DNA from: a phage
Sequence record: PZ534512.1
Length of the DNA: 64,000 bases
Strand: one strand, 5' to 3'
Shown: piece after piece, positions 1 through 64,000 of the stretch
How the letters are laid out: each line of letters opens with the position of its first letter
How positions within the stretch are numbered: position 1 is the stretch's first letter
The notes under the pieces: generated by a model
What the model saw: only the letters and a program-made list of their open reading frames with translations
Database searches by the model: none
What the model was told of the DNA's origin: nothing
Position numbers and translations under genes: made by a program

Positions 1-370
1 TCGAACACTGCATCTTTTTGATACCAGTGTGGTTCAATTCTTTTATTTCCTGAATAGATTTCTAATTTAGAAAGCCATTCATCAAAATCTTTTCTTGATA
101 ATTCTTCTTTTTCGTTAATCTGTGGGTCAATCCAGGCTTTATAGCCAAAGTTATCACAGAACTTTTTAATTTGCCCGACCAAGCCGAATGGAAGAAGGCG
201 ATTATAATCTAAAAGACGGATTCGTCCATCCCAGTTGCCATATCTGAAGCGAGGATTAAACCTATATCCATCGGCCTCAAACGAAAAGAAATCTCTTAAT
301 TCGTGGAACGTGCTCTCTTCACAATCGATGCGTACATGACTGAAGTCGTGAAAATGTACTTTAATATCCA
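1..370 (-). CDS. uvsW: UvsW helicase, N-terminal fragment (runs off window edge)
   Basis: Minus-strand translation from ATG at 370 reads MDIKVHFHDFSHVRIDCEESTFHELRDFFSFEADGYRFNPRF..., matching recalled T4 UvsW N-terminus; truncated by window start. Confidence 0.85.
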
Positions 371-373
371 TAA

Positions 374-991
374 TTATGCCTTACTAAATTTGCCTTTAGA
401 ATCTCTTTTCATGAGACGACCTTTAATAAATCCGTCGGGAATAATACCGTCTGGTTGTATTAATTTATTTATTGCACCGTTATTGACCCAAAAAGTTCCT
501 GTGGTAGTCGGTTTGACTTTACATCCTTTTCTGGACTTTCTATTAAGATGAACCATTCCTTTTACAAATCCTTCTGGAACAAGTTCTCCAGGTTTAATAA
601 AAATATTTTTAGTTCCATTAGTGTAACAAGTTGTACCTAATACCGTGCCCGGTGAGTTTTTAAATCTCTTAGCGGAAGATTCTTTCATCTTTGCTATAAC
701 CTCTGTAGTCATAACAATTCCACCAATTCCACCAGGTTTCATATTATAATAATTTTTGCTTTTTATTATTTCAGGAGTTATAATTTCTTCTTCATACATG
801 TACGCTTCTTCGGAAGTTTTAAACTCTTTTAGTATTGTTCTAGAGAAATTGTTTTCACCATATTTCTTTATAGCCTGCTGAATTGCCTTACCGGAACCAA
901 GGTAACCATCATTCAAGTCATCAGTAGAGTGTTTTCCTATATACTTTTTACCGTTTATTAGATTTGTTGTTTCATATACAAAGTGGTACAT
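374..991 (-). CDS. segE: GIY-YIG homing endonuclease, SegE-like (205 aa)
   Basis: N-terminal GIY-YIG-type motifs (YHFVYETTNLINGKKYIGKH...YLGSG); 205 aa; sits between uvsW and inh as segE does in T4. Confidence 0.8.
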   Translation of the reverse strand: MYHFVYETTNLINGKKYIGKHSTDDLNDGYLGSGKAIQQAIKKYGENNFSRTILKEFKTSEEAYMYEEEIITPEIIKSKNYYNMKPGGIGGIVMTTEVIAKMKESSAKRFKNSPGTVLGTTCYTNGTKNIFIKPGELVPEGFVKGMVHLNRKSRKGCKVKPTTTGTFWVNNGAINKLIQPDGIIPDGFIKGRLMKRDSKGKFSKA

Positions 992-1040
992 ACTATTTTC
1001 CGAGTAATAAATATATCTATATTTATACTGAGGAAATATT

Positions 1041-1721
1041 ATGATAGATAAAGATTATATTGCAGAGCTGAAGGCTCTTGATGATAATAAAGAAGCTAAA
1101 GCTAAATTAGCTGAATATGCTGAACAGTTTGGTATAAAAGTCAAAAAGAATAAATCTTTTGATAATATCGTTAATGATATTGAAGAAGCCCTCCAGAAGC
1201 TCGCTAGTGAACCTATGCCAGAGACTGATGGGTTATCTATTAAAGACTTAATTGATGCTGCTGATGCTGCAGACGGATTAAAATATGACGATGAAGAAGT
1301 CAATCCAGAGGCAGCACTTCTGATTGATTCTCCGGTTAAATCTGACATTAAAATTGAAGTAGTAGAAACGGATAAAATTCCTGAAAATACCGATGTTTTG
1401 ATTGAAGATACTCCTTTTGTTGAAGAAAAATTCGAGCAGGCTGTAGCTGAGATTATTGAATCTGAAAAGCTGTCTGTATTTACTCTTCCGGAAAACTTTA
1501 GTCCGAATCTTCAGCTGATTGGAAAAAATCCAGGATTCTGCACCGTTCCTTGGTGGATTTACCAGTGGATTGCTGAAACTCCGGATTGGAAATCTCACCC
1601 AACTAGTTTTGAACACGCGTCGGCGCACCAAACTTTATTTAGCTTAATTTATTACATTAATCGCGACGGATCAGTTCTAATTCGTGAAACACGTAATTCT
1701 TCTTTCGTAACATTAAAATAA
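1041..1721 (+). CDS. inh: Inh, inhibitor of prohead protease gp21 (226 aa)
   Basis: Size and position next to hoc match T4 inh; assigned by synteny. Confidence 0.65.
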   Translation: MIDKDYIAELKALDDNKEAKAKLAEYAEQFGIKVKKNKSFDNIVNDIEEALQKLASEPMPETDGLSIKDLIDAADAADGLKYDDEEVNPEAALLIDSPVKSDIKIEVVETDKIPENTDVLIEDTPFVEEKFEQAVAEIIESEKLSVFTLPENFSPNLQLIGKNPGFCTVPWWIYQWIAETPDWKSHPTSFEHASAHQTLFSLIYYINRDGSVLIRETRNSSFVTLK

Positions 1722-1730
1722 GGATAACTT

Positions 1731-3149
1731 ATGGCTTTTACAGTTGATATAACTCCTAAAACACCTACTGGAGTTATAGATGAGACTAAGCAGTTTACTG
1801 CTACGCCCAGTGGTCAAACTGGAGATGGACCTATTACCTATGCTTGGACTGTTGATGATGCACCGCAGGAAGAAACGTCTGCAACTTTTAGTTATGTACT
1901 AAAAGGTCCTGCTGGACAAAAGACTATTAAGGTAGTTGCAACAAATCCAGTTCCTGATTCTGAAGCTGAAACAGCTGAAATTAGTACAACTATCACAGTT
2001 CAAAATAAGACACAAACAACTACTTTAGCTGTAACTCCTGGTAGCCCTGATGCTGGAGTGATTGGAACTCCAATTGAATTTACCGCTGCCTTAGCTTCAC
2101 AGCCATCAGGTGCAAACGCTACGTATCAATGGCACGTTGACGGTTCTCCTGTAGACGAAGCAACTGACGCTACATTCAATTACACTCCTGACACAAGCGG
2201 AGTTAAAAAAATCAAGTGTGTAGCTCAAGTAACTGCGGCAGATTATGATGCACTAAGCGTTACTTCTAATGAAGTATCATTGACTGTTAATAAAAAGACG
2301 CAGACGACTACCTTGGCAGTAACTCCTGATAGTCCTCCAGCTGGAGTGATTGGAACAGCCGTTCAATTTACTGCTGCCTTAGCTTCTCAACCTGATGGAG
2401 CATCTGCTACGTATCAGTGGTATGTAGATGATTCACAAGTTGGTGGAGAAACTAACTCTACATTTAACTATACTCCAACTACAAGTGGAGTAAAAAGAAT
2501 TAAATGCGTAGCTCAAGTAACTGCTGAAAATTACAATGAAAAGGAAGTTACTTCTAATGAAGTATCATTAACGGTTAATAAGAAGACAATGAATCCACAG
2601 GTTACATTGACTCCTCCTTCTATTAACGTTCAGCAAGATGCTTCGGCTACATTTACTGCTAATGTCACTGATGCTCCAGAAGAAGCGCAAATTGAATATT
2701 CATGGAAGAAAGATTCTTCTCCTGTAGAAGGATCAACTAATGTATATACAGTTGATACCTCATCTATTGGAAGTCAAACTATTGAAGTTACTGCAACTGT
2801 TACTGCTGCTGATTATGATAGCAAAACTATCACAGCAGAAGGTCAAGTTCAGGTAACTGATAAAGTTGCTCCAGAACCAGAAGGTGAATTGCCTTATGTT
2901 CATCCTCTTCCACATCGTACTTCGGCTTATATCTGGTGCGGTTGGTGGGTTATGGATGAAATCCAAAAAATGACCGAAGAAGGTAAAGATTGGAAAACTG
3001 AAGATCCAGATAGTAAATACTACCTGCATCGTTACACCCTTCAGAAGATGATGAAAGACTATCCAGAAGTTGATGTTCAAGAATCACGTAATGGATACAT
3101 CATTCATAAAACTGCTTTAGAAACTGGTATCATCTATACCTATCCATAA
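1731..3149 (+). CDS. hoc: Hoc, highly immunogenic outer capsid protein, with extra Ig-like domain (472 aa)
   Basis: Tandem ~96-aa Ig-like repeats (KTQTTTLAVTP...YQW.VD...VTSNEVSLTVNKKT) plus C-terminal capsid-binding region; position between inh and rnlB. Confidence 0.85.
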   Translation: MAFTVDITPKTPTGVIDETKQFTATPSGQTGDGPITYAWTVDDAPQEETSATFSYVLKGPAGQKTIKVVATNPVPDSEAETAEISTTITVQNKTQTTTLAVTPGSPDAGVIGTPIEFTAALASQPSGANATYQWHVDGSPVDEATDATFNYTPDTSGVKKIKCVAQVTAADYDALSVTSNEVSLTVNKKTQTTTLAVTPDSPPAGVIGTAVQFTAALASQPDGASATYQWYVDDSQVGGETNSTFNYTPTTSGVKRIKCVAQVTAENYNEKEVTSNEVSLTVNKKTMNPQVTLTPPSINVQQDASATFTANVTDAPEEAQIEYSWKKDSSPVEGSTNVYTVDTSSIGSQTIEVTATVTAADYDSKTITAEGQVQVTDKVAPEPEGELPYVHPLPHRTSAYIWCGWWVMDEIQKMTEEGKDWKTEDPDSKYYLHRYTLQKMMKDYPEVDVQESRNGYIIHKTALETGIIYTYP

Positions 3150-3153
3150 TCAT

Positions 3154-3178
3154 AAGGGGCTTCGGCCCCTTTCTTCAT
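3154..3178 (+). terminator. intrinsic terminator after hoc
   Basis: AGGGGC-TTCG-GCCCCT followed by a T-rich tract. Confidence 0.7.
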
Positions 3179-3238
3179 TTTGAAAGCACACAAAACACAC
3201 TCAGAAAATGATGTATATAATGGCACCAACTCGATAAC

Positions 3239-3454
3239 ATGAGATTGATTATGAGAACTGAGGTTGTGGTGTTTACTCTTCATGAGTCTGGAAAGTCATT
3301 CATTGAAATTGCTCGTGAATTGAACTTACAGGCAAAGGAAGTGGCTGTTTTATGGGCTCGAGCTATGACTGCTAAGAATAAATTTGAAACTCGAGAAAAA
3401 GTTGTCTATAGAAAAAGGCATATTAATAAAAAGGTGAAAAATGGAACAGTATGA
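3239..3454 (+). CDS. hypothetical small protein (T4 24.3 position)
   Basis: ORF between hoc and rnlB; synteny only. Confidence 0.45.
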   Translation: MRLIMRTEVVVFTLHESGKSFIEIARELNLQAKEVAVLWARAMTAKNKFETREKVVYRKRHINKKVKNGTV

Positions 3455-3719
3455 TCTTTATGAAAATGAATCTTTTGCTAATCAATTACGTGAAAAAGCA
3501 CTTAAAAGTAAACAGTTTAAGCTAGAGTGTTTTATTAAAGATTTTTCGGAACTTGCTAATAAAGCAGCTGAACAAGGTAAAACATATTTTAGTTATTATT
3601 GTACTGCTCGCGATAAATTGATTACTGAGGAAATTGGTGATTGGCTGAGAAAAGAAGGATTTAATTTTAAAGTCAATAGTGATCAGCGTGATGGTGATTG
3701 GTTAGAAATTACATTTTGA
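3441..3719 (+). CDS. hypothetical small protein (T4 24.2 position)
   Basis: ORF between hoc and rnlB; synteny only. Confidence 0.45.
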   Translation: MEQYDLYENESFANQLREKALKSKQFKLECFIKDFSELANKAAEQGKTYFSYYCTARDKLITEEIGDWLRKEGFNFKVNSDQRDGDWLEITF

Positions 3720-3728
3720 GGATTAATT

Positions 3729-4733
3729 ATGTTTAAAAAGTATAGCAGTCTTGAAAATCATTACAACTCTAAATTTATTGAAAAACTTTATAGCTTAGGA
3801 TTGACTGGCGGCGAATGGGTAGCTCGTGAAAAGATTCACGGCACAAATTTCTCATTGATTATTGAGCGTGATAAAGTAACTTGCGCTAAACGTACTGGAC
3901 CGATTCTTCCTGCTGAAGATTTCTTCGGTTATGAAATTATTTTAAAGAATTACGAAGATTCTATTAAAGCTGTCCAAGAAATTATGGAAACTTCAGCTGT
4001 TGTGACTTATCAAGTTTTTGGCGAATTCGCTGGACCTGGCATTCAGAAGAATGTTGATTATGGCGATAAAGATTTTTATGTATTTGACATTATTGTCACT
4101 ACCGAAAGTGGTGATGTAACTTATGTTGATGATTACATGATGGAATCGTTTTGTAATTCATTTGGGTTTAAAATCGCTCCACTTTTGGGTCGTGGTAAAT
4201 TTGAAGATCTTATTAAACTTCCAAATGATTTGGATTCTGTTGTTCCGTCTTATAATTTTACAGTAGATAATGCAGGTTTAATTGACGCTAACAAATGCGT
4301 TTGGAAAGCTGAAGCCAAAGGCGAAGTATTTACCGCTGAAGGATATGTATTGAAACCTTGTTATCCTTCTTGGCTGCCTAATCGCAATCGTGTAGCCATC
4401 AAATGCAAGAATTCTAAATTTAGTGAAAAGAAAAAGTCTGATAAGCCTATTAAAGCTAAAGTTGAACTGTCAGAAGCTGATAACAAATTGGTGGGGATTT
4501 TAGCTTGTTACGTTACACTAAACCGAGTAAATAACGTTATTTCTAAAATTGGTGAAATTGGTCCAAAGGATTTTGGAAAGGTGATGGGGCTAACTGTCCA
4601 AGATATTTTGGAAGAAACTTCTCGTGAAGGTATTACTCTAACTCAAGCAGATAATCCTTCTTTGATTAAGAAGGAATTAGTTAAAATGGTACAAGATGTA
4701 CTTCGTCCGGCTTGGATTGAATTGGTAAGTTAA
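3729..4733 (+). CDS. rnlB: RNA ligase 2 (Rnl2), 334 aa
   Basis: Translation [43 protein letters not shown]... matches recalled T4 Rnl2, including the KxHGxN ligase motif; 334 aa. Confidence 0.92.
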
Positions 4734-4735
4734 AT

Positions 4736-4765
4736 AAAAAGGGACCTTTCGGTCCCTTTGTTTTA
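4736..4765. terminator. bidirectional terminator between rnlB (+) and gene 24 (-)
   Basis: AAAAAGGGACC-TTTC-GGTCCCTTTGTTTT: hairpin with A-run before and T-run after. Confidence 0.7.
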
Positions 4766-6046
4766 TTCATCAATGATAATTTTTGGTAGCTTAACACCTA
4801 ATAAAACAGACAAATCTGAACGACCCGCCATTTTATCCATGTCTCCACCATCAATTACTCTTGCTTCTTTTTCATCTTTTGCTACGGTGTAAGGATTTGC
4901 TGATAAAGCATATCTAACTAATAAACCGATAGATGGCTGCAAACTTTCTGGGTCAACAACAACTTTAAATGCACCTACATGTTCAGGGTCATCTAAGTCG
5001 AGACCTTCTGTATATGGAGCATAGAAAATTGATCCAACAATTTCTTTTTCACCGATATTTTCTACTACACCAACGATTACATAATCTAATGGGCTGTTAG
5101 TATCGCAATAAAGCGGTAAACCATTAGCTAAGAACCCGTAGGCATTTTGTGAAAGATATTTATCATCTTCTGGTTTATGTTTTAACCAACCTGATGCAGC
5201 AAGAATCGCGGCGGCACGAGCTGAAGCAACACAGAACGTTGCTGTATAAGTTGATTCTTTTTGGATATGTGAAACCATTTCACATACCATTCGATATAAT
5301 GAACGACCCGCTTCAGGTGCAGATGCATAACTCAAATCAATGAATCCAGTATCAGTAATTCCTGTAACTTTATAACGTTTTGATACTGTAATCAAAGACT
5401 GCAGAATATCTTTATTGATTTCATCTGCCATTTCGGTTGCAAGCAAATCTTCCAAGAAATTAGGAGCATCGAATCCATTTGCTTCTAAATCTTGTGCTAA
5501 TTCAACTGTAATGCCAGTTTTAAGTTTACGAGATTTAACTGCGGTTTGCCATTTATTAATCTGGAATCTAGCATCCGCAATTTCACTATCAGAGCTTTCA
5601 AATTTGCTTGTTACTGCAGCATCAGAAAATAGACGAACCTTTAAAAGAACAATTGCAATCTGAAGAGCCAATTCTAAATCGCTTTCTTCAATATCAGCAA
5701 ATGGTGTATCTTCTAATACTTTATAAACGATATTATTATATTTGAATAAATCGCCTTTATTGAGAGTTAATTTAGACTCTTCTGTTAATTCTGTGATTTG
5801 TTCTCGGTCTACATATCCAGCTTCGCCAGCATAAGTAGCACCAGTTTTAAATGTAAATTCGTTGTCTGGGTTAAGGTATTTGATACCATAAAAAGCAGCA
5901 ACAGGTTGATTAGTTCTTTGCGTTGCTACAATGTCAGAATATATTAATTTAGTGGTAGCGCGAGTCAAAGCAACGAGATTTGGGCGACCGATTGAGTTGC
6001 TATTCGTTGTGGTTGATTCGCGCAGAAGTTCGTTGATTTTAGCCAT
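4763..6046 (-). CDS. 24: gp24 head vertex protein (427 aa)
   Basis: 427 aa as in T4 gp24; adjacent to gene 23; HK97-like capsid fold paralog of gp23. Confidence 0.9.
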   Translation of the reverse strand: MAKINELLRESTTTNSNSIGRPNLVALTRATTKLIYSDIVATQRTNQPVAAFYGIKYLNPDNEFTFKTGATYAGEAGYVDREQITELTEESKLTLNKGDLFKYNNIVYKVLEDTPFADIEESDLELALQIAIVLLKVRLFSDAAVTSKFESSDSEIADARFQINKWQTAVKSRKLKTGITVELAQDLEANGFDAPNFLEDLLATEMADEINKDILQSLITVSKRYKVTGITDTGFIDLSYASAPEAGRSLYRMVCEMVSHIQKESTYTATFCVASARAAAILAASGWLKHKPEDDKYLSQNAYGFLANGLPLYCDTNSPLDYVIVGVVENIGEKEIVGSIFYAPYTEGLDLDDPEHVGAFKVVVDPESLQPSIGLLVRYALSANPYTVAKDEKEARVIDGGDMDKMAGRSDLSVLLGVKLPKIIIDE

Positions 6047-6073
6047 TGCGCTTTCCTTTTGGTTTATATGATT

Positions 6074-6081
6074 TATTTATA
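6074..6081 (-). promoter_or_regulatory. late promoter (TATAAATA) for gene 24
   Basis: Plus-strand TATTTATA about 28 nt upstream of the gene 24 ATG. Confidence 0.65.
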
Positions 6082-6097
6082 CCATAAAAACAACTAA

Positions 6098-6115
6098 AGG
6101 GACCCGAAGGTCCCT
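6098..6115 (-). terminator. hairpin after gene 23
   Basis: AGGGACC-CGAA-GGTCCCT between the gene 23 stop and the gene 24 late promoter. Confidence 0.5.
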
Positions 6116-6129
6116 TAAATCGTCAAAGA

Positions 6130-7695
6130 TTAGATACCTTTAACATATACACGGCGGAAGTAAGCGTTTTTACCAAGGCTATTCAGAATAGAAGGCATAC
6201 CGCTCTGGATGCGAGAAGCCGGAGCCTGAGCAGCGGATTCTGCAAATGGGTTGATACCGATACCGTAACGAGTTTTGAATCCCATTACCGGTTGGAAGTT
6301 CTTCGGATCGGAACCACGCAGCGGAGTCAGAGCTACATATGGAGCATAGTAAATACCAGCATCCATTTCGTTAGGACCTTTATAACCTACAGTGAAATAA
6401 TCCTGTTTAGCATACTGGTCGATATATACGCGGTATTTACCACCCAGAACACCAGCAAATACTGACTTGGTAGTATCAGTGTTAAAGCCGGTAGCCAGAC
6501 CTTGTGCAGCATAAGAAATGCCGGTATCAACTGAAGCCAGAACGTTAACTACGTTACGGGAAGCGATAATGAAGTTACCTTCACCACGACCGGTCTGACG
6601 AGCAATTTCAACTGCTTCTTTGTCAATCTGGAACAACAGAGCTTTAAAGGATTCACCCGCCCAGCGAGCACCACGAATATCAATCGGATCCTGGAAGTCA
6701 AATACACCAGCTTTAGAACCCGGAGTCAGGGTCATACCAGATTTACCAACCTGAGCTGAGTAGTTAATCCAATCAACAACTTCACGGTTGATTTCCAGCA
6801 TGATTTCGGTAGCCAGAATACCAGACAGTTCAGCATCAGCATCCATACCGTGAACAGCGCGGAGGTCTTGTGCTAATTCGATAGAGTAAGCAGCTTTCAG
6901 CTGACGAGATTTAGCTTCGATAACTTGTTTATCGATACGGAAGCCCATTTCATTCCATGGGTTATCGGTAGAACCGTTGAAACCTTCCTGAAGTTCAGCG
7001 ATAGAAGTAGCCATACCTTCGGCGATTTCTACCAGTACACCAGCTTCCATTTGTTTCTTAATTTCAGCATCTAATTTAGCTGCATCGTTAGCACTAGCAT
7101 CGATTGTTACTACAGCGGAAGCTTGCAGATACACAGTACCAGTTTCCTGGAAGAAGTGAGTATAGATGTCACCTACAACAGTTTCTGTGCTAGCAGCCAA
7201 AGCTGGGAATTTCTTAGCAGCACCCTGACCAGAGAACATTGCATCTGGACCATACATTGGGTGGAATGCTTCTTTAGCACCGGCAGCGATTGGGTCTTTA
7301 CCATATACTGCGCGCAGTGCGAATACCTGGCCAGTCGGGCTGTTCATCGGCTGAACACCGCAAATATCGAAAGCAATCAGGTTAGGAATAGCACGACGTA
7401 CCATACCCATAACAGCTGGGCCAATCTGAGTTACTGCGCCAGAAGTCTGACCAGCAGCGATGTTAGTAGCGTTGTAACCGTGGTCACCACCGATTTCAGC
7501 TTCTGTTAAGAAAGAACCGAACGCCTGAGCGATTTTTTCGTCTTTGTATTCTGGAGCTGTCTGGAAATCTTTTTCCTGGTTTTCAAAGATTTTAGCGATA
7601 ATCGCTTGTTTGCTATTAGCAATTTCCGGTAAACCTTCACCTTCCAGTAATGGCTTCCATTTGTTCAAAAGTTCAGCTTTAGTTTTGATAGTCAT
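6130..7695 (-). CDS. 23: gp23 major capsid protein (521 aa)
   Basis: 521 aa as in T4 gp23; N-terminus MTIKTKAELLNKWKPLLEGEGLPEIANSKQAIIAKIFENQEKDFQTAPEYKDEKIAQAFGSFLTEAEIGGDHGY; TATAAATA late promoter upstream. Confidence 0.95.
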   Translation of the reverse strand: MTIKTKAELLNKWKPLLEGEGLPEIANSKQAIIAKIFENQEKDFQTAPEYKDEKIAQAFGSFLTEAEIGGDHGYNATNIAAGQTSGAVTQIGPAVMGMVRRAIPNLIAFDICGVQPMNSPTGQVFALRAVYGKDPIAAGAKEAFHPMYGPDAMFSGQGAAKKFPALAASTETVVGDIYTHFFQETGTVYLQASAVVTIDASANDAAKLDAEIKKQMEAGVLVEIAEGMATSIAELQEGFNGSTDNPWNEMGFRIDKQVIEAKSRQLKAAYSIELAQDLRAVHGMDADAELSGILATEIMLEINREVVDWINYSAQVGKSGMTLTPGSKAGVFDFQDPIDIRGARWAGESFKALLFQIDKEAVEIARQTGRGEGNFIIASRNVVNVLASVDTGISYAAQGLATGFNTDTTKSVFAGVLGGKYRVYIDQYAKQDYFTVGYKGPNEMDAGIYYAPYVALTPLRGSDPKNFQPVMGFKTRYGIGINPFAESAAQAPASRIQSGMPSILNSLGKNAYFRRVYVKGI

Positions 7696-7713
7696 TTGTG
7701 TTAACCTTTAAAA

Positions 7714-8523
7714 TTAGAAACGAGATGCGACTTTCGCATATACACTTACAATATCTTCTGCACCCTGTGCAGCTTTATCTTCTACAGCTTCAGTGACGAA
7801 ATTCAGTCCGGCTGCTTCAGTATCAGGAGTATTTATACTCTCAGTAATAGTGCTTTCATCTTTATTAGATTTCTTCACCATTTCTACGATTGCACTCAAT
7901 TTACTTGAGAATGCATCTGAATAATCCATACCTTCGACCAGAGCAGAGACTTTTTCTTTTTGAGACTCAGTCAGATCTTTAGTACTTTCGCTCAATGCCA
8001 CTTCACGCTGCACATAATTGATATATGCGTCACGCTTATTGAGTTCTTCGAACAGACGAGCTGATTCTTCTTTATGTTCTTGCAGCTCTTCTTCCATTTC
8101 AGCTACAATATCAACTGATTCTTCTGGAACAACAACGTTGTGTTCAACAAAGAGCTCTTTTAATCCACCAAGCATGGATTCAAACAGTTCGGCTTTGATG
8201 CCTTTATCAACTGCTAATTTATTTTCAGCGAGCCATTCTTTTGCAAGATGGTCAATGAATTTAGAAGCTTGCTCAGCGATTTTCTTCTCAGCTTTTTCTT
8301 CGGCTTCTTCTTTATTTTTTTCTACTTCTTCTTCTGCTTTTTCAGCAATTTTAGCGATATGAGATTCAGCTAATTTAACGGCGTGCTGCTTGACGGTAGC
8401 TTCGAATACAGTGCCGAAAGTTTCTTTTGCTTCCGGAGAAATATTAACTGATTCGAAAATACTATCAAGAGCAACGGAAGCATCAATTTTTTGCGCTTCA
8501 GCAATCAGTTGTTCTTTAAGCAT
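7714..8523 (-). CDS. 22: gp22 prohead core scaffold protein (269 aa)
   Basis: 269 aa, highly charged helical protein between genes 21 and 23. Confidence 0.9.
   Translation of the reverse strand: MLKEQLIAEAQKIDASVALDSIFESVNISPEAKETFGTVFEATVKQHAVKLAESHIAKIAEKAEEEVEKNKEEAEEKAEKKIAEQASKFIDHLAKEWLAENKLAVDKGIKAELFESMLGGLKELFVEHNVVVPEESVDIVAEMEEELQEHKEESARLFEELNKRDAYINYVQREVALSESTKDLTESQKEKVSALVEGMDYSDAFSSKLSAIVEMVKKSNKDESTITESINTPDTEAAGLNFVTEAVEDKAAQGAEDIVSVYAKVASRF
7830..7837 (-). promoter_or_regulatory. late promoter P23 (TATAAATACTCCTGATA) for gene 23
   Basis: Minus-strand TATAAATACTCC inside the 3' end of gene 22, about 135 nt upstream of the gene 23 ATG. Confidence 0.7.
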
Positions 8524-8550
8524 TTTGTAGTCCTATTGTTTAGATAATAA

Positions 8551-8558
8551 TATTTATA
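8551..8558 (-). promoter_or_regulatory. late promoter (TATAAATA) for gene 22
   Basis: Plus-strand TATTTATA about 28 nt upstream of the gene 22 ATG, overlapping the gene 21 stop. Confidence 0.65.
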
Positions 8559-9192
8559 ACGCTTTTTTCATGGCCTCTGCGAGAGCCATATAGGCGTCAT
8601 CGGCACTTGTATCGGCTTCCGCCGTCTGTGATTCGGTAATTTCCTTAGGAGTTACCCATGCATCTGGAGCACTTGGACCCCATACTGCATCAACACCTAC
8701 AGTTAATTTGAATCCTTCGTTTACGATACGATAACCTTTATTTGTGTCAGTCAATGAACCTAATCCACGAGAAGAAACTCCTGGAATCCATCCGGCACGA
8801 ATATTAGCTGCTAATTTATCTCCAGGACCATGGTCACCTTCAATAACACGAGCTCGTCCGTATACGTCATTTCCTTTCCACCACATATCTTCTATAATGA
8901 TAGCGGCTTGCATCGGGTCAACATTAGCGCGTGGAGGATGATTTAATTCTCCGAGAGCTTGTTTAGTTAAAACTTGCTCATTGATATAGTCTTTTACCGC
9001 TTTTTCTAATATGCGTTTTGGATAAAGACGTTTATTTCTATTGACGACTTCCGCTTGCATGAATATTCCTTCGATGTATAAACCAGGTTTTAAACCTAGG
9101 TCTTTTCCATCATGAGATTCAAGCATTGGCACGCCATCAATAATTTCGCCAGGTTGACCCCAAGTTTCAATTAGTAATTGGGGTTCATTCAT
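8554..9192 (-). CDS. 21: gp21 prohead core protease (212 aa)
   Basis: 212 aa; position between 68 and 22. Confidence 0.9.
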   Translation of the reverse strand: MNEPQLLIETWGQPGEIIDGVPMLESHDGKDLGLKPGLYIEGIFMQAEVVNRNKRLYPKRILEKAVKDYINEQVLTKQALGELNHPPRANVDPMQAAIIIEDMWWKGNDVYGRARVIEGDHGPGDKLAANIRAGWIPGVSSRGLGSLTDTNKGYRIVNEGFKLTVGVDAVWGPSAPDAWVTPKEITESQTAEADTSADDAYMALAEAMKKAL

Positions 9193-9617
9193 TAGCTTAA
9201 TCCTAATGCTTTACGGCGTTTAAGAGCTTTTTTACGCTTACGCTGAGCACGAGATTGACCTGCTGGGTTGGCAATCTTCGTTTTGGTAGCTTTGCGAGCA
9301 ATTTGTCTACGTTTTGCTTTAGACAACCCGGTGGTTTGAAATGCATTACGTTCACGCGTTTTGCGGTCTTTGGTACGTGTAATTTCACCACGAGCAGAAA
9401 CATGTTTAACGATGAATTCATTTAGCGGCATATCTTCATTAATAGAAGCTAATGCAATCGCTAAATCAGTTTCATCATCAAGCATATTCTCGACAATTGT
9501 ATTTATATCGTCTTTATTTAAAGCAGAAGACAATTCGTCAAAGCGACCCTGTGCTTCAGGAATAAGTGCTTCGACATTCTCGAGAACTAATTCATGAGTT
9601 TCAGGGATCAGAAGCAT
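9192..9617 (-). CDS. 68: gp68 prohead core protein (141 aa)
   Basis: Size and position between 67 and 21. Confidence 0.8.
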
Positions 9618-9870
9618 TATTCATCATCCTCGTCTTCGTCATCTTCATCAGAGTCTTTGTCTTTTTTGTCGTCTTTATCATCGCTATCTTCGTCATCATC
9701 TTCATCTTCATCCTCGTCTTCAGGTTCTTCACCTTCAATTAAGAAATTACGAGCGATAGCAATTTTTTCTTCTTTAATTAAATCAATCGTTCTTGCAGCC
9801 ATGGCTTCAGCAAATAATTTACGAGCGGCTACGAGGTCGTTTGATTTAATAGCTTCAATTAAACCTTCCA

Positions 9871-9871
<1 letters not shown>
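9617..9871 (-). CDS. 67: gp67 prohead core protein with acidic C-terminal tract (84 aa)
   Basis: Small protein between portal gene 20 and gene 68; long D/E tract. Confidence 0.8.
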
Positions 9872-11496
<1,625 letters not shown>

Positions 11497-11528
11497 TTAA
11501 GCAGGATGGGGATTTCTCCCCATTCATT

Positions 11529-12020
11529 TTATTCCCAATAATCGAGAGCGAGAGTTACTTCAAAGGTTTGGATTTCATTGTTTGAATCCCAATCTAATTG
11601 AAGTTCACCCACGTTAGTAGGCCACAGACCTTTAATTTCAATTTCTTTTGTTACTGTTTTAGCGTCACGAGCATATTGACGAACGATAGCGCTCTTTTTA
11701 TACTCTGCAGGTTTTCCACCAGTAATTTCGTTTCCTTGACCAGCAGCAATGCTTTGCCAATCAACGAACTTCTGGCGAGCATCATGTGCCTCATCGTTCA
11801 TTACTGTAACAGTCCAGTCATCGAATGTACGATCGCCTGCCACGTTAATTTTACGGTTCATAAATCCGACTGGAATTTTTTCTACAATACCAGCTGGTAA
11901 AGCAGTGGCTTTACATTGGAACGTAAAATTTTGTCCAAGATAAGAAATTTCTACTTGGAATAAGTTAGGTCGAGCAAAATCACCAGATTCAAACGCTCGT
12001 GTTACATCATCTACAAACAT
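11529..12020 (-). CDS. 19: gp19 tail tube protein (163 aa)
   Basis: 163 aa as in T4 gp19; two TATAAATA boxes upstream. Confidence 0.9.
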   Translation of the reverse strand: MFVDDVTRAFESGDFARPNLFQVEISYLGQNFTFQCKATALPAGIVEKIPVGFMNRKINVAGDRTFDDWTVTVMNDEAHDARQKFVDWQSIAAGQGNEITGGKPAEYKKSAIVRQYARDAKTVTKEIEIKGLWPTNVGELQLDWDSNNEIQTFEVTLALDYWE

Positions 12021-12034
12021 ATTAGCCTCTGTAG

Positions 12035-12042
12035 TATTTATA
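12035..12042 (-). promoter_or_regulatory. late promoter (TATAAATA) for gene 19, proximal
   Basis: Plus-strand TATTTATA 15 nt upstream of the gene 19 ATG. Confidence 0.6.
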
Positions 12043-12093
12043 TCCCTATGTTTAACCTAGGGCATATAGAATTAAAGAATTAAGGATATAGTG

Positions 12094-12101
12094 TATTTAT
12101 A
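12094..12101 (-). promoter_or_regulatory. second TATAAATA box upstream of gene 19
   Basis: Plus-strand TATTTATA adjacent to the hairpin that follows the HNH ORF. Confidence 0.5.
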
Positions 12102-12102
12102 T

Positions 12103-12120
12103 GGCCTGCCGAAACAGGCC
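12103..12120 (-). terminator. hairpin after the HNH ORF
   Basis: GGCCTG-CCGAAA-CAGGCC immediately 3' of the HNH ORF on the minus strand. Confidence 0.4.
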
Positions 12121-12127
12121 TTTAGAA

Positions 12128-12745
12128 TCATTCTAGTAAATCCCAAAGATCTACACTATTTCTTTTTGATTTTTCTCGGTTAGATTCCCAAGTGATTATT
12201 TCTAAATTATTAATACCGCCAATTATTTTAGCAGGAATTAAATTATCAAAACCATATTTGATAGATACCTTATGATCAAGTTGGTAAGCACCTTTTGTAC
12301 CGCACACTCCTATTTTATCAGCATTTGGCCATTTTGACCAAATTTTCTTATGCTTACGAGTTTCTTTATATACCAATGAAATATATTCACGCATTTCAGA
12401 TTTATTTGGGTTCCATCTTGGATGATTTACGCCATGCATACATTCTACTGTTTTTCCTTTATTCGCGGAACCATATGAATTATTGCGCATTTTATCTTTA
12501 TGACGGCAATCACGACAAATATCAGTATTTCTTCCAATGCGTTGGTTATATTCAATTCCACATTTATCGCAACGACATTTTACATACGCGGTACTACCTT
12601 TAATGTCTTCAACTTTAACATCAATTTCATAATACCTAAATCCATGTTTAACCGCTCCAAGAGGTGTTAATTTATAACCCTTTGATTGATAATGTTTAAA
12701 ATTTGATGGTACAATTTTCACTTTAACAAACTTAGAAATAATCAC
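12128..12745 (-). CDS. free-standing HNH homing endonuclease (about 205 aa if GTG start at 12745)
   Basis: C-terminal HNH-type motif (QLDHKVSIKYGF...NNLEIITWESN) and Cys-rich zinc-binding region (CRCDKCG...CRDCRH); the ORF-track N-terminus (to 12784) runs through the gene-18 terminator hairpin, so a GTG at 12745 preceded by GAGGAAA is the preferred start. Confidence 0.7.
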   Translation of the reverse strand: MIISKFVKVKIVPSNFKHYQSKGYKLTPLGAVKHGFRYYEIDVKVEDIKGSTAYVKCRCDKCGIEYNQRIGRNTDICRDCRHKDKMRNNSYGSANKGKTVECMHGVNHPRWNPNKSEMREYISLVYKETRKHKKIWSKWPNADKIGVCGTKGAYQLDHKVSIKYGFDNLIPAKIIGGINNLEIITWESNREKSKRNSVDLWDLLE

Positions 12746-12762
12746 TTGTTTCCTCGAGAATA

Positions 12763-12776
12763 GGGGCCGAAGCCCC
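12763..12776 (-). terminator. hairpin after gene 18
   Basis: GGGGC-TTCG-GCCCC (minus-strand reading) right after the gene 18 stop; same hairpin as at 3157 and 44130. Confidence 0.5.
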
Positions 12777-12784
12777 ATAATCAA

Positions 12785-14764
12785 TTAACCTGCAAGACCT
12801 GTTAACTCATCAAAGTCCGCACCAGTAGCAGTTGCGACGAAATTCAAAGTAATATAATTTATACTGCGCGCCGGTTGGATGTAGAATGTTGCAACAAACT
12901 CATTTCTATCAATTACTGATGGAGTGTTATTTGTTGTATCGCAAACTACACGATATTCATAAATTCCACCGAGAGCTTTAATTCCCTGTAAGTACTGGGA
13001 AGTTTCTGTGCGGAACGATGAACGAGTAAACGCGTTGTTTAATTCGAACAAACGATATTTTGAACTACGTCCGATATTCGTTTTCAACATATTAAACAGA
13101 CGACGAACGTTAATACGATCAAATGGAGAAGGAACAGAAGTAGCTGTTTTATCACCATACAATACGTAACCATCACCACCTGTACCAGTTACTGGGTTGA
13201 TAGCTTCTTGGTATAAACGGTCGCGCTGCGCCTGGCGAGTTTCAATAGCAAGTTTAATAACGTTAAGAATCTGGCCACGATTATAACCAGCTGGAGACAT
13301 CCAAGTCTGAGAAACGTTATCTGTTCTCGCGCATAAACCAGCAATATCAGCTGCTAATGGAACCCAACGATTTACATCATTATATTTGTCATACTGATAC
13401 TTGTAGTTACCATCAATTGCTGCGTAGGTTGAACTGATATTAAAGTTATTATCAGTGTATGAACCTGCTGCAGTTCTCCAATTGACTAAGTTATCAACAG
13501 CACGAGTTACAGGAATTCCAACTACAGTTTCACGCGGTGGTGAGCACAGTACTAAGCAATCTTGGCGAGCATCCCCAATTGAAACAACGTGTTTTTGGAC
13601 AGTAGATGCTGTTTCTAAAGATTCACCGGCACAAGAACCCGCAATAAACAACTGAACATCAACAGATTCGCGGTCAGCAAAGAAGTCCCAAGCTTCCATC
13701 AAATCTCCTGCTGTTACTTCAGCATTTGATGATAAACCACCAGACAGAGTTAAAATTCCAGAGAAGCCTTCTGGCCAGTTTTGTGCAGTTGCGAAAATAT
13801 ATTCTGAACCACCTTTTGCGAAAAAGTCATCAATATAGATGTTACTATCGTAAATATCTTTTTCACCACGCTTTGTTGAAAGAACAACGCTTTGAACAAT
13901 AGCATCATTGCGACGAACTATAATAGCGTATTGTGAGTCAGTTTGTGGTCCATATCCAAACACTGCTTTAGCAGTAGATGCGCGTGTTCCGCCACCTGGA
14001 TAAATTGGGAGTAATGCAGAAGCCCCTTTTGCGTAGTCAGCTTTAGATACGATTTCAATTTCGATTTTATCGCCCAACTCGCCTGGATAAAGAGCTACTA
14101 CTCCTGGAATTCCATATTTTTCGAGATTTGCTTGAAAGTCAACAGCTGTCATAGCAGCTTCGGCATTTTCAATTTCAGCTAATAAAATACCAGAATCAGT
14201 AATAATTTTTCCAAGAGTTATTACTGCAGCTAAACCAGAGGAAGACGAAGAAATTTCCGCAGTCCAGTTAGAACCTAATGTTGGATATTCACCGACTTCT
14301 TTCGCTTTAGCGATAATTTTTGCAGTAGGAATATTAATTTTCTTAATTTTTCCATCAGCATCTACTTCGGTAACTTTACATTCTGTTTCAATGTCTTCTG
14401 AAACATACTTAACCGTGATTTTATCTCCAACCGCGTAGTTACTACCTGGAGTAGAAATAGTGTATTCAATATTACCGGCAATCGGAGATGAGTTTTTAGC
14501 GGTATCTCTATCGACAGCACGCACAACTCGCAAATCATTTCCGTATTGTAAGAAATTCATTGCAGACATAAAATAGTCAGCAGTTTCAGCTGTAGGTTGA
14601 CCAAAAGTATTAACTAAATCTACTTCATTTGTAACCTGTTTAATTTGAAAAGCAGGACCCCACTGGAATTTACCGGCCAAAGCTGCTGTACCAGTAGAGT
14701 TATTAACCACGGTGCTTTGAACCGTAGTTTCTTTGAGCTCAATGCCCGGAGATAATAAAGTCAT
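12785..14764 (-). CDS. 18: gp18 tail sheath protein (659 aa)
   Basis: 659 aa as in T4 gp18; late promoter at 14793-14800. Confidence 0.95.
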   Translation of the reverse strand: MTLLSPGIELKETTVQSTVVNNSTGTAALAGKFQWGPAFQIKQVTNEVDLVNTFGQPTAETADYFMSAMNFLQYGNDLRVVRAVDRDTAKNSSPIAGNIEYTISTPGSNYAVGDKITVKYVSEDIETECKVTEVDADGKIKKINIPTAKIIAKAKEVGEYPTLGSNWTAEISSSSSGLAAVITLGKIITDSGILLAEIENAEAAMTAVDFQANLEKYGIPGVVALYPGELGDKIEIEIVSKADYAKGASALLPIYPGGGTRASTAKAVFGYGPQTDSQYAIIVRRNDAIVQSVVLSTKRGEKDIYDSNIYIDDFFAKGGSEYIFATAQNWPEGFSGILTLSGGLSSNAEVTAGDLMEAWDFFADRESVDVQLFIAGSCAGESLETASTVQKHVVSIGDARQDCLVLCSPPRETVVGIPVTRAVDNLVNWRTAAGSYTDNNFNISSTYAAIDGNYKYQYDKYNDVNRWVPLAADIAGLCARTDNVSQTWMSPAGYNRGQILNVIKLAIETRQAQRDRLYQEAINPVTGTGGDGYVLYGDKTATSVPSPFDRINVRRLFNMLKTNIGRSSKYRLFELNNAFTRSSFRTETSQYLQGIKALGGIYEYRVVCDTTNNTPSVIDRNEFVATFYIQPARSINYITLNFVATATGADFDELTGLAG

Positions 14765-14792
14765 TTTTAATCCTCTTTAATATGCTTTAATA

Positions 14793-17933
<3,141 letters not shown>

Positions 17934-17974
17934 GATTTCTCCTAATCTGGGCTTTAATTAGTTTATAATATTTA

Positions 17975-19676
<1,702 letters not shown>

Positions 19677-19680
19677 TTAA

Positions 19681-19706
19681 AAATCCTTTGGGGCCTTGCG
19701 GCCCCA
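19681..19706 (-). terminator. intrinsic terminator after wac
   Basis: GGGGCC-TTGC-GGCCCC with a minus-strand U-run (plus AAAAA at 19681-19685). Confidence 0.6.
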
Positions 19707-19708
19707 TG

Positions 19709-21172
19709 TTATGCTGGTGATAAAAAGGTAGAAAGTAATACCCACTCGCCGTCTTTACGAACGTAAGCTTGACCATCTTTTGGAGCTTCAGGAATATAAC
19801 CTGCTTCTTGTAGAGCTTGAACATCACCTTGCAGAGAAGATATACTACCTTTGGCTGTATTCACTTCTTGTGTAACTGATGCGATGTTGGTTTCGTTAGC
19901 TTTTATTGAATTGGTTAATCCACGTTCTTCAACAGTTGAACCGTTTGGATTAGTTCCATTTACTAAAGTATTTAACGCTACAACTTGCCCTTTAATTCCT
20001 GTGCTGTTATTACCAATCTCTACTTGTAGGTTTTGAACATCGTTATTCAAGCCTGAAACAGAAGTTTCAATTGTAGAAACTCGGTTTAAAAGAGACCCAG
20101 GAGGAGAAGGTTGTCCACCGCTAGAATCAGTTCCAACAATTTGGTTTAACCATGAAACATTCGCTCTTAAACCAGATGAAGTGTTTTCACCGACGATTCC
20201 ATTTAGAGCTTCGATTGAAGTTGTATTATCTTTGATTTGGCCTTTAATACTCGAAGGAATATCATCTGAACCAATAGAAGTTTCAATAACGGTTAAACGC
20301 TGTTTAATACCTCCACTTTGATTTAGCTCTAAATTAATAGATGCAATATTATCAGTGTTTGTATTAACACTCGTAATAATCGAATTATTTCCTGGATATC
20401 CTATTGAGGTCTTAATAGCACTAATGTCAGATTCAACTGTTGTCTGTTTAGTGTCAATTTCATTTAAACGACTGTAGATGTTTTGTGAAAATGACGGTGG
20501 TTTCGGTCCAAGCTCTTCGCGAAGATTACCAACTTCAATAGTTAAAGAACCTACATCAGATTCAATGAATTTTGTTTCTAATTCGCTTAAACGTATTCCC
20601 TGTGAAGTGATGACATCAGTATTATTAATGATGCGATGCTTCATTCCTGTGCTAGGATTTCCTACAACAGGAAGACCATTAATATCTTGACCTGTGTATT
20701 GTCCAAGTTCACGCTTTATCCATAGTAAATCATTTCTGATCGTTCTGTATACAGAGTTGGCCTCGGAGTTAAATGGACCAATATCAGCAAGAATGCTGTC
20801 AACTGTACTATTAGTTCCATTTAATATTTCTGTATGTTCACTGGTTAGCGTTTTAAGGTCAGAAATATCATTTTTATTGATACTTATTTGGGCCAAAGCT
20901 TCAATATCACCAGATACATCTAAGATGCCCTGAATTGTTTTAATATCACTATTTGCGGTTTCTAAAGATGTTTTAAGTATTCCAATGTTTTTATCAAGAA
21001 CTTCAACATTTCTTAGTACAGAAACTGTAGGTCTATTCATTGAACCTTCGCTTCCATACTGTGTGTCAGCTCCTAATATTTCTTCGCCGTTTTTAATCCA
21101 GGAAATGCGGCTCTGGCCCTCTGCAGGAGGGCCGTCAACGAATGGTAAGTCATTCAGTACAATATCTGTCAT
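19709..21172 (-). CDS. wac: Fibritin, whisker antigen control (487 aa)
   Basis: 487 aa coiled-coil protein; C-terminal foldon-like [27 protein letters not shown]. Confidence 0.92.
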
Positions 21173-22752
21173 TCTTTTACCTTAATTATGTAGTTTAAAG
21201 AAATGTTCCATGGACGTGTTTCATTTCCAATTAATTCAGGACGATTTAATGTATATTTGGAATTTCGTTGTGATGCTGGGTCAATTTCATAACCGTCATT
21301 GGTGAAGTATGAACGGTTATCCCAGTCAAGTCCTTTACGTGTACCAACAAAATTTGATCTGCGGGTATTACCGAATGCTCCAGAATCATCATGCTCACCA
21401 AATCCGCCAGCGTGTTTATGATAAGACATCTGCTGTTTTTGTACTTCGCCAACATATCCACCGGTACAACCTACGCCTAATCTAGGCTTGCCAAATTGGT
21501 CATTACCATTAACGTTTGGATTTGTTAAGTGAGAGCCACGACCAGAGCCGCGAACAAAAAGGCCACGCATATCAGGTAATCCAGGATTTGATGAACTTCC
21601 GCCGTATCTTGTTCCAATTCTAGAAGCATATAATGGACAATCTGATGCTGAAACAGTTCCGCCATGACAGAAGCGCCAAGCATCACTAGGAAGGCTATCA
21701 GCCGCCCACATCATAATAGCTCCGACAGGAATAGTTCTATCTATTTCATTCTGCGTTACAACACGCTTACCTTGAATATAACCACCGGTCATGTTAACTG
21801 TTCCGGTAATATTTGCTCCGCCTGAAGCTATTGTGAGCGTATTATTAATGCGAAGTGTTCCATTAATCGTTTGACCACCTCTTTGGTGGATAACGTCAGC
21901 ATTCCAAGCTAGTGCTGATGAAGCATCACCTCCACTCTGTGAGCCGGCGGTTGTAGTTAATTTAACTACGCCTCTCATTGACGTTGTAGAACCACGACCA
22001 TTAAGAGTTGCGCCAGTAACCGCAACAGAAGCATTATTCGAGTTAACTTCTGATTGTGTTCCTAATTTAATTACGCCTTTATATTCTTCAGTAGCAGTAG
22101 AATTCATTAACGTATAAGGAGAAATTGCATAGCCTTCTCTTAATGTTCCTTGACGAACTTGAGCTACTGTCGCTAATTGAACAACACCTTGGTCCGATTC
22201 GGTAGCTGTGGTTTCAGAAGGAGCGATTTGCGCAATTAATTTAATAGCTAACTGTTGTGTTTTTAATGGAGTCATCGCAGTAGTATCATCTGCGCCAGCT
22301 AATGCTTGCGGTAGAGATGAAATTTTAATAACTCCATTTGATGATTCAGTTGAAACACGAGTTTCAAAGGCATTATCAAGGGCAACAGTAAATTTAGCAG
22401 GAGTTATAGAAGATTCATTATTAACTCCGGCAATTGCTTCATCATTGGTTGAATATCTTGTTAATCCGTAAACAGTTTCAGTTGCGTTTGGATAAGATAA
22501 TCTTGTTGCCAACGTTGCTGGTGTAACTGCTTTGGTATTATCAGTTCCGTCGATAACTTCCTGTTCAGTGGCAAGAAATAAAATTCCCTTTGTTGTTGAT
22601 GATGCGTCAGGAACTCCATTTACACCAGCAGGAGAAATGGCTGCTATAGCAGCCTGAACATCAGTAATCTCTGCTGGAAAATTTGTACCGGTTGGATCAA
22701 ATTTTACATAGCGAGATTCATTAGAAACGTGTTGATATGTATTATTACTCAT
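21169..22752 (-). CDS. 12: gp12 short tail fiber (527 aa)
   Basis: 527 aa as in T4 gp12; overlaps wac start. Confidence 0.9.
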
Positions 22753-23408
22753 GCTGTTCTCTCAAAATGATAAAGTACTATTGGAGTTTGCTGATTATCT
22801 AAAGTTACAGTTTGTGCACCAAGCAAATTCCATGTGCCATATCCAGGCTTAGATTCTGAAATAATTTCTTGGGAAATAGTTATTCCATATGTAGAATATG
22901 TGCTTAATACATGTTTTTGATTATCTAAATAAGTAACTTCTAATTTACTACCATCAGTTGGATGGTCTTTATATGAATTGATAGCAGTAAATGACGCAAT
23001 AGCTTCTTGTAGCGCAACGCGAACTTTGGCAACAAACTCGATAGCTGTCATTCCGGTTGTTGCTGAAACCGGAAGACCAAATACTAATACAGTAACAGGA
23101 GAACCAGGAGGAAGCGAATCATCTGTCACAGTTCCTGAAAATGCCCAATAATCAGTTTGAGAAACACCCTCAGGAGAAACACCAGTTTTATTAGTAATAA
23201 TTGTACCAACGTCTTTTATAGAAAAATTATGAACATCATTAATAGCTGATTCTACGTTTGGTTCATAAAATCCTTTCGCTAATTGAGAAATTGTCACTGA
23301 CCCAACTGATTGACGATTCATTACATCGATGTCGCCAGTTTTAGGTCTAAAACCAAGAAAATCGGCTAAGCGGGAAATAACTCCCGCTTTATTATTAAGT
23401 AAACTCAT
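22749..23408 (-). CDS. 11: gp11 baseplate wedge / short tail fiber attachment (219 aa from ATG at 23408)
   Basis: ATG at 23408 overlaps the gene-10 stop (TAATG) and gives T4-like 219 aa; ORF track extends to 23426. Confidence 0.88.
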
Positions 23409-25216
23409 TATGCAATCCTTATCCAACGATAAACTGTAATATATGGTTGAATGTTAGTTATTGATGTTGGCGGAGTGTGAGTAGAGTTAGTAGATGCTTT
23501 AGCTTCACGGTATTTCGTGTAAACTGGACCAGATTCATCTGGATCGTATTGACATCCACCAACAATGACTGATCCATTTTCATCAACTATTAGAACTTCT
23601 TCATCTGTCTCAGTTGCAGGAAGATTAGCATTTTCCAATGTAACAGAAGTAGAACCACCTGTTCCGCCTGCAGTATGTGAAGGATTTCCACCCGAATCTA
23701 AATCGTTGTTATTTAGAGCAAAGTTAGGGTCTGAAATATCTTCATTCCATCCAACTAAAACTTTTCCTTGCCCAAATAATTTCCATGAGCCGAATCCCAT
23801 ATATGTAACAGGGTTATTTGGATTAACAGCGTTTTCATATATAGTTCCAATAGGATAAATCGTATCAAAGATATTTGAAACAGCATTAAATTCACGTTGA
23901 TAAGATTGAACTGCTTCTACATTTGGCCAACCAATTTTATCGAAGTCTGTTAAATTTACATCACCGGAAATATCTACTCCTGGTCCTTGCGATACATAGA
24001 GATTATCAGTTTCATCAATAATCTCATCTTTTGTTAATAATGTACCTAAATCATTATTAAACCAGGTGATATTAATAATGTCGCCATGCTCAAATACTCT
24101 ATCGAAGTGCAATGTTTCTGGTATGCCGTTTTCATCAGTTTCAACTGAATAGTCAGTATGAGACTGTTCCCAAGTTCCACCTAAAACAGAGCATTCTACT
24201 TCATCGTCTGAATCGGCACCAACGCAATGAAATAATGGCATTCCAACTGTTCCAGCCAATTCTTGTAAAATTCCATTAAAACGGACCTCAAGAGAATTAG
24301 GATTAATAGGTTCACCTGGAATTAATCCAAAAGCTGAAAACGGAATTGATTTCATTGTTGATAAATCAGTAACGTAAATGCTTCCTTCTAAAGAAGTCTT
24401 TGACGTTAATTTTGAATCTAACAATCTAATTTGACGTCTTGTATATGAACTTCTCCACTGCGATACACCATCCATAAATGTTTCAATTTGAACAGTGTCA
24501 CCAATATTACAAGGCTGTCTTAATCGAATATTAAATCCATCAAGAGGAACCAGTTCTCCTTCATTTTCGCCTGGAGAGCCAAAATCGCTGTTTTCGCTAA
24601 ATACATCACCGTAATACAATTCGTTACCGCGATGTTTTACTCTGATATTATTTACATTATAACTAGTTCCACGGAAAACATCTAAAAAGTCAGTTTGCCC
24701 TTGGACTTCGACTAAAAATTCTTTACGAGCTACATTACTAATGTCTGAACTGGTAATTTTGTCAATTTGCTTATTTTTGACATATTCCCAACGTCCTGGG
24801 GCGCAATACACTAATTCCAAATCGCTGAATTGAACATTAATTTCAACTGGTACTGCAGACCCTTTAATCGTATCACCGGAAGCAGCTACTAGTGTAACTG
24901 GATTAACGTTCCATGTAGCAAATACGTCTCTAGCTCTAATTACCTTGTTGTAATCATTAACTGTGCCCTTTGGAAGATTTATAGTCACTCTTCCAGAAGA
25001 TGTATTAATAGCGTATGATTTTCCCCATTCTGCTGTTAATGTTTGTCCTGATGAAGCATTATAAGTTTTCCAGGCACCGGCTGAATATGGAACATCACCA
25101 TCACCGAGTTCATAATAAAGCTCATCAAAGTTTTCATTTATTTTTATACCACCTTTACGCAGGTAGTCACCGGTACCATCATCTACAACATTACCGATAT
25201 TAATATTTTGTTTCAT
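23408..25216 (-). CDS. 10: gp10 baseplate wedge protein (602 aa)
   Basis: 602 aa as in T4 gp10. Confidence 0.9.
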
Positions 25217-26082
25217 TATTGAGCCACCCCGATTTTCTGCGTAGCGATAACTTTAACTGCTGCTCTCATACCGACAGTTGAAGAACTTATAGTCGCCATT
25301 ACGTAATTTTCTTTAATACTAAATGCAATATTAGCGATTTCGTCTTCTTCGGTTTCATTCCCAACTCGCATGACAGCATATTCAGAAGAAATGACCTCTG
25401 AATTAACAGTATCCACAAGAATATTTATTTCTGCTGTTTTAATTTTTCTTCCATCTACTGATTGGCATGTAACTAGCAATTTAGCCATATTGTATTCAGT
25501 GCGATGAAATAATGGAATATCAACTGATCCGGATGTAGAAATATTCCATGTACCTTCAGCTGGTGATTCCTTTTGTCCAAACATGCTTTCAATAGAATAA
25601 TTCCAAACCGATGTAGAATTATCAGATGAAATACAGCGTAAAGTTACTTTACTATATGGGCTAGTTACTACTAAATTACCCGAAACACCTTTAATTGAGT
25701 CAATCGCTTGAATCGTTAAAGGATTAGTAACTGATATAGATCCATTTGAGTTAATAAATTCAACACAGTCGCCAAGTTCGCCTCTTTCAATGATAACTTT
25801 AACACCTACAGTAGAGGTATCAATATCATGCCTAGTGCCAACTTTTACTGGAGTTGCGTACTCTGCAATAGAGTGTTTTTGATAATATCCAGTAGCATGA
25901 ATAATTTGGCCATCTGCTCCAGTTCCATTTGCTACTGCCATTTTACGTTGATCGCCAAACGCATTATAAATTGCGTTAAAATCACTATTAATTTTATTAC
26001 CACCGTCGAATAAGATATCACCAGTAGAAGCGTTACCAATTTCGCCGGTATCAATCAATTTCTTTGGTTCTTGAATGAACAT
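25216..26082 (-). CDS. 9: gp9 baseplate wedge, long tail fiber socket (288 aa)
   Basis: 288 aa as in T4 gp9. Confidence 0.9.
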   Translation of the reverse strand: MFIQEPKKLIDTGEIGNASTGDILFDGGNKINSDFNAIYNAFGDQRKMAVANGTGADGQIIHATGYYQKHSIAEYATPVKVGTRHDIDTSTVGVKVIIERGELGDCVEFINSNGSISVTNPLTIQAIDSIKGVSGNLVVTSPYSKVTLRCISSDNSTSVWNYSIESMFGQKESPAEGTWNISTSGSVDIPLFHRTEYNMAKLLVTCQSVDGRKIKTAEINILVDTVNSEVISSEYAVMRVGNETEEDEIANIAFSIKENYVMATISSSTVGMRAAVKVIATQKIGVAQ

Positions 26083-26106
26083 AGCGGTTTCCTTATGAGT
26101 TTATAG

Positions 26107-26114
26107 TATTTATA
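26107..26114 (-). promoter_or_regulatory. late promoter (TATAAATA) for gene 9
   Basis: Plus-strand TATTTATA about 25 nt upstream of the gene 9 start. Confidence 0.6.
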
Positions 26115-26120
26115 AAGAAA

Positions 26121-26140
26121 AAGGGAGCCCATGGGCTCCC
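26121..26140 (-). terminator. hairpin after gene 8
   Basis: GGGAGCCC-AT-GGGCTCCC with a minus-strand U-rich tail, directly upstream of the gene 9 late promoter. Confidence 0.6.
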
Positions 26141-26145
26141 TTAAG

Positions 26146-27150
26146 TTAAAATGTAAACAGAATATTGATTTCTTCTGTTTGATCCATTGCCATGATAATA
26201 GGTGGCCTATTTTCCATATAAATCATTTCGCCCGAATGCCTCATTAAATCTTCCGGATCATAATAATCCTTTTCAGCTTTAACGTTTGGGTCATTTGGAT
26301 TAGCTTTAGCTTCAAGAGGATTCGTGATTATTGATATTTGTCTAAATCCTTTATTTCCCGGCAATGCAGCTTCAGGAAAATAAACTGAATCTAAATATGC
26401 TTTAAAACGGATAGTATTTGCCTTAACACGGTAAATTAATCCAAAATCATCTTGCTGCCAAGTGAGATTATCTTCATACCCCCATCTAGTCGGGTCTTCT
26501 TTTAATTCCTCAGGCCAAGGAACCACGATATATTCATTCGTGCATCTATTTATAGATACATCAGGCGGAATCTCAAATAGATATTCCCACACATACCCGT
26601 CCCCAGGTTCAATTGTTCCTTCAGCATCTCCTCGACCTTCAGGAGGAGTCATTGACCTAGCAGAAGGAGTCCATTTTCCACCTAACTTAAGGCATTCATC
26701 TTTATCAGTTAAAGATGCTATTGAACACATTCCGGTATCAGGAACATCTAAACAACGATATACTAACCAGCCTGCGCCAGATTCAGTAGCATTGTAAGGA
26801 GCTGAGTTACACACTACAATATCGTTAATTCTAAATGTATATGGATCCGGATATCTAGTATCTCCCCAATCTCGACGAGGAATAACTGCATCAAGCATAG
26901 ATGGAAGAACCTTCACGGTTCCCATCATATGAGTCCACATGTCAGTTACACCTAATACGGAATCGGTAGGATAAGGTGGAGCAAAGCCCACCTCATTTTC
27001 ATTTGATGACCACGGTTCTGATCTTCCAAATGTGATAAAGATAGTGTTTTTATCCGGACCACTTCCAATTGAATTATAAAAATTCAACATTTTTTCTGTT
27101 CTAAATTTTGAAGTAACTATCGCACGATAGATAACACTTGAATCATTCAT
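26146..27150 (-). CDS. 8: gp8 baseplate wedge protein (334 aa)
   Basis: 334 aa as in T4 gp8. Confidence 0.9.
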   Translation of the reverse strand: MNDSSVIYRAIVTSKFRTEKMLNFYNSIGSGPDKNTIFITFGRSEPWSSNENEVGFAPPYPTDSVLGVTDMWTHMMGTVKVLPSMLDAVIPRRDWGDTRYPDPYTFRINDIVVCNSAPYNATESGAGWLVYRCLDVPDTGMCSIASLTDKDECLKLGGKWTPSARSMTPPEGRGDAEGTIEPGDGYVWEYLFEIPPDVSINRCTNEYIVVPWPEELKEDPTRWGYEDNLTWQQDDFGLIYRVKANTIRFKAYLDSVYFPEAALPGNKGFRQISIITNPLEAKANPNDPNVKAEKDYYDPEDLMRHSGEMIYMENRPPIIMAMDQTEEINILFTF

Positions 27151-30100
27151 CTATTTTAACCTGTGTTGGATTTTCAGGGTCTCTTGGATTTCCTATATTA
27201 TCTTTTAGACGTTTATTAACTAAATCCCTAAATTGTGCAAATGTTGTTCCAGATGCGTCAAATAGAGGACTCATTAATTTACGTCGTTCAGACGGTAATT
27301 GACCTTGAAATATTGAATTGTTATTTTCAGCATTATAGTCATCAGGAAGAGGATATTCTACGCCAGCCATTGGGCCAGGCTCATAAATTGCTTCGCCTGT
27401 TACTGAATCATGCTCAATTTCACCGGTTGGAGTTAATTTAGCTACTCTATCAGCATATTCAGTAGGCAATCCAGAATCCCATTTATAGTTTTTGTATTTA
27501 TTAATTATAGTCTCTGTGTGTTTAAGAGTTAAACCAACATTAATAAACATTGTTAAAAGGGTAATTGCTATAAATCCAAATCCTACTGGATGAACAAAAC
27601 GAATAACGTCAGATTTCCAGCGGGAAGAAGGCAAATTGGATTTAATTTTCATTACATAATATGACCGACTTCTATTAATATAGTCTATATTATTTTGAAG
27701 CAAATCCTTCCCTTTAACTCCACGAATAATTTCGCCTTCAAAACTAGGAAGTCTTTCTGCTTTAACTTCTTGACCGGCAATTAATCTTCCCAAAAGATTA
27801 TGAATAGTTACGGTCCATTGTAATTTACCGTTAGAATAGCTTCTTTCTATATAAGTAACATTACATCTTCCTGTAGCTGTATAAATCGTTTGTCCTACTA
27901 AATCTTCAGTCAAAGAATCGGATTGAACGATTATATCATATTCAGTACCAGCTCCAGATTCAATTTCAATTTCAACCTCTTCATTATAAAGAACTTTAAA
28001 AAGAAATTTGTATGATGCTTCAATTCCTTTAGTAGAATAAAAATCATAGCTACGTGATTCGAAAAATCTTGTAACAGCATCACGTTTGTCAGCATTTAAA
28101 TAAATGTTTCTTTTATATATCTCTGACCACAAATATTCCCATGCATGCTCTTCTCGTGGATATTTGTTACGAATTAAATTTCGTAAATTGTTATACTGAG
28201 TTCCATATCCATCAGAAAGATACTGAATATATGCTTCGCAAAATGCCTCAAAATTAGAATCCTGTAACAAATAAGAATCAGGCATCATTGTGCCAATCAA
28301 TGGTCTTAAATCAGGGTCAGCTAATCCGCGCTCTTCTTCAGGCGACCAAGGAGTTTCATGCTCTTGGTTTTGTAAAAATGCTTTTAAAAATACTTCAGTT
28401 GGCTTCCAAATAATTTCGACAGTGTCTCTAACACGATAGTTAAAATCATAGTAAGAAATTATTTCACCAGAGGCTTTATAGAAAAGCATCCCAGATGCAT
28501 ATTTTTTAAATCCAGTGAATTTAACATTTGGCATTACTATAGTACAATCGCCATCATCCCAGTATTCATGAACTAATCTATCTGGTGATGTTTCCGGAAT
28601 ATTTTCTATAACTTTAGTGTATTTTAAATCAGCATAAACTACTACAACCCTATCGGAGTTGTTTATCCAACAACGTGTGTTAGATTTTTTAGACCAGTTA
28701 AAGAACGGTTCTGCGTAGTATTTCATCGGCTGAGGCGTAAAAGTTTCCCAATCAGACTTTTCATCTGCTATAAATGCCATCATATGATAATGCTTATCAG
28801 CTAACCATTCATGAGGAAATTCATATTTAACAGCACCGATTAACTGATATTTTGCTGCAGTTTCAGGGTCATTAACAACATTATCACTTAAAAATTTAAA
28901 ATTACTCGATGATAGAGAAACTAATTTACCATCAGTTGACATATTCGCATACCCCGGTTGAATACGTCTTCTTTCTTCTTCAGTGTTGCCAAAAACTCTT
29001 TTCCACGTTTTTGTGTCGTGATTTAAAACATATATTCCTTTATCAGCAGAATCAATTATTTTTGATGTTCTAGGATTAGCATTTAATGTTTCAACTTCAC
29101 CGATAATAAGAGCAAAAACTTTATCACCAACAGAATCCATTTTATAGCATACTGCTTTAGGATTTCCGGTTATAGTCATTGTATCAGGTTCAAAAAGTCT
29201 TTCCGAACATGTCGGAGATAATGGATCAGAATCTATAGGTGCATTACTCGTTTTTATGTATCTAACTTTGTCTCTGGCGACAACGTAAATGTAATCATCG
29301 GTGCAAGTAATAGCTTCTGCAATACGGTATACATTAGCTGGTAAAGTTGCGTAAGTGGCAAAAATTTCTACATCAAATCCTAGATGTAATTGGTCACCGA
29401 GTTTAGCGAATGTTATATCCTGTGAACTAAATCTGACATCGTCAGCTGACCATCTAACATCAGTCGATTTGCGGCCATAGAAAATCTTGTCGTATCCTAG
29501 AACGTATGTTGTGTTCGCAGATTGGTAATATACTGTCTTAGATAAAGGATATCCTACACGGTCATTGAAGAGCTTTACAGCTTTCCAGGTTTGTCCTTTA
29601 TCATTGGATACTTTAACTACAGGTTGATAACGCTCAAAAAGGTATAGAATCCCTTCTGATTCCATCAAATAAACTCGGTTAATATCCTTACATACTTGCT
29701 GAATAGAACCTTGTATTTCATGATACTCATTTTCACCAATAATAAAATTACTTATTGATGAAACATCAACATATGACGGGCTGAATTGAAATGATTCATT
29801 CATCAATGCAGCCATTATAGTGTCATTGTTAAAATTAACATAATCAGAATTATTAAGAGTAAATTTTTCCTGAATGAATTTATTGGCTAATTGCATTTCA
29901 ATCATGTTTTGAAATGTATAAGCATTTGTAGCAAAAGTTTCAAACTCTTCGGTATAAATCCAATCAGACTGCTCAAAATCTTGCGCAGCTGTAGCTACTC
30001 TGATAATGTATGATGTCAATGGGTCAGCATCATCAAAAAAGAAGCTGTTATTTGCAGTATATCCTAAGTTAATCCATCTGTATTGATTACTCGGGAGATT

Positions 30101-30241
30101 TTCCCCCGAGTTCGTTTTTGTCTCAGCGATTTCTACAAAATAGTAGAAATTAGCACCAACGTCATCCCAGCGTACTTGCACCTGATTTGCGGATAACTTG
30201 GAAATTCTGAGACTAGTGACTGAAGGTGCTTTTACTGTCAT
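27143..30241 (-). CDS. 7: gp7 baseplate wedge initiator (1032 aa)
   Basis: 1032 aa as in T4 gp7. Confidence 0.9.
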   Translation of the reverse strand: MTVKAPSVTSLRISKLSANQVQVRWDDVGANFYYFVEIAETKTNSGENLPSNQYRWINLGYTANNSFFFDDADPLTSYIIRVATAAQDFEQSDWIYTEEFETFATNAYTFQNMIEMQLANKFIQEKFTLNNSDYVNFNNDTIMAALMNESFQFSPSYVDVSSISNFIIGENEYHEIQGSIQQVCKDINRVYLMESEGILYLFERYQPVVKVSNDKGQTWKAVKLFNDRVGYPLSKTVYYQSANTTYVLGYDKIFYGRKSTDVRWSADDVRFSSQDITFAKLGDQLHLGFDVEIFATYATLPANVYRIAEAITCTDDYIYVVARDKVRYIKTSNAPIDSDPLSPTCSERLFEPDTMTITGNPKAVCYKMDSVGDKVFALIIGEVETLNANPRTSKIIDSADKGIYVLNHDTKTWKRVFGNTEEERRRIQPGYANMSTDGKLVSLSSSNFKFLSDNVVNDPETAAKYQLIGAVKYEFPHEWLADKHYHMMAFIADEKSDWETFTPQPMKYYAEPFFNWSKKSNTRCWINNSDRVVVVYADLKYTKVIENIPETSPDRLVHEYWDDGDCTIVMPNVKFTGFKKYASGMLFYKASGEIISYYDFNYRVRDTVEIIWKPTEVFLKAFLQNQEHETPWSPEEERGLADPDLRPLIGTMMPDSYLLQDSNFEAFCEAYIQYLSDGYGTQYNNLRNLIRNKYPREEHAWEYLWSEIYKRNIYLNADKRDAVTRFFESRSYDFYSTKGIEASYKFLFKVLYNEEVEIEIESGAGTEYDIIVQSDSLTEDLVGQTIYTATGRCNVTYIERSYSNGKLQWTVTIHNLLGRLIAGQEVKAERLPSFEGEIIRGVKGKDLLQNNIDYINRSRSYYVMKIKSNLPSSRWKSDVIRFVHPVGFGFIAITLLTMFINVGLTLKHTETIINKYKNYKWDSGLPTEYADRVAKLTPTGEIEHDSVTGEAIYEPGPMAGVEYPLPDDYNAENNNSIFQGQLPSERRKLMSPLFDASGTTFAQFRDLVNKRLKDNIGNPRDPENPTQVKIDE

Positions 30242-32220
30242 TGTGATATAGGCTCCAAATCGATAGTTAAGTATTGTGGACGTAAGTCATTTTCAAATAC
30301 AATCAGTGAACCGTCGCGAGTAAAGATAACATCATCGGTTGGGTCAGAATATAATTCGATGGTCTGAACTTCAAATTTTTCAGATGTTAAATTAATTTTA
30401 GCGATATTCCAATAAATCACATCAGCTGGATAATTTATTTCACCGATAACATAGTATTTGTCGCGTCCATCAGAATTTGCTAATTTGTTAAAATCGTTGC
30501 CTGTATATGGCTGAATGTTTTCATTTTCTGTAACATCGCCAGAAGCAAATGGACCAATAATAACTTTACCAATTCCTTTAGAATCTCGGTCTGTTGATAC
30601 TATGCGAACGTCATATAATACATCTTCTTCTAAACCAGTATCAGGATTTACAACCTTTCGTCCGGAATTAAATGAAAACGTATTAGATTCCATAGAACGA
30701 TCTTTTATTTGATTATTGTATTTAATACCTGCTTCAGGCGTTTTATAGAAGTTTTGTACTTCACGAACAATTTGAATTGTCGCTGATGAGCCAATGATAG
30801 AATGATCTGCATCATCTACATATGTCAACATCTTAGATTTAGCGAAAGATGAGTTAAAAATTTCTACATCTTCGGTATAATAACGATCAATTTTATCAAT
30901 TATTTGACCTTCGAGCCACTGTTCGGATTCTTGCAGCTTATTTAAAGCATATGTGACTTTTAAATTAGTCTTAATAAAAAGATAATTAGGAGAAATAATT
31001 GATGGCGTAATAGGAGCTAAATTATAGTCTTTGAGATAATTTTTAATATCTTCGCGCTGTACAGTAGTTAAATATAGCCCTGATTTAGGTTTAGCAGCAA
31101 TAAATGCATAACCAGGTTTAGTAGAATCAGTGAACGTCTGAACTGCTTGAATAATAGAACCAAATCTCTCTGAAACGAATGTATCATAGTCAGTCGCAGT
31201 TACGCAGCGTTGCTGGGTTTCGCGTTTAATAGTACCCAATTCGCGAATACGTTCAATATCTTCTGGATCACCGCCGCCATCTGCCCCAACAAAATCTGGG
31301 TCATCGTTTGGATTTTCATTAATGTTGATGACAGTTATATTTGTTAATGTATCTGCATATGAAAATCCGACTGCGCCATTCGCATCTGCACCGTTAGTAC
31401 TGATGTACTCAATAACAATCGTAGAGTTCTGGGTAGGCTTAAGACCTCCAATATAATTAGCAGTCAATGCTCCTTCTGCCGCATTAACAGAAATCTCGCC
31501 TTCACCAAAATAAAACTCAGTATTTCCATCAATAGTTTCACGCATGTAGTAAATTGTTGATGTAGAACCAGCATGAACCATTGACTTTCTTGTCCAGTTA
31601 ATCCATTCTGCTCCATCAACGTATAGTTTAACTTGGTTTCTATCTATATTTTTGTCATAAATGATAATAGGTGTTAATTTATCATAAATGATTTCAGTTC
31701 TTACTATACGTCCCTGGGCTAATTTTAAACGCGGAAAATATTGGTTATTTTTATCGCGAATAGCAATAACATCTTCGGTAGATACAAAGTTGTAAGGATT
31801 AACGGAAGTATCTTTTGCATATGCTAAAAAGCGAGTACCACGAGGAATAGTAATGTAATTTCTATTCAATGCGTCTGTGCAAGTTAGCATAATTTCAGTT
31901 TGAGCAGCTGATTTTGAAGTAGGTAAATATCCGTTATCTTGTGCAGCTTGAACAACTGAACTTCGTAAGTTAGCAGTACGCATAAAGCTTTCATACACAG
32001 CAGCATTACCAAACTGCTGAATGTATAATGTATTATAAGCCAAAAGGTCACACAGAACGTTTAATCTTGAGCCTTCAAAATCATAATCCAAAAATTCATT
32101 TTGGCCATTAAGCCATTCAATGAGGTTTTGTTTTATTTCAGCAAACGTACCCCCGACGAATATCTCGGGAATAGCATTTGCTGTTCTTGTTAATTGATAA
32201 TTTACAGGGGTATTTGCCAT
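30238..32220 (-). CDS. 6: gp6 baseplate wedge protein (660 aa)
   Basis: 660 aa as in T4 gp6. Confidence 0.9.
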   Translation of the reverse strand: MANTPVNYQLTRTANAIPEIFVGGTFAEIKQNLIEWLNGQNEFLDYDFEGSRLNVLCDLLAYNTLYIQQFGNAAVYESFMRTANLRSSVVQAAQDNGYLPTSKSAAQTEIMLTCTDALNRNYITIPRGTRFLAYAKDTSVNPYNFVSTEDVIAIRDKNNQYFPRLKLAQGRIVRTEIIYDKLTPIIIYDKNIDRNQVKLYVDGAEWINWTRKSMVHAGSTSTIYYMRETIDGNTEFYFGEGEISVNAAEGALTANYIGGLKPTQNSTIVIEYISTNGADANGAVGFSYADTLTNITVININENPNDDPDFVGADGGGDPEDIERIRELGTIKRETQQRCVTATDYDTFVSERFGSIIQAVQTFTDSTKPGYAFIAAKPKSGLYLTTVQREDIKNYLKDYNLAPITPSIISPNYLFIKTNLKVTYALNKLQESEQWLEGQIIDKIDRYYTEDVEIFNSSFAKSKMLTYVDDADHSIIGSSATIQIVREVQNFYKTPEAGIKYNNQIKDRSMESNTFSFNSGRKVVNPDTGLEEDVLYDVRIVSTDRDSKGIGKVIIGPFASGDVTENENIQPYTGNDFNKLANSDGRDKYYVIGEINYPADVIYWNIAKINLTSEKFEVQTIELYSDPTDDVIFTRDGSLIVFENDLRPQYLTIDLEPISQ

Positions 32221-32228
32221 TTTAAATC

Positions 32229-32522
32229 CTATTTAATGAATACTTTAGATGATGCCTGAGCCACAGTATCACCGCATGATATTGGATCAGCCATTTGAAC
32301 AGCTTTCTTTCCTGTGACATATACCTTAGAAGTTCTAGGTTGTGTCACTCCGCCATGTGTTTCATATGGCTTTTTAATTTCTGTATGTTCTGTAATTGGA
32401 TCGCCTGCTACTAGAACAGCAATTCCTCCAGTGAATACTTTACTTTGTGTAGCATTCACAACTGTTGGAGGCCACGCTTCATGGCCAGCAGTAACACACT
32501 TATCATAACTTAATCCTGACAT
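32229..32522 (-). CDS. 5.4: gp5.4 PAAR-repeat spike tip protein (97 aa)
   Basis: 97 aa; Cys/His-containing small protein between genes 5 and 6. Confidence 0.8.
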
Positions 32523-33080
32523 TTATGGCCTCTCATACACATAGCTTCTCAGTTTATTAGCCCAACGACTCCAATTTCCAACTATAGTTTTAGTATAATT
32601 TTTAACGAGAGTTTTTCTTACTGGAGCAGGAGGATTCGTTGGTTCAGTAGTATCAGAAGATGACCTAGAATTACTGCCAGAACCTCCAGATTCACTTTGT
32701 TCTTGGTAGTCATATATTAATGTTACTTCGTAAGTGAATGTCTTCTGGAGATTTTGAGGAGCTTTCCACAAATACAACTGAGTATCAGAATCAGTAGGAA
32801 GTTCTTCCCATGAAGCAGCAGTTTTAAATTCATCGCCTAAACGATATTTCAACGCGTCATTTCCAAATCCAAACACAGATTCATATGTTCCGTATAAGCG
32901 ATTTTCTTCTACTAAAACCCCAGGAGTTTCTTCGTAACTAGTTATATTTATAGATACTAACGTTTCACCTGTTTCTAATTGAGCGGTAAAGGTGACGTCG
33001 ATAGAAGAACCTTCCATGGATTCTCCTAAATCAGCGCTCATTGGAAGTATATTAGCCAATGTCAATCCTCGATCCATCAA
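32523..33080 (-). CDS. hypothetical protein (T4 5.1 position)
   Basis: ORF directly downstream of gene 5 overlapping its 3' end; synteny only. Confidence 0.55.
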
Positions 33081-34779
33081 TTGTGTATTGACCAGATGAA
33101 ATAGAACTCATAGATGCCATTTTTTCTGTCCAATCACCACCAACGTCCCAATCAACTGTCCCAGCAACTTTCCAAGAAAGATTTCCATTTACTGTATTAG
33201 TTTGATTACCTTCAACTAAAGTGGTAGCATCTCCTTTAACTGTAATGTCAGCATTACCTTCAACTACAATAGTAACATTACCTTTAACTAGGATAGTTCC
33301 ATTACCTTCAACCGTCTTAGTTTCATCGCCACGTACAAATATTGTATTGCTTCCATCTATTTGGTGAAGACGATTATCCATGTTGTAATAAATTTCTGAA
33401 CCACCGACGTTAGTCTTTTTATCACCGGCTACCAAAAAATTACCATCAGCGTTGGTTATATCATACAAATTATCAACAGTTTTTCTTGTTCTTCTTCCTG
33501 ACGGTGATACTTCTTCATAAGTTCCAGTTGGATGAACTAATCTGTATCGTTCTTGCCCAGGGGTATCATCAAATTCCTGAATATGTCCACTTTCAGTTTC
33601 CATTGTATGCACATAAGGATATTCACCTTTATATGAAGAAACTGGTTCTTTGAATAAAATTCTCGAGTCATTTGGAATAGGAGGATCAGCAGGGTCAGAA
33701 GATTTAGCTACAGTAGCAGCCATTGCTGATAGAGACCTAGCTGGGGTTTTCACTTCAACACCATATGATTCCAAATTCCCTGTAAGAATAATCATGGTAA
33801 CACGGGATGCACGGCCTTTTGTTTGTTGATACCACAATGAATCACGACCAGCTTTATATGCCTTTTCCCAATCTCCGGCTAACATAGCAGTTAACATTGT
33901 GTTAAATTTAGCTACACCGCCAACGCCCATCTGAAATGCCATATTTTCTAATGCCATTTGACGAGAACGGTTTACAGCTTGCCAGACTGGTCCTACTTTA
34001 GAATGTGATTTAATGTCACGTTGCATATCAGCCAAATCACGCTCAAATAAAGTCGTCGCTTCTTCCATTGTAATAGAACCTGGGTTTCCAGTAATTTCAC
34101 GACCAACTTGTTTCGATAAAACTTTATTAATTTGAGCCATATCACGAACTGGCTGCTTCATGATAAGATGACCAATACCAATTGTCGGATATCCTTCGGT
34201 ATCCCAATAAACTTTTAGTCTTAATCCTTCATCGCGGCGAAGCATTTCAGCCATTGACATATTTGGATTATCATCAGTTGGAATCTCTGATAGTGGTCTA
34301 TCATCAGGATTTATCGCAGTGTCTAGATTGCTATCTTGGATAATATTAGAAGACGAATCATATCCTACTTCTCCGCCTTGGTTTAATACGTTAGTATCAT
34401 TTCCTAGACGTCTAGGATACTGTCCAGTCGGGTCAGAAAATCCTTCAAGTCTATTAGGCTTTTCGCGAACTATTCCACCATACGTGCCAAGGACAATTCC
34501 GTTAGTTTTCCATTTGTCTAAAAAATGACCATAAACTCTAGTTCCTTCTACCGGACCAGTAACGGAGCCTCCAATTCCAGACATTGCTGCAGAAGTTATA
34601 GGTTGAATAACTGACATCCATGGTAATTTATCAGTTGGAATACCCATTACATCGCCTTGCGCTCTTTGAGGTGGATGCAGACCAACCACACGAACACGAA
34701 CACGACCTAATTTTAATGGGTCCATTCTATCTTCAACAACACCAACAAACCAATTAAGGTTATTACTTATCATTTCCAT
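33052..34779 (-). CDS. 5: gp5 baseplate hub / cell-puncturing protein with lysozyme domain (575 aa)
   Basis: 575 aa as in T4 gp5; central lysozyme-like segment (DTEGYPTIGIGHLI) and C-terminal VxGxxxxxxxG beta-helix repeats. Confidence 0.95.
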   Translation of the reverse strand: MEMISNNLNWFVGVVEDRMDPLKLGRVRVRVVGLHPPQRAQGDVMGIPTDKLPWMSVIQPITSAAMSGIGGSVTGPVEGTRVYGHFLDKWKTNGIVLGTYGGIVREKPNRLEGFSDPTGQYPRRLGNDTNVLNQGGEVGYDSSSNIIQDSNLDTAINPDDRPLSEIPTDDNPNMSMAEMLRRDEGLRLKVYWDTEGYPTIGIGHLIMKQPVRDMAQINKVLSKQVGREITGNPGSITMEEATTLFERDLADMQRDIKSHSKVGPVWQAVNRSRQMALENMAFQMGVGGVAKFNTMLTAMLAGDWEKAYKAGRDSLWYQQTKGRASRVTMIILTGNLESYGVEVKTPARSLSAMAATVAKSSDPADPPIPNDSRILFKEPVSSYKGEYPYVHTMETESGHIQEFDDTPGQERYRLVHPTGTYEEVSPSGRRTRKTVDNLYDITNADGNFLVAGDKKTNVGGSEIYYNMDNRLHQIDGSNTIFVRGDETKTVEGNGTILVKGNVTIVVEGNADITVKGDATTLVEGNQTNTVNGNLSWKVAGTVDWDVGGDWTEKMASMSSISSGQYTIDGSRIDIG

Positions 34780-35353
34780 AAGATTTCTCCATTATACGTA
34801 TAAGGTCGTTCATAAATGAATTGATGTCTGATTTTGCTATTATTTTTATTTGACGAAGTTTTTCATTTTCAAGAACAGCAGCTTCATACGTATCGACCGC
34901 AGCAAGTGCTCCTTCATATTGAGGATATTTTCTAGCTTTATCGCCTTTGTCATACCAAACATATGGATTATCATCGTATGATATTAAATTATAAAATTTT
35001 TCACCGTTTTCATTCACATGATATACTATTTGGTCTCCACCTACGTTTTTGTATTTTTGTATAGATGCTTGATAAGCAGCTTCTTGCGAAGTAATCCATC
35101 CATAATACGGATCATAATTATCATTACACATCAATAAAACCCAATACAACTGCGGATTTCCATATATAGCATTTGCTAATTCTTCCGGGCGTGGTGAACC
35201 TTTAATATAATAAGTGCGTAAACGGTATCCTGCAAGAGCACGTTTGAAATAGTCTTTATAGTTTCTAAAAATATCTGTCATAGGAATAGTCGGCGCGTTT
35301 TTATTCACCGTTTTGGCCGCATATTCAATCGGATCAAAAAATGTAAAGAGCAT
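34763..35353 (-). CDS. 53: gp53 baseplate wedge protein (196 aa)
   Basis: 196 aa; diverges from gene 4 across back-to-back late promoters. Confidence 0.85.
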   Translation of the reverse strand: MLFTFFDPIEYAAKTVNKNAPTIPMTDIFRNYKDYFKRALAGYRLRTYYIKGSPRPEELANAIYGNPQLYWVLLMCNDNYDPYYGWITSQEAAYQASIQKYKNVGGDQIVYHVNENGEKFYNLISYDDNPYVWYDKGDKARKYPQYEGALAAVDTYEAAVLENEKLRQIKIIAKSDINSFMNDLIRIMEKSYGNDK

Positions 35354-35364
35354 GGGCCCTCCTG

Positions 35365-35372
35365 TTTATAAA
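35365..35372 (+). promoter_or_regulatory. late promoter (TATAAATA) for gene 4
   Basis: TATAAATA about 29 nt upstream of the gene 4 ATG. Confidence 0.65.
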
Positions 35373-35379
35373 TATATTA

Positions 35380-35387
35380 TCTATTTA
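35380..35387 (-). promoter_or_regulatory. late promoter (TATAAATA on minus strand) for gene 53
   Basis: Plus-strand TATTTATA, about 27 nt upstream of the gene 53 start; back-to-back with the gene 4 promoter. Confidence 0.65.
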
Positions 35388-35400
35388 TAAGGAGAATCCA

Positions 35401-35853
35401 ATGGCATATTCTGGAAAATGGGTTCCTAAAAATATATCAAAGTATAGAGGTGACCCTAAAAAAATTACGTATAGATCAAATTGGGAAAAATTCTTTTTTG
35501 AATGGTTAGATAAAAATCCAGAAATTATTGCATGGGGTAGTGAAACAGCAGTAATTCCTTATTTTTGTAATGCAGAAGGGAAAAAACGTAGATACTTCAT
35601 GGATATTTGGATGAAAGATTCTTCTGGGCAAGAATTTTTTATTGAAATAAAACCTAAAAAAGAAACACAACCACCAGTTAAACCGGCACATCTAACAACT
35701 GCAGCGAAGAAAAGATTTATGAATGAAATTTATACATATTCCGTTAATACTGACAAATGGAAAGCAGCGCAAGCTTTAGCTGAAAAGCGTGGAATAAAAT
35801 TTAGAATTCTAACAGAAGATGGATTAAGAGCTCTTGGCTTTAAGGGGGCATAA
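35401..35853 (+). CDS. 4: gp4 head completion protein (150 aa)
   Basis: 150 aa; recalled T4 gp4-like sequence; synteny. Confidence 0.9.
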
Positions 35854-36677
35854 TGGCTATTTTTCAAATAATTAATGAAAGCACTCCCCAAGTTCCAAAG
35901 GTTAAGCAATCATTAAACGAAAAGAAATGGATTCAGATAGGTCTTGAATACAGAAAGGCCAAAGCAAAAGGAATGACAGGAAAGCAATTTGCTGAAGAAA
36001 GAGGAATCAAATACTCTACGTTTACTTCGGCAATGTCAAAATATGCTTCAGGAATTAAAACAGCTGAAAAGATTCAAAAGCTTGAATCAAAACCAATGAA
36101 TAAACTCAATAAGCAAGAAAGACAACTGCTTATGATAAATTCATTCAGGCAAACATTGCGTGATAAAATTCGTAATGAAGGTGCAGCAATTAATAATAAA
36201 ACCAGAAAGTGGTTTGCTGAAACTATTAAGCAAGTAAAAGGACATAAAGTTGTTCGCCCGCAGCCGGGACGAATATATGCTTTTGCTTATGATGCTAAAC
36301 ACAAGGAAACTCTTCCTTATTGGGATAAATTTCCTTTGATAATTTACCTTGGTTTAGGTAAACATAATTTAATGTACGGATTGAACTTGCACTATATTCC
36401 ACCTAAAGCTCGTCAGCAATTTCTAGAAGAGCTTTTAAAGCAATATTCAAATACACCTACTATTACTAATAAAACGAAATTAAAAATTGATTGGAGTCAA
36501 GTGAAAGGATTTAGGGGTGCAGACCAAATGATTAAGGCATATATACCTGGTAATATTATGGGTAGCCTCGTTGAAATCGCCCCGAAAGACTGGGCGAACG
36601 TTGTGTTAATGCCACTTCAGCAGTTCGTTTCAAAAGGAAAACGTTTCTCTGCAAACAAAGTCTGGTCAAATATCTAA
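35853..36677 (+). CDS. 2: gp2 DNA end protector protein (274 aa)
   Basis: 274 aa; synteny 4-2-3-1. Confidence 0.9.
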
Positions 36678-36783
36678 TTCTATTATCTTCCATTCTTTTC
36701 TATTGTTTGTTCTAATTGGAATTGAATGGAAGGGACTTAGACTCATTATACCACCAACATTTATAAAGCATTATGAGGAATAT

Positions 36784-37314
36784 ATGTCGCAAGCACTGCA
36801 ACAAATTTTTAACCAAGCAAATACAACTAACTTTGTAGTATCAATACCACATAGTAATACTACATCTGCTTTTACTTTAAATGCTCAGTCAGTTCCTATT
36901 CCGGGAATTAGAATACCTGTTACTGATACCGTGACTGGGCCGTTTGGACTAGGCAGAGCACAACGTCCAGGAGTTACATTTGAGTACGATCCACTCATCG
37001 TGAGATTTATAGTTGATGAAGAGCTTAAGTCGTGGATAGGAATGTATGAATGGATGCTAGGAACTAGTAACTATCTTACAGGCGAAAATACTGCCCAAAA
37101 AACAGGTCCTGAATACATTACGCTTTACATTTTAGATAATAGTAAAACTGAAATTGTGATGTCAATAAATTTTTATAAGCCTTGGGTTTCTGACCTCTCT
37201 GAAGTAGAATTTAGCTACACGGAAGATTCAGACCCAGCCTTAGTATGCACAGCAACGATTCCTTATACGTATTTTCAAGTAGAAAAAGATGGCAAAATTA
37301 TAGCAGAAGTTTAA
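36784..37314 (+). CDS. 3: gp3 tail tube terminator (176 aa from ATG at 36784)
   Basis: Internal ATG gives T4-like 176 aa (MSQALQQIFNQ...); ORF track extends upstream to 36703. Confidence 0.8.
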   Translation: MSQALQQIFNQANTTNFVVSIPHSNTTSAFTLNAQSVPIPGIRIPVTDTVTGPFGLGRAQRPGVTFEYDPLIVRFIVDEELKSWIGMYEWMLGTSNYLTGENTAQKTGPEYITLYILDNSKTEIVMSINFYKPWVSDLSEVEFSYTEDSDPALVCTATIPYTYFQVEKDGKIIAEV

Positions 37315-37363
37315 TGCTTCAGTTTCATGTGTTATAATCTTAACTAAATTTGAGGAGAAACAT

Positions 37364-38076
37364 ATGAAACTAATCTTTTTAAGTGGTGTAAAGCGTAGTG
37401 GAAAAGATACTACTGCAGATTTTATCATGGAAAATTATTCTGCGGTTAAATATCAACTTGCTGGTCCTATTAAGGATGCATTGGCTTATGCATGGGGTGT
37501 ATTTGCAGCAAACACTGACTATCCTTGCTTAACTCGTAGAGAGTTTGAAGGAATTGACTATGATCGTGAGACTAATTTAAATCTGACTAAATTAGAAGTA
37601 ATTACGATTATGGAACAAGCATTTTGCTATCTTAATAGTAAAAGCCCAATTAAAGGTGTGTTTGTTTTTGATGACGCAGTTAATTTCGTAGCATTTAACA
37701 AGATTGCTGACGTTATAAATAATATTGAAGATCAATGGTCAGTCCGTCGTCTGATGCAAGCCCTAGGTACGGATTTGATTGTTAATAACTTCGACCGCAT
37801 GTATTGGGTAAAATTATTTGCTTTAGATTATCTTGATAAATTTAACTCAGGTTATGATTATTATATCGTTCCTGATACTCGTCAAGATCATGAAATGGAT
37901 GCGGCTAGGGCGATGGGTGCTACAGTAATTCATGTAGTTCGTCCTGGTCAAAAATCCAATGATACTCATATTACAGAAGCTGGATTGCCAATTCGTGATG
38001 GCGATTTAGTAATTACAAACGATGGTTCTCTTGAAGAACTTTTTTCTAAAATTAAAAATACACTAAAGGTACTATA

Positions 38077-38077
<1 letters not shown>
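37364..38077 (+). CDS. 1: gp1 deoxynucleoside monophosphate kinase (237 aa)
   Basis: P-loop GVKRSGKDT near N-terminus; size and synteny. Confidence 0.9.
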
Positions 38078-38774
<697 letters not shown>

Positions 38775-38786
38775 TTTCACAAAGTT

Positions 38787-38816
38787 GTTTACATACTGAT
38801 GAGGTAGTGATACTAT
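38787..38816 (+). promoter_or_regulatory. T4-type early promoter (copy 1 of 33-bp repeat)
   Basis: GTTTAC (38787-38792), TACTAT (38811-38816); immediately after the 57B stop. Confidence 0.7.
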
Positions 38817-38846
38817 TATCTCATCAAAATTAATTAGGAAAATAAA

Positions 38847-39104
38847 ATGAAAACTTTCAAAGAGTTTGCTACAAAAACTGCTATCACTGAATCTTCTCAC
38901 GGTATGGAAGTAAAGCTTGGAATGGCTTTAGCTGAAGCTGAGCGTCTTTTCTCTCGTATTAAAGAACTTGCTGCTGCGGTCGATCCTTCGTCTTTTAAAG
39001 GAGACCAAACTAAAGTTAAAGCACTTTTAGCGTTATGCTCCGATGCAGGAGAAATTGCTAAAAATGGTTCTAAGATGAAGAAACGATTAGAAGATTTAAA
39101 ATAA
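38847..39104 (+). CDS. internal-protein-like small protein with capsid targeting sequence (IPI locus)
   Basis: N-terminus MKTFKEFATKTAITE resembles the T4 CTS (MKTYQEFIAE); sits at the ipI position after 57B behind its own early promoter. Confidence 0.6.
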   Translation: MKTFKEFATKTAITESSHGMEVKLGMALAEAERLFSRIKELAAAVDPSSFKGDQTKVKALLALCSDAGEIAKNGSKMKKRLEDLK

Positions 39105-39114
39105 TTTCACAAAG

Positions 39115-39144
39115 TTGTTTACATAGGGTTTTAGTTGTGATACT
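39115..39144 (+). promoter_or_regulatory. T4-type early promoter (copy 2 of 33-bp repeat)
   Basis: GTTTAC (39115-39120), TACTAT (39139-39144); immediately after the IPI-like stop. Confidence 0.7.
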
Positions 39145-39174
39145 ATTACCCTATCTACTACTGAGGAGAATAAA

Positions 39175-39360
39175 ATGAAACGTTGTGAATTAATTCGAAA
39201 TGTTGCTATTGCAATTTCTGCTTCTGCTTTTAGTTTTTCAATGTTTGTTGGATTTATATGCGGATTATTGACTACAGCAGAAAACGTTTTTTCACTTGTA
39301 GTAGCATTTTTAATTGGTTTAATCGCTATCGTTATGGATAAAATTTCTAAAGGTGAATAG
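39175..39360 (+). CDS. small hydrophobic protein (61 aa, two predicted TM helices)
   Basis: ORF after early promoter 39115-39144; strongly hydrophobic. Confidence 0.45.
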   Translation: MKRCELIRNVAIAISASAFSFSMFVGFICGLLTTAENVFSLVVAFLIGLIAIVMDKISKGE

Positions 39361-39742
39361 AATGTATAAAGTGTATGCGGATTATCAGGCTAATCCATCT
39401 GAAAAGCCAGGTTGTCAAATTGGATGGGCTCATGATACTTTGCTTGAAGCAGTAGATGCTGCTCAAAAATTGGGATATAAATATGTAGAGATTGTTCAAC
39501 CGTCAGGAAAAGTTATTACTCTTGAAGAGTTCAATAACATTAAACCAAACTTTTTACTTTTTGCAGGTGATAATTATTATCCTCGTGGTGGATATGCTGA
39601 TTTAATCGCGAAAGCCGCCACTGAAGATGAACTCCGTGACATTATCAAAGAAAATGAAAACAAACCAGATTATGGTTCTAATCGCTTTGATTGGTGGCAA
39701 ATTGTAAATGCCAATACGCATACTATTGTTGATGAAGGTTGA
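39353..39742 (+). CDS. hypothetical protein (about 127 aa)
   Basis: ORF with typical phage codon usage; start could be 39362. Confidence 0.5.
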   Translation: MNRMYKVYADYQANPSEKPGCQIGWAHDTLLEAVDAAQKLGYKYVEIVQPSGKVITLEEFNNIKPNFLLFAGDNYYPRGGYADLIAKAATEDELRDIIKENENKPDYGSNRFDWWQIVNANTHTIVDEG

Positions 39743-40032
39743 TAATGATTCTTTATGCGAAAGTATCGTCCATTGAAAATGGATATAAATATGATCAAGA
39801 CGCGGCTAAAGCCTTGATTGATGATTATGGCATTTTAACATATTTTGAAGTTGAAAAGGTTTACATTGACCGTTCATCTTCACAAGTTAAATTAGTAAAG
39901 GAAGACCGTAAATTTAATACAGTAAATTTTGATTTCTTTATTGAAACAGAAAAAGGTCCTCTTGAATATGATATTTTCAAGAATCCTTTGGGTCTTGAAT
40001 GCATCGTAAATATGTATTATCATAAATGGTAA
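39739..40032 (+). CDS. hypothetical protein (97 aa)
   Basis: ORF overlapping the upstream stop (ATGA coupling). Confidence 0.5.
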   Translation: MIMILYAKVSSIENGYKYDQDAAKALIDDYGILTYFEVEKVYIDRSSSQVKLVKEDRKFNTVNFDFFIETEKGPLEYDIFKNPLGLECIVNMYYHKW

Positions 40033-40129
40033 ATATGCTTTAAGAATTATTTGTTATTATTAACTCATATCGCACTGATTAATACCCTCTATCATCAAGG
40101 GTTCTTGCTTAAGAGCCTTTGTTAATAAT

Positions 40130-40202
40130 TGGGAATTAGCCAAGTTGGTAAGGCACTGGATTTTGATTCCAGGATGCAAAGGTTCGAGTCCTTTATTCCC
40201 AG
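40130..40202 (+). tRNA. tRNA-Gln (anticodon TTG)
   Basis: Cloverleaf read by eye: acceptor TGGGAAT/ATTCCCA, anticodon loop TTTTGAT, T-arm GGTTCGAGTCC. Confidence 0.85.
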
Positions 40203-40203
40203 C

Positions 40204-40290
40204 GCGAGAATGGTCAAATTGGTAAAGGCACAGCACTTAAAATGCTGCGGAATGATTTCCTTGTGGGTTCGAGTCCCACTTCTCGTACCA
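40204..40290 (+). tRNA. tRNA-Leu (anticodon TAA), long variable arm, CCA encoded
   Basis: Acceptor GCGAGAA, anticodon loop CTTAAAA, T-arm GGTTCGAGTCC, 3' ACCA. Confidence 0.85.
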
Positions 40291-40296
40291 AAGTTT

Positions 40297-40368
<72 letters not shown>

Positions 40369-40380
40369 AAATTTAATTTA

Positions 40381-40454
40381 CTCCGTGTAGCTCAGTTTGG
40401 TAGAGCGTCTGCTTTGGGAGCAGAATGTCGTAGGTTCAAATCCTGCCACGGAGA
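40381..40454 (+). tRNA. tRNA-Pro (anticodon TGG)
   Basis: Acceptor CTCCGTG/CACGGAG, anticodon loop TTTGGGA, T-arm GGTTCAAATCC. Confidence 0.85.
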
Positions 40455-40456
40455 CT

Positions 40457-40543
40457 GGAGGCGTGGCAGAGTGGTTTAATGCACCGGTCTTGAAAACCGG
40501 CAGTCGCTCCGGCGACTCATAGGTTCAAATCCTATCGCCTCCG
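40457..40543 (+). tRNA. tRNA-Ser (anticodon TGA), long variable arm
   Basis: Acceptor GGAGGCG/CGCCTCC, anticodon loop CTTGAAA, T-arm GGTTCAAATCC. Confidence 0.85.
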
Positions 40544-40550
40544 TAATTTC

Positions 40551-40623
40551 GCTGATTTAGCTCAGTAGGTAGAGCAACTCACTTGTAATGAGGACGTCGG
40601 CGGTTCGATTCCGTCAATCAGCA
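40551..40623 (+). tRNA. tRNA-Thr (anticodon TGT)
   Basis: Acceptor GCTGATT/AATCAGC, anticodon loop CTTGTAA, T-arm GGTTCGATTCC. Confidence 0.85.
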
Positions 40624-40629
40624 TATCAA

Positions 40630-40701
40630 GGCCCTGTAGCTGGAAGGTTCAAGCAAGCGACTCATAATCGCCAGATGGTGGTTCAATTCCACCCAGGGCC
40701 A
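40630..40701 (+). tRNA. tRNA with CAT anticodon (T4 tRNA-Ile type reading AUA after modification, or Met)
   Basis: Acceptor GGCCCTG/CAGGGCC, anticodon loop CTCATAA, T-arm GGTTCAATTCC. Confidence 0.8.
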
Positions 40702-40742
40702 TATTTTGGGAACATAAATACTCTTAGAAATAGGAGATATTT

Positions 40743-41408
40743 ATGTTCCATTACACTTATAAAATAACAAATAAAATTAATAATAAAATCTATATAGGCG
40801 CTCATTCTACCGAAAATTTAGATGATGGATATATGGGTTCTGGTAAATTATTAAAAAGAGCCCAAGACAAGTATGGTATAGAAAATTTCTCTAAAGAAAT
40901 ATTAGAGTTCTTTGACGATAAAACCTCTATGTTTGAGTCAGAAAAGAATATTGTGACTGAAGAGTTTTTAAAGCGCCCTGACGTTTATAATTTGAAATTA
41001 GGTGGTGAAGGTGGTTGGGACCATTTAAACACTGAAGAATATTTGGATAAAAAGAAAGAAGCTTCCTTAAAAGGAGTTGCCGCTTTTAAAACCAGATTTG
41101 AGAACGACCCAGACCTTAAAGAAAAATATCGTAAAATGGGTTCAGAAAGGTTTAAACAGCTTTGGGATAATCCTAAGTATAGAGAGAAATTTTTAAATAC
41201 TAAATCTTTCTTGGGTAAGACCCATACTCCTGAAACTATTAATAAAATGAAAGAATCTCACGCCAGAAATAAACACCAACAGGGCGAAAAGAATTCCCAA
41301 TTTGGTATGATGTGGATTCATTCATTAGATGAAAAAGTTTCTAAACGTATTAAGAAAACTGACCCAATTCCAGAAGGATGGTTTAAAGGTCGAAAAATGA
41401 AATTTTAA
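40743..41408 (+). CDS. segB: GIY-YIG homing endonuclease SegB-like (221 aa)
   Basis: N-terminal GIY-YIG-type motifs (YTYKITNKINNKIYIGAH...YMGSG); 221 aa and location inside the tRNA cluster as for T4 segB. Confidence 0.85.
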   Translation: MFHYTYKITNKINNKIYIGAHSTENLDDGYMGSGKLLKRAQDKYGIENFSKEILEFFDDKTSMFESEKNIVTEEFLKRPDVYNLKLGGEGGWDHLNTEEYLDKKKEASLKGVAAFKTRFENDPDLKEKYRKMGSERFKQLWDNPKYREKFLNTKSFLGKTHTPETINKMKESHARNKHQQGEKNSQFGMMWIHSLDEKVSKRIKKTDPIPEGWFKGRKMKF

Positions 41409-41411
41409 CTA

Positions 41412-41488
<77 letters not shown>

Positions 41489-41804
41489 GACAAGAAGCCG
41501 GGTCGCTACCGGTAAGTCGTCGGACTGATGTTCCCTGAGTAAGGAATTGCGTTAATAATCTTTGCGTTTATTGATGCCCTCTTATATCACAGCAGAAACG
41601 GCGCACCGAATTATCGATTCGAGGAAATATCTTTGCCGTAAGCCGAGTAGCGTTTTTGACGGAACGTTCGGATATGGTCGAGATATGGCCTTTTAAAAAT
41701 ATTGAGTAGCGTCAACTGCTTGATAACCGGGTTCAAATCCCGGCGTTTCGTACAAACACTTGCCTTAGCAGGTGGAACCCCGACAAGGTTGCCGCAAGGC
41801 TTAG
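41489..41804 (+). ncRNA. ORF-free region after tRNA-Arg, probable stable small RNAs (T4 species 1/2, rnaC/rnaD equivalent)
   Basis: No ORF; tRNA-like T-arm element (CCGGGTTCAAATCCCGG); ends at a strong terminator; T4 encodes two stable RNAs at this position. Confidence 0.5.
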
Positions 41805-41832
41805 CCCCGACCGAAAGGTTGGGGCTTTTTAG
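41805..41832 (+). terminator. intrinsic terminator (10-bp stem, GAAA tetraloop, T-run)
   Basis: AGCCCCGACC-GAAA-GGTTGGGGCT followed by TTTTT. Confidence 0.8.
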
Positions 41833-41880
41833 TATAAATATAGTAGTATATTAAATCCACGAATTAAAACAGGAAATAAG

Positions 41881-42354
41881 ATGAAATCATATACTCAATT
41901 TTTAAATGAAGCGGTGTTAAATGAAGCATCTAGCACCGAAATTCAAGCTGTCGCAAAAGCAGCCATTGCAGCGGGTAAATATTCTTATAAAGATGCTTCT
42001 GATGAATCGCGATTCCAGTTCGCACGCGACATGAAAGCGGAAGGATTTACGGGAAATGCAGTTAGTATGGCCTGGAAAAGTTTAGTTGCTACTGGCGCTG
42101 CTTTTGCAAAGGCTTCGGGTAAACCTGCTCCTAAAGCAGATCCTAAAGTCGCACAAGAGAAAAATATTGTTAAAGGAATTATCTCCAAATATGAAGCTAT
42201 CCTTAAAGAGCTTTTAGTAATCAAAACTGAAGGCCAAAAACTAGCTCGTGCTTATAGTTTCAAAGATAACCCACATGCTCACTCTCTTGAGTATGTTGAA
42301 GACATTCAAAAAATTATTAAAGACCGCATTTGGTCTGCTAAACAAATCAAATAA
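41881..42354 (+). CDS. internal-protein-like protein with capsid targeting sequence (157 aa)
   Basis: N-terminus MKSYTQFLNEA resembles the T4 CTS; bracketed by near-identical terminator hairpins. Confidence 0.6.
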   Translation: MKSYTQFLNEAVLNEASSTEIQAVAKAAIAAGKYSYKDASDESRFQFARDMKAEGFTGNAVSMAWKSLVATGAAFAKASGKPAPKADPKVAQEKNIVKGIISKYEAILKELLVIKTEGQKLARAYSFKDNPHAHSLEYVEDIQKIIKDRIWSAKQIK

Positions 42355-42361
42355 CATTCTT

Positions 42362-42389
42362 AGCCCTAGCCGAAAGGTTGGGGCTTTTT
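42362..42389 (+). terminator. intrinsic terminator (near-copy of the one at 41805)
   Basis: AGCCCTAGCC-GAAA-GGTTGGGGCT followed by TTTTT. Confidence 0.8.
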
Positions 42390-42522
42390 GGTATCTAGGC
42401 CTTTCCAGGCCTCTCTAGACATCATTTAGTTTCTACCCTTTATAATATATTATCCTATCCTTTGATTTCCCCTCCCTGCCCTAGAATTCCTCAAAACTTT
42501 TTAAAAATTTTTTCACAAAACG

Positions 42523-42552
42523 GTTTACATCCTTGTCCTTCCATGGTACTAT
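42523..42552 (+). promoter_or_regulatory. T4-type early promoter
   Basis: GTTTAC -35 (42523-42528), 18-nt spacer, TACTAT -10 (42547-42552); upstream A/T-rich TTTTTCACAAAACG. Confidence 0.7.
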
Positions 42553-42595
42553 ACAACTATCAACTACTGATACAGAAAACAACTTGGAGAATGAA

Positions 42596-42859
42596 ATGGA
42601 TAATTACGGCGAACTGTTCAACTTCTTTATGAAATGTGTTTCAGAAGATTTTGGTCGTACAGTGAATGATATTAAAGTTATCGGTCCTGATCATCCGATG
42701 TTTGAAACTTATGCAGTAATGGGTAATGAAGATGGTCAGTGGTATACTGTAAAGGTTGTAATTAATATGTTCACGGCAGAAGGTTATGTTAAACTGTCTT
42801 CTAAAGTTTACCATGATAACGACGAAATCGCAGAAGAATATTTCAATAATATGAAATAA
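42596..42859 (+). CDS. hypothetical protein (87 aa)
   Basis: ATG after GGAGAA downstream of the early promoter; the ORF-track 5' extension begins at a TTG inside the promoter. Confidence 0.55.
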   Translation: MDNYGELFNFFMKCVSEDFGRTVNDIKVIGPDHPMFETYAVMGNEDGQWYTVKVVINMFTAEGYVKLSSKVYHDNDEIAEEYFNNMK

Positions 42860-42861
42860 TT

Positions 42862-42891
42862 GTGTACAAACACCAAGGATGGTGTTATTAT
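42862..42891 (+). promoter_or_regulatory. putative early promoter
   Basis: GTGTAC -35-like and TATTAT -10; shares the downstream TATAGACTTATCA leader with the promoter at 43081. Confidence 0.5.
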
Positions 42892-42928
42892 AGACTTATC
42901 AAAACAAATACAGAAACGGAGAAATAAA

Positions 42929-43092
42929 TGACTACTTTAATTATTTGGTTCGACGAAAATGAAGAAACATACTGCGTGAACATTGGCGAAAGCCCAATGC
43001 CAGAATTTGAATCTTCAGATAAAAACTCGGTTGTATCTTGGGCTGAAGGTTATAAAGCAGCAAAAGGCGATGTTGAAATAGTTTACATCTAA
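42929..43092 (+). CDS. hypothetical small protein (54 aa)
   Basis: ATG-initiated ORF below the 60-aa track threshold, behind a promoter-like element. Confidence 0.35.
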
Positions 43093-43110
43093 GTATGAAG
43101 GCGTTACTAT
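43081..43110 (+). promoter_or_regulatory. T4-type early promoter
   Basis: GTTTAC (43081-43086), TACTAT (43105-43110). Confidence 0.6.
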
Positions 43111-43136
43111 AGACTTATCATCACAAGGAAAACATT

Positions 43137-43472
43137 ATGAAACGTAACTTTAGTAAAGCTTTTTGTAATAGAAATGATTATCCTGAAGAGCTTTTTGAAT
43201 CTAAGGAATTTAAAGAGTTTAACGAACGTTCTCAAAACATGCCTGTACAGTGGGTATTGGATTATGCTAACCGTATCTTTGAAGGCGTACGTTTCGTTGG
43301 CCCCGATGATGAAGCTCCTTATTTTAAAAAGGCTTGGGAACTCGCCAACCAAGCATATATCAATGCTTTAGAATCTTCTAAAGGTACTGACGATGATTTT
43401 ATTTTATTGGCTATCAATGATGCCGTTGTCGAGGCCATCGACGCCTTTATCGACGAGCTAGACGAAGAATAA
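43137..43472 (+). CDS. hypothetical acidic protein (111 aa)
   Basis: ORF downstream of early promoter. Confidence 0.5.
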   Translation: MKRNFSKAFCNRNDYPEELFESKEFKEFNERSQNMPVQWVLDYANRIFEGVRFVGPDDEAPYFKKAWELANQAYINALESSKGTDDDFILLAINDAVVEAIDAFIDELDEE

Positions 43473-43503
43473 GTTTACAATCTATTAGAAACGTGATATT
43501 ATC
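43473..43503 (+). promoter_or_regulatory. T4-type early promoter
   Basis: GTTTAC (43473-43478) and TATTAT-like -10 near 43498. Confidence 0.55.
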
Positions 43504-43529
43504 TAATTATACAAACCTAAGGAAATACT

Positions 43530-44123
43530 ATGAACACACTGAAGAAAATTGTTGAGTTTATTCGCACTAAACTTGGTTCTGCTATGGCTAAAAATCTATC
43601 TGTTGAAGAACAGTATACTGCTGCGGCAGCAAAACTACTTGATAAGATTAAAGATCTAAAAACTGCTTCTGTTAAATCTATTAATGAAGAAAAGCGTATT
43701 CGTGAACTTATTGTCGAAAAGAATAAGCAGGCCGAATCAAAAGAGCGTGAAATTCGCAAGCTTCTTTCGGAAGGTCAAGATGTAACAATGCATGCTAAAC
43801 TTGGTTTACTATATCGTCGAACAGCTGAGCAGTTGACTACTAAAGCTGATGGTTATGCTGAAATGCGAATTGAAATCGCCAAGAAAGTAGTTGAATTGGA
43901 TGATGCTCGCCAAGAACTTGCAGTTAAATTGGAATATATCCGTGAAACTCGTGCAGCAAATGCCCTTGGAATTAGTACTGCTGATGATGTAGTTGAAATT
44001 GCAGCACTGACTAAGGTTGATATTGAAGATACTCTTGCTCGAGTTGAAACCTTTAATGGCAATATTTCTGGGGTTGAAACTACCTCTGCCGATGTTCAGG
44101 AATATATTAATTCTCTGAAATAA
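43530..44123 (+). CDS. hypothetical coiled-coil protein (197 aa)
   Basis: Long heptad-rich helical sequence; followed by GGGGCTTCGGCCCC hairpin. Confidence 0.5.
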
Positions 44124-44128
44124 TGATA

Positions 44129-44144
44129 AGGGGCTTCGGCCCCT
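44129..44144 (+). terminator. hairpin after the coiled-coil gene
   Basis: AGGGGC-TTCG-GCCCCT; no clean T-run, so efficiency uncertain. Confidence 0.45.
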
Positions 44145-44164
44145 ATTACTTGGAGTAAGTAGGA

Positions 44165-44773
44165 ATGAAAATGCAAAGTGATTTCAATTCAATGTTTGAA
44201 GAGTTCCAAAGACAGGTTGATGTTCCAGATCAATTATTAAATGCTCTTAAACGTATGGCAGAAGGACGTAATTATTATTGGGGTTCTTCATATGAAACTG
44301 ATGAAAGTCTTTCTAGAGGATTTTCTAGAGGTAAAAAGTCTTTAATACGTCCTGGAATACTTATTAACAGTATTGAATCAATTCATTTATTAACATGCGA
44401 TTTTGACGTTGAATTTACTGATTTTGTTTCTCCTGAATGGACGGTCTGTTATTTAAACGACGATTATGATTATCTTGGCGTTTATAGTTTAAGTGATGCA
44501 CGGTTTAAACGTAATTTACAAAAGTCAAATTTATTTTATATTGATACTACTGTAAAATTTCAGGGCAAGAAATATTTCTTTACTCTTATAGTTGATTCTG
44601 AAACGAAGCATGAAAATAAACGTATTCTTAGTAAAAAGAATATCTTAACTATTGTCGATGATCTTTTTGATAAATTCGTAGAAAATCCCAATTTTGAAAG
44701 CGATTTATTATTAGAAAAATTTGTGAAGGAATGCAGAGAATATGTCAAAGCCATCAATGTATCTTCCAAGTAA
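44165..44773 (+). CDS. hypothetical protein (202 aa)
   Basis: ORF; C-terminal FVKECREYVK shared with the three downstream membrane-protein ORFs. Confidence 0.5.
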   Translation: MKMQSDFNSMFEEFQRQVDVPDQLLNALKRMAEGRNYYWGSSYETDESLSRGFSRGKKSLIRPGILINSIESIHLLTCDFDVEFTDFVSPEWTVCYLNDDYDYLGVYSLSDARFKRNLQKSNLFYIDTTVKFQGKKYFFTLIVDSETKHENKRILSKKNILTIVDDLFDKFVENPNFESDLLLEKFVKECREYVKAINVSSK

Positions 44774-45134
44774 ACCGTTGAAGTATGAATTAAAGCGCCA
44801 GCTAATTTCTACTGATGTATTAATAGGTCCTGTAATAGCTGTATCATTTGTAATTCTACTGGGGGTTGGAATAGTTATAGATGTTATGACTGATATTGAA
44901 TCTAATATAATATTTGCGTCAACATTAATTCTTCCAATGATAGTTCCATTTTTATTAGTACCTGTAAATTGGGTAGGATACTGGTATCAAGGAAGACATT
45001 ATCGTAAACGCGTACGCGATTGGAAAGCTCAGTGTAAAAAGATTAAAAATGAACACCAGCTTAAACTTGCTGCGTATGAATTTGATGAAATTATGAAATT
45101 TGTTAAGGAATCACGATGCAAAAGCCAAAACTAA
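44742..45134 (+). CDS. small membrane protein, paralog 1 (130 aa)
   Basis: Two predicted TM helices; C-terminal FVKESRCK tail; overlaps neighbours. Confidence 0.5.
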   Translation: MSKPSMYLPSKPLKYELKRQLISTDVLIGPVIAVSFVILLGVGIVIDVMTDIESNIIFASTLILPMIVPFLLVPVNWVGYWYQGRHYRKRVRDWKAQCKKIKNEHQLKLAAYEFDEIMKFVKESRCKSQN

Positions 45135-45490
45135 ATAAAGTTAAATATTCGTTTCCAGAGGCACTATTAATTCTTGCCGTATCAGCATTTGCAGCTCTTG
45201 CAGGTAGTCTTATTGGATTGTTAATTGACTGTTTTATTTTAAACATCCGTAGTAACGTCAGCGGTATAATAGATATAATAGAAGTTTGGAGTGAACTTCA
45301 TTATACTATAGCGATTTCATTATTTTCATTCTTTGGTACAATGTTATATTTTCATTATGATAATTTTAAAATAAATTGGCAAAGAAAAAAGGATTACAAA
45401 ATACAATTAAAGGAATATAATAGCTACATGTCTTATATTGAAAAAGAATCAATGGAAGAGTTTGTGAGTGATTGTAGGAAAATTAAATGA
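45116..45490 (+). CDS. small membrane protein, paralog 2 (124 aa)
   Basis: Two predicted TM helices; C-terminal FVSDCRKIK; ATGA overlap with next ORF. Confidence 0.5.
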   Translation: MQKPKLNKVKYSFPEALLILAVSAFAALAGSLIGLLIDCFILNIRSNVSGIIDIIEVWSELHYTIAISLFSFFGTMLYFHYDNFKINWQRKKDYKIQLKEYNSYMSYIEKESMEEFVSDCRKIK

Positions 45491-45975
45491 TTTTAAAAAC
45501 TCGCTGGTATGATTTAGATGATGGGGATGATGGCATTTCAGTTGATAGAGTTGACTGGAGTGGCTGTTCCGAAGATATGAAAAAAATGTTAATTAGGGAG
45601 TTTAGAATGGGATATCAAGCAGCTAAGCCATCTACTATAACAGATGATAAGTTCGTATGTATTCATAATGGTCGCGCTAAGTTAACGAACGCTGATTGGT
45701 TCACAGATAAAATTATGATTCTGTGGTATATTATTAGTCTTCCTGTGACATCATTCGTATTTTACTTTTTTATAAAAAATCCAATGGACAGAATAGGAGA
45801 TTGGATTCTTTTAACCATACTTGTTAATATTTTTACAGCAGCAATATTATCTGGGATATGGTGCGTGTTCATTGAAATGCCATGGCGGTTACGCAGACAG
45901 CAAAAGATTTTTGATGAAAAGAAATATACTCAAAATTTAAATAACTTTATCACTGAATGCAGGAAATTAAAATGA
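45487..45975 (+). CDS. small membrane protein, paralog 3 (162 aa)
   Basis: Two predicted TM helices; C-terminal FITECRKLK; ATGA overlap with nudE region. Confidence 0.5.
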   Translation: MILKTRWYDLDDGDDGISVDRVDWSGCSEDMKKMLIREFRMGYQAAKPSTITDDKFVCIHNGRAKLTNADWFTDKIMILWYIISLPVTSFVFYFFIKNPMDRIGDWILLTILVNIFTAAILSGIWCVFIEMPWRLRRQQKIFDEKKYTQNLNNFITECRKLK

Positions 45976-46412
45976 AAACACTATCAGCTGGTATTATCTT
46001 TATGACAGAAGATAAAGATTTATTTATGGGACGAGTTACTGGTTCTCGTAAACCTGGATTGATGGCACATCGCTGGGATATTCCAAAGGGGCGTGTAGAA
46101 AGTTCTGATTTAAGCGCATTAGATGCAGCACGAAGAGAATGCTTAGAAGAGACCGGTTTTAGCAATTATAATCCAGACCTTCTAGAAGACCTAGGTGTAT
46201 TTAAATATTCTAGTAATAAAGACCTACAGTTATTTTATTATACGATTCCAGTAGAGCATGAGATGTTTAGAAATTGCCATTGCGAGTCTTATTTTGAAAA
46301 TAAAGATGGTGTTATGATTCCAGAAATGGACGCTTTTGCTCTTATTCCTCGTACTCAGTGGCAATATGTGATGGGTCCTTCACTTTACCGAATAATGAAC
46401 AGCCTCTTTTAA
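45957..46412 (+). CDS. nudE: Nudix hydrolase NudE (151 aa; alternative start 45972)
   Basis: Nudix-box-like segment (GRVESSDLSALDAARRECLEETGF, REx2EE core); 151 aa, directly upstream of e as in T4. Confidence 0.8.
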   Translation: MQEIKMKTLSAGIIFMTEDKDLFMGRVTGSRKPGLMAHRWDIPKGRVESSDLSALDAARRECLEETGFSNYNPDLLEDLGVFKYSSNKDLQLFYYTIPVEHEMFRNCHCESYFENKDGVMIPEMDAFALIPRTQWQYVMGPSLYRIMNSLF

Positions 46413-46943
<531 letters not shown>

Positions 46944-46947
46944 AGCT

Positions 46948-46977
46948 GTTTACTTTCTCTTGCAATTGTGATAGTAT
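46948..46977 (+). promoter_or_regulatory. T4-type early promoter
   Basis: GTTTAC (46948-46953), TAGTAT -10 (46972-46977), upstream of the IP-like gene at 47032. Confidence 0.6.
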
Positions 46978-47031
46978 ATTCACAGTTACTTGAATAGATA
47001 AATTACTAATTAAAATATTTAAAGGAAACGC

Positions 47032-47349
47032 ATGAAAACATATCAAGAATTTATTGCAGAATCTGCTGCAGGACAGCGTGTAGAAGGCGGTTATATCTGG
47101 ATTGAACAAGTTGAGCCGCCAAGTCGCACTTCTACAGGTAAATGGAAAATCACTGTTGATGGTCCTGGTGGTAAACGTAGGACTCTTAAAGAAATTAACG
47201 GGTACTATGAAGAAGCTCTTTCTGACGCGGGTACTTATATGATGCAAATCATGATTAAAAACCCAGAAAATCGTTTTGCGGCTAGAGTTTTCCGCCGTAT
47301 TGGAAATAAGCTTTATGATGCATATTCTAAAAACTTCCCTAAAGAATAA
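47032..47349 (+). CDS. internal protein with capsid targeting sequence (105 aa; ipIII/ipII locus)
   Basis: N-terminus MKTYQEFIAES equals the canonical T4 CTS; basic small protein downstream of e. Confidence 0.65.
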   Translation: MKTYQEFIAESAAGQRVEGGYIWIEQVEPPSRTSTGKWKITVDGPGGKRRTLKEINGYYEEALSDAGTYMMQIMIKNPENRFAARVFRRIGNKLYDAYSKNFPKE

Positions 47350-47365
47350 AAATTAAAGGATACAC

Positions 47366-47839
47366 ATGAAAACATATCAAGAATTTATTACTGAAGCAGC
47401 TATTAATTCTCAAATTATTGCTGAATCTTTTACTGATCTTTTGAAATTTAAAAAAGGTCAAAAAATCACTGCTGTATTGGATGATGGTACAGAAATTGAG
47501 ATGGATGTACAAGGATATAATTATGCAGTAGATGGAAAACTGTATAATAAATCTCATGCTAAATTTGATTCATTTGACGACTTTGTTAATACAGTTGAAG
47601 ATGAAAAAACTCGTCGATCCATTGCAACTGGTGATGCTAAGGTTCTTATGGCACATGGTCATGAACGCATTCGCGCTAAACAGAATAAAATGGGTGAAGA
47701 TAATTTTGCATTAGTTGGTTATCAATCTGGTAAACAAACTTATGGCTATCAACGTACTGCTACAATGTATAATAAAAATGGTAAAATTGCCTTTGTAAAT
47801 AGTAAAGGTTCTATTCAGTACGTTAAATCGTTCAAATAA
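47366..47839 (+). CDS. internal protein with capsid targeting sequence (157 aa; ipII/ipIII locus)
   Basis: N-terminus MKTYQEFITEA equals the canonical CTS. Confidence 0.65.
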   Translation: MKTYQEFITEAAINSQIIAESFTDLLKFKKGQKITAVLDDGTEIEMDVQGYNYAVDGKLYNKSHAKFDSFDDFVNTVEDEKTRRSIATGDAKVLMAHGHERIRAKQNKMGEDNFALVGYQSGKQTYGYQRTATMYNKNGKIAFVNSKGSIQYVKSFK

Positions 47840-47917
47840 TATGGGAACAGCCTGGACCTCATTTGAGGTATTCCCGCCAACCTGTGATAAGGTCGAGCCA
47901 AAGCGCGGTAATGGGTA

Positions 47918-48517
47918 ATGCAGGAATGGACAACTCATGTGCCATGGAATGGCCCAAAAATTAAGAGAGAAAATATGAAAACATTTTTAACTGGCCCGTA
48001 TCTATCCCTGATGAATGCTTTTACACACCATTCTGATGCTAGAGTAGAAGAAATTTGTAAAAACGAATATATCCCGCCATTTGAAGAATTACTTAAACAG
48101 TACTGTACACTTCGTATAGATGGTGGACGTCAATCCGGTAAATCACTTGCTGTGACTAACTTTGCTGCTAATTGGCTGTATGATGGCGGAACAGTTATTG
48201 TTCTATCTAATACTTCAGCTTACGCTAAAATTTCTGCAAATAACATTAAAAAGGAATTTTCGCGTTATTCTAATGATGATATACGTTTTCGTTTATTTAC
48301 TGATTCTGTGCGCAGTTTTATTGGTAATAGAGGTAGCAAGTTCAGAGGTTTATCGCTTTCACGAATTTTGTATATAATTGATGAGCCTGTTAAATCTCCT
48401 GATATGGATAAAATTTACGATATTCATATTGAAACTGTGCAACACTGTTGTCGAAGCTATAATGCTGAAACAGGTGAAACAGTTCGTCCTCAATTTTTTG
48501 TGATTGGAATGCAATGA
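47918..48517 (+). CDS. predicted P-loop NTPase (199 aa; alternative start 47975)
   Basis: Walker A DGGRQSGKS and Walker B-like ILYIIDEP; occupies the slot where T4 has denV/vs.8. Confidence 0.5.
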   Translation: MQEWTTHVPWNGPKIKRENMKTFLTGPYLSLMNAFTHHSDARVEEICKNEYIPPFEELLKQYCTLRIDGGRQSGKSLAVTNFAANWLYDGGTVIVLSNTSAYAKISANNIKKEFSRYSNDDIRFRLFTDSVRSFIGNRGSKFRGLSLSRILYIIDEPVKSPDMDKIYDIHIETVQHCCRSYNAETGETVRPQFFVIGMQ

Positions 48518-48843
48518 TGACAGACACACAGCTTTTCGAATATCTTTATTTTTCGCCAAAAACTATTAAAAATAAATTGGTGAATCATTTTGAAATTTTG
48601 GCAAATAATAACATTTTGAGCGAATTTTATCCCAAGCAATACAAATTACAAAAAGGCGTATTCAAAGGATGCAGAGTTTTGTGCACTGCTCCTAATGCAC
48701 GGCTAATGAATAAAATTCCATATTTTACCATGGAATTTATTGATGGACCTTTTAAAGGACTAATCACCCAAAGTTTAATGGCATATGATTCTGAGCCATT
48801 TTTAATTAAAGAACAATCTTGGATAAATTTATTTTCTAATTGA
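48514..48843 (+). CDS. hypothetical protein (109 aa; vs.7 position)
   Basis: ORF overlapping the upstream stop (ATGA). Confidence 0.5.
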
Positions 48844-48850
48844 GGTTTAT

Positions 48851-49213
48851 ATGAAAGCATATCAAATTCTTGAAGGCACACATAAAGGTACTATTTATTT
48901 TGAAGATGGTATTCAAGCACGAATTATTGTCTCTAAAACCTTTAAAGAGGACTCTTTTGTAGACCCAGAAATTTTCTATGGTTTGCATGCCCGTGAAATT
49001 GAAATTGAGCAACAGCCTACAGTTAAAATTGAAGGTGGTCAACACCTGAACGTTAACGTTCTGCGTCGCGAAACTTTGGAAGATGCAGTTAAGCATCCGG
49101 AAAAATATCCGCAGCTGACCATCCGTGTATCCGGTTATGCAGTTCGCTTTAACTCTCTGACTCCGGAACAGCAGCGCGACGTTATCGCTCGTACCTTTAC
49201 TGAGAGTTTGTAA
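48851..49213 (+). CDS. autonomous glycyl radical cofactor (GrcA/YfiD-like), 120 aa
   Basis: C-terminal glycyl-radical signature [13 protein letters not shown] and flanking sequence ([52 protein letters not shown]) closely resemble E. coli GrcA and the pyruvate formate-lyase C-terminus. Confidence 0.85.
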
Positions 49214-49434
49214 TGGCAAAGATAATTATTGAAGGTTCTAAAGATGTGCTAAATGCTTTCGCCGAGTGGTTTAGTAATTCAGGCGAACAGCAATTTAATG
49301 AAGCCTGGAATATGGGTGATATTGATGGAATTTATCCTACGACAGAAATTTCTGTTCAAGGATATGGCATTCATGAACCTATTCGTTTAGTTGAATATGA
49401 TTTATGTACTGGTGAGGAAGTCAAATATGATTGA
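49213..49434 (+). CDS. hypothetical small protein (73 aa; vs.5 position)
   Basis: ORF; overlapping start/stop with neighbours. Confidence 0.45.
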   Translation: MAKIIIEGSKDVLNAFAEWFSNSGEQQFNEAWNMGDIDGIYPTTEISVQGYGIHEPIRLVEYDLCTGEEVKYD

Positions 49435-49693
49435 AGACATTAAAGGTTATAAGCCGCATACTGAAGAGAAAATCGGTAAAGTGAATGCTATTAAAGACGC
49501 TGAAGTTCGTTTAGGACTTATCTTTGACGCTTTATACGATGAATTCTGGGAAGCACTAGATAATTGTGAAGATGATGAACTCGCGAAGAATTATGCTGAA
49601 AGCCTCGATCAGTTAACTATTGCTAAAACGAAACTCAAAGAAGCCAGTATGTGGGCTTGTCGTGCAGTGTTCCAACCAGAGGAAAAATACTAA
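49427..49693 (+). CDS. small protein at T4 vs.4 position, candidate Acb2-type cyclic-oligonucleotide sponge (88 aa)
   Basis: ATG at 49427 (ORF track starts at a TTG, 49391); gene order regB-vs.3-vs.4 counted back from regB; homology to Acb2 not verifiable here. Confidence 0.45.
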
Positions 49694-49971
49694 TGGCTCA
49701 ATTAAGTGCAGGGTTTGGTTATGAGTATTATACTGCACCTCGTCGTGTATCTGCCGCTCCTAAGAAAATTCAAAGTCTTGATGACTTCCAGGAAGTAGTC
49801 CGTAAAGCTTTTCAGGACTATGCACGCTATCTTAAAGAAGATTCGCAGGACTGTCTCGAAGAAGATGAAATTGCTTACTATGAGCAGCGTCTTGAACAGC
49901 TTAAAAACTTACATGAGGTTCGTGCAGAAGTTTCAAAGTCTATGAATAAATTGATTAGATTTAAAGAATAA
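49693..49971 (+). CDS. hypothetical protein (92 aa; vs.3 position)
   Basis: ATG at 49693 overlapping the upstream stop (TAATG). Confidence 0.5.
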
Positions 49972-49974
49972 CTG

Positions 49975-50004
49975 TTTACTTTTCCTCTTGACTGTGGTAT
50001 AATT
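49975..50004 (+). promoter_or_regulatory. T4-type early promoter upstream of regB
   Basis: GTTTAC (49975-49980), 18-nt spacer, TATAAT (49999-50004). Confidence 0.75.
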
Positions 50005-50030
50005 TTTCTATCAGTTAAGAGGAGAATAAC

Positions 50031-50492
50031 ATGACTATCAACACTGAAGTTTTTATCCGTCGAAATAAGCTTCGTCGTCACTTTGAGTCGGAGTTTCGTC
50101 AAATTAACAATGAGATTCGTGAGGCATCAAAAGCAGCAGGGGTCTCATCGTTTCATCTAAAATATTCTCAGCATCTTCTTGATCGTGCAATTCAACGGGA
50201 GATTGATGAGACATATGTTTTTGAATTATTCCATAAAATAAAAGATCATGTTTTAGAAGTTAATGAATTCCTGAGTATGCCTCCGCGTCCTGACATTGAC
50301 GAGGATTTTATTGATGGGGTTGAATATCGTCCTGGACGTTTAGAAATCACAGATGGAAATCTTTGGCTTGGATTTACAGTTTGTAAGCCTAATGAGAAGT
50401 TCAAAAACCCGTCACTTCAATGCAGGATGGCAATTATCAACAGTCGTCGTTTACCAGGAAAGGCTTCTAAAGCAGTAATTAAAACTCAATGA
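50031..50492 (+). CDS. regB: RegB site-specific endoribonuclease (153 aa)
   Basis: Translation MTINTEVFIRRNKLRRHFESEFRQINNEIREASKAAGVSSFHLKYSQHLLDRAIQ... matches recalled T4 RegB. Confidence 0.93.
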   Translation: MTINTEVFIRRNKLRRHFESEFRQINNEIREASKAAGVSSFHLKYSQHLLDRAIQREIDETYVFELFHKIKDHVLEVNEFLSMPPRPDIDEDFIDGVEYRPGRLEITDGNLWLGFTVCKPNEKFKNPSLQCRMAIINSRRLPGKASKAVIKTQ

Positions 50493-50499
50493 GGTAAAC

Positions 50500-51045
50500 A
50501 TGAGAAAAGCACTACTCGCTGGTCTATTGGCCATTTCAATGATGGCACATAGCTCCGAGCATACTTTCAGTAATGTCCAACTCGATAACATGCGTTACGC
50601 GTATCAATTCGGGGAACAATTTTCTAAGGATGGAAAATATAAAACACACAAAAATATCCACAAGAGCGGATTAGGTCATATAATGGCTGCCATTTTATGG
50701 CAAGAAAGCTCTGGCGGAGTTAATTTAAAATCTAAACCAAAGCATCACGCCTACGGAATGTTCCAAAATTATTTGCCTACTATGCGAGCAAGAGTTAAGG
50801 AACTTGGTTATAATATGACCGATGCTGAAATAAAAAGAATGTTGAATAAACGGTCCAATTCAGCTTCCTGGGCGTACATTGAACTTTCTTATTGGTTAAA
50901 TATACATAAGGGCGATATAAGAAAAGCAATATCCTCTTATAATTCGGGATGGAATGTTAAAGCAGGTTCTAAATATGCTTCTGAAGTCCTAGAAAAGGCT
51001 AATTACCTTAAAAATAATAAACTTTTGGAAATAGTAAATGACTAA
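50500..51045 (+). CDS. secreted lytic transglycosylase-like protein (vs.1-like), 181 aa
   Basis: N-terminal signal-peptide-like segment (MRKALLAGLLAISMMAHS) and SLT-type motif (WQESSGG...YGMFQ). Confidence 0.65.
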   Translation: MRKALLAGLLAISMMAHSSEHTFSNVQLDNMRYAYQFGEQFSKDGKYKTHKNIHKSGLGHIMAAILWQESSGGVNLKSKPKHHAYGMFQNYLPTMRARVKELGYNMTDAEIKRMLNKRSNSASWAYIELSYWLNIHKGDIRKAISSYNSGWNVKAGSKYASEVLEKANYLKNNKLLEIVND

Positions 51046-51379
51046 AATTTTGGTTTTATGTATAGGATTAATTTCATTTTCTGCGTTAGCAGATACATCA
51101 TATACTGAAATTAGAGAGTATGTAAACCGTACTGCAGCGGATTATTGCGGGAAAAATAAAGCATGCCAAGCTGAATTTGCGCAGAAATTAATATATGCAT
51201 ATAAAGACGGAGAAAGAGATAAATCAAGCAGATACAAAAATGATACATTGTTAAAACGATATGCTAAAAAGTGGAATACCTTAGAATGTTCAGTTGCGGA
51301 GGAGAAAGATAAAGCCGCTTGTCATTCAATGGTTGACCGTTTGGTAGATTCTTATAATCGAGGATTGAGTACTAGATGA
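51038..51379 (+). CDS. hypothetical protein with N-terminal signal peptide (113 aa; T4 vs position)
   Basis: ORF; hydrophobic N-terminus MTKILVLCIGLISFSALA; position only. Confidence 0.45.
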   Translation: MTKILVLCIGLISFSALADTSYTEIREYVNRTAADYCGKNKACQAEFAQKLIYAYKDGERDKSSRYKNDTLLKRYAKKWNTLECSVAEEKDKAACHSMVDRLVDSYNRGLSTR

Positions 51380-51855
51380 TTGTAAAATATATCAAGGGCG
51401 ATATTGTCGCCCTCTTTCTTGAAGGTAATATTATTGCGCACGGGTGCAATTGTTTTCATACAATGGGCAGTGGTGTAGCTGGTCAATTAGCAAGAGCCTA
51501 TCCCAAAATTTTAGAAATAGATAAGACCACAACTGAATATGGTTCGCGTGAAAAACTCGGTGATATGTCTATTGTTTTTAAACATAAACCTAATGGTTTT
51601 GGCATATGTTATAACTTGTATACGCAATACGAACCAGGTCCTAATCTTGATTATGGTGCTTTAGTAAACTGCATGATAGAATTAAATCTACAGGCAGAAA
51701 CCCTTTTGTTTAAACCGGTAATTTACATTCCACGCATAGGTTGTGGTATTGCTGGCGGCGATTGGGATAAGGTTTCTAAATTAATCGACATGTTTACTCC
51801 TGATATTGATTTAATAGTGGTGGATTATGAAAGTGCATTACCCGCATCCGTTTGA
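51376..51855 (+). CDS. macro-domain protein (putative ADP-ribose binding / ADP-ribosyl hydrolase), 159 aa
   Basis: KGDI...AHGCNCFHTMGSGVAGQLARAYP and IPRIGCGIAGGD resemble macro-domain motifs (GDIT...NAAN...GGGGVxGAI; hPxIGTGhxGhP). Confidence 0.6.
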   Translation: MIVKYIKGDIVALFLEGNIIAHGCNCFHTMGSGVAGQLARAYPKILEIDKTTTEYGSREKLGDMSIVFKHKPNGFGICYNLYTQYEPGPNLDYGALVNCMIELNLQAETLLFKPVIYIPRIGCGIAGGDWDKVSKLIDMFTPDIDLIVVDYESALPASV

Positions 51856-52039
51856 TCCTAAAAACAAAGCAGTAATTATTCGTCAATGGGAACGCATTTG
51901 CCGTACTAAATGTCCAATTAATAGTCCACATGATGTAGATAAAGACTACATTGGAACATTCGTTGAATATACCTTTATTGATAAGAAAGGTCGTAAACAA
52001 CATGTAGAAGAATATTGCTTAAAGGTTACATGGTTATGA
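51827..52039 (+). CDS. hypothetical small protein (70 aa)
   Basis: ATG-initiated ORF overlapping the upstream gene end. Confidence 0.4.
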   Translation: MKVHYPHPFDPKNKAVIIRQWERICRTKCPINSPHDVDKDYIGTFVEYTFIDKKGRKQHVEEYCLKVTWL

Positions 52040-52242
52040 GCCAAACTAGTATTCTTAAAAATGCCCACTGTGAAAAGTGTAAGTGGCCTGTTGTTTTTGC
52101 TTTATGTAATGATGAAATGGCTTGTGATTTCGATTATTGGTGCTATTGTTCTAATAAAGGATGCATCAATCATAAAGGTGAAGGATTTTATTCGGGATTT
52201 TATCCTTATCCTGATTTCGTTAAAGAAGGTAAACCAAAATGA
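52030..52242 (+). CDS. hypothetical Cys-rich small protein (about 70 aa)
   Basis: CEKC...C...C...C...C pattern suggests a metal-binding fold; start ATG 52030 or 52036. Confidence 0.4.
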   Translation: MVMSQTSILKNAHCEKCKWPVVFALCNDEMACDFDYWCYCSNKGCINHKGEGFYSGFYPYPDFVKEGKPK

Positions 52243-52415
52243 ATGATGATTTAAAATATCAATTATTACGTGAACTTGATGTTTTGATTGAACTTTCTGC
52301 ACAAAAAGGATTTATAATTGGATCGGGTCAAAAAGACCCCAACGGTCATTCAATCGTAGCGGTTATGAATCAGAAACGAGTCATTTTAAAACTTTTGGGG
52401 ATTGACATACTGTGA
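52239..52415 (+). CDS. hypothetical small protein (58 aa)
   Basis: ATG overlapping the upstream stop; below the ORF-track size threshold. Confidence 0.35.
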   Translation: MNDDLKYQLLRELDVLIELSAQKGFIIGSGQKDPNGHSIVAVMNQKRVILKLLGIDIL

Positions 52416-52597
52416 GCCTAAGCAAAGAACAAAAAGATAAATTGTTTGAGCTTATCCATGAACTTCTAGATGAGCATGCAGAAGCAAACACCTTTTATGA
52501 TGAATACGGCCCGCTATCTCCCGAACAGCAGGAAGAATTTGCTGATCGGTTTGATAAGAAAGAAAATGAATTAATAGCTTATGTGAATACGCTTTAA
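52412..52597 (+). CDS. hypothetical small acidic protein (61 aa)
   Basis: ORF (GTG start overlapping the previous stop) directly upstream of tk. Confidence 0.4.
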   Translation: MSLSKEQKDKLFELIHELLDEHAEANTFYDEYGPLSPEQQEEFADRFDKKENELIAYVNTL

Positions 52598-52606
52598 GAA
52601 GGTGAT

Positions 52607-53188
52607 ATGGCGAGTTTAATTTTTACTTATGCAGCAATGAATGCTGGAAAATCTGCTTCTCTTTTGACTGCTGCACATAATTATAAAGAACGTGGAATGA
52701 GTGTATTAGTTCTTAAGCCTGCTATTGATACTCGCGATTCTGTCTGTGAAGTTGTTTCTCGCATTGGAATTAAACAGGAAGCGAATATTATTACAGATGA
52801 TATGGATATTTTCGAGTTCTATAAATGGGCTGAAGCACAAAAAGATATTCATTGCGTATTTGTAGATGAAGCCCAATTTTTAAAAACTGAACAGGTGCAT
52901 CAATTAAGCCGAATTGTTGATACATATAATGTTCCTGTTATGGCTTATGGATTAAGGACTGATTTCGCTGGAAAATTATTTGAAGGTTCTAAAGAACTTT
53001 TGGCGATTGCAGATAAACTTATTGAACTAAAAGCAGTTTGTCACTGTGGTAAAAAAGCGATTATGACAGCTCGATTAATGGAAGATGGAACACCAGTTAA
53101 AGAAGGTAATCAAATCTGTATTGGTGATGAAATTTATGTTTCTTTGTGTAGAAAACATTGGAATGAATTAACTAAAAAGCTCGGTTAA
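52607..53188 (+). CDS. tk: thymidine kinase (193 aa)
   Basis: P-loop AAMNAGKS at N-terminus, C-terminal Cys pair typical of type II thymidine kinases; 193 aa as in T4 Tk. Confidence 0.92.
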   Translation: MASLIFTYAAMNAGKSASLLTAAHNYKERGMSVLVLKPAIDTRDSVCEVVSRIGIKQEANIITDDMDIFEFYKWAEAQKDIHCVFVDEAQFLKTEQVHQLSRIVDTYNVPVMAYGLRTDFAGKLFEGSKELLAIADKLIELKAVCHCGKKAIMTARLMEDGTPVKEGNQICIGDEIYVSLCRKHWNELTKKLG

Positions 53189-53230
53189 TGCAAAAGTTAT
53201 AAATAGGTTTATCTAACTAAAGGGGTATAT

Positions 53231-53443
53231 ATGCTACAATTAACTGAAAAGCAACTTCGCAATCTTACTGTTCTTCAATTAGATGAAATTCGTAGGGAAG
53301 TTGGAAATATCATTTCAGCTTTGCGTCGAGAAGTATCACTCAACCAATCTCCGGCAGACTATACTAGATTGCGAAATTTTGAAAAATACCTTGATAAAGT
53401 TAAGGCCGTGCATCGGCATAAAGTAAATACAGGACAAAAATGA
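53231..53443 (+). CDS. hypothetical small protein (rI.1 position)
   Basis: ORF between tk and rI. Confidence 0.55.
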
Positions 53444-53455
53444 TAGGAGGCCTTT

Positions 53456-53749
53456 ATGGCCTTAAAAGCAACGGCACTATTTGCCATGCTAGGATTAGCG
53501 TTTGCTTTATCTCCACCAATTGAAGCGAATGTCGATCCTCATTTTGATAAATTTATGGAATCTGGTATTAGACACGTTTATATGCTTTTTGAAAATAAAA
53601 GCGTAGAATCATCTGAACAGTTCTATAGTTTTATGCGAACGACCTATAAAAATGACCCGTGCTCTTCCGATTTTGAATGTATAGAACGAGGCGCGGAGAT
53701 GGCACAATCATACGCTAGAATTATGAACATTAAATTGGAGACTGAATGA
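53456..53749 (+). CDS. rI: RI lysis inhibition regulator / antiholin (97 aa)
   Basis: Translation [97 protein letters not shown] matches recalled T4 RI. Confidence 0.93.
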   Translation: MALKATALFAMLGLAFALSPPIEANVDPHFDKFMESGIRHVYMLFENKSVESSEQFYSFMRTTYKNDPCSSDFECIERGAEMAQSYARIMNIKLETE

Positions 53750-54132
53750 AATTCAGCGACTTTTCACAAAGTGGAAAACCTTCAAAGGCAGATGAATACT
53801 TAGGTTTATTAATGGCTGCACAAGCTTATTTTCATTCTGCGCATTTTGAAACTAAAAGTTATGCTAGACACAAAGCATACGATTTTATTTTCTCTGAGTT
53901 ACCAGATTTGATTGATAAATTTGGTGAGCAATATTTGGGGTATTCTGGTAGAAAATACACGCCGTCAATTCCGGATGCCAGTAAACTTCCTACCGACACA
54001 ATTAAAATGATTGATCGCATACTAGACCAATCTAACGGCATTTACAAAGAAATGCCTCCAGCCATTCAAAGCACGATAGATGATATTACTGGAATGTTTT
54101 ACCGGAGTAAGTATCTTCTTTCCCTCGAATAA
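53746..54132 (+). CDS. hypothetical protein (rI.-1 position), 128 aa
   Basis: ORF overlapping the rI stop; followed by a strong terminator. Confidence 0.6.
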
Positions 54133-54136
54133 CATT

Positions 54137-54159
54137 AGTCTCCTTCGGGAGACTTTTTT
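54137..54159 (+). terminator. intrinsic terminator
   Basis: AGTCTCC-TTCG-GGAGACT followed by TTTTTT. Confidence 0.8.
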
Positions 54160-54169
54160 CATTTTACCG

Positions 54170-54199
54170 GTTTACTTTTCATTTGAGCTGTGATACTAT
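54170..54199 (+). promoter_or_regulatory. T4-type early promoter
   Basis: GTTTAC (54170-54175), TACTAT (54194-54199), followed by the shared ACAACTATC leader. Confidence 0.7.
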
Positions 54200-54227
54200 A
54201 CAACTATCGGATAAAGAGGAGAACATC

Positions 54228-54416
54228 ATGAAAATTGAAGCACTCAATCAAAAAGGAAATATCTACGTCATCATTAATGGTGATTTTTTCGTCGACATGG
54301 ATGAAGTTACTAGTGAAGAACTTGTAGAACTTCTTAAGAAACGTTATAATATGTGTGATGAAGTTGCAACTCACATGGCGTGTGCAATATTCTCTCTTTC
54401 ATATGTGGTGGAATAA
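54228..54416 (+). CDS. hypothetical small protein (62 aa)
   Basis: ATG after AAGAGGAGAA downstream of the early promoter. Confidence 0.5.
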
Positions 54417-54598
54417 TGATTAGTATCGAACAAGCGGATAAAATTAAGGAATTGGTAGCTTTAATTCGCAAAGCAGATGAGGAACGCATTAACTTTGCCT
54501 TATCAGGTATTGAAGAACTTGAAGCTAAAGTTGATAATGCTTTAGAAGCGTTAGATATGTTTCTTGATGAAATTATCGATCACAATACGAGAATTTAA
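54416..54598 (+). CDS. hypothetical small protein (60 aa)
   Basis: ATG overlapping the upstream stop (TAATG). Confidence 0.45.
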   Translation: MISIEQADKIKELVALIRKADEERINFALSGIEELEAKVDNALEALDMFLDEIIDHNTRI

Positions 54599-54600
54599 GT

Positions 54601-54795
54601 ATGCTGACACACGAACAGTTTGAAAAAATCATTAAATTAACACGTGATGTTGAAATAGATTCATATCAATTAGCAGTTGAGCACTGTGAAGGATATTCAT
54701 ACGAAGGTATAGCAGCAGCTAAAAAGGATTTGGATAAATCTAAAGCTAAGTTAGTTCAATATCTTGAAATGATTAGGTGGAATAATGAAAACTGA
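54601..54795 (+). CDS. hypothetical small protein (64 aa)
   Basis: ORF two bases after the upstream stop. Confidence 0.45.
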   Translation: MLTHEQFEKIIKLTRDVEIDSYQLAVEHCEGYSYEGIAAAKKDLDKSKAKLVQYLEMIRWNNEN

Positions 54796-54958
54796 AAAGC
54801 AGATGTTTTTAATGAAGCTAATTGAAGAATATGCTAATGCAGTTTCTGACTATGAGCATTCTGCTCGGGAAAGAGGTACAGCTTTCGCCAAAGAAGAAAT
54901 GAAAATCATGGTTGATGCTCACACAAAGCTTCAGAATTTTATTGAAAACGTCATTTAA
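54785..54958 (+). CDS. hypothetical small protein (57 aa)
   Basis: ATG-initiated ORF overlapping the upstream gene end; below the ORF-track threshold. Confidence 0.35.
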   Translation: MKTEKQMFLMKLIEEYANAVSDYEHSARERGTAFAKEEMKIMVDAHTKLQNFIENVI

Positions 54959-54960
54959 TG

Positions 54961-54990
54961 GTTTACAAGTTGGCAAGGTTATGGTATAGT
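54961..54990 (+). promoter_or_regulatory. T4-type early promoter
   Basis: GTTTAC (54961-54966), 18-nt spacer, TATAGT (54985-54990). Confidence 0.65.
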
Positions 54991-55122
54991 AATCTTGTCA
55001 ACTGCCAAGGAGAAGAGAATGAAAATTTTGTTTGTTGTGTATGTGGTGATTCAATATAATTACCCAATGTTTACCTATAATCTGGTGAACAATATTATTG
55101 ATATGATTCAAAGGAGTATGTA

Positions 55123-55668
55123 ATGATGAGCGAGGCGAAACGATTAGTATTAGAAGTTAGTTCACTTTTTGGTGAATTGGCTATAGAAAAAGTAAATAAT
55201 ATGTATCGTTTGACACAAGAAGACGATATGCTATATTTTACGCCTAGTGAAATCATTCATTTAATCCAAATTGAAAATCCTTATACTGATAAAATTGTAA
55301 GCATTAATGATGAGCATAAAATTCATTTTTATTCTTCATGCCCAGGATTTAATATTGAAAGCGAGTCAATATGCTTATCAGTTATCCATTGGGATAGTTT
55401 TATAGATAAGATTAAATATTTTTATTATTCTAATGAAAGAAAACATAGTTTAAAATGGTTTAAAAATTGCAATGCTATTATTACTAACGCTTGCAATCAG
55501 AATGATGAAACTGTTTTAAACGTATCAAAATGTTATGAAGATGGAGATGTCTTAACTATTCGTCAAATTGATGATTTTCGAGCACATATTGTCACATTTA
55601 CCAAAGACGAAGCTATTGCGCTAAAGACTTATCTTGATTCTGTCATTCCAACTATGATTTCAAAGTGA
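55123..55668 (+). CDS. hypothetical protein, paralog A of tandem pair (181 aa)
   Basis: Shares PGFNIESES / EGFNIEDEN and a C-terminal ...AIALKTYLDSVIPTM motif with the next ORF. Confidence 0.5.
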   Translation: MMSEAKRLVLEVSSLFGELAIEKVNNMYRLTQEDDMLYFTPSEIIHLIQIENPYTDKIVSINDEHKIHFYSSCPGFNIESESICLSVIHWDSFIDKIKYFYYSNERKHSLKWFKNCNAIITNACNQNDETVLNVSKCYEDGDVLTIRQIDDFRAHIVTFTKDEAIALKTYLDSVIPTMISK

Positions 55669-55674
55669 GGAAAT

Positions 55675-56196
55675 ATGTTTATTTCAAGTGAAAGTGGTTT
55701 AATTCGTGTTGAATTTAAAAATGACATCTTTCTTATTCAAGGAGATGATACTATTAAAATGAGTTATGACGAAATCAAGAAAATTTGTCACATTCTTGGA
55801 AGTCGTGGAAAAGTAAATGCTGTTATTGACATCGGTGATTTATGGGTAACTCTTTATGAAGTATCCGAAGGATTTAACATTGAAGATGAAAACAACATCT
55901 TAGCTATTGATAAAAGAAGCGATTTGTTTGATGTGTTAAAAGTTTATGAACAGTCAAACGGTGGAAGAAAAGCTGCATTGATTTATCAAAAACCACATTC
56001 ATGCGGAACTGCTTCAATTATTTCAGATATTGAAGATGAAACTGATACTTATATGTGTGTTTTAAAAGCTGGTGGTGACCGTCATCCGGATTTTATTTCT
56101 ATTCGTCAAAACAATGGAGAAATTTCATTATCAAAATCAGAAGCTGAAGCTATGATTAAGTATTTAACAACTGTTACACCTTCAATGAAAGGATAA
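55675..56196 (+). CDS. hypothetical protein, paralog B of tandem pair (173 aa)
   Basis: Paralogous to 55123-55668 (C-terminal ...AEAMIKYLTTVTPSM). Confidence 0.5.
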   Translation: MFISSESGLIRVEFKNDIFLIQGDDTIKMSYDEIKKICHILGSRGKVNAVIDIGDLWVTLYEVSEGFNIEDENNILAIDKRSDLFDVLKVYEQSNGGRKAALIYQKPHSCGTASIISDIEDETDTYMCVLKAGGDRHPDFISIRQNNGEISLSKSEAEAMIKYLTTVTPSMKG

Positions 56197-56198
56197 TT

Positions 56199-56660
56199 AT
56201 GATTATTAATGAAAACTCTTGGCACTATAAATTATTCAAACTGTTTAACGACGAATGGAAACGACCTAAGACACTGTGTGCATACTTTTGGTCTATTGTT
56301 ATCCCTACATTTTTCGTTTCTTTTTTCGGATGTACTATACTCGCAGGTCTAACTATTATCTGTGCAGAAATCATGCAGAAATGGCTTATTTTTGGTAGTT
56401 TATGGACTCTTATTCCATCAGCATTTATACTTGCCATTTTGCTTGTTTTACTTATTATTGGTTCATTTGTTATTCCTGCACAACTGCATGAAAAATATAA
56501 AGATTATAAATGGAAAAAGGATTATGCTTTACATGTAGAAAATATTGATAGGGCGTATAAAGGTTTACCTCCTATTCAACCCAAGAAATCTATTATCGTC
56601 GAATTTTTAAAAGCACGTAAAGCTAAAGTATGTCCTGTTATTGAATATAAGGCTGAATGA
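56199..56660 (+). CDS. predicted integral membrane protein (153 aa)
   Basis: Three or four hydrophobic helices; ATGA overlap with the downstream nucleotidyltransferase gene. Confidence 0.5.
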   Translation: MIINENSWHYKLFKLFNDEWKRPKTLCAYFWSIVIPTFFVSFFGCTILAGLTIICAEIMQKWLIFGSLWTLIPSAFILAILLVLLIIGSFVIPAQLHEKYKDYKWKKDYALHVENIDRAYKGLPPIQPKKSIIVEFLKARKAKVCPVIEYKAE

Positions 56661-57670
56661 TGAAAACAGTAATGAAAAGCTATTTTGGTAGTCATCTTTA
56701 TGGAACTTCTACTCCAGAATCTGATGTAGATTTTAAAGAAATCTTTGTTCCTCCTGCTCGTGATATTCTTATCGGAAATGTTAAAGAGCATATGAGTAAA
56801 AACACTAACAACACATCATCTAAAAACACTAAAGATGATATTGACCATGAACTATACAGTCTTAAGTATTTCTTTAAATTAGCAGCAGATGGTGAAACTG
56901 TAGCATTGGATATGCTCCACACTCCACCGGAACTAGTAGTTAAATCTGATTTGCCTGATGTATGGAAGTTTATTCAAGACAATCGTTCTCGTTTTTATAC
57001 GACCAACATGAAATCCTACTTAGGATATGTTCGCAAGCAAGCTTCTAAATACGGTGTTAAAGGTTCTCGTTTGGCCGCATTACGCGATGTATTGAAAGTA
57101 GTTAATCAAATCCCCGATCAGTGGGTTGATTACCAAGAAGATGGTTCTATTAAGCAGCGTCGCACTAAAGTTGAAGATATTAAGCATCGTCTTCCAGAAA
57201 ACGAATTCTGTGAATGGGTGTTCCATAATCATGAGAAAACAGGTCCACAGACGTTTTACACAGTGTTGGGTCGTAAATATCAGACAACGCTTTCTCTTAT
57301 TGAGCTTAAGCAGTCACTGAACAAATTAGATGCTGAATATGGTGAACGTGCTCGTAAGGCCGAAGCCAACGAAGGCATTGACTGGAAAGCTCTGAGCCAT
57401 GCCTGTCGTGGTGGACTTCAACTATTGGAAATTTACAAAACTGGCGACTTGGTTTATCCACTTCAAGACGCTCCATTTATTCTCGACGTGAAGTTGGGTA
57501 AACATCCATTTAAAACAGTTCAAGAGTTTTTGGAAGATGTGGTCGATCAAGTAGAAGCAGCATCTACTGAAGCTTCTAAGAACGGTATGCAGCAAAAAGT
57601 AGACATGGGTTTCTGGGATGACTTCCTTGAGAAGGTCTATCTTGAAAACCACCGAAGTTATTATAAATGA
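56657..57670 (+). CDS. predicted Pol-beta-superfamily nucleotidyltransferase (337 aa)
   Basis: N-terminal G-S-x10-D-x-D motif (YFGSHLYGTSTPESDVDF) and downstream acidic hDh (ALDMLH); long helical C-terminal domain. Confidence 0.6.
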   Translation: MMKTVMKSYFGSHLYGTSTPESDVDFKEIFVPPARDILIGNVKEHMSKNTNNTSSKNTKDDIDHELYSLKYFFKLAADGETVALDMLHTPPELVVKSDLPDVWKFIQDNRSRFYTTNMKSYLGYVRKQASKYGVKGSRLAALRDVLKVVNQIPDQWVDYQEDGSIKQRRTKVEDIKHRLPENEFCEWVFHNHEKTGPQTFYTVLGRKYQTTLSLIELKQSLNKLDAEYGERARKAEANEGIDWKALSHACRGGLQLLEIYKTGDLVYPLQDAPFILDVKLGKHPFKTVQEFLEDVVDQVEAASTEASKNGMQQKVDMGFWDDFLEKVYLENHRSYYK

Positions 57671-57672
57671 TA

Positions 57673-57696
57673 GGGAGCCTTCGGGCTCCCTTTTTT
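57673..57696 (+). terminator. intrinsic terminator
   Basis: GGGAGCC-TTCG-GGCTCCC followed by TTTTTT. Confidence 0.8.
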
Positions 57697-57720
57697 ATTT
57701 CAAAAATTTTTCACAAAACG

Positions 57721-57750
57721 GTTTACAAGCATAAAGCTTTATGGTACTAT
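57721..57750 (+). promoter_or_regulatory. T4-type early promoter (same cassette as at 42523)
   Basis: GTTTAC (57721-57726), TACTAT (57745-57750); shares AAAATTTTTCACAAAACGGTTTACA and GGTACTATACAACTATCAACT with the 42.5-kb promoter. Confidence 0.7.
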
Positions 57751-57784
57751 ACAACTATCAACTGATACAGATTTGGAGAATAAA

Positions 57785-58753
57785 ATGAAAACTGTAACTA
57801 TCAATAAGGGTATCTACTTCGGTAAAGAAATCTCTGGAACTTTTGAGCTCTTAGGCGAATGGTTCCCAGATAATGCTCCGGTAGATGCACAAGGAGATGG
57901 TAAAGTTTTTGTTGAAATTGACGGTAAGCGTCGCGGTGTTTGGGTTTACAAATCAGACATTTCATATGATGGTGTAAAAGTTGAAGAAGTTAAAGAATCA
58001 TATGAAGATATGAAAACCCGCATTAATAAAAGATTTAATGTTATGGGAATGATGACGAATGGTATTATTAACGGAAACATTCGTTCATTAATTATCTCTG
58101 GTGCGGCGGGTATTGGTAAAACGTATTCTTTAGATAAAGCTTTAAATAAAGCAAATGATATTGGATACATTGAATATAAAAGCATTAATGGTAAAATCTC
58201 TGGTATTGGTCTTTATGAACAGCTTTGGAATAATCGTGAAGAGAATTCTGTCCTTTTGATTGATGATGTGGATGTTTTCTCTGATATGGACATTCTTAAT
58301 CTTCTGAAAGCTGCTCTGGACACTGGAGAGACCCGTAAAGTCTGCTGGAGCACTGCGTCTTCTTACTTAGAAGAAAAAGGCATTGAGCGTGAGTTTGAAT
58401 TTAAAGGAACGATTGTTTTTATCACAAACGTTGACATTGACCGCGAATTAGACCGTGGTACTAAACTTGCTCCACATTTACAAGCATTAGTGTCCCGCTC
58501 AGTTTATTTGGATTTGGGTGTTCACACTAATGAAGAAATTATGGTCAGGGTTGAAGATGTTATTCTTTCAACTGACATGATGCAAAAGCGCGGTCTTTCT
58601 GATGAAGAAACTTATAAAGCATTATCATGGATGAAAGTCAATGTTAATCGTTTACGCAATGTTTCACTGCGTACTGCTCTTTATCTTGCTGACTTTATTA
58701 TGACAGACAAAAACGGTTGGGAAGAAATTGCTGAAACGGTATTATTAAAATGA
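57785..58753 (+). CDS. predicted P-loop/AAA-like ATPase (322 aa from ATG at 57785)
   Basis: Walker A GAAGIGKT and Walker B VLLIDDVD; ORF-track start 57773 is a TTG. Confidence 0.6.
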   Translation: MKTVTINKGIYFGKEISGTFELLGEWFPDNAPVDAQGDGKVFVEIDGKRRGVWVYKSDISYDGVKVEEVKESYEDMKTRINKRFNVMGMMTNGIINGNIRSLIISGAAGIGKTYSLDKALNKANDIGYIEYKSINGKISGIGLYEQLWNNREENSVLLIDDVDVFSDMDILNLLKAALDTGETRKVCWSTASSYLEEKGIEREFEFKGTIVFITNVDIDRELDRGTKLAPHLQALVSRSVYLDLGVHTNEEIMVRVEDVILSTDMMQKRGLSDEETYKALSWMKVNVNRLRNVSLRTALYLADFIMTDKNGWEEIAETVLLK

Positions 58754-59469
58754 AAAAATATTTTACTATCTATAAAACTGAAATATTAAATTTAAAGACA
58801 GGTATTAAGAAATACTATTATGGTCGACATATAACTAATAACATCAATGATTCGTATGTTGGTAGTGGAAATTATATAGAACGTGTAAAAGTGTCAAATG
58901 ACCACATATTATCAAAAACGGTTTTAGAAGTTTTTGATAATTATGATAAAATGGTACAAGCTGAAATATTATATATCATGGCAGGTAAATTGAAATATGG
59001 AAAAAACTGTGTTAACCTGTCATACGGGGGTGAAGGAGGAAAGGTTGCAGATGAAACTAGGATAAAATGCAAAAAGCATTCTATAAATTTATGGAAAAAT
59101 CCTAATCATATACAGCATATGAAGAAAAAGATGAAAGAGGTCACATCCACGCCGGAAGCTAAATTAAACACTTCAATAAAAACTTCGCAACGATATAAGG
59201 ACCCAGTTTTTGTTAGAAAAGTTAGTAATATTATTAAAAAGAAACTAAGCAATCCTGTAGTAAAAGAAAAGCATATTAATGGAATTAAAGCTGCAAAGCG
59301 TTCTCATTTAACTATATGGCAATATGAAGATGAATTATTCGAGCTTTGGAAAGAAACTAAATATGGATGGAGAAAATTTACAAAGGAAGCTATAAAACAC
59401 GGGTATCCAAATGAACCGTATCGTAGTATGGTATCAACCTTTCAGAAAAGACATTTAGAAGAATCCTAA
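58750..59469 (+). CDS. GIY-YIG-like Seg-family homing endonuclease (239 aa)
   Basis: N-terminal YYYGRH...YVGSG and LSYGGEGG motifs, parallel to segB (IYIGAH...YMGSG, LKLGGEGG); basic C-terminal DNA-binding-like region. Confidence 0.65.
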   Translation: MKKYFTIYKTEILNLKTGIKKYYYGRHITNNINDSYVGSGNYIERVKVSNDHILSKTVLEVFDNYDKMVQAEILYIMAGKLKYGKNCVNLSYGGEGGKVADETRIKCKKHSINLWKNPNHIQHMKKKMKEVTSTPEAKLNTSIKTSQRYKDPVFVRKVSNIIKKKLSNPVVKEKHINGIKAAKRSHLTIWQYEDELFELWKETKYGWRKFTKEAIKHGYPNEPYRSMVSTFQKRHLEES

Positions 59470-59551
59470 GACAAAAAGGCAGTTCAGAAATAGATTATAT
59501 GGACTGCCATTAAAAAGATGACTAGAATTAAACTGGTGAATGGAGGTAGTG

Positions 59552-59854
59552 ATGTTATACTCAAAGGCTCGTGAAATTTACGAAACTAAAATTAAAGAAG
59601 CAGTATTTCAGTTCGCAACAACGATGCGATGGACAAATGATTGGGAGTATTCAAAAAATCATAAGAAGCCCATGGTGACAAGAAAGGCTCATATGTTAGT
59701 GTTAATAGACCGTGAGCAGATTAAAGCCCGAGAAGCCCTCCAGAATCATAAAAAGGCTGCTTTTGAATGGTTTATGGATAACACTGCTCCTGAGACTAAG
59801 AAAGCGGTGAGCGCGTGGTTCAGTGGAAAAAATTGTGAAAGAAGTTTCTTTTAG
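59552..59854 (+). CDS. hypothetical protein (100 aa)
   Basis: ATG preceded by GGAGGTAG; ORF-track start 59540 also possible. Confidence 0.5.
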   Translation: MLYSKAREIYETKIKEAVFQFATTMRWTNDWEYSKNHKKPMVTRKAHMLVLIDREQIKAREALQNHKKAAFEWFMDNTAPETKKAVSAWFSGKNCERSFF

Positions 59855-59856
59855 TT

Positions 59857-59886
59857 GTTTACAAGACCGTTCCTCTGTGGTACTAT
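59857..59886 (+). promoter_or_regulatory. T4-type early promoter
   Basis: GTTTAC (59857-59862), TACTAT (59881-59886), then the ACAACTATCAACT leader. Confidence 0.7.
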
Positions 59887-59914
59887 ACAACTATCAACTA
59901 CGGAGGAACAGAAA

Positions 59915-60442
59915 ATGAATGCTAAAGATATTTTCAACTTGGTAAACTACAATGATGGTAAATTTAAATCTGAAGCACAAAGTAAGTTCTTTAATGACAT
60001 CTCAATCGGTGGTGAAATCACGGTTGATGGAGGACAAGTTTATAAATCTCGTTGGAATTGGATCGTTATTATCGATGAGATTGGTATTGTAGAAATTTAC
60101 AAAAATACGAATAAAAATCGTACATTACACTGGTCTCGTGATACTAACGAACAGTACAAAAAGGATAAAGCATCTAAATTATCTCGTGTAACTCAAGAAG
60201 ATATTGAGTTCATCAAGAAAGATATTTTGATGTATGATAACTTAATTGCTGAAGAGCAAGCTGTTATTGATAAATTTGACGAGATTAAAGCTTCTCGTGA
60301 AATTCCTGATTTTATGAAAGAATCAGTAAATGAACGATACACTCTCATTTCAGAGCGTATTGAAACTTACAAAAAGCAAAGAGCTGAACGCCAGAATACT
60401 CTTCAGAAGTTTGAAGAACGGTTAAAGACGGTACTCGCATAA
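59915..60442 (+). CDS. hypothetical protein (175 aa)
   Basis: ATG after GGAGGAACAG downstream of the early promoter; ORF-track 5' extension lies within the promoter. Confidence 0.55.
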   Translation: MNAKDIFNLVNYNDGKFKSEAQSKFFNDISIGGEITVDGGQVYKSRWNWIVIIDEIGIVEIYKNTNKNRTLHWSRDTNEQYKKDKASKLSRVTQEDIEFIKKDILMYDNLIAEEQAVIDKFDEIKASREIPDFMKESVNERYTLISERIETYKKQRAERQNTLQKFEERLKTVLA

Positions 60443-60497
60443 CCGCTTTATACCAAGGATGGTATAATGGTTCTAAGCCCTTTTAATTGAGATTATT

Positions 60498-60902
60498 ATG
60501 AAACAGTTGATAATTAAAAGATTGAATTTATTGATATGTTGTTTATGTATAGTAATTGCATATGGTTATTACGCAATTAATGATTATATGCATTATAAAG
60601 ATTATGATGTTACTGTAGTTAATACCATTACAGGAACTCAAGGAAAGGGGTCTAGTTTATCATTTATTGCTGTATATGAACTCAAAGACGGTTATAGATT
60701 TAGTGAATATATTTCCCCAGAGATGTATTCTTCAATAGAAAAAGGTGATAATATTACTGTAAGTTTACGTCCTTTCGACGTAAAACAGACATTGTTTGAT
60801 AATATTGTTTGGTTCTTTGGAATGGTATTAGTTCAATCTGTATGCGGTGCTTATATAGTCTTTTCCATCATATTCTGTGTATTTAGTAAAATTGAAAATT
60901 GA
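60498..60902 (+). CDS. predicted membrane protein (134 aa)
   Basis: N-terminal and C-terminal hydrophobic helices. Confidence 0.45.
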   Translation: MKQLIIKRLNLLICCLCIVIAYGYYAINDYMHYKDYDVTVVNTITGTQGKGSSLSFIAVYELKDGYRFSEYISPEMYSSIEKGDNITVSLRPFDVKQTLFDNIVWFFGMVLVQSVCGAYIVFSIIFCVFSKIEN

Positions 60903-60913
60903 GTGAGAAAAAT

Positions 60914-61801
60914 ATGTCAGTAGTAATTAATAATGTCAATGCAGTAATTAAATCTTTAGTTAATAAAAAATTAAATGAATGGACTGTACTTCGTCGTGGA
61001 GAGCCAGATAAATTTTTTCATAGATTTAACCCAACTTTGGATTTGAATGTTATTGACAGAGATGTTCATGCTGAAATTTTAGATAAATTTAAAGTTGATA
61101 TTGGGTTTGGATTAGATAAACATTTGCAACGAACAAACGGATCTGGAATGGGTTTATCTAATCGCATCATGAAAGCCCTTAATAAAATTGGAGCATTGTC
61201 TCGTATTAACGCGAGTGAAATCCTTCGCAATTATAATAAAGGATATGACCTTTATGGTCGATTAATGCCGAAATTATCATTTGACCAAATGATCGCAGAT
61301 TTGTGGGAAAATCAACGACGATTATTAGCATTAGGCGCTCGATTAGCTAAAGGTCTAGATAAACAAATGATTTTTAAGACCAATAATACAGAAGACCTTA
61401 AATGCTTTAAATTTAGTATTCGCGGCGATGATTATTATATCAGAGCTCGCTCTACAGATTATGTTAATATGGGGCATCATCTCTGTTTAGCTTTTGAAGT
61501 TTTAAAAGAAGCCGGAACATTAGAATATTCGTCTGGTGCAAAATGCCCGATTGGTTCAAGTTGTATTTTAATTTATCGCCCGGATGAATCCAGTTCATCT
61601 AAATTACCTACAAAACCTGTACCAGTTCGTAGTAACGAAAAACATTCTGAACAAATTGATTATTTTAATAAGCAAATTGAAGAGCTGAATATTTCTATTC
61701 AACAGTATGACGATGAAATTTTCAGACTATCTGGATTGAGTAGTAAAGCTAAATCTGAGCGTGAAAAATTAATTAAAATTGTTGATTTACTTAAATCTTA
61801 A
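60914..61801 (+). CDS. hypothetical protein with C-terminal coiled coil (about 295 aa)
   Basis: ATG at 60914 (ORF track uses TTG at 60899); C-terminal helical segment. Confidence 0.5.
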   Translation: MSVVINNVNAVIKSLVNKKLNEWTVLRRGEPDKFFHRFNPTLDLNVIDRDVHAEILDKFKVDIGFGLDKHLQRTNGSGMGLSNRIMKALNKIGALSRINASEILRNYNKGYDLYGRLMPKLSFDQMIADLWENQRRLLALGARLAKGLDKQMIFKTNNTEDLKCFKFSIRGDDYYIRARSTDYVNMGHHLCLAFEVLKEAGTLEYSSGAKCPIGSSCILIYRPDESSSSKLPTKPVPVRSNEKHSEQIDYFNKQIEELNISIQQYDDEIFRLSGLSSKAKSEREKLIKIVDLLKS

Positions 61802-61809
61802 GGAACACT

Positions 61810-62838
61810 ATGAAAACTCGTTCTCAAATTGAAGATATGGTTCGTAATGCCAGCTATACTCGTGATGTTATGACATTTTTGTGTGAAAATAATTTAGACC
61901 CTGATAAAGTTAATCGTGTTATTCATCACTTTAAGTATACGAATAGCAGTGAATGGGTGCGTAATTTTAGTAAAGCGGGGTATATTACACAAATGACTGC
62001 TCGTGAGCAGCTCACCGATTTCTGTAAAACTATTGATTATAAAAATCCTCTATTTGTTCAAGGTGTTGGTCAGAGTAAGGTTGATTTATCATCTGGATTT
62101 TTTAATCCAAATCATTATCGTATTGAATGGAGATTTATTGCTCTATTCCGTAAGCAATTAAAGCAAATTTTGTCGACGGCTAGTCGATTAAAAGGTTCTG
62201 ACATTAACTTAAAGAACCTGAAATTTGATGGTTATACTCTTCAGATGGAAGTAAGACCATTAAAAGAAAATAACAGAACTGCACGAATTAGCTTTAAACC
62301 TAATACAAAAAATTCTCTTTCAATTTGCGAATGCCTTAAATCGCAGTTGACAGAAGCATTTAAGTATATGGATGTTGTTGCCGCTGTTCAGTCTAAGATT
62401 TTACCTCGTTTTGAGCGAAATTGGGAACATACAACAACATATGAACTTGATATGGTTGTTTCATTTAAATATGATTTTTTGAGAAAGGACGAAGTCCCGC
62501 AAGAGAAAAAGCAGGAAGTACAAGATAACTTAAATTTAAATTTATCCAATTACTTATCAAACGATCCTAAATTTTGGATGTATAGTTCAGGTAATAAAGA
62601 TGCATGGAAATTTAATAAAGTGAATTTTCTTCCTATTGAAAATCCGAGTCTTAAACCTGTTGAAAAATGGCATGCAGATGCGATTGAGAAGTCTATCAAG
62701 GCAGTAGATGATGAACTCGTTAAAGCAACTAATGAAGTGCTAGAAGCTGAAAAGATGTTGGAAAAAGCTCAAGAAAAAGTCAAAAATCTTACGAAGCAAC
62801 GTTCTAAACTGAACAATGCACTAAATGCACTGAACTAG
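61810..62838 (+). CDS. hypothetical protein with C-terminal coiled coil (342 aa)
   Basis: Starts MKTRSQIEDM; ends in about 50-aa heptad-rich helix. Confidence 0.5.
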   Translation: MKTRSQIEDMVRNASYTRDVMTFLCENNLDPDKVNRVIHHFKYTNSSEWVRNFSKAGYITQMTAREQLTDFCKTIDYKNPLFVQGVGQSKVDLSSGFFNPNHYRIEWRFIALFRKQLKQILSTASRLKGSDINLKNLKFDGYTLQMEVRPLKENNRTARISFKPNTKNSLSICECLKSQLTEAFKYMDVVAAVQSKILPRFERNWEHTTTYELDMVVSFKYDFLRKDEVPQEKKQEVQDNLNLNLSNYLSNDPKFWMYSSGNKDAWKFNKVNFLPIENPSLKPVEKWHADAIEKSIKAVDDELVKATNEVLEAEKMLEKAQEKVKNLTKQRSKLNNALNALN

Positions 62839-62867
62839 TTTACATTGCCACAAGGATGTGGTATAAT
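62838..62867 (+). promoter_or_regulatory. T4-type early promoter
   Basis: GTTTAC (62838-62843), 18-nt spacer, TATAAT (62862-62867). Confidence 0.7.
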
Positions 62868-62895
62868 GTTCTTACTTTCTACTGAGGAGATTATT

Positions 62896-63897
62896 ATGAC
62901 TCGCAACGAATATATTAAATCGTTCAACAGCGTTATTGATGATAAAGCTATACCGATGTTTGGTCAAAATATCGTTCTTTCTATTATCAATCAATGGCTC
63001 AATAATACTGATGCAAGTATTGTTTCTTCTACTAAATTTATTCATGAAATTCGTAAAATTTCTAGCCGTGTAGATAAAGATGTTATTAAGAAAACCTTTA
63101 AAGAGTCTCGTCTTCTTTCATATTTGGTTAATCGGGATATTCTTGGTAATTTTGGGAAAGAAATTAAACGAACTAAAGATGTAGTAGGATATAATTGGTT
63201 CGGTGATGTTAATTCTTATCATCTTAATAATAAAGAAGACCCTGAGAATATTTTTACTCGTCGTTGGATTAGTAATTTCAAACTTTTCAAAGGACAAATT
63301 CTAAAATCAGCTTCTAAATTATGTTATGGCGATTATCGTCAAATTCATCCTTTGGCTTCTGATATGATTATCGTAAAAGAATATGAGCTTGATGAAAATA
63401 AAGTAGCTATTTTTGTGAATTATGGATTTTTTACACCAAACGCTAGCCAAAAGAATATTAATAAATTTTTCTCAATTGCTAGCACTATAACTCGTCAGTT
63501 AGAGACTGCATTACTTTGTATGGAAACAGTAGAAAATATTCATACATATCCTTTTAAGAATATATGCGGATGGGAAGGATATAAAATTGTAATTAGTCTT
63601 CGTGAAGTGAAATGTGCTTATTCACCTACTGATAAAGAAATTTATCAACAAAAATGTGAGGAAATTGTGAATACTTCTAAAGAAGAAACTACCCTTGAGG
63701 AACTAATGGATAATCTTGATGATTCGCCTGAACCGGCAGAAATTCGTCCAGAAGTTATTGCATTAGAAAAAGCTTATAAAGAAGTTCTAGAAATTTCTAA
63801 TAAAGCGCAGAAAGAATATGAGCAGGCTAAAAAGATTTGGGAAGAATCTGTCAATCGCTTGGATCGTCTTGAACAAGCTTTACAGTTAATTAAGTAA
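62896..63897 (+). CDS. hypothetical protein with C-terminal coiled coil (333 aa)
   Basis: ATG after GAGGAG downstream of the promoter; ORF-track start 62845 precedes the -10 box. Confidence 0.5.
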   Translation: MTRNEYIKSFNSVIDDKAIPMFGQNIVLSIINQWLNNTDASIVSSTKFIHEIRKISSRVDKDVIKKTFKESRLLSYLVNRDILGNFGKEIKRTKDVVGYNWFGDVNSYHLNNKEDPENIFTRRWISNFKLFKGQILKSASKLCYGDYRQIHPLASDMIIVKEYELDENKVAIFVNYGFFTPNASQKNINKFFSIASTITRQLETALLCMETVENIHTYPFKNICGWEGYKIVISLREVKCAYSPTDKEIYQQKCEEIVNTSKEETTLEELMDNLDDSPEPAEIRPEVIALEKAYKEVLEISNKAQKEYEQAKKIWEESVNRLDRLEQALQLIK

Positions 63898-63949
63898 TTT
63901 AAAGCCAAGGATGGCTCGGAGCATAAATCATTAACCAAGTGAGAAGAAC

Positions 63950-64000
63950 ATGAAAACTCGTAAACATTATATTGATTATTTTGACAGTCTTATTACTAAA
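63950..64000 (+). CDS. hypothetical protein, 5' fragment (runs off window end)
   Basis: ATG after GAGAAGAAC; N-terminus MKTRKHYIDYF resembles the start of the 61810 ORF (MKTRSQIEDM). Confidence 0.3.
   Translation, partial: MKTRKHYIDYFDSLITK

Follow-up and report, generated by a model that had tools for sequence, protein, structure and literature searches.

Of all phage proteins, the injected internal proteins are those that host immunity encounters first. It is established that the T4-type internal proteins (Ips) are tagged with a capsid targeting sequence (CTS), that they are diverse, that their loci are polymorphic and repeat-flanked, and that they have an anti-restriction role. Ip1, Ip2 and Ip3 each inhibit a distinct GmrSD enzyme (PMC12373910), and a role in host range has been described for IPIII (PMC9391042). 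According to Repoila 1994 (cited in PMC2839356), the elements that flank canonical ip cassettes are ~70 bp long and contain an inverted repeat and an early promoter; PMC2839356 also mentions ">30 known IP variants" (Comeau 2007, as cited there). Mutagenesis of the IPIII leader attributed targeting mainly to residues 4 and 7 and processing to residues 8 and 10 (PMC9026906). The prohead protease gp21 cuts after (L/I)-x-E, as at IAE-10 and ITE-19, the sites in T4 being ITE/A in IPI and IAE/A in IPII and IPIII (cleavage points are marked by a slash throughout); the Alt sites ITE-6 and LTE-619 follow the same rule (PMC5694885). A second related system is the PeSL (promoter-early stem-loop) cassette, a mobile regulatory unit of T4-type phages (Arbiol et al. 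2010, PMC2839356; Comeau et al. 2014, PMC4122927), for which a model of excision and reinsertion by recombination between motifs, with mini-circles, has been put forward (PMC2839356).

The subject of this report is a 157-aa ORF in a 64-kb stretch of phage DNA (the window), which is taken, with reasonable though incomplete confidence, to encode a T4 Ip-type internal protein of the head; the polymorphic site that it occupies, with the stable-RNA genes on one side and e.8 on the other, would be a third ip locus. With the T4-type Ips (Repoila et al. 1994; Mullaney & Black 1996; Silas et al. 2025) it has in common a leader of the MKTYQEFIAE type, small size, basic character, a mature part unrelated to the others, a dispensable and variably present gene that lies on the "early" strand and is late-transcribed (here judged by motif), and a cassette flanked by repeated regulatory DNA. 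Unlike them, it occupies a third position, between rnaC and e.8, that is vacant in T2, T4 and T6; its flanks are strong GC-rich terminators followed by a late promoter, not an early promoter with a weak stem-loop; and its leader has a duplicated predicted cleavage site. The PeSL cassettes resemble it in holding a single small ORF between stem-loop repeats, in leaving one motif (chimeric in PeSL) at the empty site of relatives, and in the swapping of left and right variants. They differ in that the repeat at the present locus is a terminator devoid of any early promoter, with a late promoter right next to its left copy.

The entries RB32ORF133c, fD1 g140 and phrog_2280 represent the same gene, with 98% identity to the window protein, and none of them interprets the N-terminus as a CTS or places an ip locus at this site. 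The ORF is not called an Ip in any database record or accessible paper, and it could be among the ">30 IP variants" (Comeau 2007). A literature search by locus tag returned irrelevant matches only, the Karam-lab reviews make no mention of ip loci, and the leaders of the 157-aa ORF and of a 187-aa ORF described below do not occur in the supplements of Silas 2025. Judging from sequence comparison, the ORF probably represents a new Ip family, to which a paralogue is added, and its site would be a third ip locus besides the "two Ip loci" of the accessible literature.

Layout of the locus and its duplicated hairpins

The window is a segment of a Tequatrovirus (T4-like) genome, and its + strand corresponds to the T4 "early" strand; all features given below lie on this strand. 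The 1.8 kb surrounding the 157-aa ORF is 94-99% identical to hundreds of T4-like phages. A tRNA cluster at 40130-40701 is followed by segB and then by the final tRNA of the cluster, tRNA-Arg (UCU), at 41412-41488 (ARAGORN, Rfam). Homologues of the T4 stable RNAs occupy 41490-41752 and were recognized by near-identity to the T4 annotation, rnaD at ~41490-41607 and rnaC at ~41614-41752, boundaries that were taken over from T4 by eye. Rfam searches over the region returned tRNAs only. The tRNA gene at 40630-40701 was called tRNA-Met (CAT) by ARAGORN; the T4 record has tRNA-Ile at the same position.

The left terminator hairpin AGCCCCGACCGAAAGGTTGGGGCTTTTT (41803-41830; 10-bp stem, GAAA loop, T5) comes next, and directly after it lies the T4 late-promoter motif TATAAATA (41833-41840), 41 bp 5' of the ATG. 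An ORF of 157 aa starting MKSYTQFLNEA, picked out by a sequence-only reading of the window, was confirmed at 41881-42354; it begins MKSYTQFLNEAVLNEASS, belongs to phrog_2280 and is preceded by the Shine-Dalgarno sequence AGGAAA (41871-41876). Its placement right after the stable RNAs was likewise borne out, the order being tRNA-Arg, rnaD, rnaC, ORF. The right terminator hairpin AGCCCTAGCCGAAAGGTTGGGGCTTTTT (42362-42389) is the right copy of a direct repeat, and the conserved right-hand neighbour is the e.8 homologue at 42596-42859. A sigma-70/early-type promoter-like site at 42524-42552 is predicted to restart early transcription into the e.8 homologue, and annotations of fPS-2 and Lutter mark an early promoter at the corresponding place. 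No sigma-70-like early promoter was found between the left hairpin and the ORF. Late transcription of the ORF has support at the level of motifs, namely TATAAATA placed after a terminator with no early-type promoter between; just eight occurrences of this motif lie on the + strand of the 64 kb.

The sequence-only reading had described two near-identical terminators starting at 41805 and 42362. The duplication and the second start were correct, and the first hairpin starts 2 nt earlier, at 41803. Both copies have a 10-bp stem, a GAAA loop and a T-run, and they differ at 3 of 28 positions. In a pattern search of the 64 kb they were the sole matches (0 expected; 100 shuffles). Folding energies were -20.3 kcal/mol (z = -4.7) for the left copy and -18.3 kcal/mol (z = -3.5) for the right. 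The direct repeat reaches beyond the hairpins to ~36 bp (41800-41835 versus 42359-42394; 32 of 36 positions identical), and the RB32 GenBank record of 2006 already carries the note "flanked by 34 bp imperfect direct repeat". Inside or beside the two repeats in the window there is no sigma-70/early-like promoter, the left copy being followed by the late promoter. Hairpin variants beside the loop (GA, AG or TA) trade left and right places in different phages, as is expected if the repeat copies recombine. The left/right distribution of the loop-proximal variants CCGA, CCAG and CTAG differs among phages, and in Paracelsus both copies are identical; this uneven spread, seen in the sequences, suggests ongoing gene conversion between the repeats.

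The same reading had noted that T4 has ip genes only after 57B and after e, and this agrees with the T4 annotation (ipI after 57B; ipIII and ipII after e). The 157-aa ORF, between rnaC and e.8, lies outside both of these described loci and so at a non-canonical position, as that reading had said. The canonical slots of the window are filled by an IpV homologue (38847), a 105-aa ORF with a CTS (47032) and an IpIV homologue (47366), and with these homologues and the other CTS-led ORFs this phage has at least four CTS-type ORFs in three loci. Location in the described ip loci is a positional habit, not a mechanistic requirement. The first of these occupants (38847-39104) is a homologue of the IpV annotated in PST, with 85 aa and a 15-residue leader ending ITE/S; the last (47366-47839; 157 aa) is a homologue of the IpIV annotated in PST. 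The 105-aa ORF (47032-47349) lies in the ipIII slot after e, has the perfect CTS MKTYQEFIAE/S and falls in phrog_3966, "unknown function"; from its sequence it is another internal-protein candidate missed by annotation.

The leader and the predicted mature protein

The predicted propeptide, MKSYTQFLNE/AVLNE/ (41881-41925), has Y4, F7, L8 and E10, with A after E10 as in IPI-III. Its BLOSUM62 score against MKTYQEFIAE is 30, the same as that of the window's IpV homologue. ORFs outside the IP group reach 20 at most, and the background, taken over the 474 ORFs of the window with an ATG start and 50 aa or more, has a mean of -1.7 (sd 7.5). The combination of Y/F4, F7, L/I8 and E10 occurs solely in the 157-aa ORF and in the canonical ip genes at 47032 and 47366, with 0.012 occurrences expected. 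The likeness to the CTS consensus that had been pointed out from the sequence thus held up in both the score and the four-position signature, which is shared with canonical ip genes only. With a narrow position matrix, derived from four canonical leaders, the ORF ranked 7th of 474. This matrix was set aside as over-fitted, the BLOSUM score and the test of functional positions being used instead; the rank does indicate that the leader is divergent.

Apart from T5 and Q6, each departure from the T4 consensus recurs in an ORF at a canonical ip locus: Tegunavirus ORFs there have S3 and L8 (MKSYQEFITE, MKTYVEFLSE), and the T2 "internal head protein 7" has N9 (MKTFKEFINE/A). Q replaces the conserved E6 in the clade of the window phage. 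An alignment of seven diverse members (from Tequatrovirus, Mosigvirus, Jiaodavirus and Tegunavirus, and one metagenomic) has six invariant columns, three of which are F7, L8 and E10, and position 4 is Y or F throughout; the mature parts in the same alignment fall to 23-50% identity. This conservation of the leader across genera is the strongest argument that the N-terminus is a CTS, an argument made from sequence comparison.

An L-x-E site of the gp21 type had also been proposed for the leader, and at motif level it is present as L8-N9-E10/A11, with L8 and E10 invariant. The ORF has two such motifs, the other being L13-N14-E15/A16, and the corresponding predicted mature N-termini are AVLNEASSTEIQAVAK (from A11) and ASSTEIQAVAK (from A16). 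Both LNE/A motifs are created by a 15-bp tandem duplication within the leader at 41902-41931 (TTAAATGAAGCGGTG / TTAAATGAAGCATCT). Mosigvirus and other relatives are without the duplication and have a leader of exactly 10 residues (MKSYAEFLTE/Q).

The predicted mature protein has 142-147 aa and a pI of about 9.5-9.6, versus 8.9-9.5 for T4 IPI-III. The AlphaFold model is all-helical (pLDDT 75), with residues 4-15 disordered (pLDDT <50). Sequence searches of Pfam, NCBIfam and PDB found nothing outside the protein's own family, Foldseek searches of viral and PDB structures returned no known fold, and there is no similarity to IPI* in sequence or fold. In BLASTP comparisons with IpIV and with the 187-aa ORF at most the leader aligned. 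A mature part with no detectable homologue or fold match is a trait typical of Ips. An exhaustive phmmer search over 1.8 billion representatives gave 11 matches only. Three long repetitive proteins among the phmmer candidates (P0017-19) were dropped, as they looked like low-complexity matches. In P0013, a 94-aa protein predicted on a 2.9-kb Logan contig, the N-terminal portion of Trna.3 runs into the final 31 residues of the 157-aa ORF; this fusion may be an assembly chimera or a natural variant from which the whole tRNA region has been deleted.

In Yersinia phage fD1 (phiD1) the homologue g140 is 98.7% identical to the 157-aa protein. Table S3 of the fD1 study lists g140 as particle-associated at the strict threshold, in a preparation with many non-structural and host proteins; its neighbours g139 (the e.8 homologue) and g138 do not carry the particle-associated flag. 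In the fD1 virion proteome, 113-137 of the 277 proteins of the phage were listed along with 672 from the host, and DenV, NudE and lysozyme were among the proteins found; because the preparation was so unspecific, detection in it discriminates virion proteins weakly. The detection shows that g140 is expressed and is compatible with packaging, of which it is no proof. [quoted passage not shown]

Occupancy of the site and its age

The interval between rnaC and e.8 in T4 holds one hairpin and no ORF. In a three-way alignment the T4 site corresponds to the left flank of the window, one hairpin and the right flank, and the window therefore differs from T4 by an exact unit of 559 bp made up of the late promoter, the ORF and the second hairpin. 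The site is also empty in T2, T6 and PST. The 157-aa ORF was found in 512 database records, once per genome in all of them and "hypothetical" in every one, and it is conserved over its full length in 468 records. Site states were read from a spread-out selection of records that match the T4 junction. The 559-bp cassette was the commonest state in this sample; the site was empty in T4, VEc74, G2540-3, SHFML-11, W143 and BF15, held a different cassette of ~685 bp in RB14, IME340 and G4498, and held both cassettes in tandem in Bas36/Paracelsus, PYps32T and ZN18. The site has thus been seen with 0, 1 or 2 cassettes.

The ~685-bp cassette encodes the 187-aa ORF, whose leader MKTYAEFLTE/AAK is CTS-like and which occurs in 165 records. 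A CTS-led alternative or tandem cassette is present at this site in RB14, G4498, Paracelsus and PhAPEC2. Comparison of the 157-aa and 187-aa ORFs by BLASTP and hhalign found similarity in the leader only; each ORF matches phrog_2280 over its full length. From these sequence relationships the two families are probably remote paralogues, bridged by paralogues in Tegunavirus. The 187-aa ORF was located at 517-1080 in L005, 637-1200 in L011 and 1801-2363 in L012, and RB69 ORF148c/149c is a frameshifted copy of it. Between RB14 (Tequatrovirus) and PhAPEC2 (Mosigvirus) the 187-aa ORF is ~98% identical; for the 157-aa ORF next to it the identity across the two genera drops to ~76%, a contrast suggestive of lateral exchange of the 187-aa cassette in recent times.

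In Mosigvirus PhAPEC2 the order is terminator, 154-aa ORF, terminator, 187-aa ORF, terminator, e.8. Jiaodavirus phiKp_22 has tRNAs, a terminator, TATAAATA and a 177-aa ORF with the leader MKFKEFLAE/A. In Tegunavirus fHe-Yen9-01 the tRNAs, a terminator and TATAAATA are followed by tandem paralogues of 189 aa (MLQYNEFLKE...) and 178 aa (MLEYSEFLKE...), which bridge the 157-aa and 187-aa families. The position after the tRNAs is shared by these genera, so the locus predates their divergence. Recombination between the terminator repeats had been proposed as the route by which the gene was inserted. The recombination part has support, the T4 state being exactly what one crossover would give; insertion is unsupported, since the locus looks ancestral. 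The related proposal of an additional gene inserted between the tRNAs and e found no support in a comparison of that interval, with homologues at the same position, behind a terminator and TATAAATA, in Mosigvirus, Jiaodavirus and Tegunavirus and 512 occupied records, and a recent insertion into this phage was rejected because of the cross-genus synteny. It is more likely, on sequence grounds, that T4, T2, T6 and PST lost an ancestral cassette by repeat recombination: cross-genus synteny and the occupied site as the majority state favour loss over gain. By analogy with the PeSL mini-circle model, deletion and insertion of the cassette would be formally reversible.

Weighing of the readings

If the ORF encodes an Ip, the transcript of the tRNA, rnaD and rnaC genes would end at the left hairpin and, late in infection, TATAAATA would drive a short monocistronic mRNA ending at the right hairpin. 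The leader MKSYTQFLNE(AVLNE), 10-15 residues long, would dock the protein on the prohead scaffolding core, as conservation of Y4 and F7 suggests. Cleavage by gp21 after L-N-E would then free a basic helical protein of ~15.5-16 kDa, which would remain in the head and be injected with the DNA. By analogy with Ip1-Ip3, the mature protein would then probably disarm a "first-response" host defence, for example a type IV restriction enzyme of the GmrSD type; this anti-defence role is the weakest step. At the DNA level, recombination between the 34-36-bp direct repeats would delete the cassette precisely and leave one hairpin, and the reverse reaction could reinstall it.

Against an Ip stand Q6, the rank of 7 among 474 in the narrow matrix, terminator repeats that are unlike canonical ip flanks, and the weak discrimination of the fD1 proteome. 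The first of these also suits an accessory protein that is expressed late, stays in the cytoplasm unpackaged and keeps its CTS-like N-terminus as a relic of ip descent or recombination, no longer functional. The unspecific fD1 proteome would fit such a protein, as would the annotations, all "hypothetical" in the databases and "unknown function" for phrog_2280. A relic would be expected to decay, yet in four genera it is at residues 4, 7, 8 and 10 that conservation is highest; the paralogous 187-aa cassette retains the leader too, and a late-only promoter insulated between two terminators suits morphogenetic timing. An unpackaged protein is accordingly regarded as unlikely. Somewhat less likely again is a minor protein associated with the prohead core or scaffold that is lost at maturation, by degradation or expulsion, as gp67, gp68 and the gp22 fragments are, and is not an injected effector. 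Entry by a CTS would look the same for such a protein, an extra L-K-E site lies at residue 110, and the long helices predicted at 88-124 and 132-154 resemble scaffold-like coiled segments. Core components, however, are not dispensable and variably present as this gene is (absent from T4, T2 and T6), peptides were found in preparations of mature fD1 particles, and the pattern of polymorphism is that of ip genes.

A chance ORF between two copies of a duplicated terminator, with no functional gene, might be entertained because short AT-rich phage DNA yields many ORFs. Full-length conservation in 468 records and across genera, together with detection of fD1 peptides by MS, effectively refutes this already; a Shine-Dalgarno sequence and a late promoter are present and a confident helical fold is predicted, and the idea is given hardly any weight. 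The Ip reading, which was preferred, has a wider form in which most natural T-even-type phages, spanning Tequatrovirus, Mosigvirus, Jiaodavirus and Tegunavirus, have a third, ancient Ip locus with two paralogous families of injected anti-defence proteins (157-aa and 187-aa). The chances of this wider form are judged to be even. It would account for the third locus having been overlooked, since in T2, T4, T6 and PST alike the site stands empty after deletion.

More than 500 sequenced phages carry the 157-aa family and 165 the 187-aa family; neither occurs in the three laboratory T-evens. Should the Ip reading be right, they would supply new candidates for anti-restriction or anti-defence activity and for host-range determinants in therapeutic T4-like phages, and the third-locus reading would make them new effectors against host defence, delivered by injection. 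The range of sequences that the CTS is known to tolerate would also widen (S3, Q6, L8, N9 and the duplicated cleavage site), which is relevant to the loading of cargo into T4 heads. The site itself is a clean natural example of cassette gain and loss via duplicated terminators.

In the 50-kb segment of fHe-Yen9-01 (L016), eight ORFs have a CTS-like leader and an (L/I)xE site, and one of the eight, a 52-aa ORF starting MKTYIEFINE, lies inside the tRNA region. Going by these sequences, the Ip repertoire of Tegunavirus appears larger and more scattered than that of T4.

Follow-up and report, generated by a model that had tools for sequence, protein, structure and literature searches.

Repeated T4-type early promoters in a Tequatrovirus genome and their probable use in the exchange of small gene cassettes

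Upstream of the open reading frame (ORF) that starts at position 42596 of phage sequence PZ534512.1 lies an element of about 50 bp (42501-42580, TTAAAAATTTTTTCACAAAACGGTTTACATCCTTGTCCTTCCATGGTACTATACAACTATCAACT...) that had been noticed to recur at three distant loci. This raises two questions: what the element is, and whether its copies mark the boundaries of independently exchangeable early-gene modules and act as recombination substrates, as an earlier note on this DNA proposed. The window, meaning the whole stretch of 64,000 nucleotides that was analyzed, belongs to a Tequatrovirus (T4-like coliphage), and the region is 94-96% identical to many Tequatroviruses. Alignment to T4 identified the + strand of the window as the T4 early (counter-clockwise) strand, with the gene order 57B, ipI, trna.4-.2, tRNAs/segB, e.8...e, IPs, vs/regB, tk, rI, mobD.x, and nrdC.11...nrdC.4. 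Separately, the late-gene part of the window contains a tandem 288-nt direct repeat (75% identity) and a 24-nt-period array (1995-2570 and 33181-33324), probably within structural genes.

The element does recur at all the loci where it had been noticed, always on the + strand. The pattern GTTTAC-N14-(a/g)TG(G/A)TACTATACAACTATC has four copies in the window, at 42523, 54170, 57721, and 59857, with approximately 0 expected. Searching for GGTACTATACAACTATC with up to three mismatches gave four matches against 0.10 expected, again all on the + strand, and GTTTAC-N16-19-TANTATACAAC gave four against 0.00; a chance origin of the repeats was rejected on these last two comparisons. The genes behind the copies are orthologs of T4 e.8 (ATG at 42596), mobD.5 (54228), nrdC.10 (57785), and nrdC.8 (59915). 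Since near-identical promoters, even in their spacers, stand at all four orthologous sites in T4, the repeats are long established and fixed in the T4 lineage, not peculiar to this genome.

These four copies are part of a larger family. The consensus TTTACW-N17-TAYWAT, published for the PeSL promoters of the T4/PST pair (Comeau 2014, PMC4122927), matched the window 10 times on the + strand and 0 times on the - strand, against 0.29 expected. A PWM built from the ten matches over the span -60..+10 added three + strand sites (42863, 46949, and 54962), bringing the total to 13; its best - strand score was -5, and neither scan found a comparable family member on that strand of the window. All 13 T4-type early promoters fall within the 38.7-62.9 kb region, each followed after 20-80 nt by an ATG that has a Shine-Dalgarno (SD) sequence. 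The four copies rank among the five best PWM scores (53.6-65.2), and the trna.4 ortholog promoter at 39118 (39093-39174, + strand) reaches 61.3. Other members precede the regB ortholog (49950-50030, + strand, PWM 42.6) and an nrdC.4-region gene (62814-62895, + strand, 43.3), and one in the mobD.2 region reads TTTACA-N17-TATAGT with TGn (54937-55010, + strand, 23.1). Because a generic sigma-70 consensus scan of the window returned 82 sites against 79 expected, and so did not discriminate, only the T4-specific consensus is informative here. The T4 RefSeq record and AF158101 list no promoter features, and a literature search returned no transcript-start data for the four T4 sites; in the record of one relative, the orthologous element carries the annotation 'similar to phage T4 early promoter GTTTAC(N14)gtggTAttaT (Miller 2003)'.

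With GTTTAC placed at -36..-31, as in the published numbering of T4 early promoters (PMC1524935), the anatomy of each copy can be laid out around a predicted +1 A. In the e.8 cassette (42499-42595, + strand), the UP region at 42499-42522 is followed by the -35 element GTTTACA at 42523-42529, TGG plus TACTAT at 42544-42552, a predicted +1 at 42559, and the SD sequence GGAG at 42586-42589; its PWM score of 65.2 is the maximum in the window, and the T4 ortholog at 70624-70720 is nearly identical. The mobD.5 cassette (54137-54227, + strand) begins with a hairpin at 54137-54154 and its U-tract, and continues with GTTTACT at 54170-54176, TGA plus TACTAT at 54191-54199, a predicted +1 at 54206, and GAGGAG at 54216-54221. 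The nrdC.10 copy, a full PeSL-type cassette (57672-57784, + strand), comprises a hairpin at 57672-57691 with U-tract, the UP region at 57697-57720, the -35 element at 57721-57727, TGG plus TACTAT at 57742-57750, a predicted +1 at 57757, and GGAG at 57775-57778. Finally, the nrdC.8 promoter (59833-59914, + strand) has its -35 element at 59857-59863, abutting the nrdC.9 stop, with TGG plus TACTAT at 59878-59886, a predicted +1 at 59893, and GGAGG at 59902-59906. In every case, a leader of 22-37 nt with a GGAG-type SD sequence leads to the ATG. This GGAG is also the cleavage motif of the T4 RegB endoribonuclease in early mRNAs, and regB itself lies within the window (50031-50492).

When the copies were anchored on GTTTAC and compared block by block, those at 42.5 and 57.7 kb agreed at 21/24 positions of the UP region (-60..-37), 7/7 of the -35 element, 9/9 of TGn/-10, and 13/13 from -6 to +7, and their 5'UTRs are homologous except for indels of 3 and 6 nt. 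Their spacers (-29..-16) are identical at 4/14 positions, which is chance level, as are all pairwise spacer identities among the four copies (2-6/14). The description of these two copies as almost verbatim repeats is therefore accurate for the blocks and not for the spacer. The 54.17 and 59.86 kb copies, which had been noted as shortened forms, indeed have only the -35, TGn/-10, and -6..+3/+7 blocks in common with the others. All four carry the -35 element GTTTAC(A/T), TGG or TGA plus TACTAT at the required 17-bp spacing, T-12/A-11/T-7, a conserved -6..+7 block, ACAACTATC(AACT), and an A/T-rich upstream region, which is a strong UP region (AAAAATTTTTTCACAAAA) in the e.8 and nrdC.10 copies. Two copies resemble a full UP element by the Estrem/Gourse consensus. 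The weaker UP regions are those of mobD.5, which overlaps the terminator U-tract, and nrdC.8, which falls in the nrdC.9 coding sequence. Such features define the 'UP/-35/TGn/-10' class to which T4 early promoters belong (Hinton 2010, PMC2988021). As a separate observation, the spacer of the nrdC.10 promoter contains a perfect 12-nt palindrome, ATAAAGCTTTAT (57731-57742), which is kept in T4 and relatives even where the promoter precedes a different gene.

This anatomy, together with T4 orthology, supports the earlier view of the elements as early promoters, and we have high confidence that their primary function would be that of strong early promoters read by the host sigma-70 polymerase. Transcription would then be expected to start at the predicted +1, with possible effects of Alt and of the UP elements. 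The label 'PeSL-like' is a reasonable one. All four copies match the PeSL promoter consensus and are followed by an SD sequence and start codon. Stable tetraloop hairpins with U-tracts stand directly upstream of the mobD.5 (-10.8 kcal/mol, z -4.6) and nrdC.10 (-16.4 kcal/mol, z -3.9) promoters. The hairpin nearest to the e.8 promoter (42362-42385) lies 138 nt upstream, and no terminator hairpin was found before the nrdC.8 promoter, where the upstream sequence is the end of nrdC.9 (fold z -0.24). Hence, two of the four, at 54.1 and 57.7 kb, are complete promoter-plus-stem-loop cassettes.

Taken as a whole, the four elements are very probably sigma-70-dependent early promoters of the T4 type, whose repeats are also used by recombination for the exchange of cassettes. 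Host RNA polymerase would be expected to transcribe the e.8, mobD.5, nrdC.10, and nrdC.8 orthologs immediately after infection. The copies would have stayed alike because selection holds each polymerase-contact block near its optimum, and the spacer between the contacts would have drifted to chance-level identity, so that selection on the contact blocks would leave conserved blocks around an unconstrained spacer. As a by-product, near-identical patches of 25-60 bp, together with similar terminator hairpins, would come to stand at many same-strand gene boundaries, where the very active homologous recombination of the phage could use them to insert, delete, and swap small promoter-ORF-terminator cassettes, as in the published PeSL model. 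We hold with moderate confidence that the shared blocks and similar terminators serve as homologous recombination substrates.

The clearest record of exchange comes from the nrdC.11|nrdC.10 junction, where the 57.7 kb copy stands. Breakpoints were located by aligning the window to T4 and five other Tequatroviruses (KMB22, CrRp10, HY01, ECp13, and 215Ecol030PP) and chaining the matches. At this junction, KMB22 has 275 additional nt after 57761; HY01 has 581, flanked on either side by the same 39 nt of UP/-35 sequence (57688-57726); and 215Ecol030PP has 1168, between 57704 and 57773. Each inserted ORF has its own promoter upstream, and most also have a terminator. Reading along 215Ecol030PP, one meets a terminator, promoter P', a 161-aa ORF, another terminator, an nrdC.10-type promoter, a 49-aa and a DUF4031 ORF, a third promoter, and nrdC.10, so that the nrdC.10-type promoter with the same unique spacer now precedes the 49-aa and DUF4031 ORFs. 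Of 40 relatives drawn at even steps from the ranked list of 526 matching genomes, 16 (about 40%) have an indel here, in at least four size classes, and relatives carry 0, 1, or 3 extra ORFs. The junction is an insertion hot spot.

Most of the cargo ORFs had no match in Pfam, and the PHROGs matches, apart from bare family numbers, were limited to a homing endonuclease and an 'RNA polymerase ADP-ribosylase'. The last concerns the 161-aa ORF inserted upstream of nrdC.10 in HY01 and 215Ecol030PP (L004, 20623-21108; L006, 19964-20449), which matches the C-terminal part only of the phrog_832 profile (E = 2e-23) and is annotated modA_1 in the record of one relative. In the same neighborhood, a 239-aa homing-endonuclease-like ORF (phrog_314, 58750-59469) separates nrdC.10 from nrdC.9, its sequence overlapping the stop codon of nrdC.10; KMB22 has it, and it is absent from T4, CrRp10, HY01, ECp13, and 215Ecol030PP, with no promoter repeat at the indel.

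Insertion, deletion, or replacement of ORFs is likewise associated with the family members at 39.1, 42.9, 43.1, 43.5, and 47.0 kb. The 39118 promoter of 215Ecol030PP has received 276 nt, with 22 nt (39134-39155) duplicated around the insert. Promoter-like repeats at 42858 and 43077 flank a 54-aa ORF absent from T4; the first belongs to a degenerate member with TGTACA as its -35 element (42838-42927, + strand, PWM 29.4), in which a breakpoint at 42891 is found relative to T4, CrRp10, HY01, and ECp13. The ORF itself (42928-43092, phrog_5461), which CrRp10 also lacks, sits between repeats 72% identical to each other (42858-42907 and 43077-43126), much like a textbook promoter-flanked cassette. 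Between sites 43082 and 43474 lies e.7, for which three relatives carry a replacement; the e.7 ortholog promoter (43057-43136, + strand, PWM 44.5) contains breakpoints at 43087 and 43126, and that of the e.6 ortholog (43449-43529, + strand, 38.8) contains breakpoints at 43514/43525 in four relatives. Site 46949, a weaker member before an internal-protein gene (46924-47031, + strand, 11.4), borders variable IP genes and has a breakpoint at 47002 in four relatives. The promoter before the internal-protein gene at the ipI position (38763-38846, + strand, 49.9) precedes an ORF replaced relative to T4 and HY01 (38879|39099). Three internal-protein-type genes also have a common SD and N-terminal coding repeat (MKTYQEFI...; 38829-38882, 47014-47067, and 47348-47401). 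Because the KMB22 junction 47067|47353 (overlap -49) falls in this repeat, coding repeats are exchange points as well.

The remaining three of the four copies behave differently from the one at 57.7 kb. Near e.8, the variable point is a 36-nt terminator repeat and not the promoter. Its two copies (41800-41835, -20.3 kcal/mol, and 42359-42394, -18.3 kcal/mol; both + strand, 89% identical) flank the ORF 41881-42354, and the right copy lies about 130 nt upstream of the e.8 -35 element. The repeat is single in T4 (overlap -35); in CrRp10, a second paralog of the enclosed ORF, 187 aa long, has been inserted at the same hairpin (overlap -20). Judging from these junctions, exchange near the e.8 promoter actually takes place at the 42359-42394 terminator. 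The enclosed ORF, of 157 aa (phrog_2280), is absent from T4. The mobD.5 junction is intact in 500 of 502 records; in one of the two exceptions, Shinka, homology is lost at 54201, inside the promoter. The nrdC.8 junction is intact in 499 of 529 records at coverage of at least 80%, and all high-identity sampled rows were in one piece. The proposal that the repeats mark module boundaries and are recombination substrates, which was to be judged by whether they lie at synteny breakpoints between related phages, is thus sustained for the copy at 57.7 kb and for the class in general. It finds no support in the mobD.5 and nrdC.8 copies, invariant across about 500 genomes and, unlike the others, away from such breakpoints; at e.8, it shifts from promoter to terminator. 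Elsewhere in the mobD region, the T4 mobD homing-endonuclease gene is replaced by two ORFs of 173 and 153 aa (55675-56660), both also present in KMB22, CrRp10, and HY01.

How far breakpoints favor promoters depends on the null chosen. Across six relatives, promoter cassettes hold 9 of 39 unique breakpoints while covering 5.1% of the region (binomial p = 1e-4, although breakpoints shared by descent are non-independent), and a promoter cassette or terminator accounts for 12 of the 39. Against an intergenic-only null, no breakpoint enrichment in promoter cassettes was found (7/22, compared with 35% of intergenic bases), and therefore no statistical preference beyond 'intergenic' is claimed. Part of the association between promoters and breakpoints may only reflect that viable indels have to be intergenic.

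The intergenic null, the invariance of two of the four junctions, and the contrast between conserved polymerase-contact blocks and paralog spacers at chance identity are what would be seen if the repeats were promoters only, alike through functional constraint, and indels near them were merely intergenic, with no special role in exchange. We consider this unlikely. Duplicated promoter or terminator sequence borders the inserts (overlaps of -39, -22, -35, and -20 nt), the same promoter with its unique spacer stands before different genes in different genomes, some spacers look chimeric, and circles between such elements have been detected in RB49/phi1 (Arbiol 2010, PMC2839356).

Independent evidence of exchange came from scanning IMG/VR for the exact 19-mer GGTACTATACAACTATCAA, which has 26 copies in T4-like contigs, before at least 10 different start peptides. 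The spacer AACCAAAGCATACTGT occurs before both MKFKIENEIV and MSKVTYIIKA, and AAGCATAAAGCTTTAT before both nrdC.10 and the 49-aa ORF; some other spacers look chimeric. Leaders are 16-38 nt long, and block-to-ATG distances vary, partly by non-multiples of three. Additionally, in two contigs (L030, ~9037, and L018, ~2125; both minus strand), a terminator stem is fused to a promoter spacer, with the UP region and -35 element lost and the -10 element kept; these fusions are apparent recombination or deletion scars. Reuse of a spacer before different genes, chimeric spacers, and such scars are as predicted by recombination within shared blocks.

Serial build-up of cassettes at nrdC.11|nrdC.10, in the manner of an integron array, and the fact that several independent cargo junctions start right after ...ACTATCAA at +5/+6, bring to mind more specialized modes of exchange. 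One version, which we regard as improbable, sees the junction as an integron-like Tequatrovirus collecting site for serial promoter/terminator cassettes, with crossovers favoring the conserved +1..+6 'ATCAA' leader over an even spread; in this version, the cargo includes several ORFans, a DUF4031 pair, and a family of Alt/Mod-like ADP-ribosyltransferase fragments. If true, the collecting site would hint at targeted and not purely general recombination, and at a reservoir of genes for interaction with the host. Very improbable, too, is a dedicated site-specific system of the integron attC or MITE kind, served by a phage recombinase. The elements lack terminal inverted repeats and target-site duplications, crossovers occur in the UP/-35 block, spacer, and -10/+6 block as well as in terminator loops, the copies are fixed at orthologous T4 sites, and the +6 boundary is merely where the shared promoter consensus ends.

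It is extremely improbable that the conserved block is coding, that is, that upstream TTG codons start the translation of a common N-terminal peptide (..GTIQLSTTD..). None of the four copies has an in-frame stop codon between the -10 box and the ATG, three have an in-frame TTG, and mechanical ORF calling does place starts inside the promoter at 42533-42859 (108 aa, 'MSFHGTIQLSTTD...'), 59855-60442, and 54183-54416, with extensions reading '...GTIQLSTTD...' (42533), '...DTIQLSD...' (54183), and '...GTIQLSTTE...' (59855). No SD sequence precedes these TTGs, whereas each ATG is preceded at 6-8 nt by a GGAG-type one; upstream of its SD, nrdC.10 lacks any start codon, and block-to-ATG distances before other genes vary, partly by non-triplet amounts. 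Because the curated T4 annotation starts e.8, mobD.5, nrdC.10, and nrdC.8 at an ATG after a GGAG SD, the TTG extensions are artifacts of the ORF caller. The earlier suspicion of false N-termini arising inside promoters is accordingly borne out for e.8, mobD.5, and nrdC.8; the nrdC.10 TTG (57773) sits instead in the SD region and adds four codons only. Each of the four -10 boxes shares its frame with the ATG that follows, which we treat as shared leader ancestry or chance, leader lengths in other family members and the IMG/VR copies covering all residues mod 3. In practical terms, gene callers that permit TTG add false N-termini to T4-like early genes wherever the frame runs through the promoter, and recognizing the promoter fixes the start codon, corrected starts being a useful by-product.

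That the elements are T4 middle (MotA-dependent) or late (gp55) promoters is hardly conceivable, for although the -10 element is also found in middle promoters, all four copies have GTTTAC at -36 in place of a MotA box (TGCTT near -30), which is absent from their spacers, and lack the late motif TATAAATA (definitions in PMC2988021 and PMC1524935).

The reading of the elements as T4 early promoters whose repeats also serve recombination can finally be set against known systems. T4 early promoters share with them GTTTAC, the 17-bp spacing, TGn, T-12/A-11/T-7, the A/T-rich UP region, orientation, and position before early genes, and nothing substantive differs in sequence; the -10 element, TACTAT and not TATAAT, is within the published TAYWAT. 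As far as sequence features go, the four copies pass every test for a T4 early promoter, and the nrdC.10 copy is the only one placed right at a hot spot.

The PeSL model, originally demonstrated in RB49/phi1 together with the detection of mini-circles (Arbiol 2010, PMC2839356) and extended to T4/PST (PMC4122927), shares with this genome the succession of terminator hairpin, AT-rich region, early promoter, and SD/ATG at the borders of small variable ORFs, as well as insertion, deletion, and replacement junctions of relatives that fall in the repeats. It differs in that the hairpin lies directly upstream only in the 54.1 and 57.7 kb copies, being 138 nt off at e.8 and absent at nrdC.8, and in that two copies stand at non-varying junctions. 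Whereas mini-circles were detected in RB49/phi1, exchange here is read from sequence junctions only. The IP-locus polymorphism of T-even phages (Repoila et al. 1994, as cited in PMC4122927 and PMC2839356) has its counterpart in the genes at the ipI and ipII/ipIII positions of the window, which are replaced relative to T4, with junctions in flanking promoters and in the shared N-terminal repeat; that work, as far as these citations present it, concerned IP genes only, and the four copies here lie outside the IP loci.

All these findings match published knowledge of early promoters and PeSLs and involve no new biology. The element is nonetheless a practical landmark for variable accessory cassettes in Tequatrovirus genomes, of which nrdC.11|nrdC.10 is a clear example. 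As in integron arrays and lambdoid 'morons', small promoter-bearing or terminator-bounded ORFs stack serially at one site. Unlike an integron, with its integrase and attC, exchange here seems to proceed by general homologous recombination between repeats of regulatory sequence.

Follow-up and report, generated by a model that had tools for sequence, protein, structure and literature searches.

Reiterated gene junctions and a shared C-terminal tail in an array of accessory genes of a Tequatrovirus

This work revealed that the proteins encoded by four consecutive genes of a Tequatrovirus, e.5, e.4, e.3 and e.2, end in a common C-terminal tail of ten residues and that the DNA of this tail also provides the Shine-Dalgarno sequence and the overlapping start of the following gene. 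We consider it likely that these accessory genes, which follow each other without any gap, are exchangeable cassettes in which the same ~30 nt encode a selected C-terminal peptide while providing the next gene with its Shine-Dalgarno sequence and start. This degree of confidence, given for the explanation as a whole, also covers the assignment of the e.5-e.4-e.3-e.2 block to the hyperplastic region of T4-like coliphages that extends from the tRNA genes to the lysozyme gene e.

Organization of the array

The window, i.e. the whole 64-kb stretch of DNA that was analysed, belongs to a Tequatrovirus: the region is 99.3% identical to that of a Tequatrovirus and its ORFs match e.2 to e.6 of T4. The array of consecutive ORFs described by the sequence-only reading was recovered, all of them being carried by the + strand between positions 44165 and 45975 (Table 1). 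The genes are in the order e.5, e.4, e.3, e.2 and are followed downstream by nudE and the lysozyme gene e. The upstream neighbour, e.6, is outside the array, and a GC-rich hairpin located between e.6 and e.5 is the upstream limit of the gap-free block that extends from e.5 to nudE.

Successive genes overlap by 32 nt (e.5/e.4), 19 nt (e.4/e.3), 4 nt (e.3/e.2) and 4 nt (e.2/nudE), and the Shine-Dalgarno sequences are located within the tail codons, 5-10 nt ahead of each next start codon. The earlier proposal that the tail DNA supplies both the Shine-Dalgarno sequence and the overlapping start of the next gene thus holds at all four junctions. The e.5-e.4-e.3-e.2 block is probably translationally coupled. 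Two of these genes are flanked by a pair of similar junctions, e.4 by J1 and J1′ and e.2 by J2 and J2′; J1′ is a direct repeat of J1 (94% identity for repeat family D8 and 83% for D14, D9 being also involved). The start codon of nudE is likely the ATG found at 45972, 7 nt downstream of AGGA. A longer nudE ORF begins at 45957, at an ATG that arises from the tail codons GAA-TGC (Glu-Cys). Cleavage of the junctions by RegB (GGAG) was also considered and dropped since most of the Shine-Dalgarno sequences are AAGGAA or AGGAAA without GGAG.

Table 1. Genes, junctions and neighbouring features of the array (positions in the window)
Feature	Position	Strand	Description
e.6 homologue	43530..44123	+	197 aa, helical, soluble; phrog_1203, T4 annotation e.6; no tail motif
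GC-rich hairpin	44129..44144		GGGGC-UUCG-GCCCC, between e.6 and e.5
e.5	44165..44773	+	202 aa; no TM segment; Pfam Phage_T4_Y06P; tail FVKECR 44720-44737
J1 (e.5/e.4)	44717..44753	+	AAATTTGTGAAGGAATGCAGAGAATATGTCAAAGCCA; tail codons, Shine-Dalgarno AAGGAA 44726-44731, e.4 start 44742; repeat families D8, D14
e.4	44742..45134	+	130 aa; two TM helices, N- and C-termini predicted cytoplasmic; Pfam Phage_T4_Y06O; tail FVKESR 45099-45116
J1′ (e.4/e.3)	45096..45127	+	AAATTTGTTAAGGAATCACGATGCAAAAGCCA; AAGGAA 45105-45110, then e.3 start 45116
e.3	45116..45490	+	124 aa; TM hairpin with weaker second helix; tail FVSDCR 45461-45478
J2 (e.3/e.2)	45458..45490	+	GAGTTTGTGAGTGATTGTAGGAAAATTAAATGA; AGGA 45476-45479, ATGA stop/start overlap; D3
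e.2	45487..45975	+	162 aa; soluble N-terminal domain, two TM helices; Pfam PF26896; tail FITECR 45946-45963
J2′ (e.2/nudE)	45943..45975	+	AACTTTATCACTGAATGCAGGAAATTAAAATGA; AGGA 45961-45964; repeat of J2; D2
nudE (Nudix hydrolase)	45972..46412	+	last gene served by a tail junction; likely start

Shared C-terminal tail

The proteins end in FVKECREYVK... (e.5), FVKESRCKSQN (e.4), FVSDCRKIK (e.3) and FITECRKLK (e.2), all of which follow the motif [LIMV]xxF[IV]x[ED][C/S]R. Across all six reading frames of the window, F[VI]x[ED][CS]R was found at these four C-termini only, and the two matches of a looser motif are both in short non-coding frames. Likewise, the complete 169-kb genome of a Tequatrovirus carries the C-terminal motif in the same four genes only (0.15 expected from shuffles). 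The shared tail noticed at first reading is therefore specific to these four genes at both scales, and the chance that four consecutive proteins bear the motif near their ends, calculated from residue frequencies, is ~1e-18. A Mosigvirus genome includes five motif-bearing genes, all inside 4.5 kb.

The tail is kept in four genera of Tevenvirinae (Tequatrovirus, Mosigvirus, Gaprivervirus and Dhakavirus) despite changes in its codons (AGA, AGG, CGA, CGT or CGC for Arg; TGC or TGT for Cys), which indicates that the peptide is under selection and not the ribosome-binding site alone. Furthermore, the position of the Shine-Dalgarno sequence within the motif differs, being on Lys-Glu, Glu-Glu, Arg-Lys or Gly-Lys. 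The motif is not absolute: Cys gives way to Ser, Ile or Val in the tail of e.4, and outside Tequatrovirus the tail of e.3 has Lys in place of Arg. The tail peptide is predicted to be helical and cytoplasmic. The possibility that NFITE|CRK is a site of the prohead protease or a capsid-targeting sequence ((L/I)xE) was discarded because e.3 has Asp and Val there; it was also disfavoured since predicted membrane proteins should escape that protease, and nothing else supported it.

Architecture, selection and homologues of the proteins

Hydropathy confirmed two TM helices in each of e.4 (31-49 and 56-74), e.2 (78-96 and 111-129) and e.3, as initially predicted; they are clear in e.4 and e.2, whereas e.3 combines a strong segment (19-37) with a weaker one (61-79, Kyte-Doolittle 1.37) whose counterpart is clear in the Gaprivervirus orthologue. 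The protein e.5 is devoid of TM segments according to hydropathy; it is soluble and is not a membrane protein. The proteins e.4, e.3, e.2 and m53 of Mosigvirus share a common architecture: a TM hairpin, a basic juxtamembrane stretch, a helical cytoplasmic segment of 30-55 residues and the tail. The N-terminal domain of e.2 displays an invariant DDxDxGI...VDWxxC. Since the AlphaFold2 models are of low confidence (pLDDT 41 for e.5 from a single sequence and 55 for e.2 from a shallow alignment), the topology and the helical tail are predictions only.

All four genes are under purifying selection, which is strong on the cytoplasmic tails and relaxed on the TM hairpins: dN/dS is 0-0.18 for the cytoplasmic C-terminal parts, 0.39-0.83 for the TM hairpins and 0.08-0.17 for e.5, and entropy profiles agree with this pattern. 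The genes e.2 to e.5 are dispensable: an engineered T4 clone, T4_583L, is devoid of e.2-e.7, and the e.2 gene of the reference T4 carries a frameshift.

The array proteins match PHROGs 2607, 2604, 2330 and 2203 (E-values 1e-61 to 1e-107), and precomputed matches of near-identical homologues assign e.5, e.4 and e.2 to the Pfam families given in Table 1; all of these are families without assigned function. Sequence searches against Pfam, PHROGs, PADLOC and PDB gave no functional lead for the array proteins, the PADLOC defence and counter-defence models in particular yielding no match for five proteins, even with E allowed to reach 1. Searches with e.3, e.2 and e.4 retrieved close Tequatrovirus relatives only. 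An exhaustive HMMER search of 1.84 billion representative proteins returned six matches for e.5 (itself, its Mosigvirus counterpart and fragments), which makes it an orphan family. Some 650 public genomes of Tevenvirinae carry these genes. No homologue of the array proteins was found outside the subfamily in these searches, and a literature search on e.2-e.5, by gene and UniProt names, found nothing.

Rearrangements in related phages

Four natural rearrangements have their breakpoints in or beside the junctions: (i) T2 and ZN18 lack e.2 and the tail of their e.3 is chimeric (GAGTTTGTGAGTGATTG joined to CAGGAAATTAAAATGAAAACACT), J2 being the left partner and J2′ the right partner of the crossover that deletes e.2 in T2-type phages, and e.2 is absent from all contigs carrying the e.3 variant that ends in CRKLK (6/6); (ii) three contigs of the Dhakavirus/Gaprivervirus type (L032-L034) lack e.4, the junction of L032 consisting of the left half of the e.5v/e.4 junction and the right half of the e.4/e.3 junction, both of L037; (iii) UFV06 carries an in-frame fusion of residues 1-31 of e.4 to the C-terminal part of e.2; and (iv) phage moha (Mosigvirus) has lost e.3 apart from its start and its tail with the junction, a remnant that feeds the next gene.

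Since relatives differ by precise losses of single genes at junction repeats, by one in-frame fusion and by one junction-only remnant, the gene-plus-junction unit acts as a cassette, a behaviour that is well supported. The comparison of these sequences also gives good support to the view that recombination at the repeated junctions accounts for the gain, loss or fusion of these genes among related phages. The array had been proposed to grow by reiteration of a gene-plus-junction unit: the losses, the fusion and the remnant agree with such a unit, gain at the junctions being possible in principle. In related phages, the number of tail-bearing genes varies; they do not carry the single unrelated gene that would have spoken against this proposal. 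The homologies between junctions are short (about 9-17 nt), and the location of breakpoints at junctions could reflect selection for viable in-frame products instead of a preference of recombination for these sites.

Discussion

According to the explanation that we favour, each protein ends in a predicted cytoplasmic [LIMV]xxF[IV]x[ED][C/S][R/K] peptide that is selected at the amino-acid level, and the same stretch of about 30 nt carries the Shine-Dalgarno sequence and the start codon of the next gene. Because the junction is reiterated, an exchange between two junctions would remove, or in principle add, exactly one gene while retaining frame and coupling, and an exchange between equivalent points of two genes would generate in-frame chimeras. 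The proteins e.4, e.3, e.2 and m53 would be hairpin proteins of the inner membrane whose two ends face the cytoplasm. The conserved tail that they expose there may contact a common partner or link these proteins to one another, possibly recruiting the soluble e.5 to the membrane, and their fast-changing TM and periplasmic parts may meet variable components of the host or of competitor phages, for example in superinfection exclusion or counter-defence. Overall, the function of the array is probably a membrane-level interaction with the host or competitor phages. The evidence that bears on the role proposed at first reading, superinfection exclusion or defence evasion, is indirect: dispensability of the genes, variability of the TM hairpin and lack of homologues beyond the subfamily.

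Whether the tail-bearing genes are paralogs, as they were initially called, depends on what they share besides the tail. Pairwise BLASTP among six proteins detected weak matches in the tail only, HMMER cross-family scores were 5-9 bits, and a mixed e.4+e.3+e.2 profile separated the tail-bearing proteins from decoys but with scores too low for database searches. With profiles trimmed of the tail, hhalign returned P values of 0.017 or more for every pair other than e.4/e.3. The latter two proteins are colinear over their full length (P = 3.1e-6; 3.2e-4 without the tail) and both begin with M[SQ]KP; this similarity is suggestive only, because controls reach P = 1.6e-3 (best of 30 reversed profiles; 0.024 for the best of 30 column shuffles). 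It is possible, though not probable, that all tail-bearing genes are true paralogs that arose by repeated tandem duplication of one ancestral gene with its junction and then diverged except in the constrained tail. The architecture common to e.4, e.3, e.2 and m53, the e.4/e.3 alignment and the similar junction copies that flank e.4 and e.2, as duplication of a unit predicts, all point in this direction. However, neither hhalign nor HMMER found significant similarity outside the tail that would unite e.5, e.4, e.3 and e.2 in a single protein family, and e.5, a soluble protein of 200 residues, has no detectable resemblance to the others apart from the tail. Furthermore, e.5 of Gaprivervirus and Dhakavirus itself has little in common with e.5 of Tequatrovirus beyond the tail (P = 0.086 without it). 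The term paralog thus holds in part: the similarity of e.4 and e.3 is suggestive, e.2 and m53 have the architecture in common, and e.5 has the tail alone. Little similarity extends past the tail, which is one of the two results that would have spoken against the initial proposal; the tail could have spread by recombination instead of duplication.

Two other readings concern the role of the tail and of the membrane proteins. The tail would be devoid of any peptide role if it were kept only to initiate translation of the following gene and to provide a recombination joint; every tail does hold the Shine-Dalgarno sequence of the following gene and reaches or overlaps its start, the junction persists in moha though the body of e.3 is deleted, and crossovers fall in junctions. 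This reading is nevertheless improbable, given that the conserved Phe, Val/Ile and hydrophobic residue at Phe -3 lie upstream of the Shine-Dalgarno sequence, that Arg is preserved via codon families differing at two or three positions, that the Shine-Dalgarno sequence shifts along the motif with the amino acids unchanged, and that the dN/dS of the C-terminal parts is very low while their dS resembles that of neighbouring regions. It also seems very unlikely that e.2-e.4 are holin- or antiholin-like regulators of lysis, forming a relic or accessory lysis cassette beside the endolysin gene e. These genes are located 0.5-1.7 kb upstream of e on the same strand, an e.2 homologue is named "holin" in one database record (an automatic label), and hydropathy and charge distribution indicate that the proteins, which are small, cross the membrane twice, with both termini predicted to be in the cytoplasm and a C-terminus rich in charges; this build of class II holins or pinholins is generic and insufficient for membership. 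Against it, no holin family of Pfam or PHROGs was matched, a holin would account for neither e.5 nor the N-terminal domain of e.2, gene number varies freely among phages, and the block can be deleted and the e.2 of the reference T4 is a pseudogene, no lysis defect being known. Moreover, the holin of T4 is gpt, whose gene is elsewhere in the genome.

A more specific form of the cassette explanation appears rather doubtful: the tail would be a docking peptide assembling the array proteins, including the soluble e.5, on one partner or as a hetero-oligomer at the inner membrane, fast-evolving TM "heads" being borne by a constant cytoplasmic "handle" against host defences or rival phages, and junction-bounded cassettes would be exchanged between co-infecting phages, perhaps via excised circles. 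If so, the array would be a cassette system without dedicated recombinase, written in overlapping coding sequence.

T4 is the best-studied large virulent phage, yet a role has been assigned to only about half of its genes. The array belongs to the other half, and its shared tail provides a common testable handle for four orphan genes. The junction repeats show how a genome can acquire, shed or fuse accessory genes in frame and leave the expression of their neighbours intact. Should exclusion or counter-defence prove to be the role of the variable membrane parts, diversification by cassette exchange would have a compact example in the array. The small early inner-membrane proteins Imm and Sp of T4 are involved in superinfection exclusion. 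They resemble e.2-e.4 in general features, being small, non-essential inner-membrane proteins encoded in accessory regions (the early timing of e.2-e.4 being presumed), whereas the shared tail and organization of the array have no counterpart in imm or sp; to our knowledge, no exclusion phenotype is known for e.2-e.4.

Modular shuffling in the hyperplastic regions of T4-type phages was previously attributed to PeSL (promoter-early stem-loop) cassettes, which are intergenic promoter and terminator units (PMC2839356, PMC4122927). As in the array, short repeats are located at gene borders in a region rich in non-essential orphan genes, and recombination of nearby copies explains how close relatives come to differ by the exact insertion, deletion or replacement of a single gene. 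In contrast, the repeat of the array lies in coding sequence: it encodes a selected C-terminal peptide and provides the next gene with its ribosome-binding site and start. A PeSL system includes an intergenic sigma-70-like early promoter and a stem-loop terminator on the flanks of the shuffled gene. The array does not qualify as such since its overlapping genes leave no intergenic DNA; no PeSL-type unit of promoter and hairpin was found at its junctions, the sole hairpin being the one upstream of e.5. Because the junction repeat is inside coding sequence, what shuffling keeps is the reading frame and the probable coupling, not a transcription unit. The PeSL view of modular shuffling, built on intergenic regulatory cassettes, is thereby extended to coding and probably coupled junctions.

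The internal-protein (ip) genes of T4 carry a conserved N-terminal capsid-targeting sequence involved in packaging and cleavage by the prohead protease. Their shuffling through this sequence is an idea already mentioned (PMC4122927). In both cases, a short coding segment common to otherwise unrelated neighbours is a functional peptide and a homology patch for cassette exchange; the segment of ip genes is N-terminal with a known role, whereas that of the array is C-terminal and also serves the translation of the next gene. Two genes of this kind, whose products begin with MKTYQEFIAE... and MKTYQEFITE..., are located just downstream in the window.

Organization of the locus

At ≥90% identity, 505 phage records match the 1.9-kb region that carries the array; nearly all are from Tequatrovirus, and the closest is Escherichia phage vB-Eco-KMB22 (99.3%). 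The gene order was set by comparison with annotated T2 and T4.

Features of the array and its surroundings
Feature	Position	Strand	Length
Promoter-like sites ahead of small ORFs	42524, 42863, 43082		
Promoter-like sites with extended -10 elements	43474-43502		
e.6	43530-44123	+	197 aa
Hairpin GGGGC-TTCG-GCCCC	44129-44144		
e.5	44165-44773	+	202 aa
e.4	44742-45134	+	130 aa
e.3	45116-45490	+	124 aa
e.2	45487-45975	+	162 aa
Acidic motif of e.2	45517-45567		
Out-of-frame ATG in tail codons	45957-45975		
nudE	45972-46412	+	about 146 aa
Lysozyme e	46449-46943	+	164 aa
ORF starting MKTYQEFIAE	47032-47349		
ORF starting MKTYQEFITE	47366-47839		

The proteins e.5, e.4, e.3 and e.2 fall into four separate PHROGs, all of unknown function and without cross-hits among them, and a search of a local copy of Pfam gave no significant match. 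Precomputed annotations of near-identical homologues place e.5 in Phage_T4_Y06P, e.4 in Phage_T4_Y06O and e.2 in PF26896, which are recent families. No intergenic promoter was found between e.5 and nudE; promoter-like sites lie upstream of e.6 and ahead of small ORFs further upstream. The perfect hairpin between e.6 and e.5, with its UUCG tetraloop, is terminator-like by scan on the minus strand only. Translated sequences compared by eye show far less divergence across four genera for e.6 than for the array genes. This protein has an all-helical appearance and no match in Pfam or PDB sequence searches; it may be a PspA-like coiled-coil, a passing candidate, and nothing was found in support of its "host specificity protein" label in some records.

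A shared tail selected as a peptide

The four C-terminal tails are exactly as the sequence-only reading gave them. A six-frame translation of the 64-kb window retrieves the motif F[VI]x[ED][CS]R only at the four array C-termini, and among ORF C-termini of a complete 169-kb Tequatrovirus genome it ends only e.5, e.4, e.3 and e.2 (0.15 in shuffles). The observation is real and non-random, four consecutive hits having a chance of about 1e-18 from residue frequencies; its interpretation is partly right. Neighboring genes (e.5/e.4, e.4/e.3, e.3/e.2 and e.2/nudE) overlap by 32, 19, 4 and 4 nt, and the downstream Shine-Dalgarno lies inside the tail codons; the tail thus doubles, as proposed, as the initiation site of the next gene. 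The junction DNA forms two pairs of direct repeats: the e.5/e.4 junction (J1) resembles that of e.4/e.3 (J1'), including AAATTTGT[G/T]AAGGAAT and the starts ATG[TC/C]AAAGCCA, and the e.3/e.2 junction (J2) resembles that of e.2/nudE (J2'). Wherever the tail encodes Glu-Cys (GAA TGC/TGT), an out-of-frame ATG arises, which is the nudE start in T2 and T4 annotations (151 aa, MQEIKMKTL...); in other records nudE begins with the ATG of 45972 (146 aa), where Shine-Dalgarno spacing is better.

Tail-bearing genes were gathered from Tequatrovirus, Mosigvirus (moha, TH58), Gaprivervirus (VR26, EAWsc9) and Dhakavirus (VR5, dhaeg). All e.5, e.4, e.3 and e.2 orthologues collected retain the motif, in the extended form [LIMV]xxF[IV]x[ED][C/S/V/I][R/K], and m53, a Mosigvirus protein of 101 residues with two TM helices, also bears it. 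The 19 tail genes use AGA, AGG, CGA, CGT or CGC for Arg and TGC or TGT for Cys, and the Shine-Dalgarno shifts within the motif (AAGGAA on Lys-Glu, GAGGAA on Glu-Glu, AGGAAA on Arg-Lys, GGAAAA on Gly-Lys). Within Tequatrovirus, dN/dS is 0-0.18 in the cytoplasmic C-terminal segments, 0.39, 0.41 and 0.83 in the TM hairpins of e.2, e.3 and e.4, respectively, and 0.08-0.17 in the three segments of e.5, in agreement with entropy profiles. Therefore, the array genes are real and under purifying selection. Constraint is strongest on the cytoplasmic tail and weakest on the membrane and periplasmic part, and the tail is selected as a peptide, beyond its role in ribosome binding.

Two TM helices per protein had been proposed for e.4, e.3 and e.2. 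Hydropathy bears this out for e.4 and e.2; e.3 has one strong and one weaker segment, and e.5 none. Since the hairpins have short connecting loops and basic residues on both flanks, both ends are predicted to be cytoplasmic. AlphaFold models, of low confidence, suggest a helical tail for e.5 and, for e.2, a TM2 that runs on as one long helix up to the tail. In the e.2 family alignment, an acidic N-terminal motif, DDxDxGI....VDWxxC, is the sole cross-genus invariant block besides the tail and may be a metal or interaction site; Cys27 and tail Cys158 do not vary either.

Paralogy of the gene bodies

Pairwise BLASTP gave only weak matches, confined to the tail. Family HMMs scored the other families at 5-9 bits, yet higher than any of the window's 122 decoy ORFs. 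Profile-profile comparisons including the tails gave 10 of 15 pairs P values between about 1e-3 and 3e-6, and the other five weaker ones (0.003-0.21). Without the tail and the three preceding residues, P was at least 0.017 for all pairs except e.4/e.3 (P = 3.2e-4, 95 colinear columns). Because reversed-profile controls of these TM proteins reach P = 1.6e-3, this body similarity is only suggestive; it is backed by similar N-termini (MSKP... and MQKP...), and e.3 and e.4 are probably paralogs. What e.2 and m53 have in common with the others is architecture and tail, and e.5 has the tail alone; Tequatrovirus e.5 and the e.5-like protein of Gaprivervirus/Dhakavirus gave P = 0.086 with the tail removed. 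The term paralogs, initially applied to the whole array, would be narrowed to e.4/e.3, a probable pair.

Variation and rearrangements at the junctions

Gene order of the array in related phages
Phage	Order
Tequatrovirus (this window)	e.5-e.4-e.3-e.2-nudE
T2-type Tequatrovirus	e.5-e.4-e.3-nudE
UFV06	e.5-(e.4::e.2)-nudE
Mosigvirus	e.5-e.4-(e.3 present or remnant)-[other genes]-m53-228 aa-e.2-78 aa-nudE
Gaprivervirus VR26	e.5-like-e.4-e.3-[other genes]-e.2-78 aa-nudE
Dhakavirus VR5, contigs L032-L034	e.5-like-e.3-[other genes]-e.2-78 aa-nudE (VR26 order minus e.4)

The expected copy-number variation is present: the number of array members differs between phages. In an IMG/VR scan, the e.2 family was confined to contigs with these same arrangements, each 12-kb locus holding 2-4 tail-bearing genes; TH58 carries five in 4.5 kb.

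The array varies, with breakpoints in or beside the junctions, and four rearrangements were resolved to the nucleotide level. In T2 and ZN18, which lack e.2, the e.3 tail (GAGTTTGTGAGTGATTG joined to CAGGAAATTAAAATGAAAACACT) is a chimera, its left half from J2 and its right half from J2'; all six contigs with the e.3 variant ending in CRKLK lack e.2. Since e.2 adjoins nudE in all four genera, T2-type phages have lost it; roughly 10% of Tequatrovirus records have no e.2 match. In L032, one of the contigs without e.4, the junction (GCTAAAGAGGTTCAAAATG joined to GAACGGCCTAG) links the e.5-like/e.4 junction to the e.4/e.3 junction of contig L037, and the joint falls inside their common A[A/G]GAGGTTCNNAATG repeat. 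A 106-residue in-frame fusion protein of UFV06 and UFV05 links the first 31 residues of e.4 to the C-terminal part of e.2; the joint falls where TM1 begins in each and spans a short match (...CCTGT...). In moha, e.3 has an internal 250-bp deletion that keeps its start and last 90 nt, i.e., the tail and the junction feeding the next gene. The losses of e.2 and e.4 by joints inside repeated junctions, the in-frame fusion and this remnant support the gene-plus-junction unit as a cassette.

The block is dispensable; e.2-e.7 are missing from the T4 clone T4_583L genome. Reference T4 e.2 (AF158101; L009 3501-3990) is annotated as a 102-aa truncated protein because of two compensating frameshifts, the first in an A-run (TATAAAAATCC versus TATAAAAAATCC in this window). 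The same truncation is found in other isolates (P0094, P0095), and e.3 variants are cut at the A-run in ...CAAAGAAAAAAGG... (P0038, P0040). Such variants of both genes recur in databases; true pseudogenes, phase-like variation and sequencing errors are all candidate explanations.

Mosigvirus, Gaprivervirus and Dhakavirus carry, between e.3 and e.2, a second tandem family that is missing from this window (L007 3492-4286; L008 4691-5959; L018 119-1375, minus strand; TH58 42005-42801). It comprises 3-5 small soluble proteins (65-101 aa), each ending in W[VFY]xSSxxC right before the stop, with 9-10 nt spacers. It sits downstream of the e.3 tail junction, its first gene overlapping the e.3 stop in VR26, VR5 and TH58.

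Possible function and related systems

No homologue of known function was found for the array proteins, and PADLOC and PDB sequence searches gave nothing; in a set of 1.84 billion representative proteins e.5 has only six matches, which either come from the same phages or are fragments. Nothing found supports the automatic labels "sulfurtransferase" and "DNA primase" on some e.3 and e.4 homologues or "holin" on an e.2 homologue record. In our working model, the invariant cytoplasmic tail would dock onto a common partner or mediate mutual assembly, and the fast-changing TM hairpins would contact variable host or competitor components. A role of the membrane proteins in lysis has little support, the holin-like topology being a generic feature. 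Exclusion or counter-defence, the specific role suggested initially, would itself be a rather doubtful assignment; the evolutionary and organizational account of the array is one that we consider likely.

Among described mechanisms, the nearest is the PeSL-mediated shuffling of modules in hyperplastic regions of T4-type phages (PMC2839356, PMC4122927). Having no detected intergenic promoter plus stem-loop, the array junctions fall outside the PeSL definition, but do a comparable job from within overlapping coding sequence. The shared tail and these rearrangements found no mention in the literature covered, which included only part of the older T4 literature. The array represents a further form of known phage genome plasticity, tied to four orphan genes. 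The ip genes, with their conserved capsid-targeting sequence, offer a second analogue of its tail. The N-termini of two ORFs downstream of lysozyme e are this sequence of T4 internal proteins; like the array members, these are adjacent unrelated genes with a short terminal coding segment in common.

Follow-up and report, generated by a model that had tools for sequence, protein, structure and literature searches.

The ip10 and ip4 genes downstream of lysozyme gene e in a Tequatrovirus: identity, cassette site and possible targets of their products

Two small genes lying directly downstream of the lysozyme gene e in a stretch of phage DNA open with the capsid targeting sequence (CTS) of phage T4, which raises the question of what bodies follow that sequence and what they would do in the host cell. 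[quoted passage not shown] We have analysed the locus within a 64-kb stretch of DNA (64,000 nucleotides of record PZ534512.1), hereafter referred to as the window. An earlier note on this DNA had located the two frames, described their cargo as unlike that of T4, and read each body as a candidate inhibitor of a host defence. Features of the locus are collected in Table 1.

Table 1. Features of the e-vs.8 region, with positions numbered from the first letter of the window
Feature	Position	Strand	Description
nudE	45957-46412		Upstream of e
Late-promoter consensus boxes TATAAATA (two)	46415-46422, 46428-46435	+	Pattern scan; upstream of e
Lysozyme e	46449-46943	+	Conserved gene bordering the ip cassette site on the left; Pfam Phage_lysozyme, E 1.3e-13
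Early-promoter-like element, GTTTAC-N18-TAGTAT	46948-46977	+	e/ip10 spacer; regex scan; tentative
49-nt direct repeat, copy 1	47019-47067	+	Shine-Dalgarno sequence and CTS-coding start of ip10
ip10 (ORF1)	47032-47349	+	Ip10 precursor, 105 aa; opens MKTYQEFIAESAAG / MKTYQEFIAESAAGQRVEGG
ip10 CTS	47032-47061	+	Residues 1-10
49-nt direct repeat, copy 2	47353-47401	+	Shine-Dalgarno sequence and CTS-coding start of ip4
ip4 / ipIV (ORF2)	47366-47839	+	Ip4 precursor, 157 aa; opens MKTYQEFITEAAIN / MKTYQEFITEAAINSQ
ip4 CTS	47366-47395	+	Residues 1-10
Spacer, 135 nt	47840-47974	+	Homology to the 5' portion of the T4 vs.8 coding sequence, out of frame here
vs.8 homologue	47975-48517	+	Conserved gene bordering the cassette site on the right; PHROG 1488, E 9e-79

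Identity and distribution of the two proteins

Both frames lie exactly where the earlier note had put them, and both carry the T4 CTS. The N-terminus of the ORF1 product (MKTYQEFIAE) matches the CTS of T4 IPII and IPIII at 10 of 10 residues, and that of the ORF2 product (MKTYQEFITE) at nine of 10; each of the two T4 proteins (NC_000866) begins MKTYQEFIAEA. The first 24 nt are the same in the two genes (ATGAAAACATATCAAGAATTTATT) and occur as two exact copies in the window, one at each gene start, whereas 100 shuffles yielded no copy even with three mismatches allowed. In a blastn self-comparison of the window, the two copies of the longer 49-nt repeat were 87.8% identical.

The lengths and bodies differ from those of T4 IPII (100 aa) and IPIII (193 aa), as the earlier note had stated. 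When the CTS was removed, the best blastp matches of the mature regions to IPII/IPIII had E values of 2.4-3.1, and equivalence to these proteins was rejected; near-identity to IPII or IPIII, which the earlier note had singled out as the result that would speak against it, was looked for and not found. The full-length proteins do match T4 IPI weakly (E 0.14 over 11 residues for Ip10, and E 6e-4 among three subject sequences for Ip4), but these alignments start from residue 1, in the shared CTS, which accounts for them, none being significant once the CTS is removed. A relationship between Ip4 and IPI* was likewise rejected, since hhalign, with a profile of 15 Ip4 relatives, gave it a probability of 0.4%.

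The two products are almost certainly Ip10 (ORF1) and Ip4 (ORF2) of the T-even phages. The gene names ip10 and ip4 have been in use since the 1990s. ORF1 is 100% identical to the "Ip10 internal head protein" of phage PP01 and 71-72% identical to the "Ip10" of Shigella phage SP18 (71%) and of phage VR25. It matches PHROG 3966 (E 2.7e-34), a family of unknown function, and no Pfam family was found for it. ORF2 is 99.4% identical to the "IpIV" of PP01, 99.3% identical to proteins of T2 and RB32, the latter recorded as "Ip4" and "similar to T2, RB70 Ip4", and 98% identical to UniProt Q38388, "Ip4 [Enterobacteria phage K3]". Its match to Pfam DUF7412 spans the whole protein (residues 1-157 of 157; E 6e-96; 319 bits, the Pfam gathering score being 27), and it also matches PHROG 3155, "internal virion protein" (E 8e-102).

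Both bodies are widespread. Searches by tblastn with the CTS removed recovered the Ip10 body from 190 phage records, identity reaching at least 95% in 132, with relatives at ~50% identity in RB69 (ORF124c) and in T4-like phages of Enterobacter and Cronobacter. For the Ip4 body there were 471 records, of which 309 reached the same 95% threshold, with relatives at 60-75% identity in T4-like phages of Klebsiella, Salmonella, and Serratia; Ip10/Ip4 relatives also occur in Mosigvirus and Karamvirus. Over the 2.2 kb from 46400 to 48600, 694 phage records match, nearly all of them Tequatrovirus, and 311 cover at least 80% of the interval. The closest is Escherichia phage SholemSchwarzbard, at 99.7% identity, and the phage represented by the window is a Tequatrovirus.

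The cargo is indeed unlike that of T4, but comparison with the T-even repertoire found it already named. Both bodies are catalogued and very common, with nothing new at the sequence level, and the discovery value of finding them in a further genome is small, as Ip10 and Ip4 are already present in hundreds of genomes. Many records mislabel the two proteins as "IpII" or "IpIII", or call them "hypothetical"; given this, consistent Ip10/Ip4 annotation would help.

Predicted structures are of moderate confidence. The AlphaFold2 model of Ip4 (pLDDT 70) comprises an N-terminal helix, a beta-hairpin region, short helices, and a C-terminal sheet, and that of Ip10 (pLDDT 62) has a beta-beta-beta-alpha core modelled at 72-85. 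This topology raised the suspicion of a relationship between Ip10 and Escherichia coli YegP/DUF1508, which was rejected by profile comparison. An exhaustive profile search identified one credible distant relative of Ip10, a CTS protein of 149 aa (P0020; opens MKTYQEFIAEAAK) that has extra residues after the CTS and a C-terminal half that aligns with Ip10; HMMER reported the match as two stretches. Further Ip10 profile matches, in P0019 and P0021 (Ig-like, PKD or Fib_succ_major domains) and in P0022 (CHU_C type IX secretion signal domain), pair repeats of large proteins with the Thr/Gly-rich beta-hairpin of Ip10 and were judged to be composition-driven rather than homologous.

The cassette site between e and vs.8

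The e-vs.8/denV interval is one of the cassette loci in which T4-type ip genes sit, 57B-tRNA being the other. The borders of the site are supported by annotation: the counterpart of 46449-46943 is labelled e in PP01, T4, and RB32, and that of 47975-48517 is labelled vs.8 in PP01 and RB32, although the vs.8 start here may be 47918. Nucleotide homology to T4 (blastn) is present upstream of e and continues over the first 40 nt of ipIII before breaking at 47071. It picks up again at 47839, where the stop codon of ip4 ends; the matching point in T4 is the end of denV. Because the break lies inside the CTS-coding part and homology returns at 47839, the cargo alone has been swapped. The CTS-coding sequence is the left recombination joint and position 47839 the right edge of the exchanged cassette. 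No denV gene was found in the whole 64-kb window. The 135-nt spacer that follows ip4 is, from its alignment, what is left of the 5' end of vs.8, shifted out of frame relative to T4; a structured RNA or terminator in this GC-richer segment was considered and rejected, there being no Rfam match and a fold z-score of -0.83.

The earlier note had called internal protein loci hypervariable, and the comparison of relatives bears this out, with six layouts seen in the e-vs.8 interval. These are e-ipIII-ipII-denV-vs.8 in T4; e-denV-ip10-ip4-vs.8 in Ge15 and the slur phages; e-ip10-ip4-vs.8 in the window and PP01; e-ip4-vs.8 in T2 and RB32; e-denV-vs.8, with no ip gene, in Bas37; and e-ip-denV-ip-ORF124c (Ip10-like)-ORF123c-vs.8 in RB69. 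A scan of ~36 T4-like loci, including 22 located via lysozyme e in IMG/VR, revealed at least 12 sequence-unrelated families of CTS-bearing ORFs, with one to four per locus. Within this variety one pairing is constant: Ip4 lies 15-16 nt downstream of Ip10 in each of the 11 loci that have a 105-aa Ip10.

Other genes of related kinds were observed elsewhere in the window. The ipI locus encodes an 85-aa CTS protein (38847-39104; PHROG 3499, "internal head protein"). A second ORF, at 41881-42354, encodes a 157-aa protein that is absent from T4 and is matched by 512 phage records, being called "hypothetical" in every record among the matches listed. Its N-terminus is CTS-like (MKSYTQFLNE|AVLNE|A), and its relatives begin with the canonical MKTYNEFLNES; a perfect late promoter stands ~40 nt upstream, and a repeated terminator-like hairpin is found on its flanks. 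This ORF is a possible candidate for a further internal protein, the fourth in the window, and may mark a third ip locus that has gone unrecognised. Downstream of the cassette site, a vs.4 homologue of the Acb2/Tad1 family (~49427-49693) is another counter-defence gene in the neighbourhood.

Predicted processing and expression

In both precursors the CTS is closed by a motif of the type recognised by the prohead protease gp21 (Leu/Ile-x-Glu followed by a small residue), FIAE|S in Ip10 and FITE|A in Ip4, and gp21 is predicted to cut each after Glu10. The predicted mature Ip10 is a protein of 95 aa (10.8 kDa, pI 9.6), and mature Ip4 one of 147 aa (16.5 kDa, pI 9.1). In Ip4 the hydrophobic-x-Glu pattern recurs at Glu20 (IIAE|S), a residue that is nearly invariant in the Ip4 family, and a cut there would leave 137 aa. 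Such a second cut is plausible in view of T4 IPI, whose 95-aa precursor is shortened by 19 residues to give the 76-aa IPI* (PDB 2JUB).

Each gene is preceded, 5-6 nt before its ATG, by a Shine-Dalgarno sequence (AAAGGAAAC for ip10 and AAAGGATAC for ip4). Apart from the two boxes upstream of e, a pattern scan of 46000-48600 found no late-promoter consensus box, and none lies immediately before ip10. No plus-strand terminator was predicted in 46300-48200, including the interval between e and the ip genes. On the simplest reading, late transcripts of ip10-ip4 are likely to be read-through products from the late promoters of e. The early-promoter-like element in the e/ip10 spacer is a consensus match only and was not listed by a generic sigma-70 scan.

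Possible targets of Ip10 and Ip4

A literature search found no report on the function of Ip4 or Ip10, or on their presence in the virion, processing or ejection, and any account of what they do has to draw on better characterised relatives in delivery. T4 IPI* (Ip1) inhibits the GmrSD of strain CT596, while Ip2 inhibits GmrSD-ECOR21 and Ip3 inhibits GmrSD-ECOR17, cross-protection being absent (PMC12373910); the CTS protein Bas37_0260 inhibits McrBC (bioRxiv 10.1101/2025.11.20.689424). All four T-even CTS proteins characterised so far thus block type IV restriction, and a like model was chosen for Ip10 and Ip4 on this ground.

The model that we infer for packaging, cleavage, injection and class of target runs as follows. 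Ip10 and Ip4 precursors would be made, probably late, from transcripts of the e late promoters, and the 10-residue CTS would bring them into the prohead scaffolding core. There gp21 would cleave after Glu10, with a possible second cut after Glu20 in the case of Ip4. The mature proteins, which are basic (pI 9.1-9.6), would remain among the packaged DNA and be ejected with it into the cell, where each would bind one specific host nuclease active against glucosyl-hydroxymethylcytosine DNA (type IV) and block it. A type IV (modification-dependent) restriction enzyme as the target is suggested by analogy with the four precedents, and we regard this as evenly poised between true and false. The lack of a late promoter immediately upstream of ip10 counts against the model.

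The anti-defence reading offered in the earlier note agrees with these four precedents but meets a difficulty in the one relevant screen. In the work of Silas et al. (2025), "ip4-10" gave no reproducible inhibition of the GmrSD variants in their panel (Supplementary Fig. 9), with sequences that may differ from those described here (PMC12373910). That screen, with 15 groups synthesised and eight systems active, sampled a fraction of a very large GmrSD diversity (PMC12373910). T2 offers a further constraint: it carries Ip4 and is nevertheless restricted by GmrSD-ECOR17 and GmrSD-ECOR21, so Ip4 blocks neither enzyme.

The same screen is also a point in favour of a different target. If packaged and injected by the same route, Ip10 and/or Ip4 might act on some other early-acting host defence or function that is not type IV restriction, an alternative that we consider rather unlikely but worth weighing. 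It is favoured by the spread of homologues across several genera and hosts of T4-like phages; the DNA of these phages may be modified in different ways, as would suit a target beyond the nucleases that act on glucosyl-hydroxymethylcytosine. It is favoured, too, by an Acb2-family inhibitor of a non-nuclease defence in the wider locus, and by the bodies themselves, which resemble no known Ip inhibitor: no likeness in sequence or fold was detected to IPI*, Ip2, Ip3 or Bas37_0260, searches of PDB chains (by sequence and profile), PADLOC, and NCBIfam gave nothing significant for Ip10 or Ip4, and a Foldseek search of BFVD with Ip4 returned Ip4 itself as the sole match. Against it stand the type IV targets of all four CTS proteins whose target is known, the partial coverage of GmrSD diversity in the screen, and the absence of positive evidence for any other target. 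It is conceivable, though rather unlikely, that Ip10 and/or Ip4 neutralise host immunity outside GmrSD/McrBC, possibly through a system still undescribed.

A mainly physical role would dispense with a target altogether. Ip10 and Ip4 would then be basic, lysine-rich fillers that neutralise DNA charge and aid packaging or ejection, and the diversity of cargo would reflect weak constraint. Their predicted mature pI values are in keeping with this, and the lysines of internal proteins in T4 heads touch the phosphates of the DNA and may make packaging faster (PMC3012670). Their pattern of conservation, however, is not that of a generic polycation. Compared with Ge15, ip10 has 28 synonymous and four non-synonymous codon differences and ip4 has 15 and two, comparable to lysozyme e (25 and two), and 49 positions are invariant among Ip4 relatives at 61-99% identity. 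With synonymous changes far in excess of non-synonymous ones, and with these invariant sites, both genes are under purifying selection, and such strong conservation within an allele favours a specific folded function. Both AlphaFold2 models predict folded, beta-rich cores; some relatives, such as Bas37, do without an ip gene at the e-vs.8 locus; and the swapping of cargo behind a CTS that stays in place is typical of an arms race. A mainly physical role is therefore improbable.

That the frames are relics, with a CTS left by recombination history and products not packaged or not made, is scarcely credible: the lack of a dedicated late promoter speaks for it, but the frames are intact, have good Shine-Dalgarno sequences and evident purifying selection, are mostly found at 95% identity or more in the 190 (Ip10) and 471 (Ip4) phage records, and are adjacent in every locus that has a 105-aa Ip10.

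Inhibition of a type IV enzyme is the reading that we favour, and its interest lies in the targets. Ip4 to Ip10 are T-even internal proteins that are still without targets, and those that have been characterised are highly specific type IV inhibitors. The classic phage T2 carries Ip4, and RB69-like and Enterobacter phages carry Ip10, so identifying the targets would close a visible gap in the T-even counter-defence repertoire and would aid host-range prediction for therapeutic T4-like phages. Should the target instead lie outside GmrSD/McrBC, the common and conserved Ip10 and Ip4 could be used as baits to find the immunity system concerned.

Among known systems, the closest counterparts of the ORF2 product are the Ip4 proteins of T2, K3, RB32, RB70, and PP01, from which it differs by one or two substitutions and which it resembles in its CTS and in its position after e; Ip4 stands alone at the T2 and RB32 locus, whereas here ip10 precedes ip4. 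T4 IPII and IPIII have in common with Ip10 and Ip4 the e-vs.8 slot, the CTS, the predicted gp21 site, a similar size, and a basic mature pI (9.56 and 9.65, close to 9.6 and 9.1), but their mature regions are unrelated in sequence. The target of Ip4 must also differ from those of IPII and IPIII, given that T2 is restricted by GmrSD-ECOR17 and GmrSD-ECOR21 despite having Ip4. T4 IPI* (PDB 2JUB) and Bas37_0260, both small CTS-delivered inhibitors that are injected, are the precedents on which the working model of Ip10 and Ip4 is built.

Candidate internal protein at a third locus

Analysis of the sequence identified the 157-aa ORF at 41881-42354 as a candidate internal protein gene that has so far gone unannotated and would constitute a third locus for such proteins; T4 has no gene at this slot. 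The ORF begins with a CTS-like N-terminus (capsid targeting sequence; MKSYTQFLNE/AVLNE/ASS, slashes marking predicted gp21 cut sites), its diverged homologues start with the canonical MKTYNEFLNES, and Glu15 is invariant. The predicted mature product has a pI of 9.5. The ORF is preceded, at a distance of approximately 40 nt, by a perfect late promoter (TATAAATA, 41833-41840), which itself immediately follows a hairpin and T-run; the same hairpin recurs 3' of the stop codon. The ORF is assigned to PHROG 2280 (unknown function), and its homologue in the related phage RB32 is RB32ORF133c. Matches were found in 512 phage records, the label being "hypothetical" in all records among the matches listed.

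Features of the window discussed in this section
Feature	Coordinates	Strand	Context
85-aa ORF	38847-39104	+	ipI locus; directly 3' of 57B homologue
157-aa ORF	41881-42354	+	between tRNA/stable-RNA cluster and e.8; flanks 41803-41840 and 42362-42389
162-aa ORF	45487-45975	+	between e.3 and nudE
GC-richer 135-nt gap	47840-47974		after ip4; homology to 5' coding part of T4 vs.8, frameshifted
vs.8 homologue	47918/47975-48517		two possible starts
vs.4 homologue	about 49427-49693 (ORF listed as 49391-49693)	+	Pfam Acb2_Tad1_hairpin

The ipI locus and relatives of Ip10

The 85-aa ORF at the ipI locus (MKTFKEFATKTAITE/SSHG...) has a match in PHROG 3499 (E = 3e-49), a family labelled "internal head protein", and is similar to T4 IPI (MKTFKEFTSTTTPVSTITE/A) at the N-terminus. 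Adjoining it, no second ip gene was seen, nor was any nearby ORF sized like the 77-aa McrBC inhibitor Bas37_0260, as judged by size rather than sequence.

A profile of Ip10, the 105-aa internal protein encoded downstream of the lysozyme gene e, recovered a 149-aa relative from outside the window (P0020) that carries a canonical CTS, MKTYQEFIAEAAK. Residues 69-148 of this protein, its C-terminal half, align to Ip10 residues 13-96; because HMMER matched two stretches, P0020 may carry a duplicated Ip10 module. Within the Ip10 cluster, E. coli or Shigella is named as the source of some members, and an identical Ip10 is recorded on one 489-kb contig. Since T4-like phages are not known to lysogenise, these bacterial labels and the 489-kb contig probably reflect phage contamination or chimeric assembly. 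All six contigs inspected for this cluster are phage genomes of about 167-170 kb.

Variable sites and counter-defence genes around e and vs.8

The vs.4 homologue lies 1.6 kb downstream of ip4, the second internal protein gene after e, and matches the anti-CBASS sponge family Acb2_Tad1_hairpin (E = 1.2e-19); counter-defence genes are therefore clustered in this arm.

In relatives, the UV-repair gene denV is found either between e and ip10 or 3' of ipII, and its expected sites in the window are 46944-47031 or 47840-47974; the gene is absent here, a tblastn search with T4 DenV having found no match across all 64 kb. No sign of RNA structure was seen in the 135-nt gap after ip4, whose fold z-score is -0.83, and a comparison with Rfam gave no hit. 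A 33-aa ORF with a TTG start, MRYSRQPVIRSS..., is the counterpart of the T4 Vs.8 N-terminus. As the 5' part of vs.8 is frameshifted, Vs.8 comprises 180 or 199 aa here, compared to 219 aa in T4.

The e.3-nudE interval is another variable slot. Its 162-aa ORF, to whose relatives a look-up of the encoding contigs assigned Pfam Phage_T4_Y06M, also occurs in the related phages SholemSchwarzbard and Bas37 (bas37_0236); PP01 lacks it, and in T4 the shorter e.2 takes its place.

Follow-up and report, generated by a model that had tools for sequence, protein, structure and literature searches.

The window analyzed here is a stretch of 64,000 nucleotides of phage DNA (sequence record PZ534512.1). Its vs.4 gene is surrounded by a tightly packed run of genes on the + strand, and the following features are relevant for its interpretation.

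38319..38774, + strand: acb1 (57B), 151 aa, cyclic-oligonucleotide phosphodiesterase (7T26/7T27, PF23474)
48851..49213, + strand: vs.6, GrcA-like glycyl-radical protein (PF01228, 67 bits)
49213..49434, + strand: ORF of 73 aa in the vs.5 slot, by its position before vs.4
49414..49417, + strand: Shine-Dalgarno-like GAGG, read from the sequence, 9 nt 5' of the ATG at 49427
49427..49693, + strand: acb2 (vs.4) CDS, predicted cyclic-dinucleotide sponge (translation, 7UQ2, PF24729, kept residues, fold matches)
49693..49971, + strand: vs.3, 92 aa, in the slot between vs.4 and regB
50031..50492, + strand: RegB (PF10715, 231 bits)
51376..51855, + strand: macro-domain protein, ORF in the tk.4 slot (PF01661, 34.4 bits)

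Translation of the vs.4 ORF revealed an ATG start codon (49427-49429), 88 sense codons, and a TAA stop codon (49691-49693). The coordinates and the length of 88 aa given by an earlier, purely sequence-based reading of the window (the first-pass annotation) were therefore exact, and the GAGG element is placed 9 nt upstream of the start. The 3' end of the upstream 73-aa ORF and the 5' end of vs.4 overlap by 8 nt (ATGATTGA), and the TAA of vs.4 in turn overlaps with the start codon of the downstream 92-aa ORF, giving TAATG. This is the coupled arrangement usual in the early regions of T4-type phages, and both the vs.5-slot ORF and vs.3 are translationally coupled to acb2. When positions 46900..51500 were scanned for promoters and terminators, promoter-like sites were no more numerous than in shuffled sequence, and the stretch directly 5' of vs.4 contained none. 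The one notable promoter-like site, a 10/12 match with an extended -10 element, is located at 49975..50003, upstream of regB.

The gene order in the window is e – internal proteins – vs.8 – vs.7 – vs.6 – vs.5 – vs.4 – vs.3 – regB – vs.1 – vs – tk.4 … tk. The first-pass annotation had counted back from regB and arrived at the T4 order regB-vs.3-vs.4-vs.5-vs.6. This order is correct: RegB and the glycyl-radical domain of vs.6 were identified by their Pfam families, and the succession vs.6-vs.5-vs.4-vs.3-regB is the same in the annotated genomes of AR1 and RB14. In AR1, the aligned genes are annotated as e, Ip4, vs.8, vs.7, vs.6, (vs.5 slot), vs.4, vs.3, regB, vs.1, vs, and tk.4 … tk. Over the 1.7 kb from 48800 to 50500, the sequence is 99.4-99.7% identical to the Tequatrovirus phages Ge15, SholemSchwarzbard, and AR1, and shares about 98% identity with hundreds of other T4-like phages. 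For a 20-kb stretch, the phage collection contained no match above ~97% identity at 91-94% coverage, from which we deduce that the window belongs to a mosaic Tequatrovirus.

Several neighbors of vs.4 merit a short description. The vs.6 gene, two genes 5' of acb2, encodes a C-terminal glycyl-radical domain with the motif RVSGYAVRF and is a phage copy of the spare-part protein GrcA/YfiD. The macro domain in the tk.4 slot suggests binding or removal of ADP-ribose and could, judged by its sequence, also have an anti-defence role. For vs.3 and the vs.5-slot ORF, no Pfam family scored above threshold, and the PHROGs matches were solely of 'unknown function'. Their location next to an anti-defence gene makes both of them candidates for additional counter-defence roles.

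The interval between the lysozyme gene e and vs.8 (46943..47918) accommodates two ORFs, 47032..47349 (105 aa) and 47366..47839 (157 aa), the latter of which belongs to a PHROG labelled 'internal virion protein'. Both begin with MKTYQEFI(A/T)E, which we take to resemble the capsid-targeting leader of T4 internal proteins. Similar leaders occur at 38847 (MKTFKEF…) and 41881 (MKSYTQF…). AR1 carries a single gene with this kind of leader (Ip4) in the interval between e and vs.8. No ORF of the size of denV was found in 46943..47918; in T4, denV is located in this interval. Further upstream, eight tRNA genes (Gln, Leu, Gly, Pro, Ser, Thr, Met, Arg) are clustered at 40130..41488. A 221-aa ORF (40743..41408) is located between tRNA-Met and tRNA-Arg and has, from its N-terminal sequence, the look of a GIY-YIG homing endonuclease; matching records name it segB or 'homing endonuclease'.

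The first-pass annotation had assigned the vs.4 product to Acb2/Vs.4 on the basis of position and size, and had proposed an alignment to T4 Vs.4 and characterized Acb2 proteins. A phmmer search against all PDB sequences yielded T4 Vs.4 (PDB 7UQ2) as the top match, with residues 1-88 aligned, 86 of 88 residues identical, and E = 8.5e-55. The Acb2 protein of Pseudomonas phage PaMx33 (8H2J/8IXZ, 'p26') followed as a weaker match at E of about 0.02, covering residues 4-85. The Pfam family PF24729 (Acb2_Tad1_hairpin) was detected with 71.3 bits (E = 7.6e-20; gathering cut-off 27 bits), its complete profile (1-58/58) aligning with residues 7-83. In PHROGs, the product matched phrog_717 strongly (E = 1.8e-32), but this family is labelled 'unknown function'. 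NCBIfam returned no family for either Acb2 or Acb1; its library has no model for either protein, so this result is not evidence against the assignment. The name of the Pfam family also raised the identity of Tad1 (Thoeris anti-defence 1). We rejected this candidate, as the specific matches in both the PDB sequence and the fold searches were all to Vs.4/Acb2, and neither search returned a direct match to Tad1.

The structure was modelled with AlphaFold as a monomer from the single sequence. The resulting hairpin (pLDDT 86.9) consists of two helices, which span residues 10-45 and 50-81. In a Foldseek search of the PDB, the best matches were the chains of 7UQ2, with an E value of about 1e-9 (7.6e-10) and TM scores of 0.73-0.74. 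Next came the Acb2 structures 8H2X/8H2J (probability 0.98-0.99), whereas lower-ranking matches were generic helical hairpins. Superposition of the model on 7UQ2 gave an rmsd of ~6 Å, which confirms the fold class and not the details. Far from lacking similarity to Acb2/Vs.4, the product thus matches in both sequence and fold, and the assignment that had been based on position and size is well founded.

We then compared the residues of the product by script with those of T4 Vs.4. The residues for ligand contacts, interfaces, and loss of function were taken from PMC10097602, and the pocket residues also from PMC10312549. T4 Vs.4 forms a hexamer that binds three cGAMP molecules with a Kd of about 30 nM (Jenson et al., 2023, PMC10097602). 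Y8 and F82 engage in pi-stacking, while Y8, H11, K23, and R79 provide hydrogen bonds or salt bridges (PMC10097602). Loss of function was reported for Y8, F82, L29, A66, A73, and A77 and for the exchanges T12I, S74N, and A77I, and F33A caused partial destabilization (PMC10097602). In the window, the cGAMP-contact residues Y8, H11, K23, S74, R79, and F82 are identical to T4 Vs.4, as are the hexamer-interface residues L29, F33, A66, A73, and A77; T12 is likewise unchanged. In the phmmer alignment, Y11 and K26 of PaMx33 Acb2, on both of which cGAMP binding depends (PMC10312549), correspond to Y8 and K23.

The sole differences from T4 Vs.4 are C50D and F52L. In the model, positions 50 and 52 fall within the turn and the opening turn of helix 2, and C50D makes E48-D49-D50-E51 at the hairpin turn an uninterrupted stretch of four acidic residues. 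We aligned eight sequences with 30-98% identity, namely those of T4, Yersinia fPS-65, Klebsiella ZCKP1, VR7, Merlin, Miro, and the E. coli siphophage 716R3, plus the query. Y8, K23, A66, A73, A77, and R79 are invariant in this alignment, whereas positions ~37-65, which include 50 and 52, contain no invariant column. The present analysis has established the gene and its reading frame, its synteny and homology, the conservation of the functional residues, and the class of fold.

A tblastn search detected Acb2 in 1240 of 50,697 phage records, in 1232 of them at near full length. Most carriers are Straboviridae of Escherichia, Klebsiella, Shigella, Enterobacter, and Yersinia. Just 8 of the 1240 matching records show at least 99% identity to the query, and 413 show 95-99%; the small number at the top indicates that D50/L52 is a minority allele. 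Outside Straboviridae, the Klebsiella phage ZCKP1 (Phapecoctavirus) has an Acb2 copy with 78% identity. Such closeness suggests that the sponge gene has been exchanged horizontally between phage groups that are unrelated. The E. coli phage vB_EcoS-716R3, whose vB_EcoS name denotes a siphovirus, has a copy with 30% identity directly after its O-spanin gene; the record of 46.6 kb is a partial genome. Nearly all of the 1240 records have the gene annotated as 'hypothetical protein' or 'Phage protein', so annotation lags behind the literature of 2023.

The length of the product could be read differently. The vs.4 frame is open back to a TTG at 49391 in the mechanical ORF list (100 aa), and an in-frame ATG at 49397 would give 98 aa. 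In the record of AR1, the vs.4 CDS has 297 nt, encodes a 98-aa product, and starts at the equivalent of 49397 (AR1 excerpt 3598..3894). We nevertheless favor the 88-aa start at 49427 because of the placement of GAGG and because T4 Vs.4, as well as the homologues with matches reaching residue 1, begin with MIED. Inspection of the sequence ahead of 49391 and 49397 revealed no ribosome-binding site comparable to GAGG. Moreover, the T4 protein that was crystallized and proved active is the 88-aa form, the Pfam domain begins at residue 7, and an N-terminal extension would fall entirely within the vs.5-slot ORF. An extended product of 98 or 100 aa is thus highly improbable. That the ORF is a decayed, non-functional copy, retained by linkage only, is scarcely credible: nothing was found in favor of this reading, its frame is intact, its ribosome-binding site is good, its start and stop are coupled to the neighboring genes, all functional residues are conserved, and the near full-length state of 1232/1240 records argues in the same direction.

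A further reading accepts the orthology to Acb2 but assumes that, compared with T4 Acb2, C50D and F52L shift the ligand range, the affinity, or how visible the protein is to guard systems. The two exchanges are non-conservative and close together, where the hairpin turns and helix 2 begins, and the exact D50/L52 variant is rare when its 8 records are set against the 413 at 95-99% identity. However, both positions are outside the published ligand-contact and hexamer-interface residues and within a segment that varies freely among homologues, and the pocket residues are all identical to those of T4. We consider such a shift very unlikely. The same low credence applies to D50/L52 as an adaptive variant of T4 Acb2, in which the changed charge of the hairpin turn might alter the ligand range or allow escape from a host factor recognizing Acb2, with cGAMP sequestration retained. 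No observation contradicted the main reading. We conclude with high confidence that 49427..49693 represents acb2 (vs.4) from a phage of the T4 type (Tequatrovirus), predicted by homology to T4 Vs.4 to encode a hexamer that sequesters cyclic dinucleotides and thereby acts against CBASS.

The first-pass annotation had also proposed that the phage carries the degrader Acb1 (57B) along with the sponge. This was borne out. The ORF 38319..38774 matched the PDB entries 7T26/7T27 ('Acb1') with E = 4.1e-62, and PF23474 (Acb1) was detected at full length (1-144/144) with 202.7 bits (cut-off 27). The translation contains two H-x-T motifs, H43-S-T45 and H112-I-T114; paired H-x-T/S motifs are catalytic in 2H phosphoesterases. 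Directly 5' of acb1 is an 80-aa ORF, which we take to occupy the position of gene 57A in the T4 map. The statement that the sponge gene lies two genes after the Acb1-bearing cluster does not hold literally: acb1 is located ~10.6 kb upstream of acb2 on the same strand and is not adjacent to it, the tRNA cluster and the e region being situated in between. The pairing of sponge and degrader in T4 has already been discussed (PMC10312549).

Of the known systems, T4 Vs.4 (Acb2, 7UQ2) is the closest. The product described here shares with it the 86/88 identity, the genomic position upstream of regB with vs.5 and vs.3 as flanking genes, and the pocket and interface residues. It differs by C50D and F52L, which map to the turn and the beginning of helix 2, where homologues are variable. 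PaMx33 Acb2 (8H2J/8H2X/8IXZ; Huiting et al., 2023, as relayed in PMC10312549; Cao et al., PMC10312549) has in common the Pfam family, the helical-hairpin fold of ~90 aa, and Y11/K26 as counterparts of Y8/K23, but is only about 22-25% identical to the vs.4 product. An identity of 24.2% has been given for T4 versus PaMx33 Acb2 (PMC10312549). The PaMx33/JBD67 type represents the subclass of Acb2 with a second pocket, which is specific for cyclic trinucleotides, is opened by a kinked helix, and in PaMx33 Acb2 requires R67 and T74. This signature is incomplete in the window: D61 replaces R67, as in T4, and only the equivalent of T74 (T68) is present.

The Tad1 proteins possess a related hairpin domain, which Pfam models jointly as Acb2_Tad1_hairpin, and they also sequester nucleotide immune signals (PMC10680739). 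They differ in that Tad1 binds gcADPR in addition to cyclic oligonucleotides. T4 Acb1 (57B, 7T26), the orthologue of which is encoded in the window at 38319..38774, shares the target, i.e., the cyclic oligonucleotides of CBASS. In contrast to Acb2, which binds the signal without cleaving it, Acb1 is an enzyme that degrades it (PMC10312549, PMC12657218). The folds of the two proteins are unrelated. The structure, mechanism, and T4 homology of Acb2 were published in 2023; the finding as such is already known and adds no new biology.

By homology to T4 Vs.4, the 88-aa helical hairpin would assemble into an interlocked hexamer with three dimer interfaces, each providing one pocket, so that the hexamer would hold three cyclic dinucleotides. 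Stacking on the purine bases of the ligand would be provided by Y8 and F82 in each pocket, and bonds to the rest of the molecule by Y8, H11, K23, and R79. The predicted ligands are 3',3'-cGAMP and related cyclic dinucleotides. Sequestration of the signal that the CD-NTase of the host (the cGAS-like cyclase in CBASS) produces would keep the effector under its activation threshold and allow the phage to complete replication. With the phosphodiesterase Acb1, the phage carries a degrader in addition to the sponge. From the experiments on T4, and given the 98% identity to its protein, we infer that the product forms a hexamer, binds its ligands in the nanomolar range, and counteracts CBASS. For T4 Acb2, a Kd of about 84 nM is given in PMC10312549, and knockout of T4 vs.4 led to a ~50-fold loss of titre on Cap2-inactive CBASS (PMC10097602).

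T4 Acb2 binds a spectrum of cyclic dinucleotides and leaves cA3 and cAAG unbound (Cao et al., PMC10312549). The failure to bind these trinucleotides has been explained by a helix that lacks the kink and by Y37, A57, L60, D61, and T64, which occlude the second pocket, and the exchange D61R did not rescue cA3 binding (PMC10312549). All five residues are identical in the product encoded here, and we therefore predict binding of dinucleotides only. Cyclic trinucleotides are probably left unbound, as with T4 Acb2.

T4 acb2/vs.4 is both necessary and sufficient to trigger OptSE (Panoptes), T4 Acb2 binds 2',3'-c-di-AMP at ~62 nM, and the exchanges Y8A and F82C abolish Panoptes triggering (PMC12657218). 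Since T4 acb2 triggers Panoptes, the phage should be visible to this system as well; Acb2 thus probably renders it visible to guard systems of the Panoptes type.

For annotation, the consequence is that the name acb2 (vs.4) can be assigned confidently to this gene. Equipped with both acb2 and acb1, the phage is predicted to evade most CBASS systems that signal through dinucleotides, and, on account of acb2, to be restricted by systems of the Panoptes type, which sense nucleotide sponges. These predictions on CBASS and Panoptes would be useful for forecasting the host range and for choosing phages for therapy.
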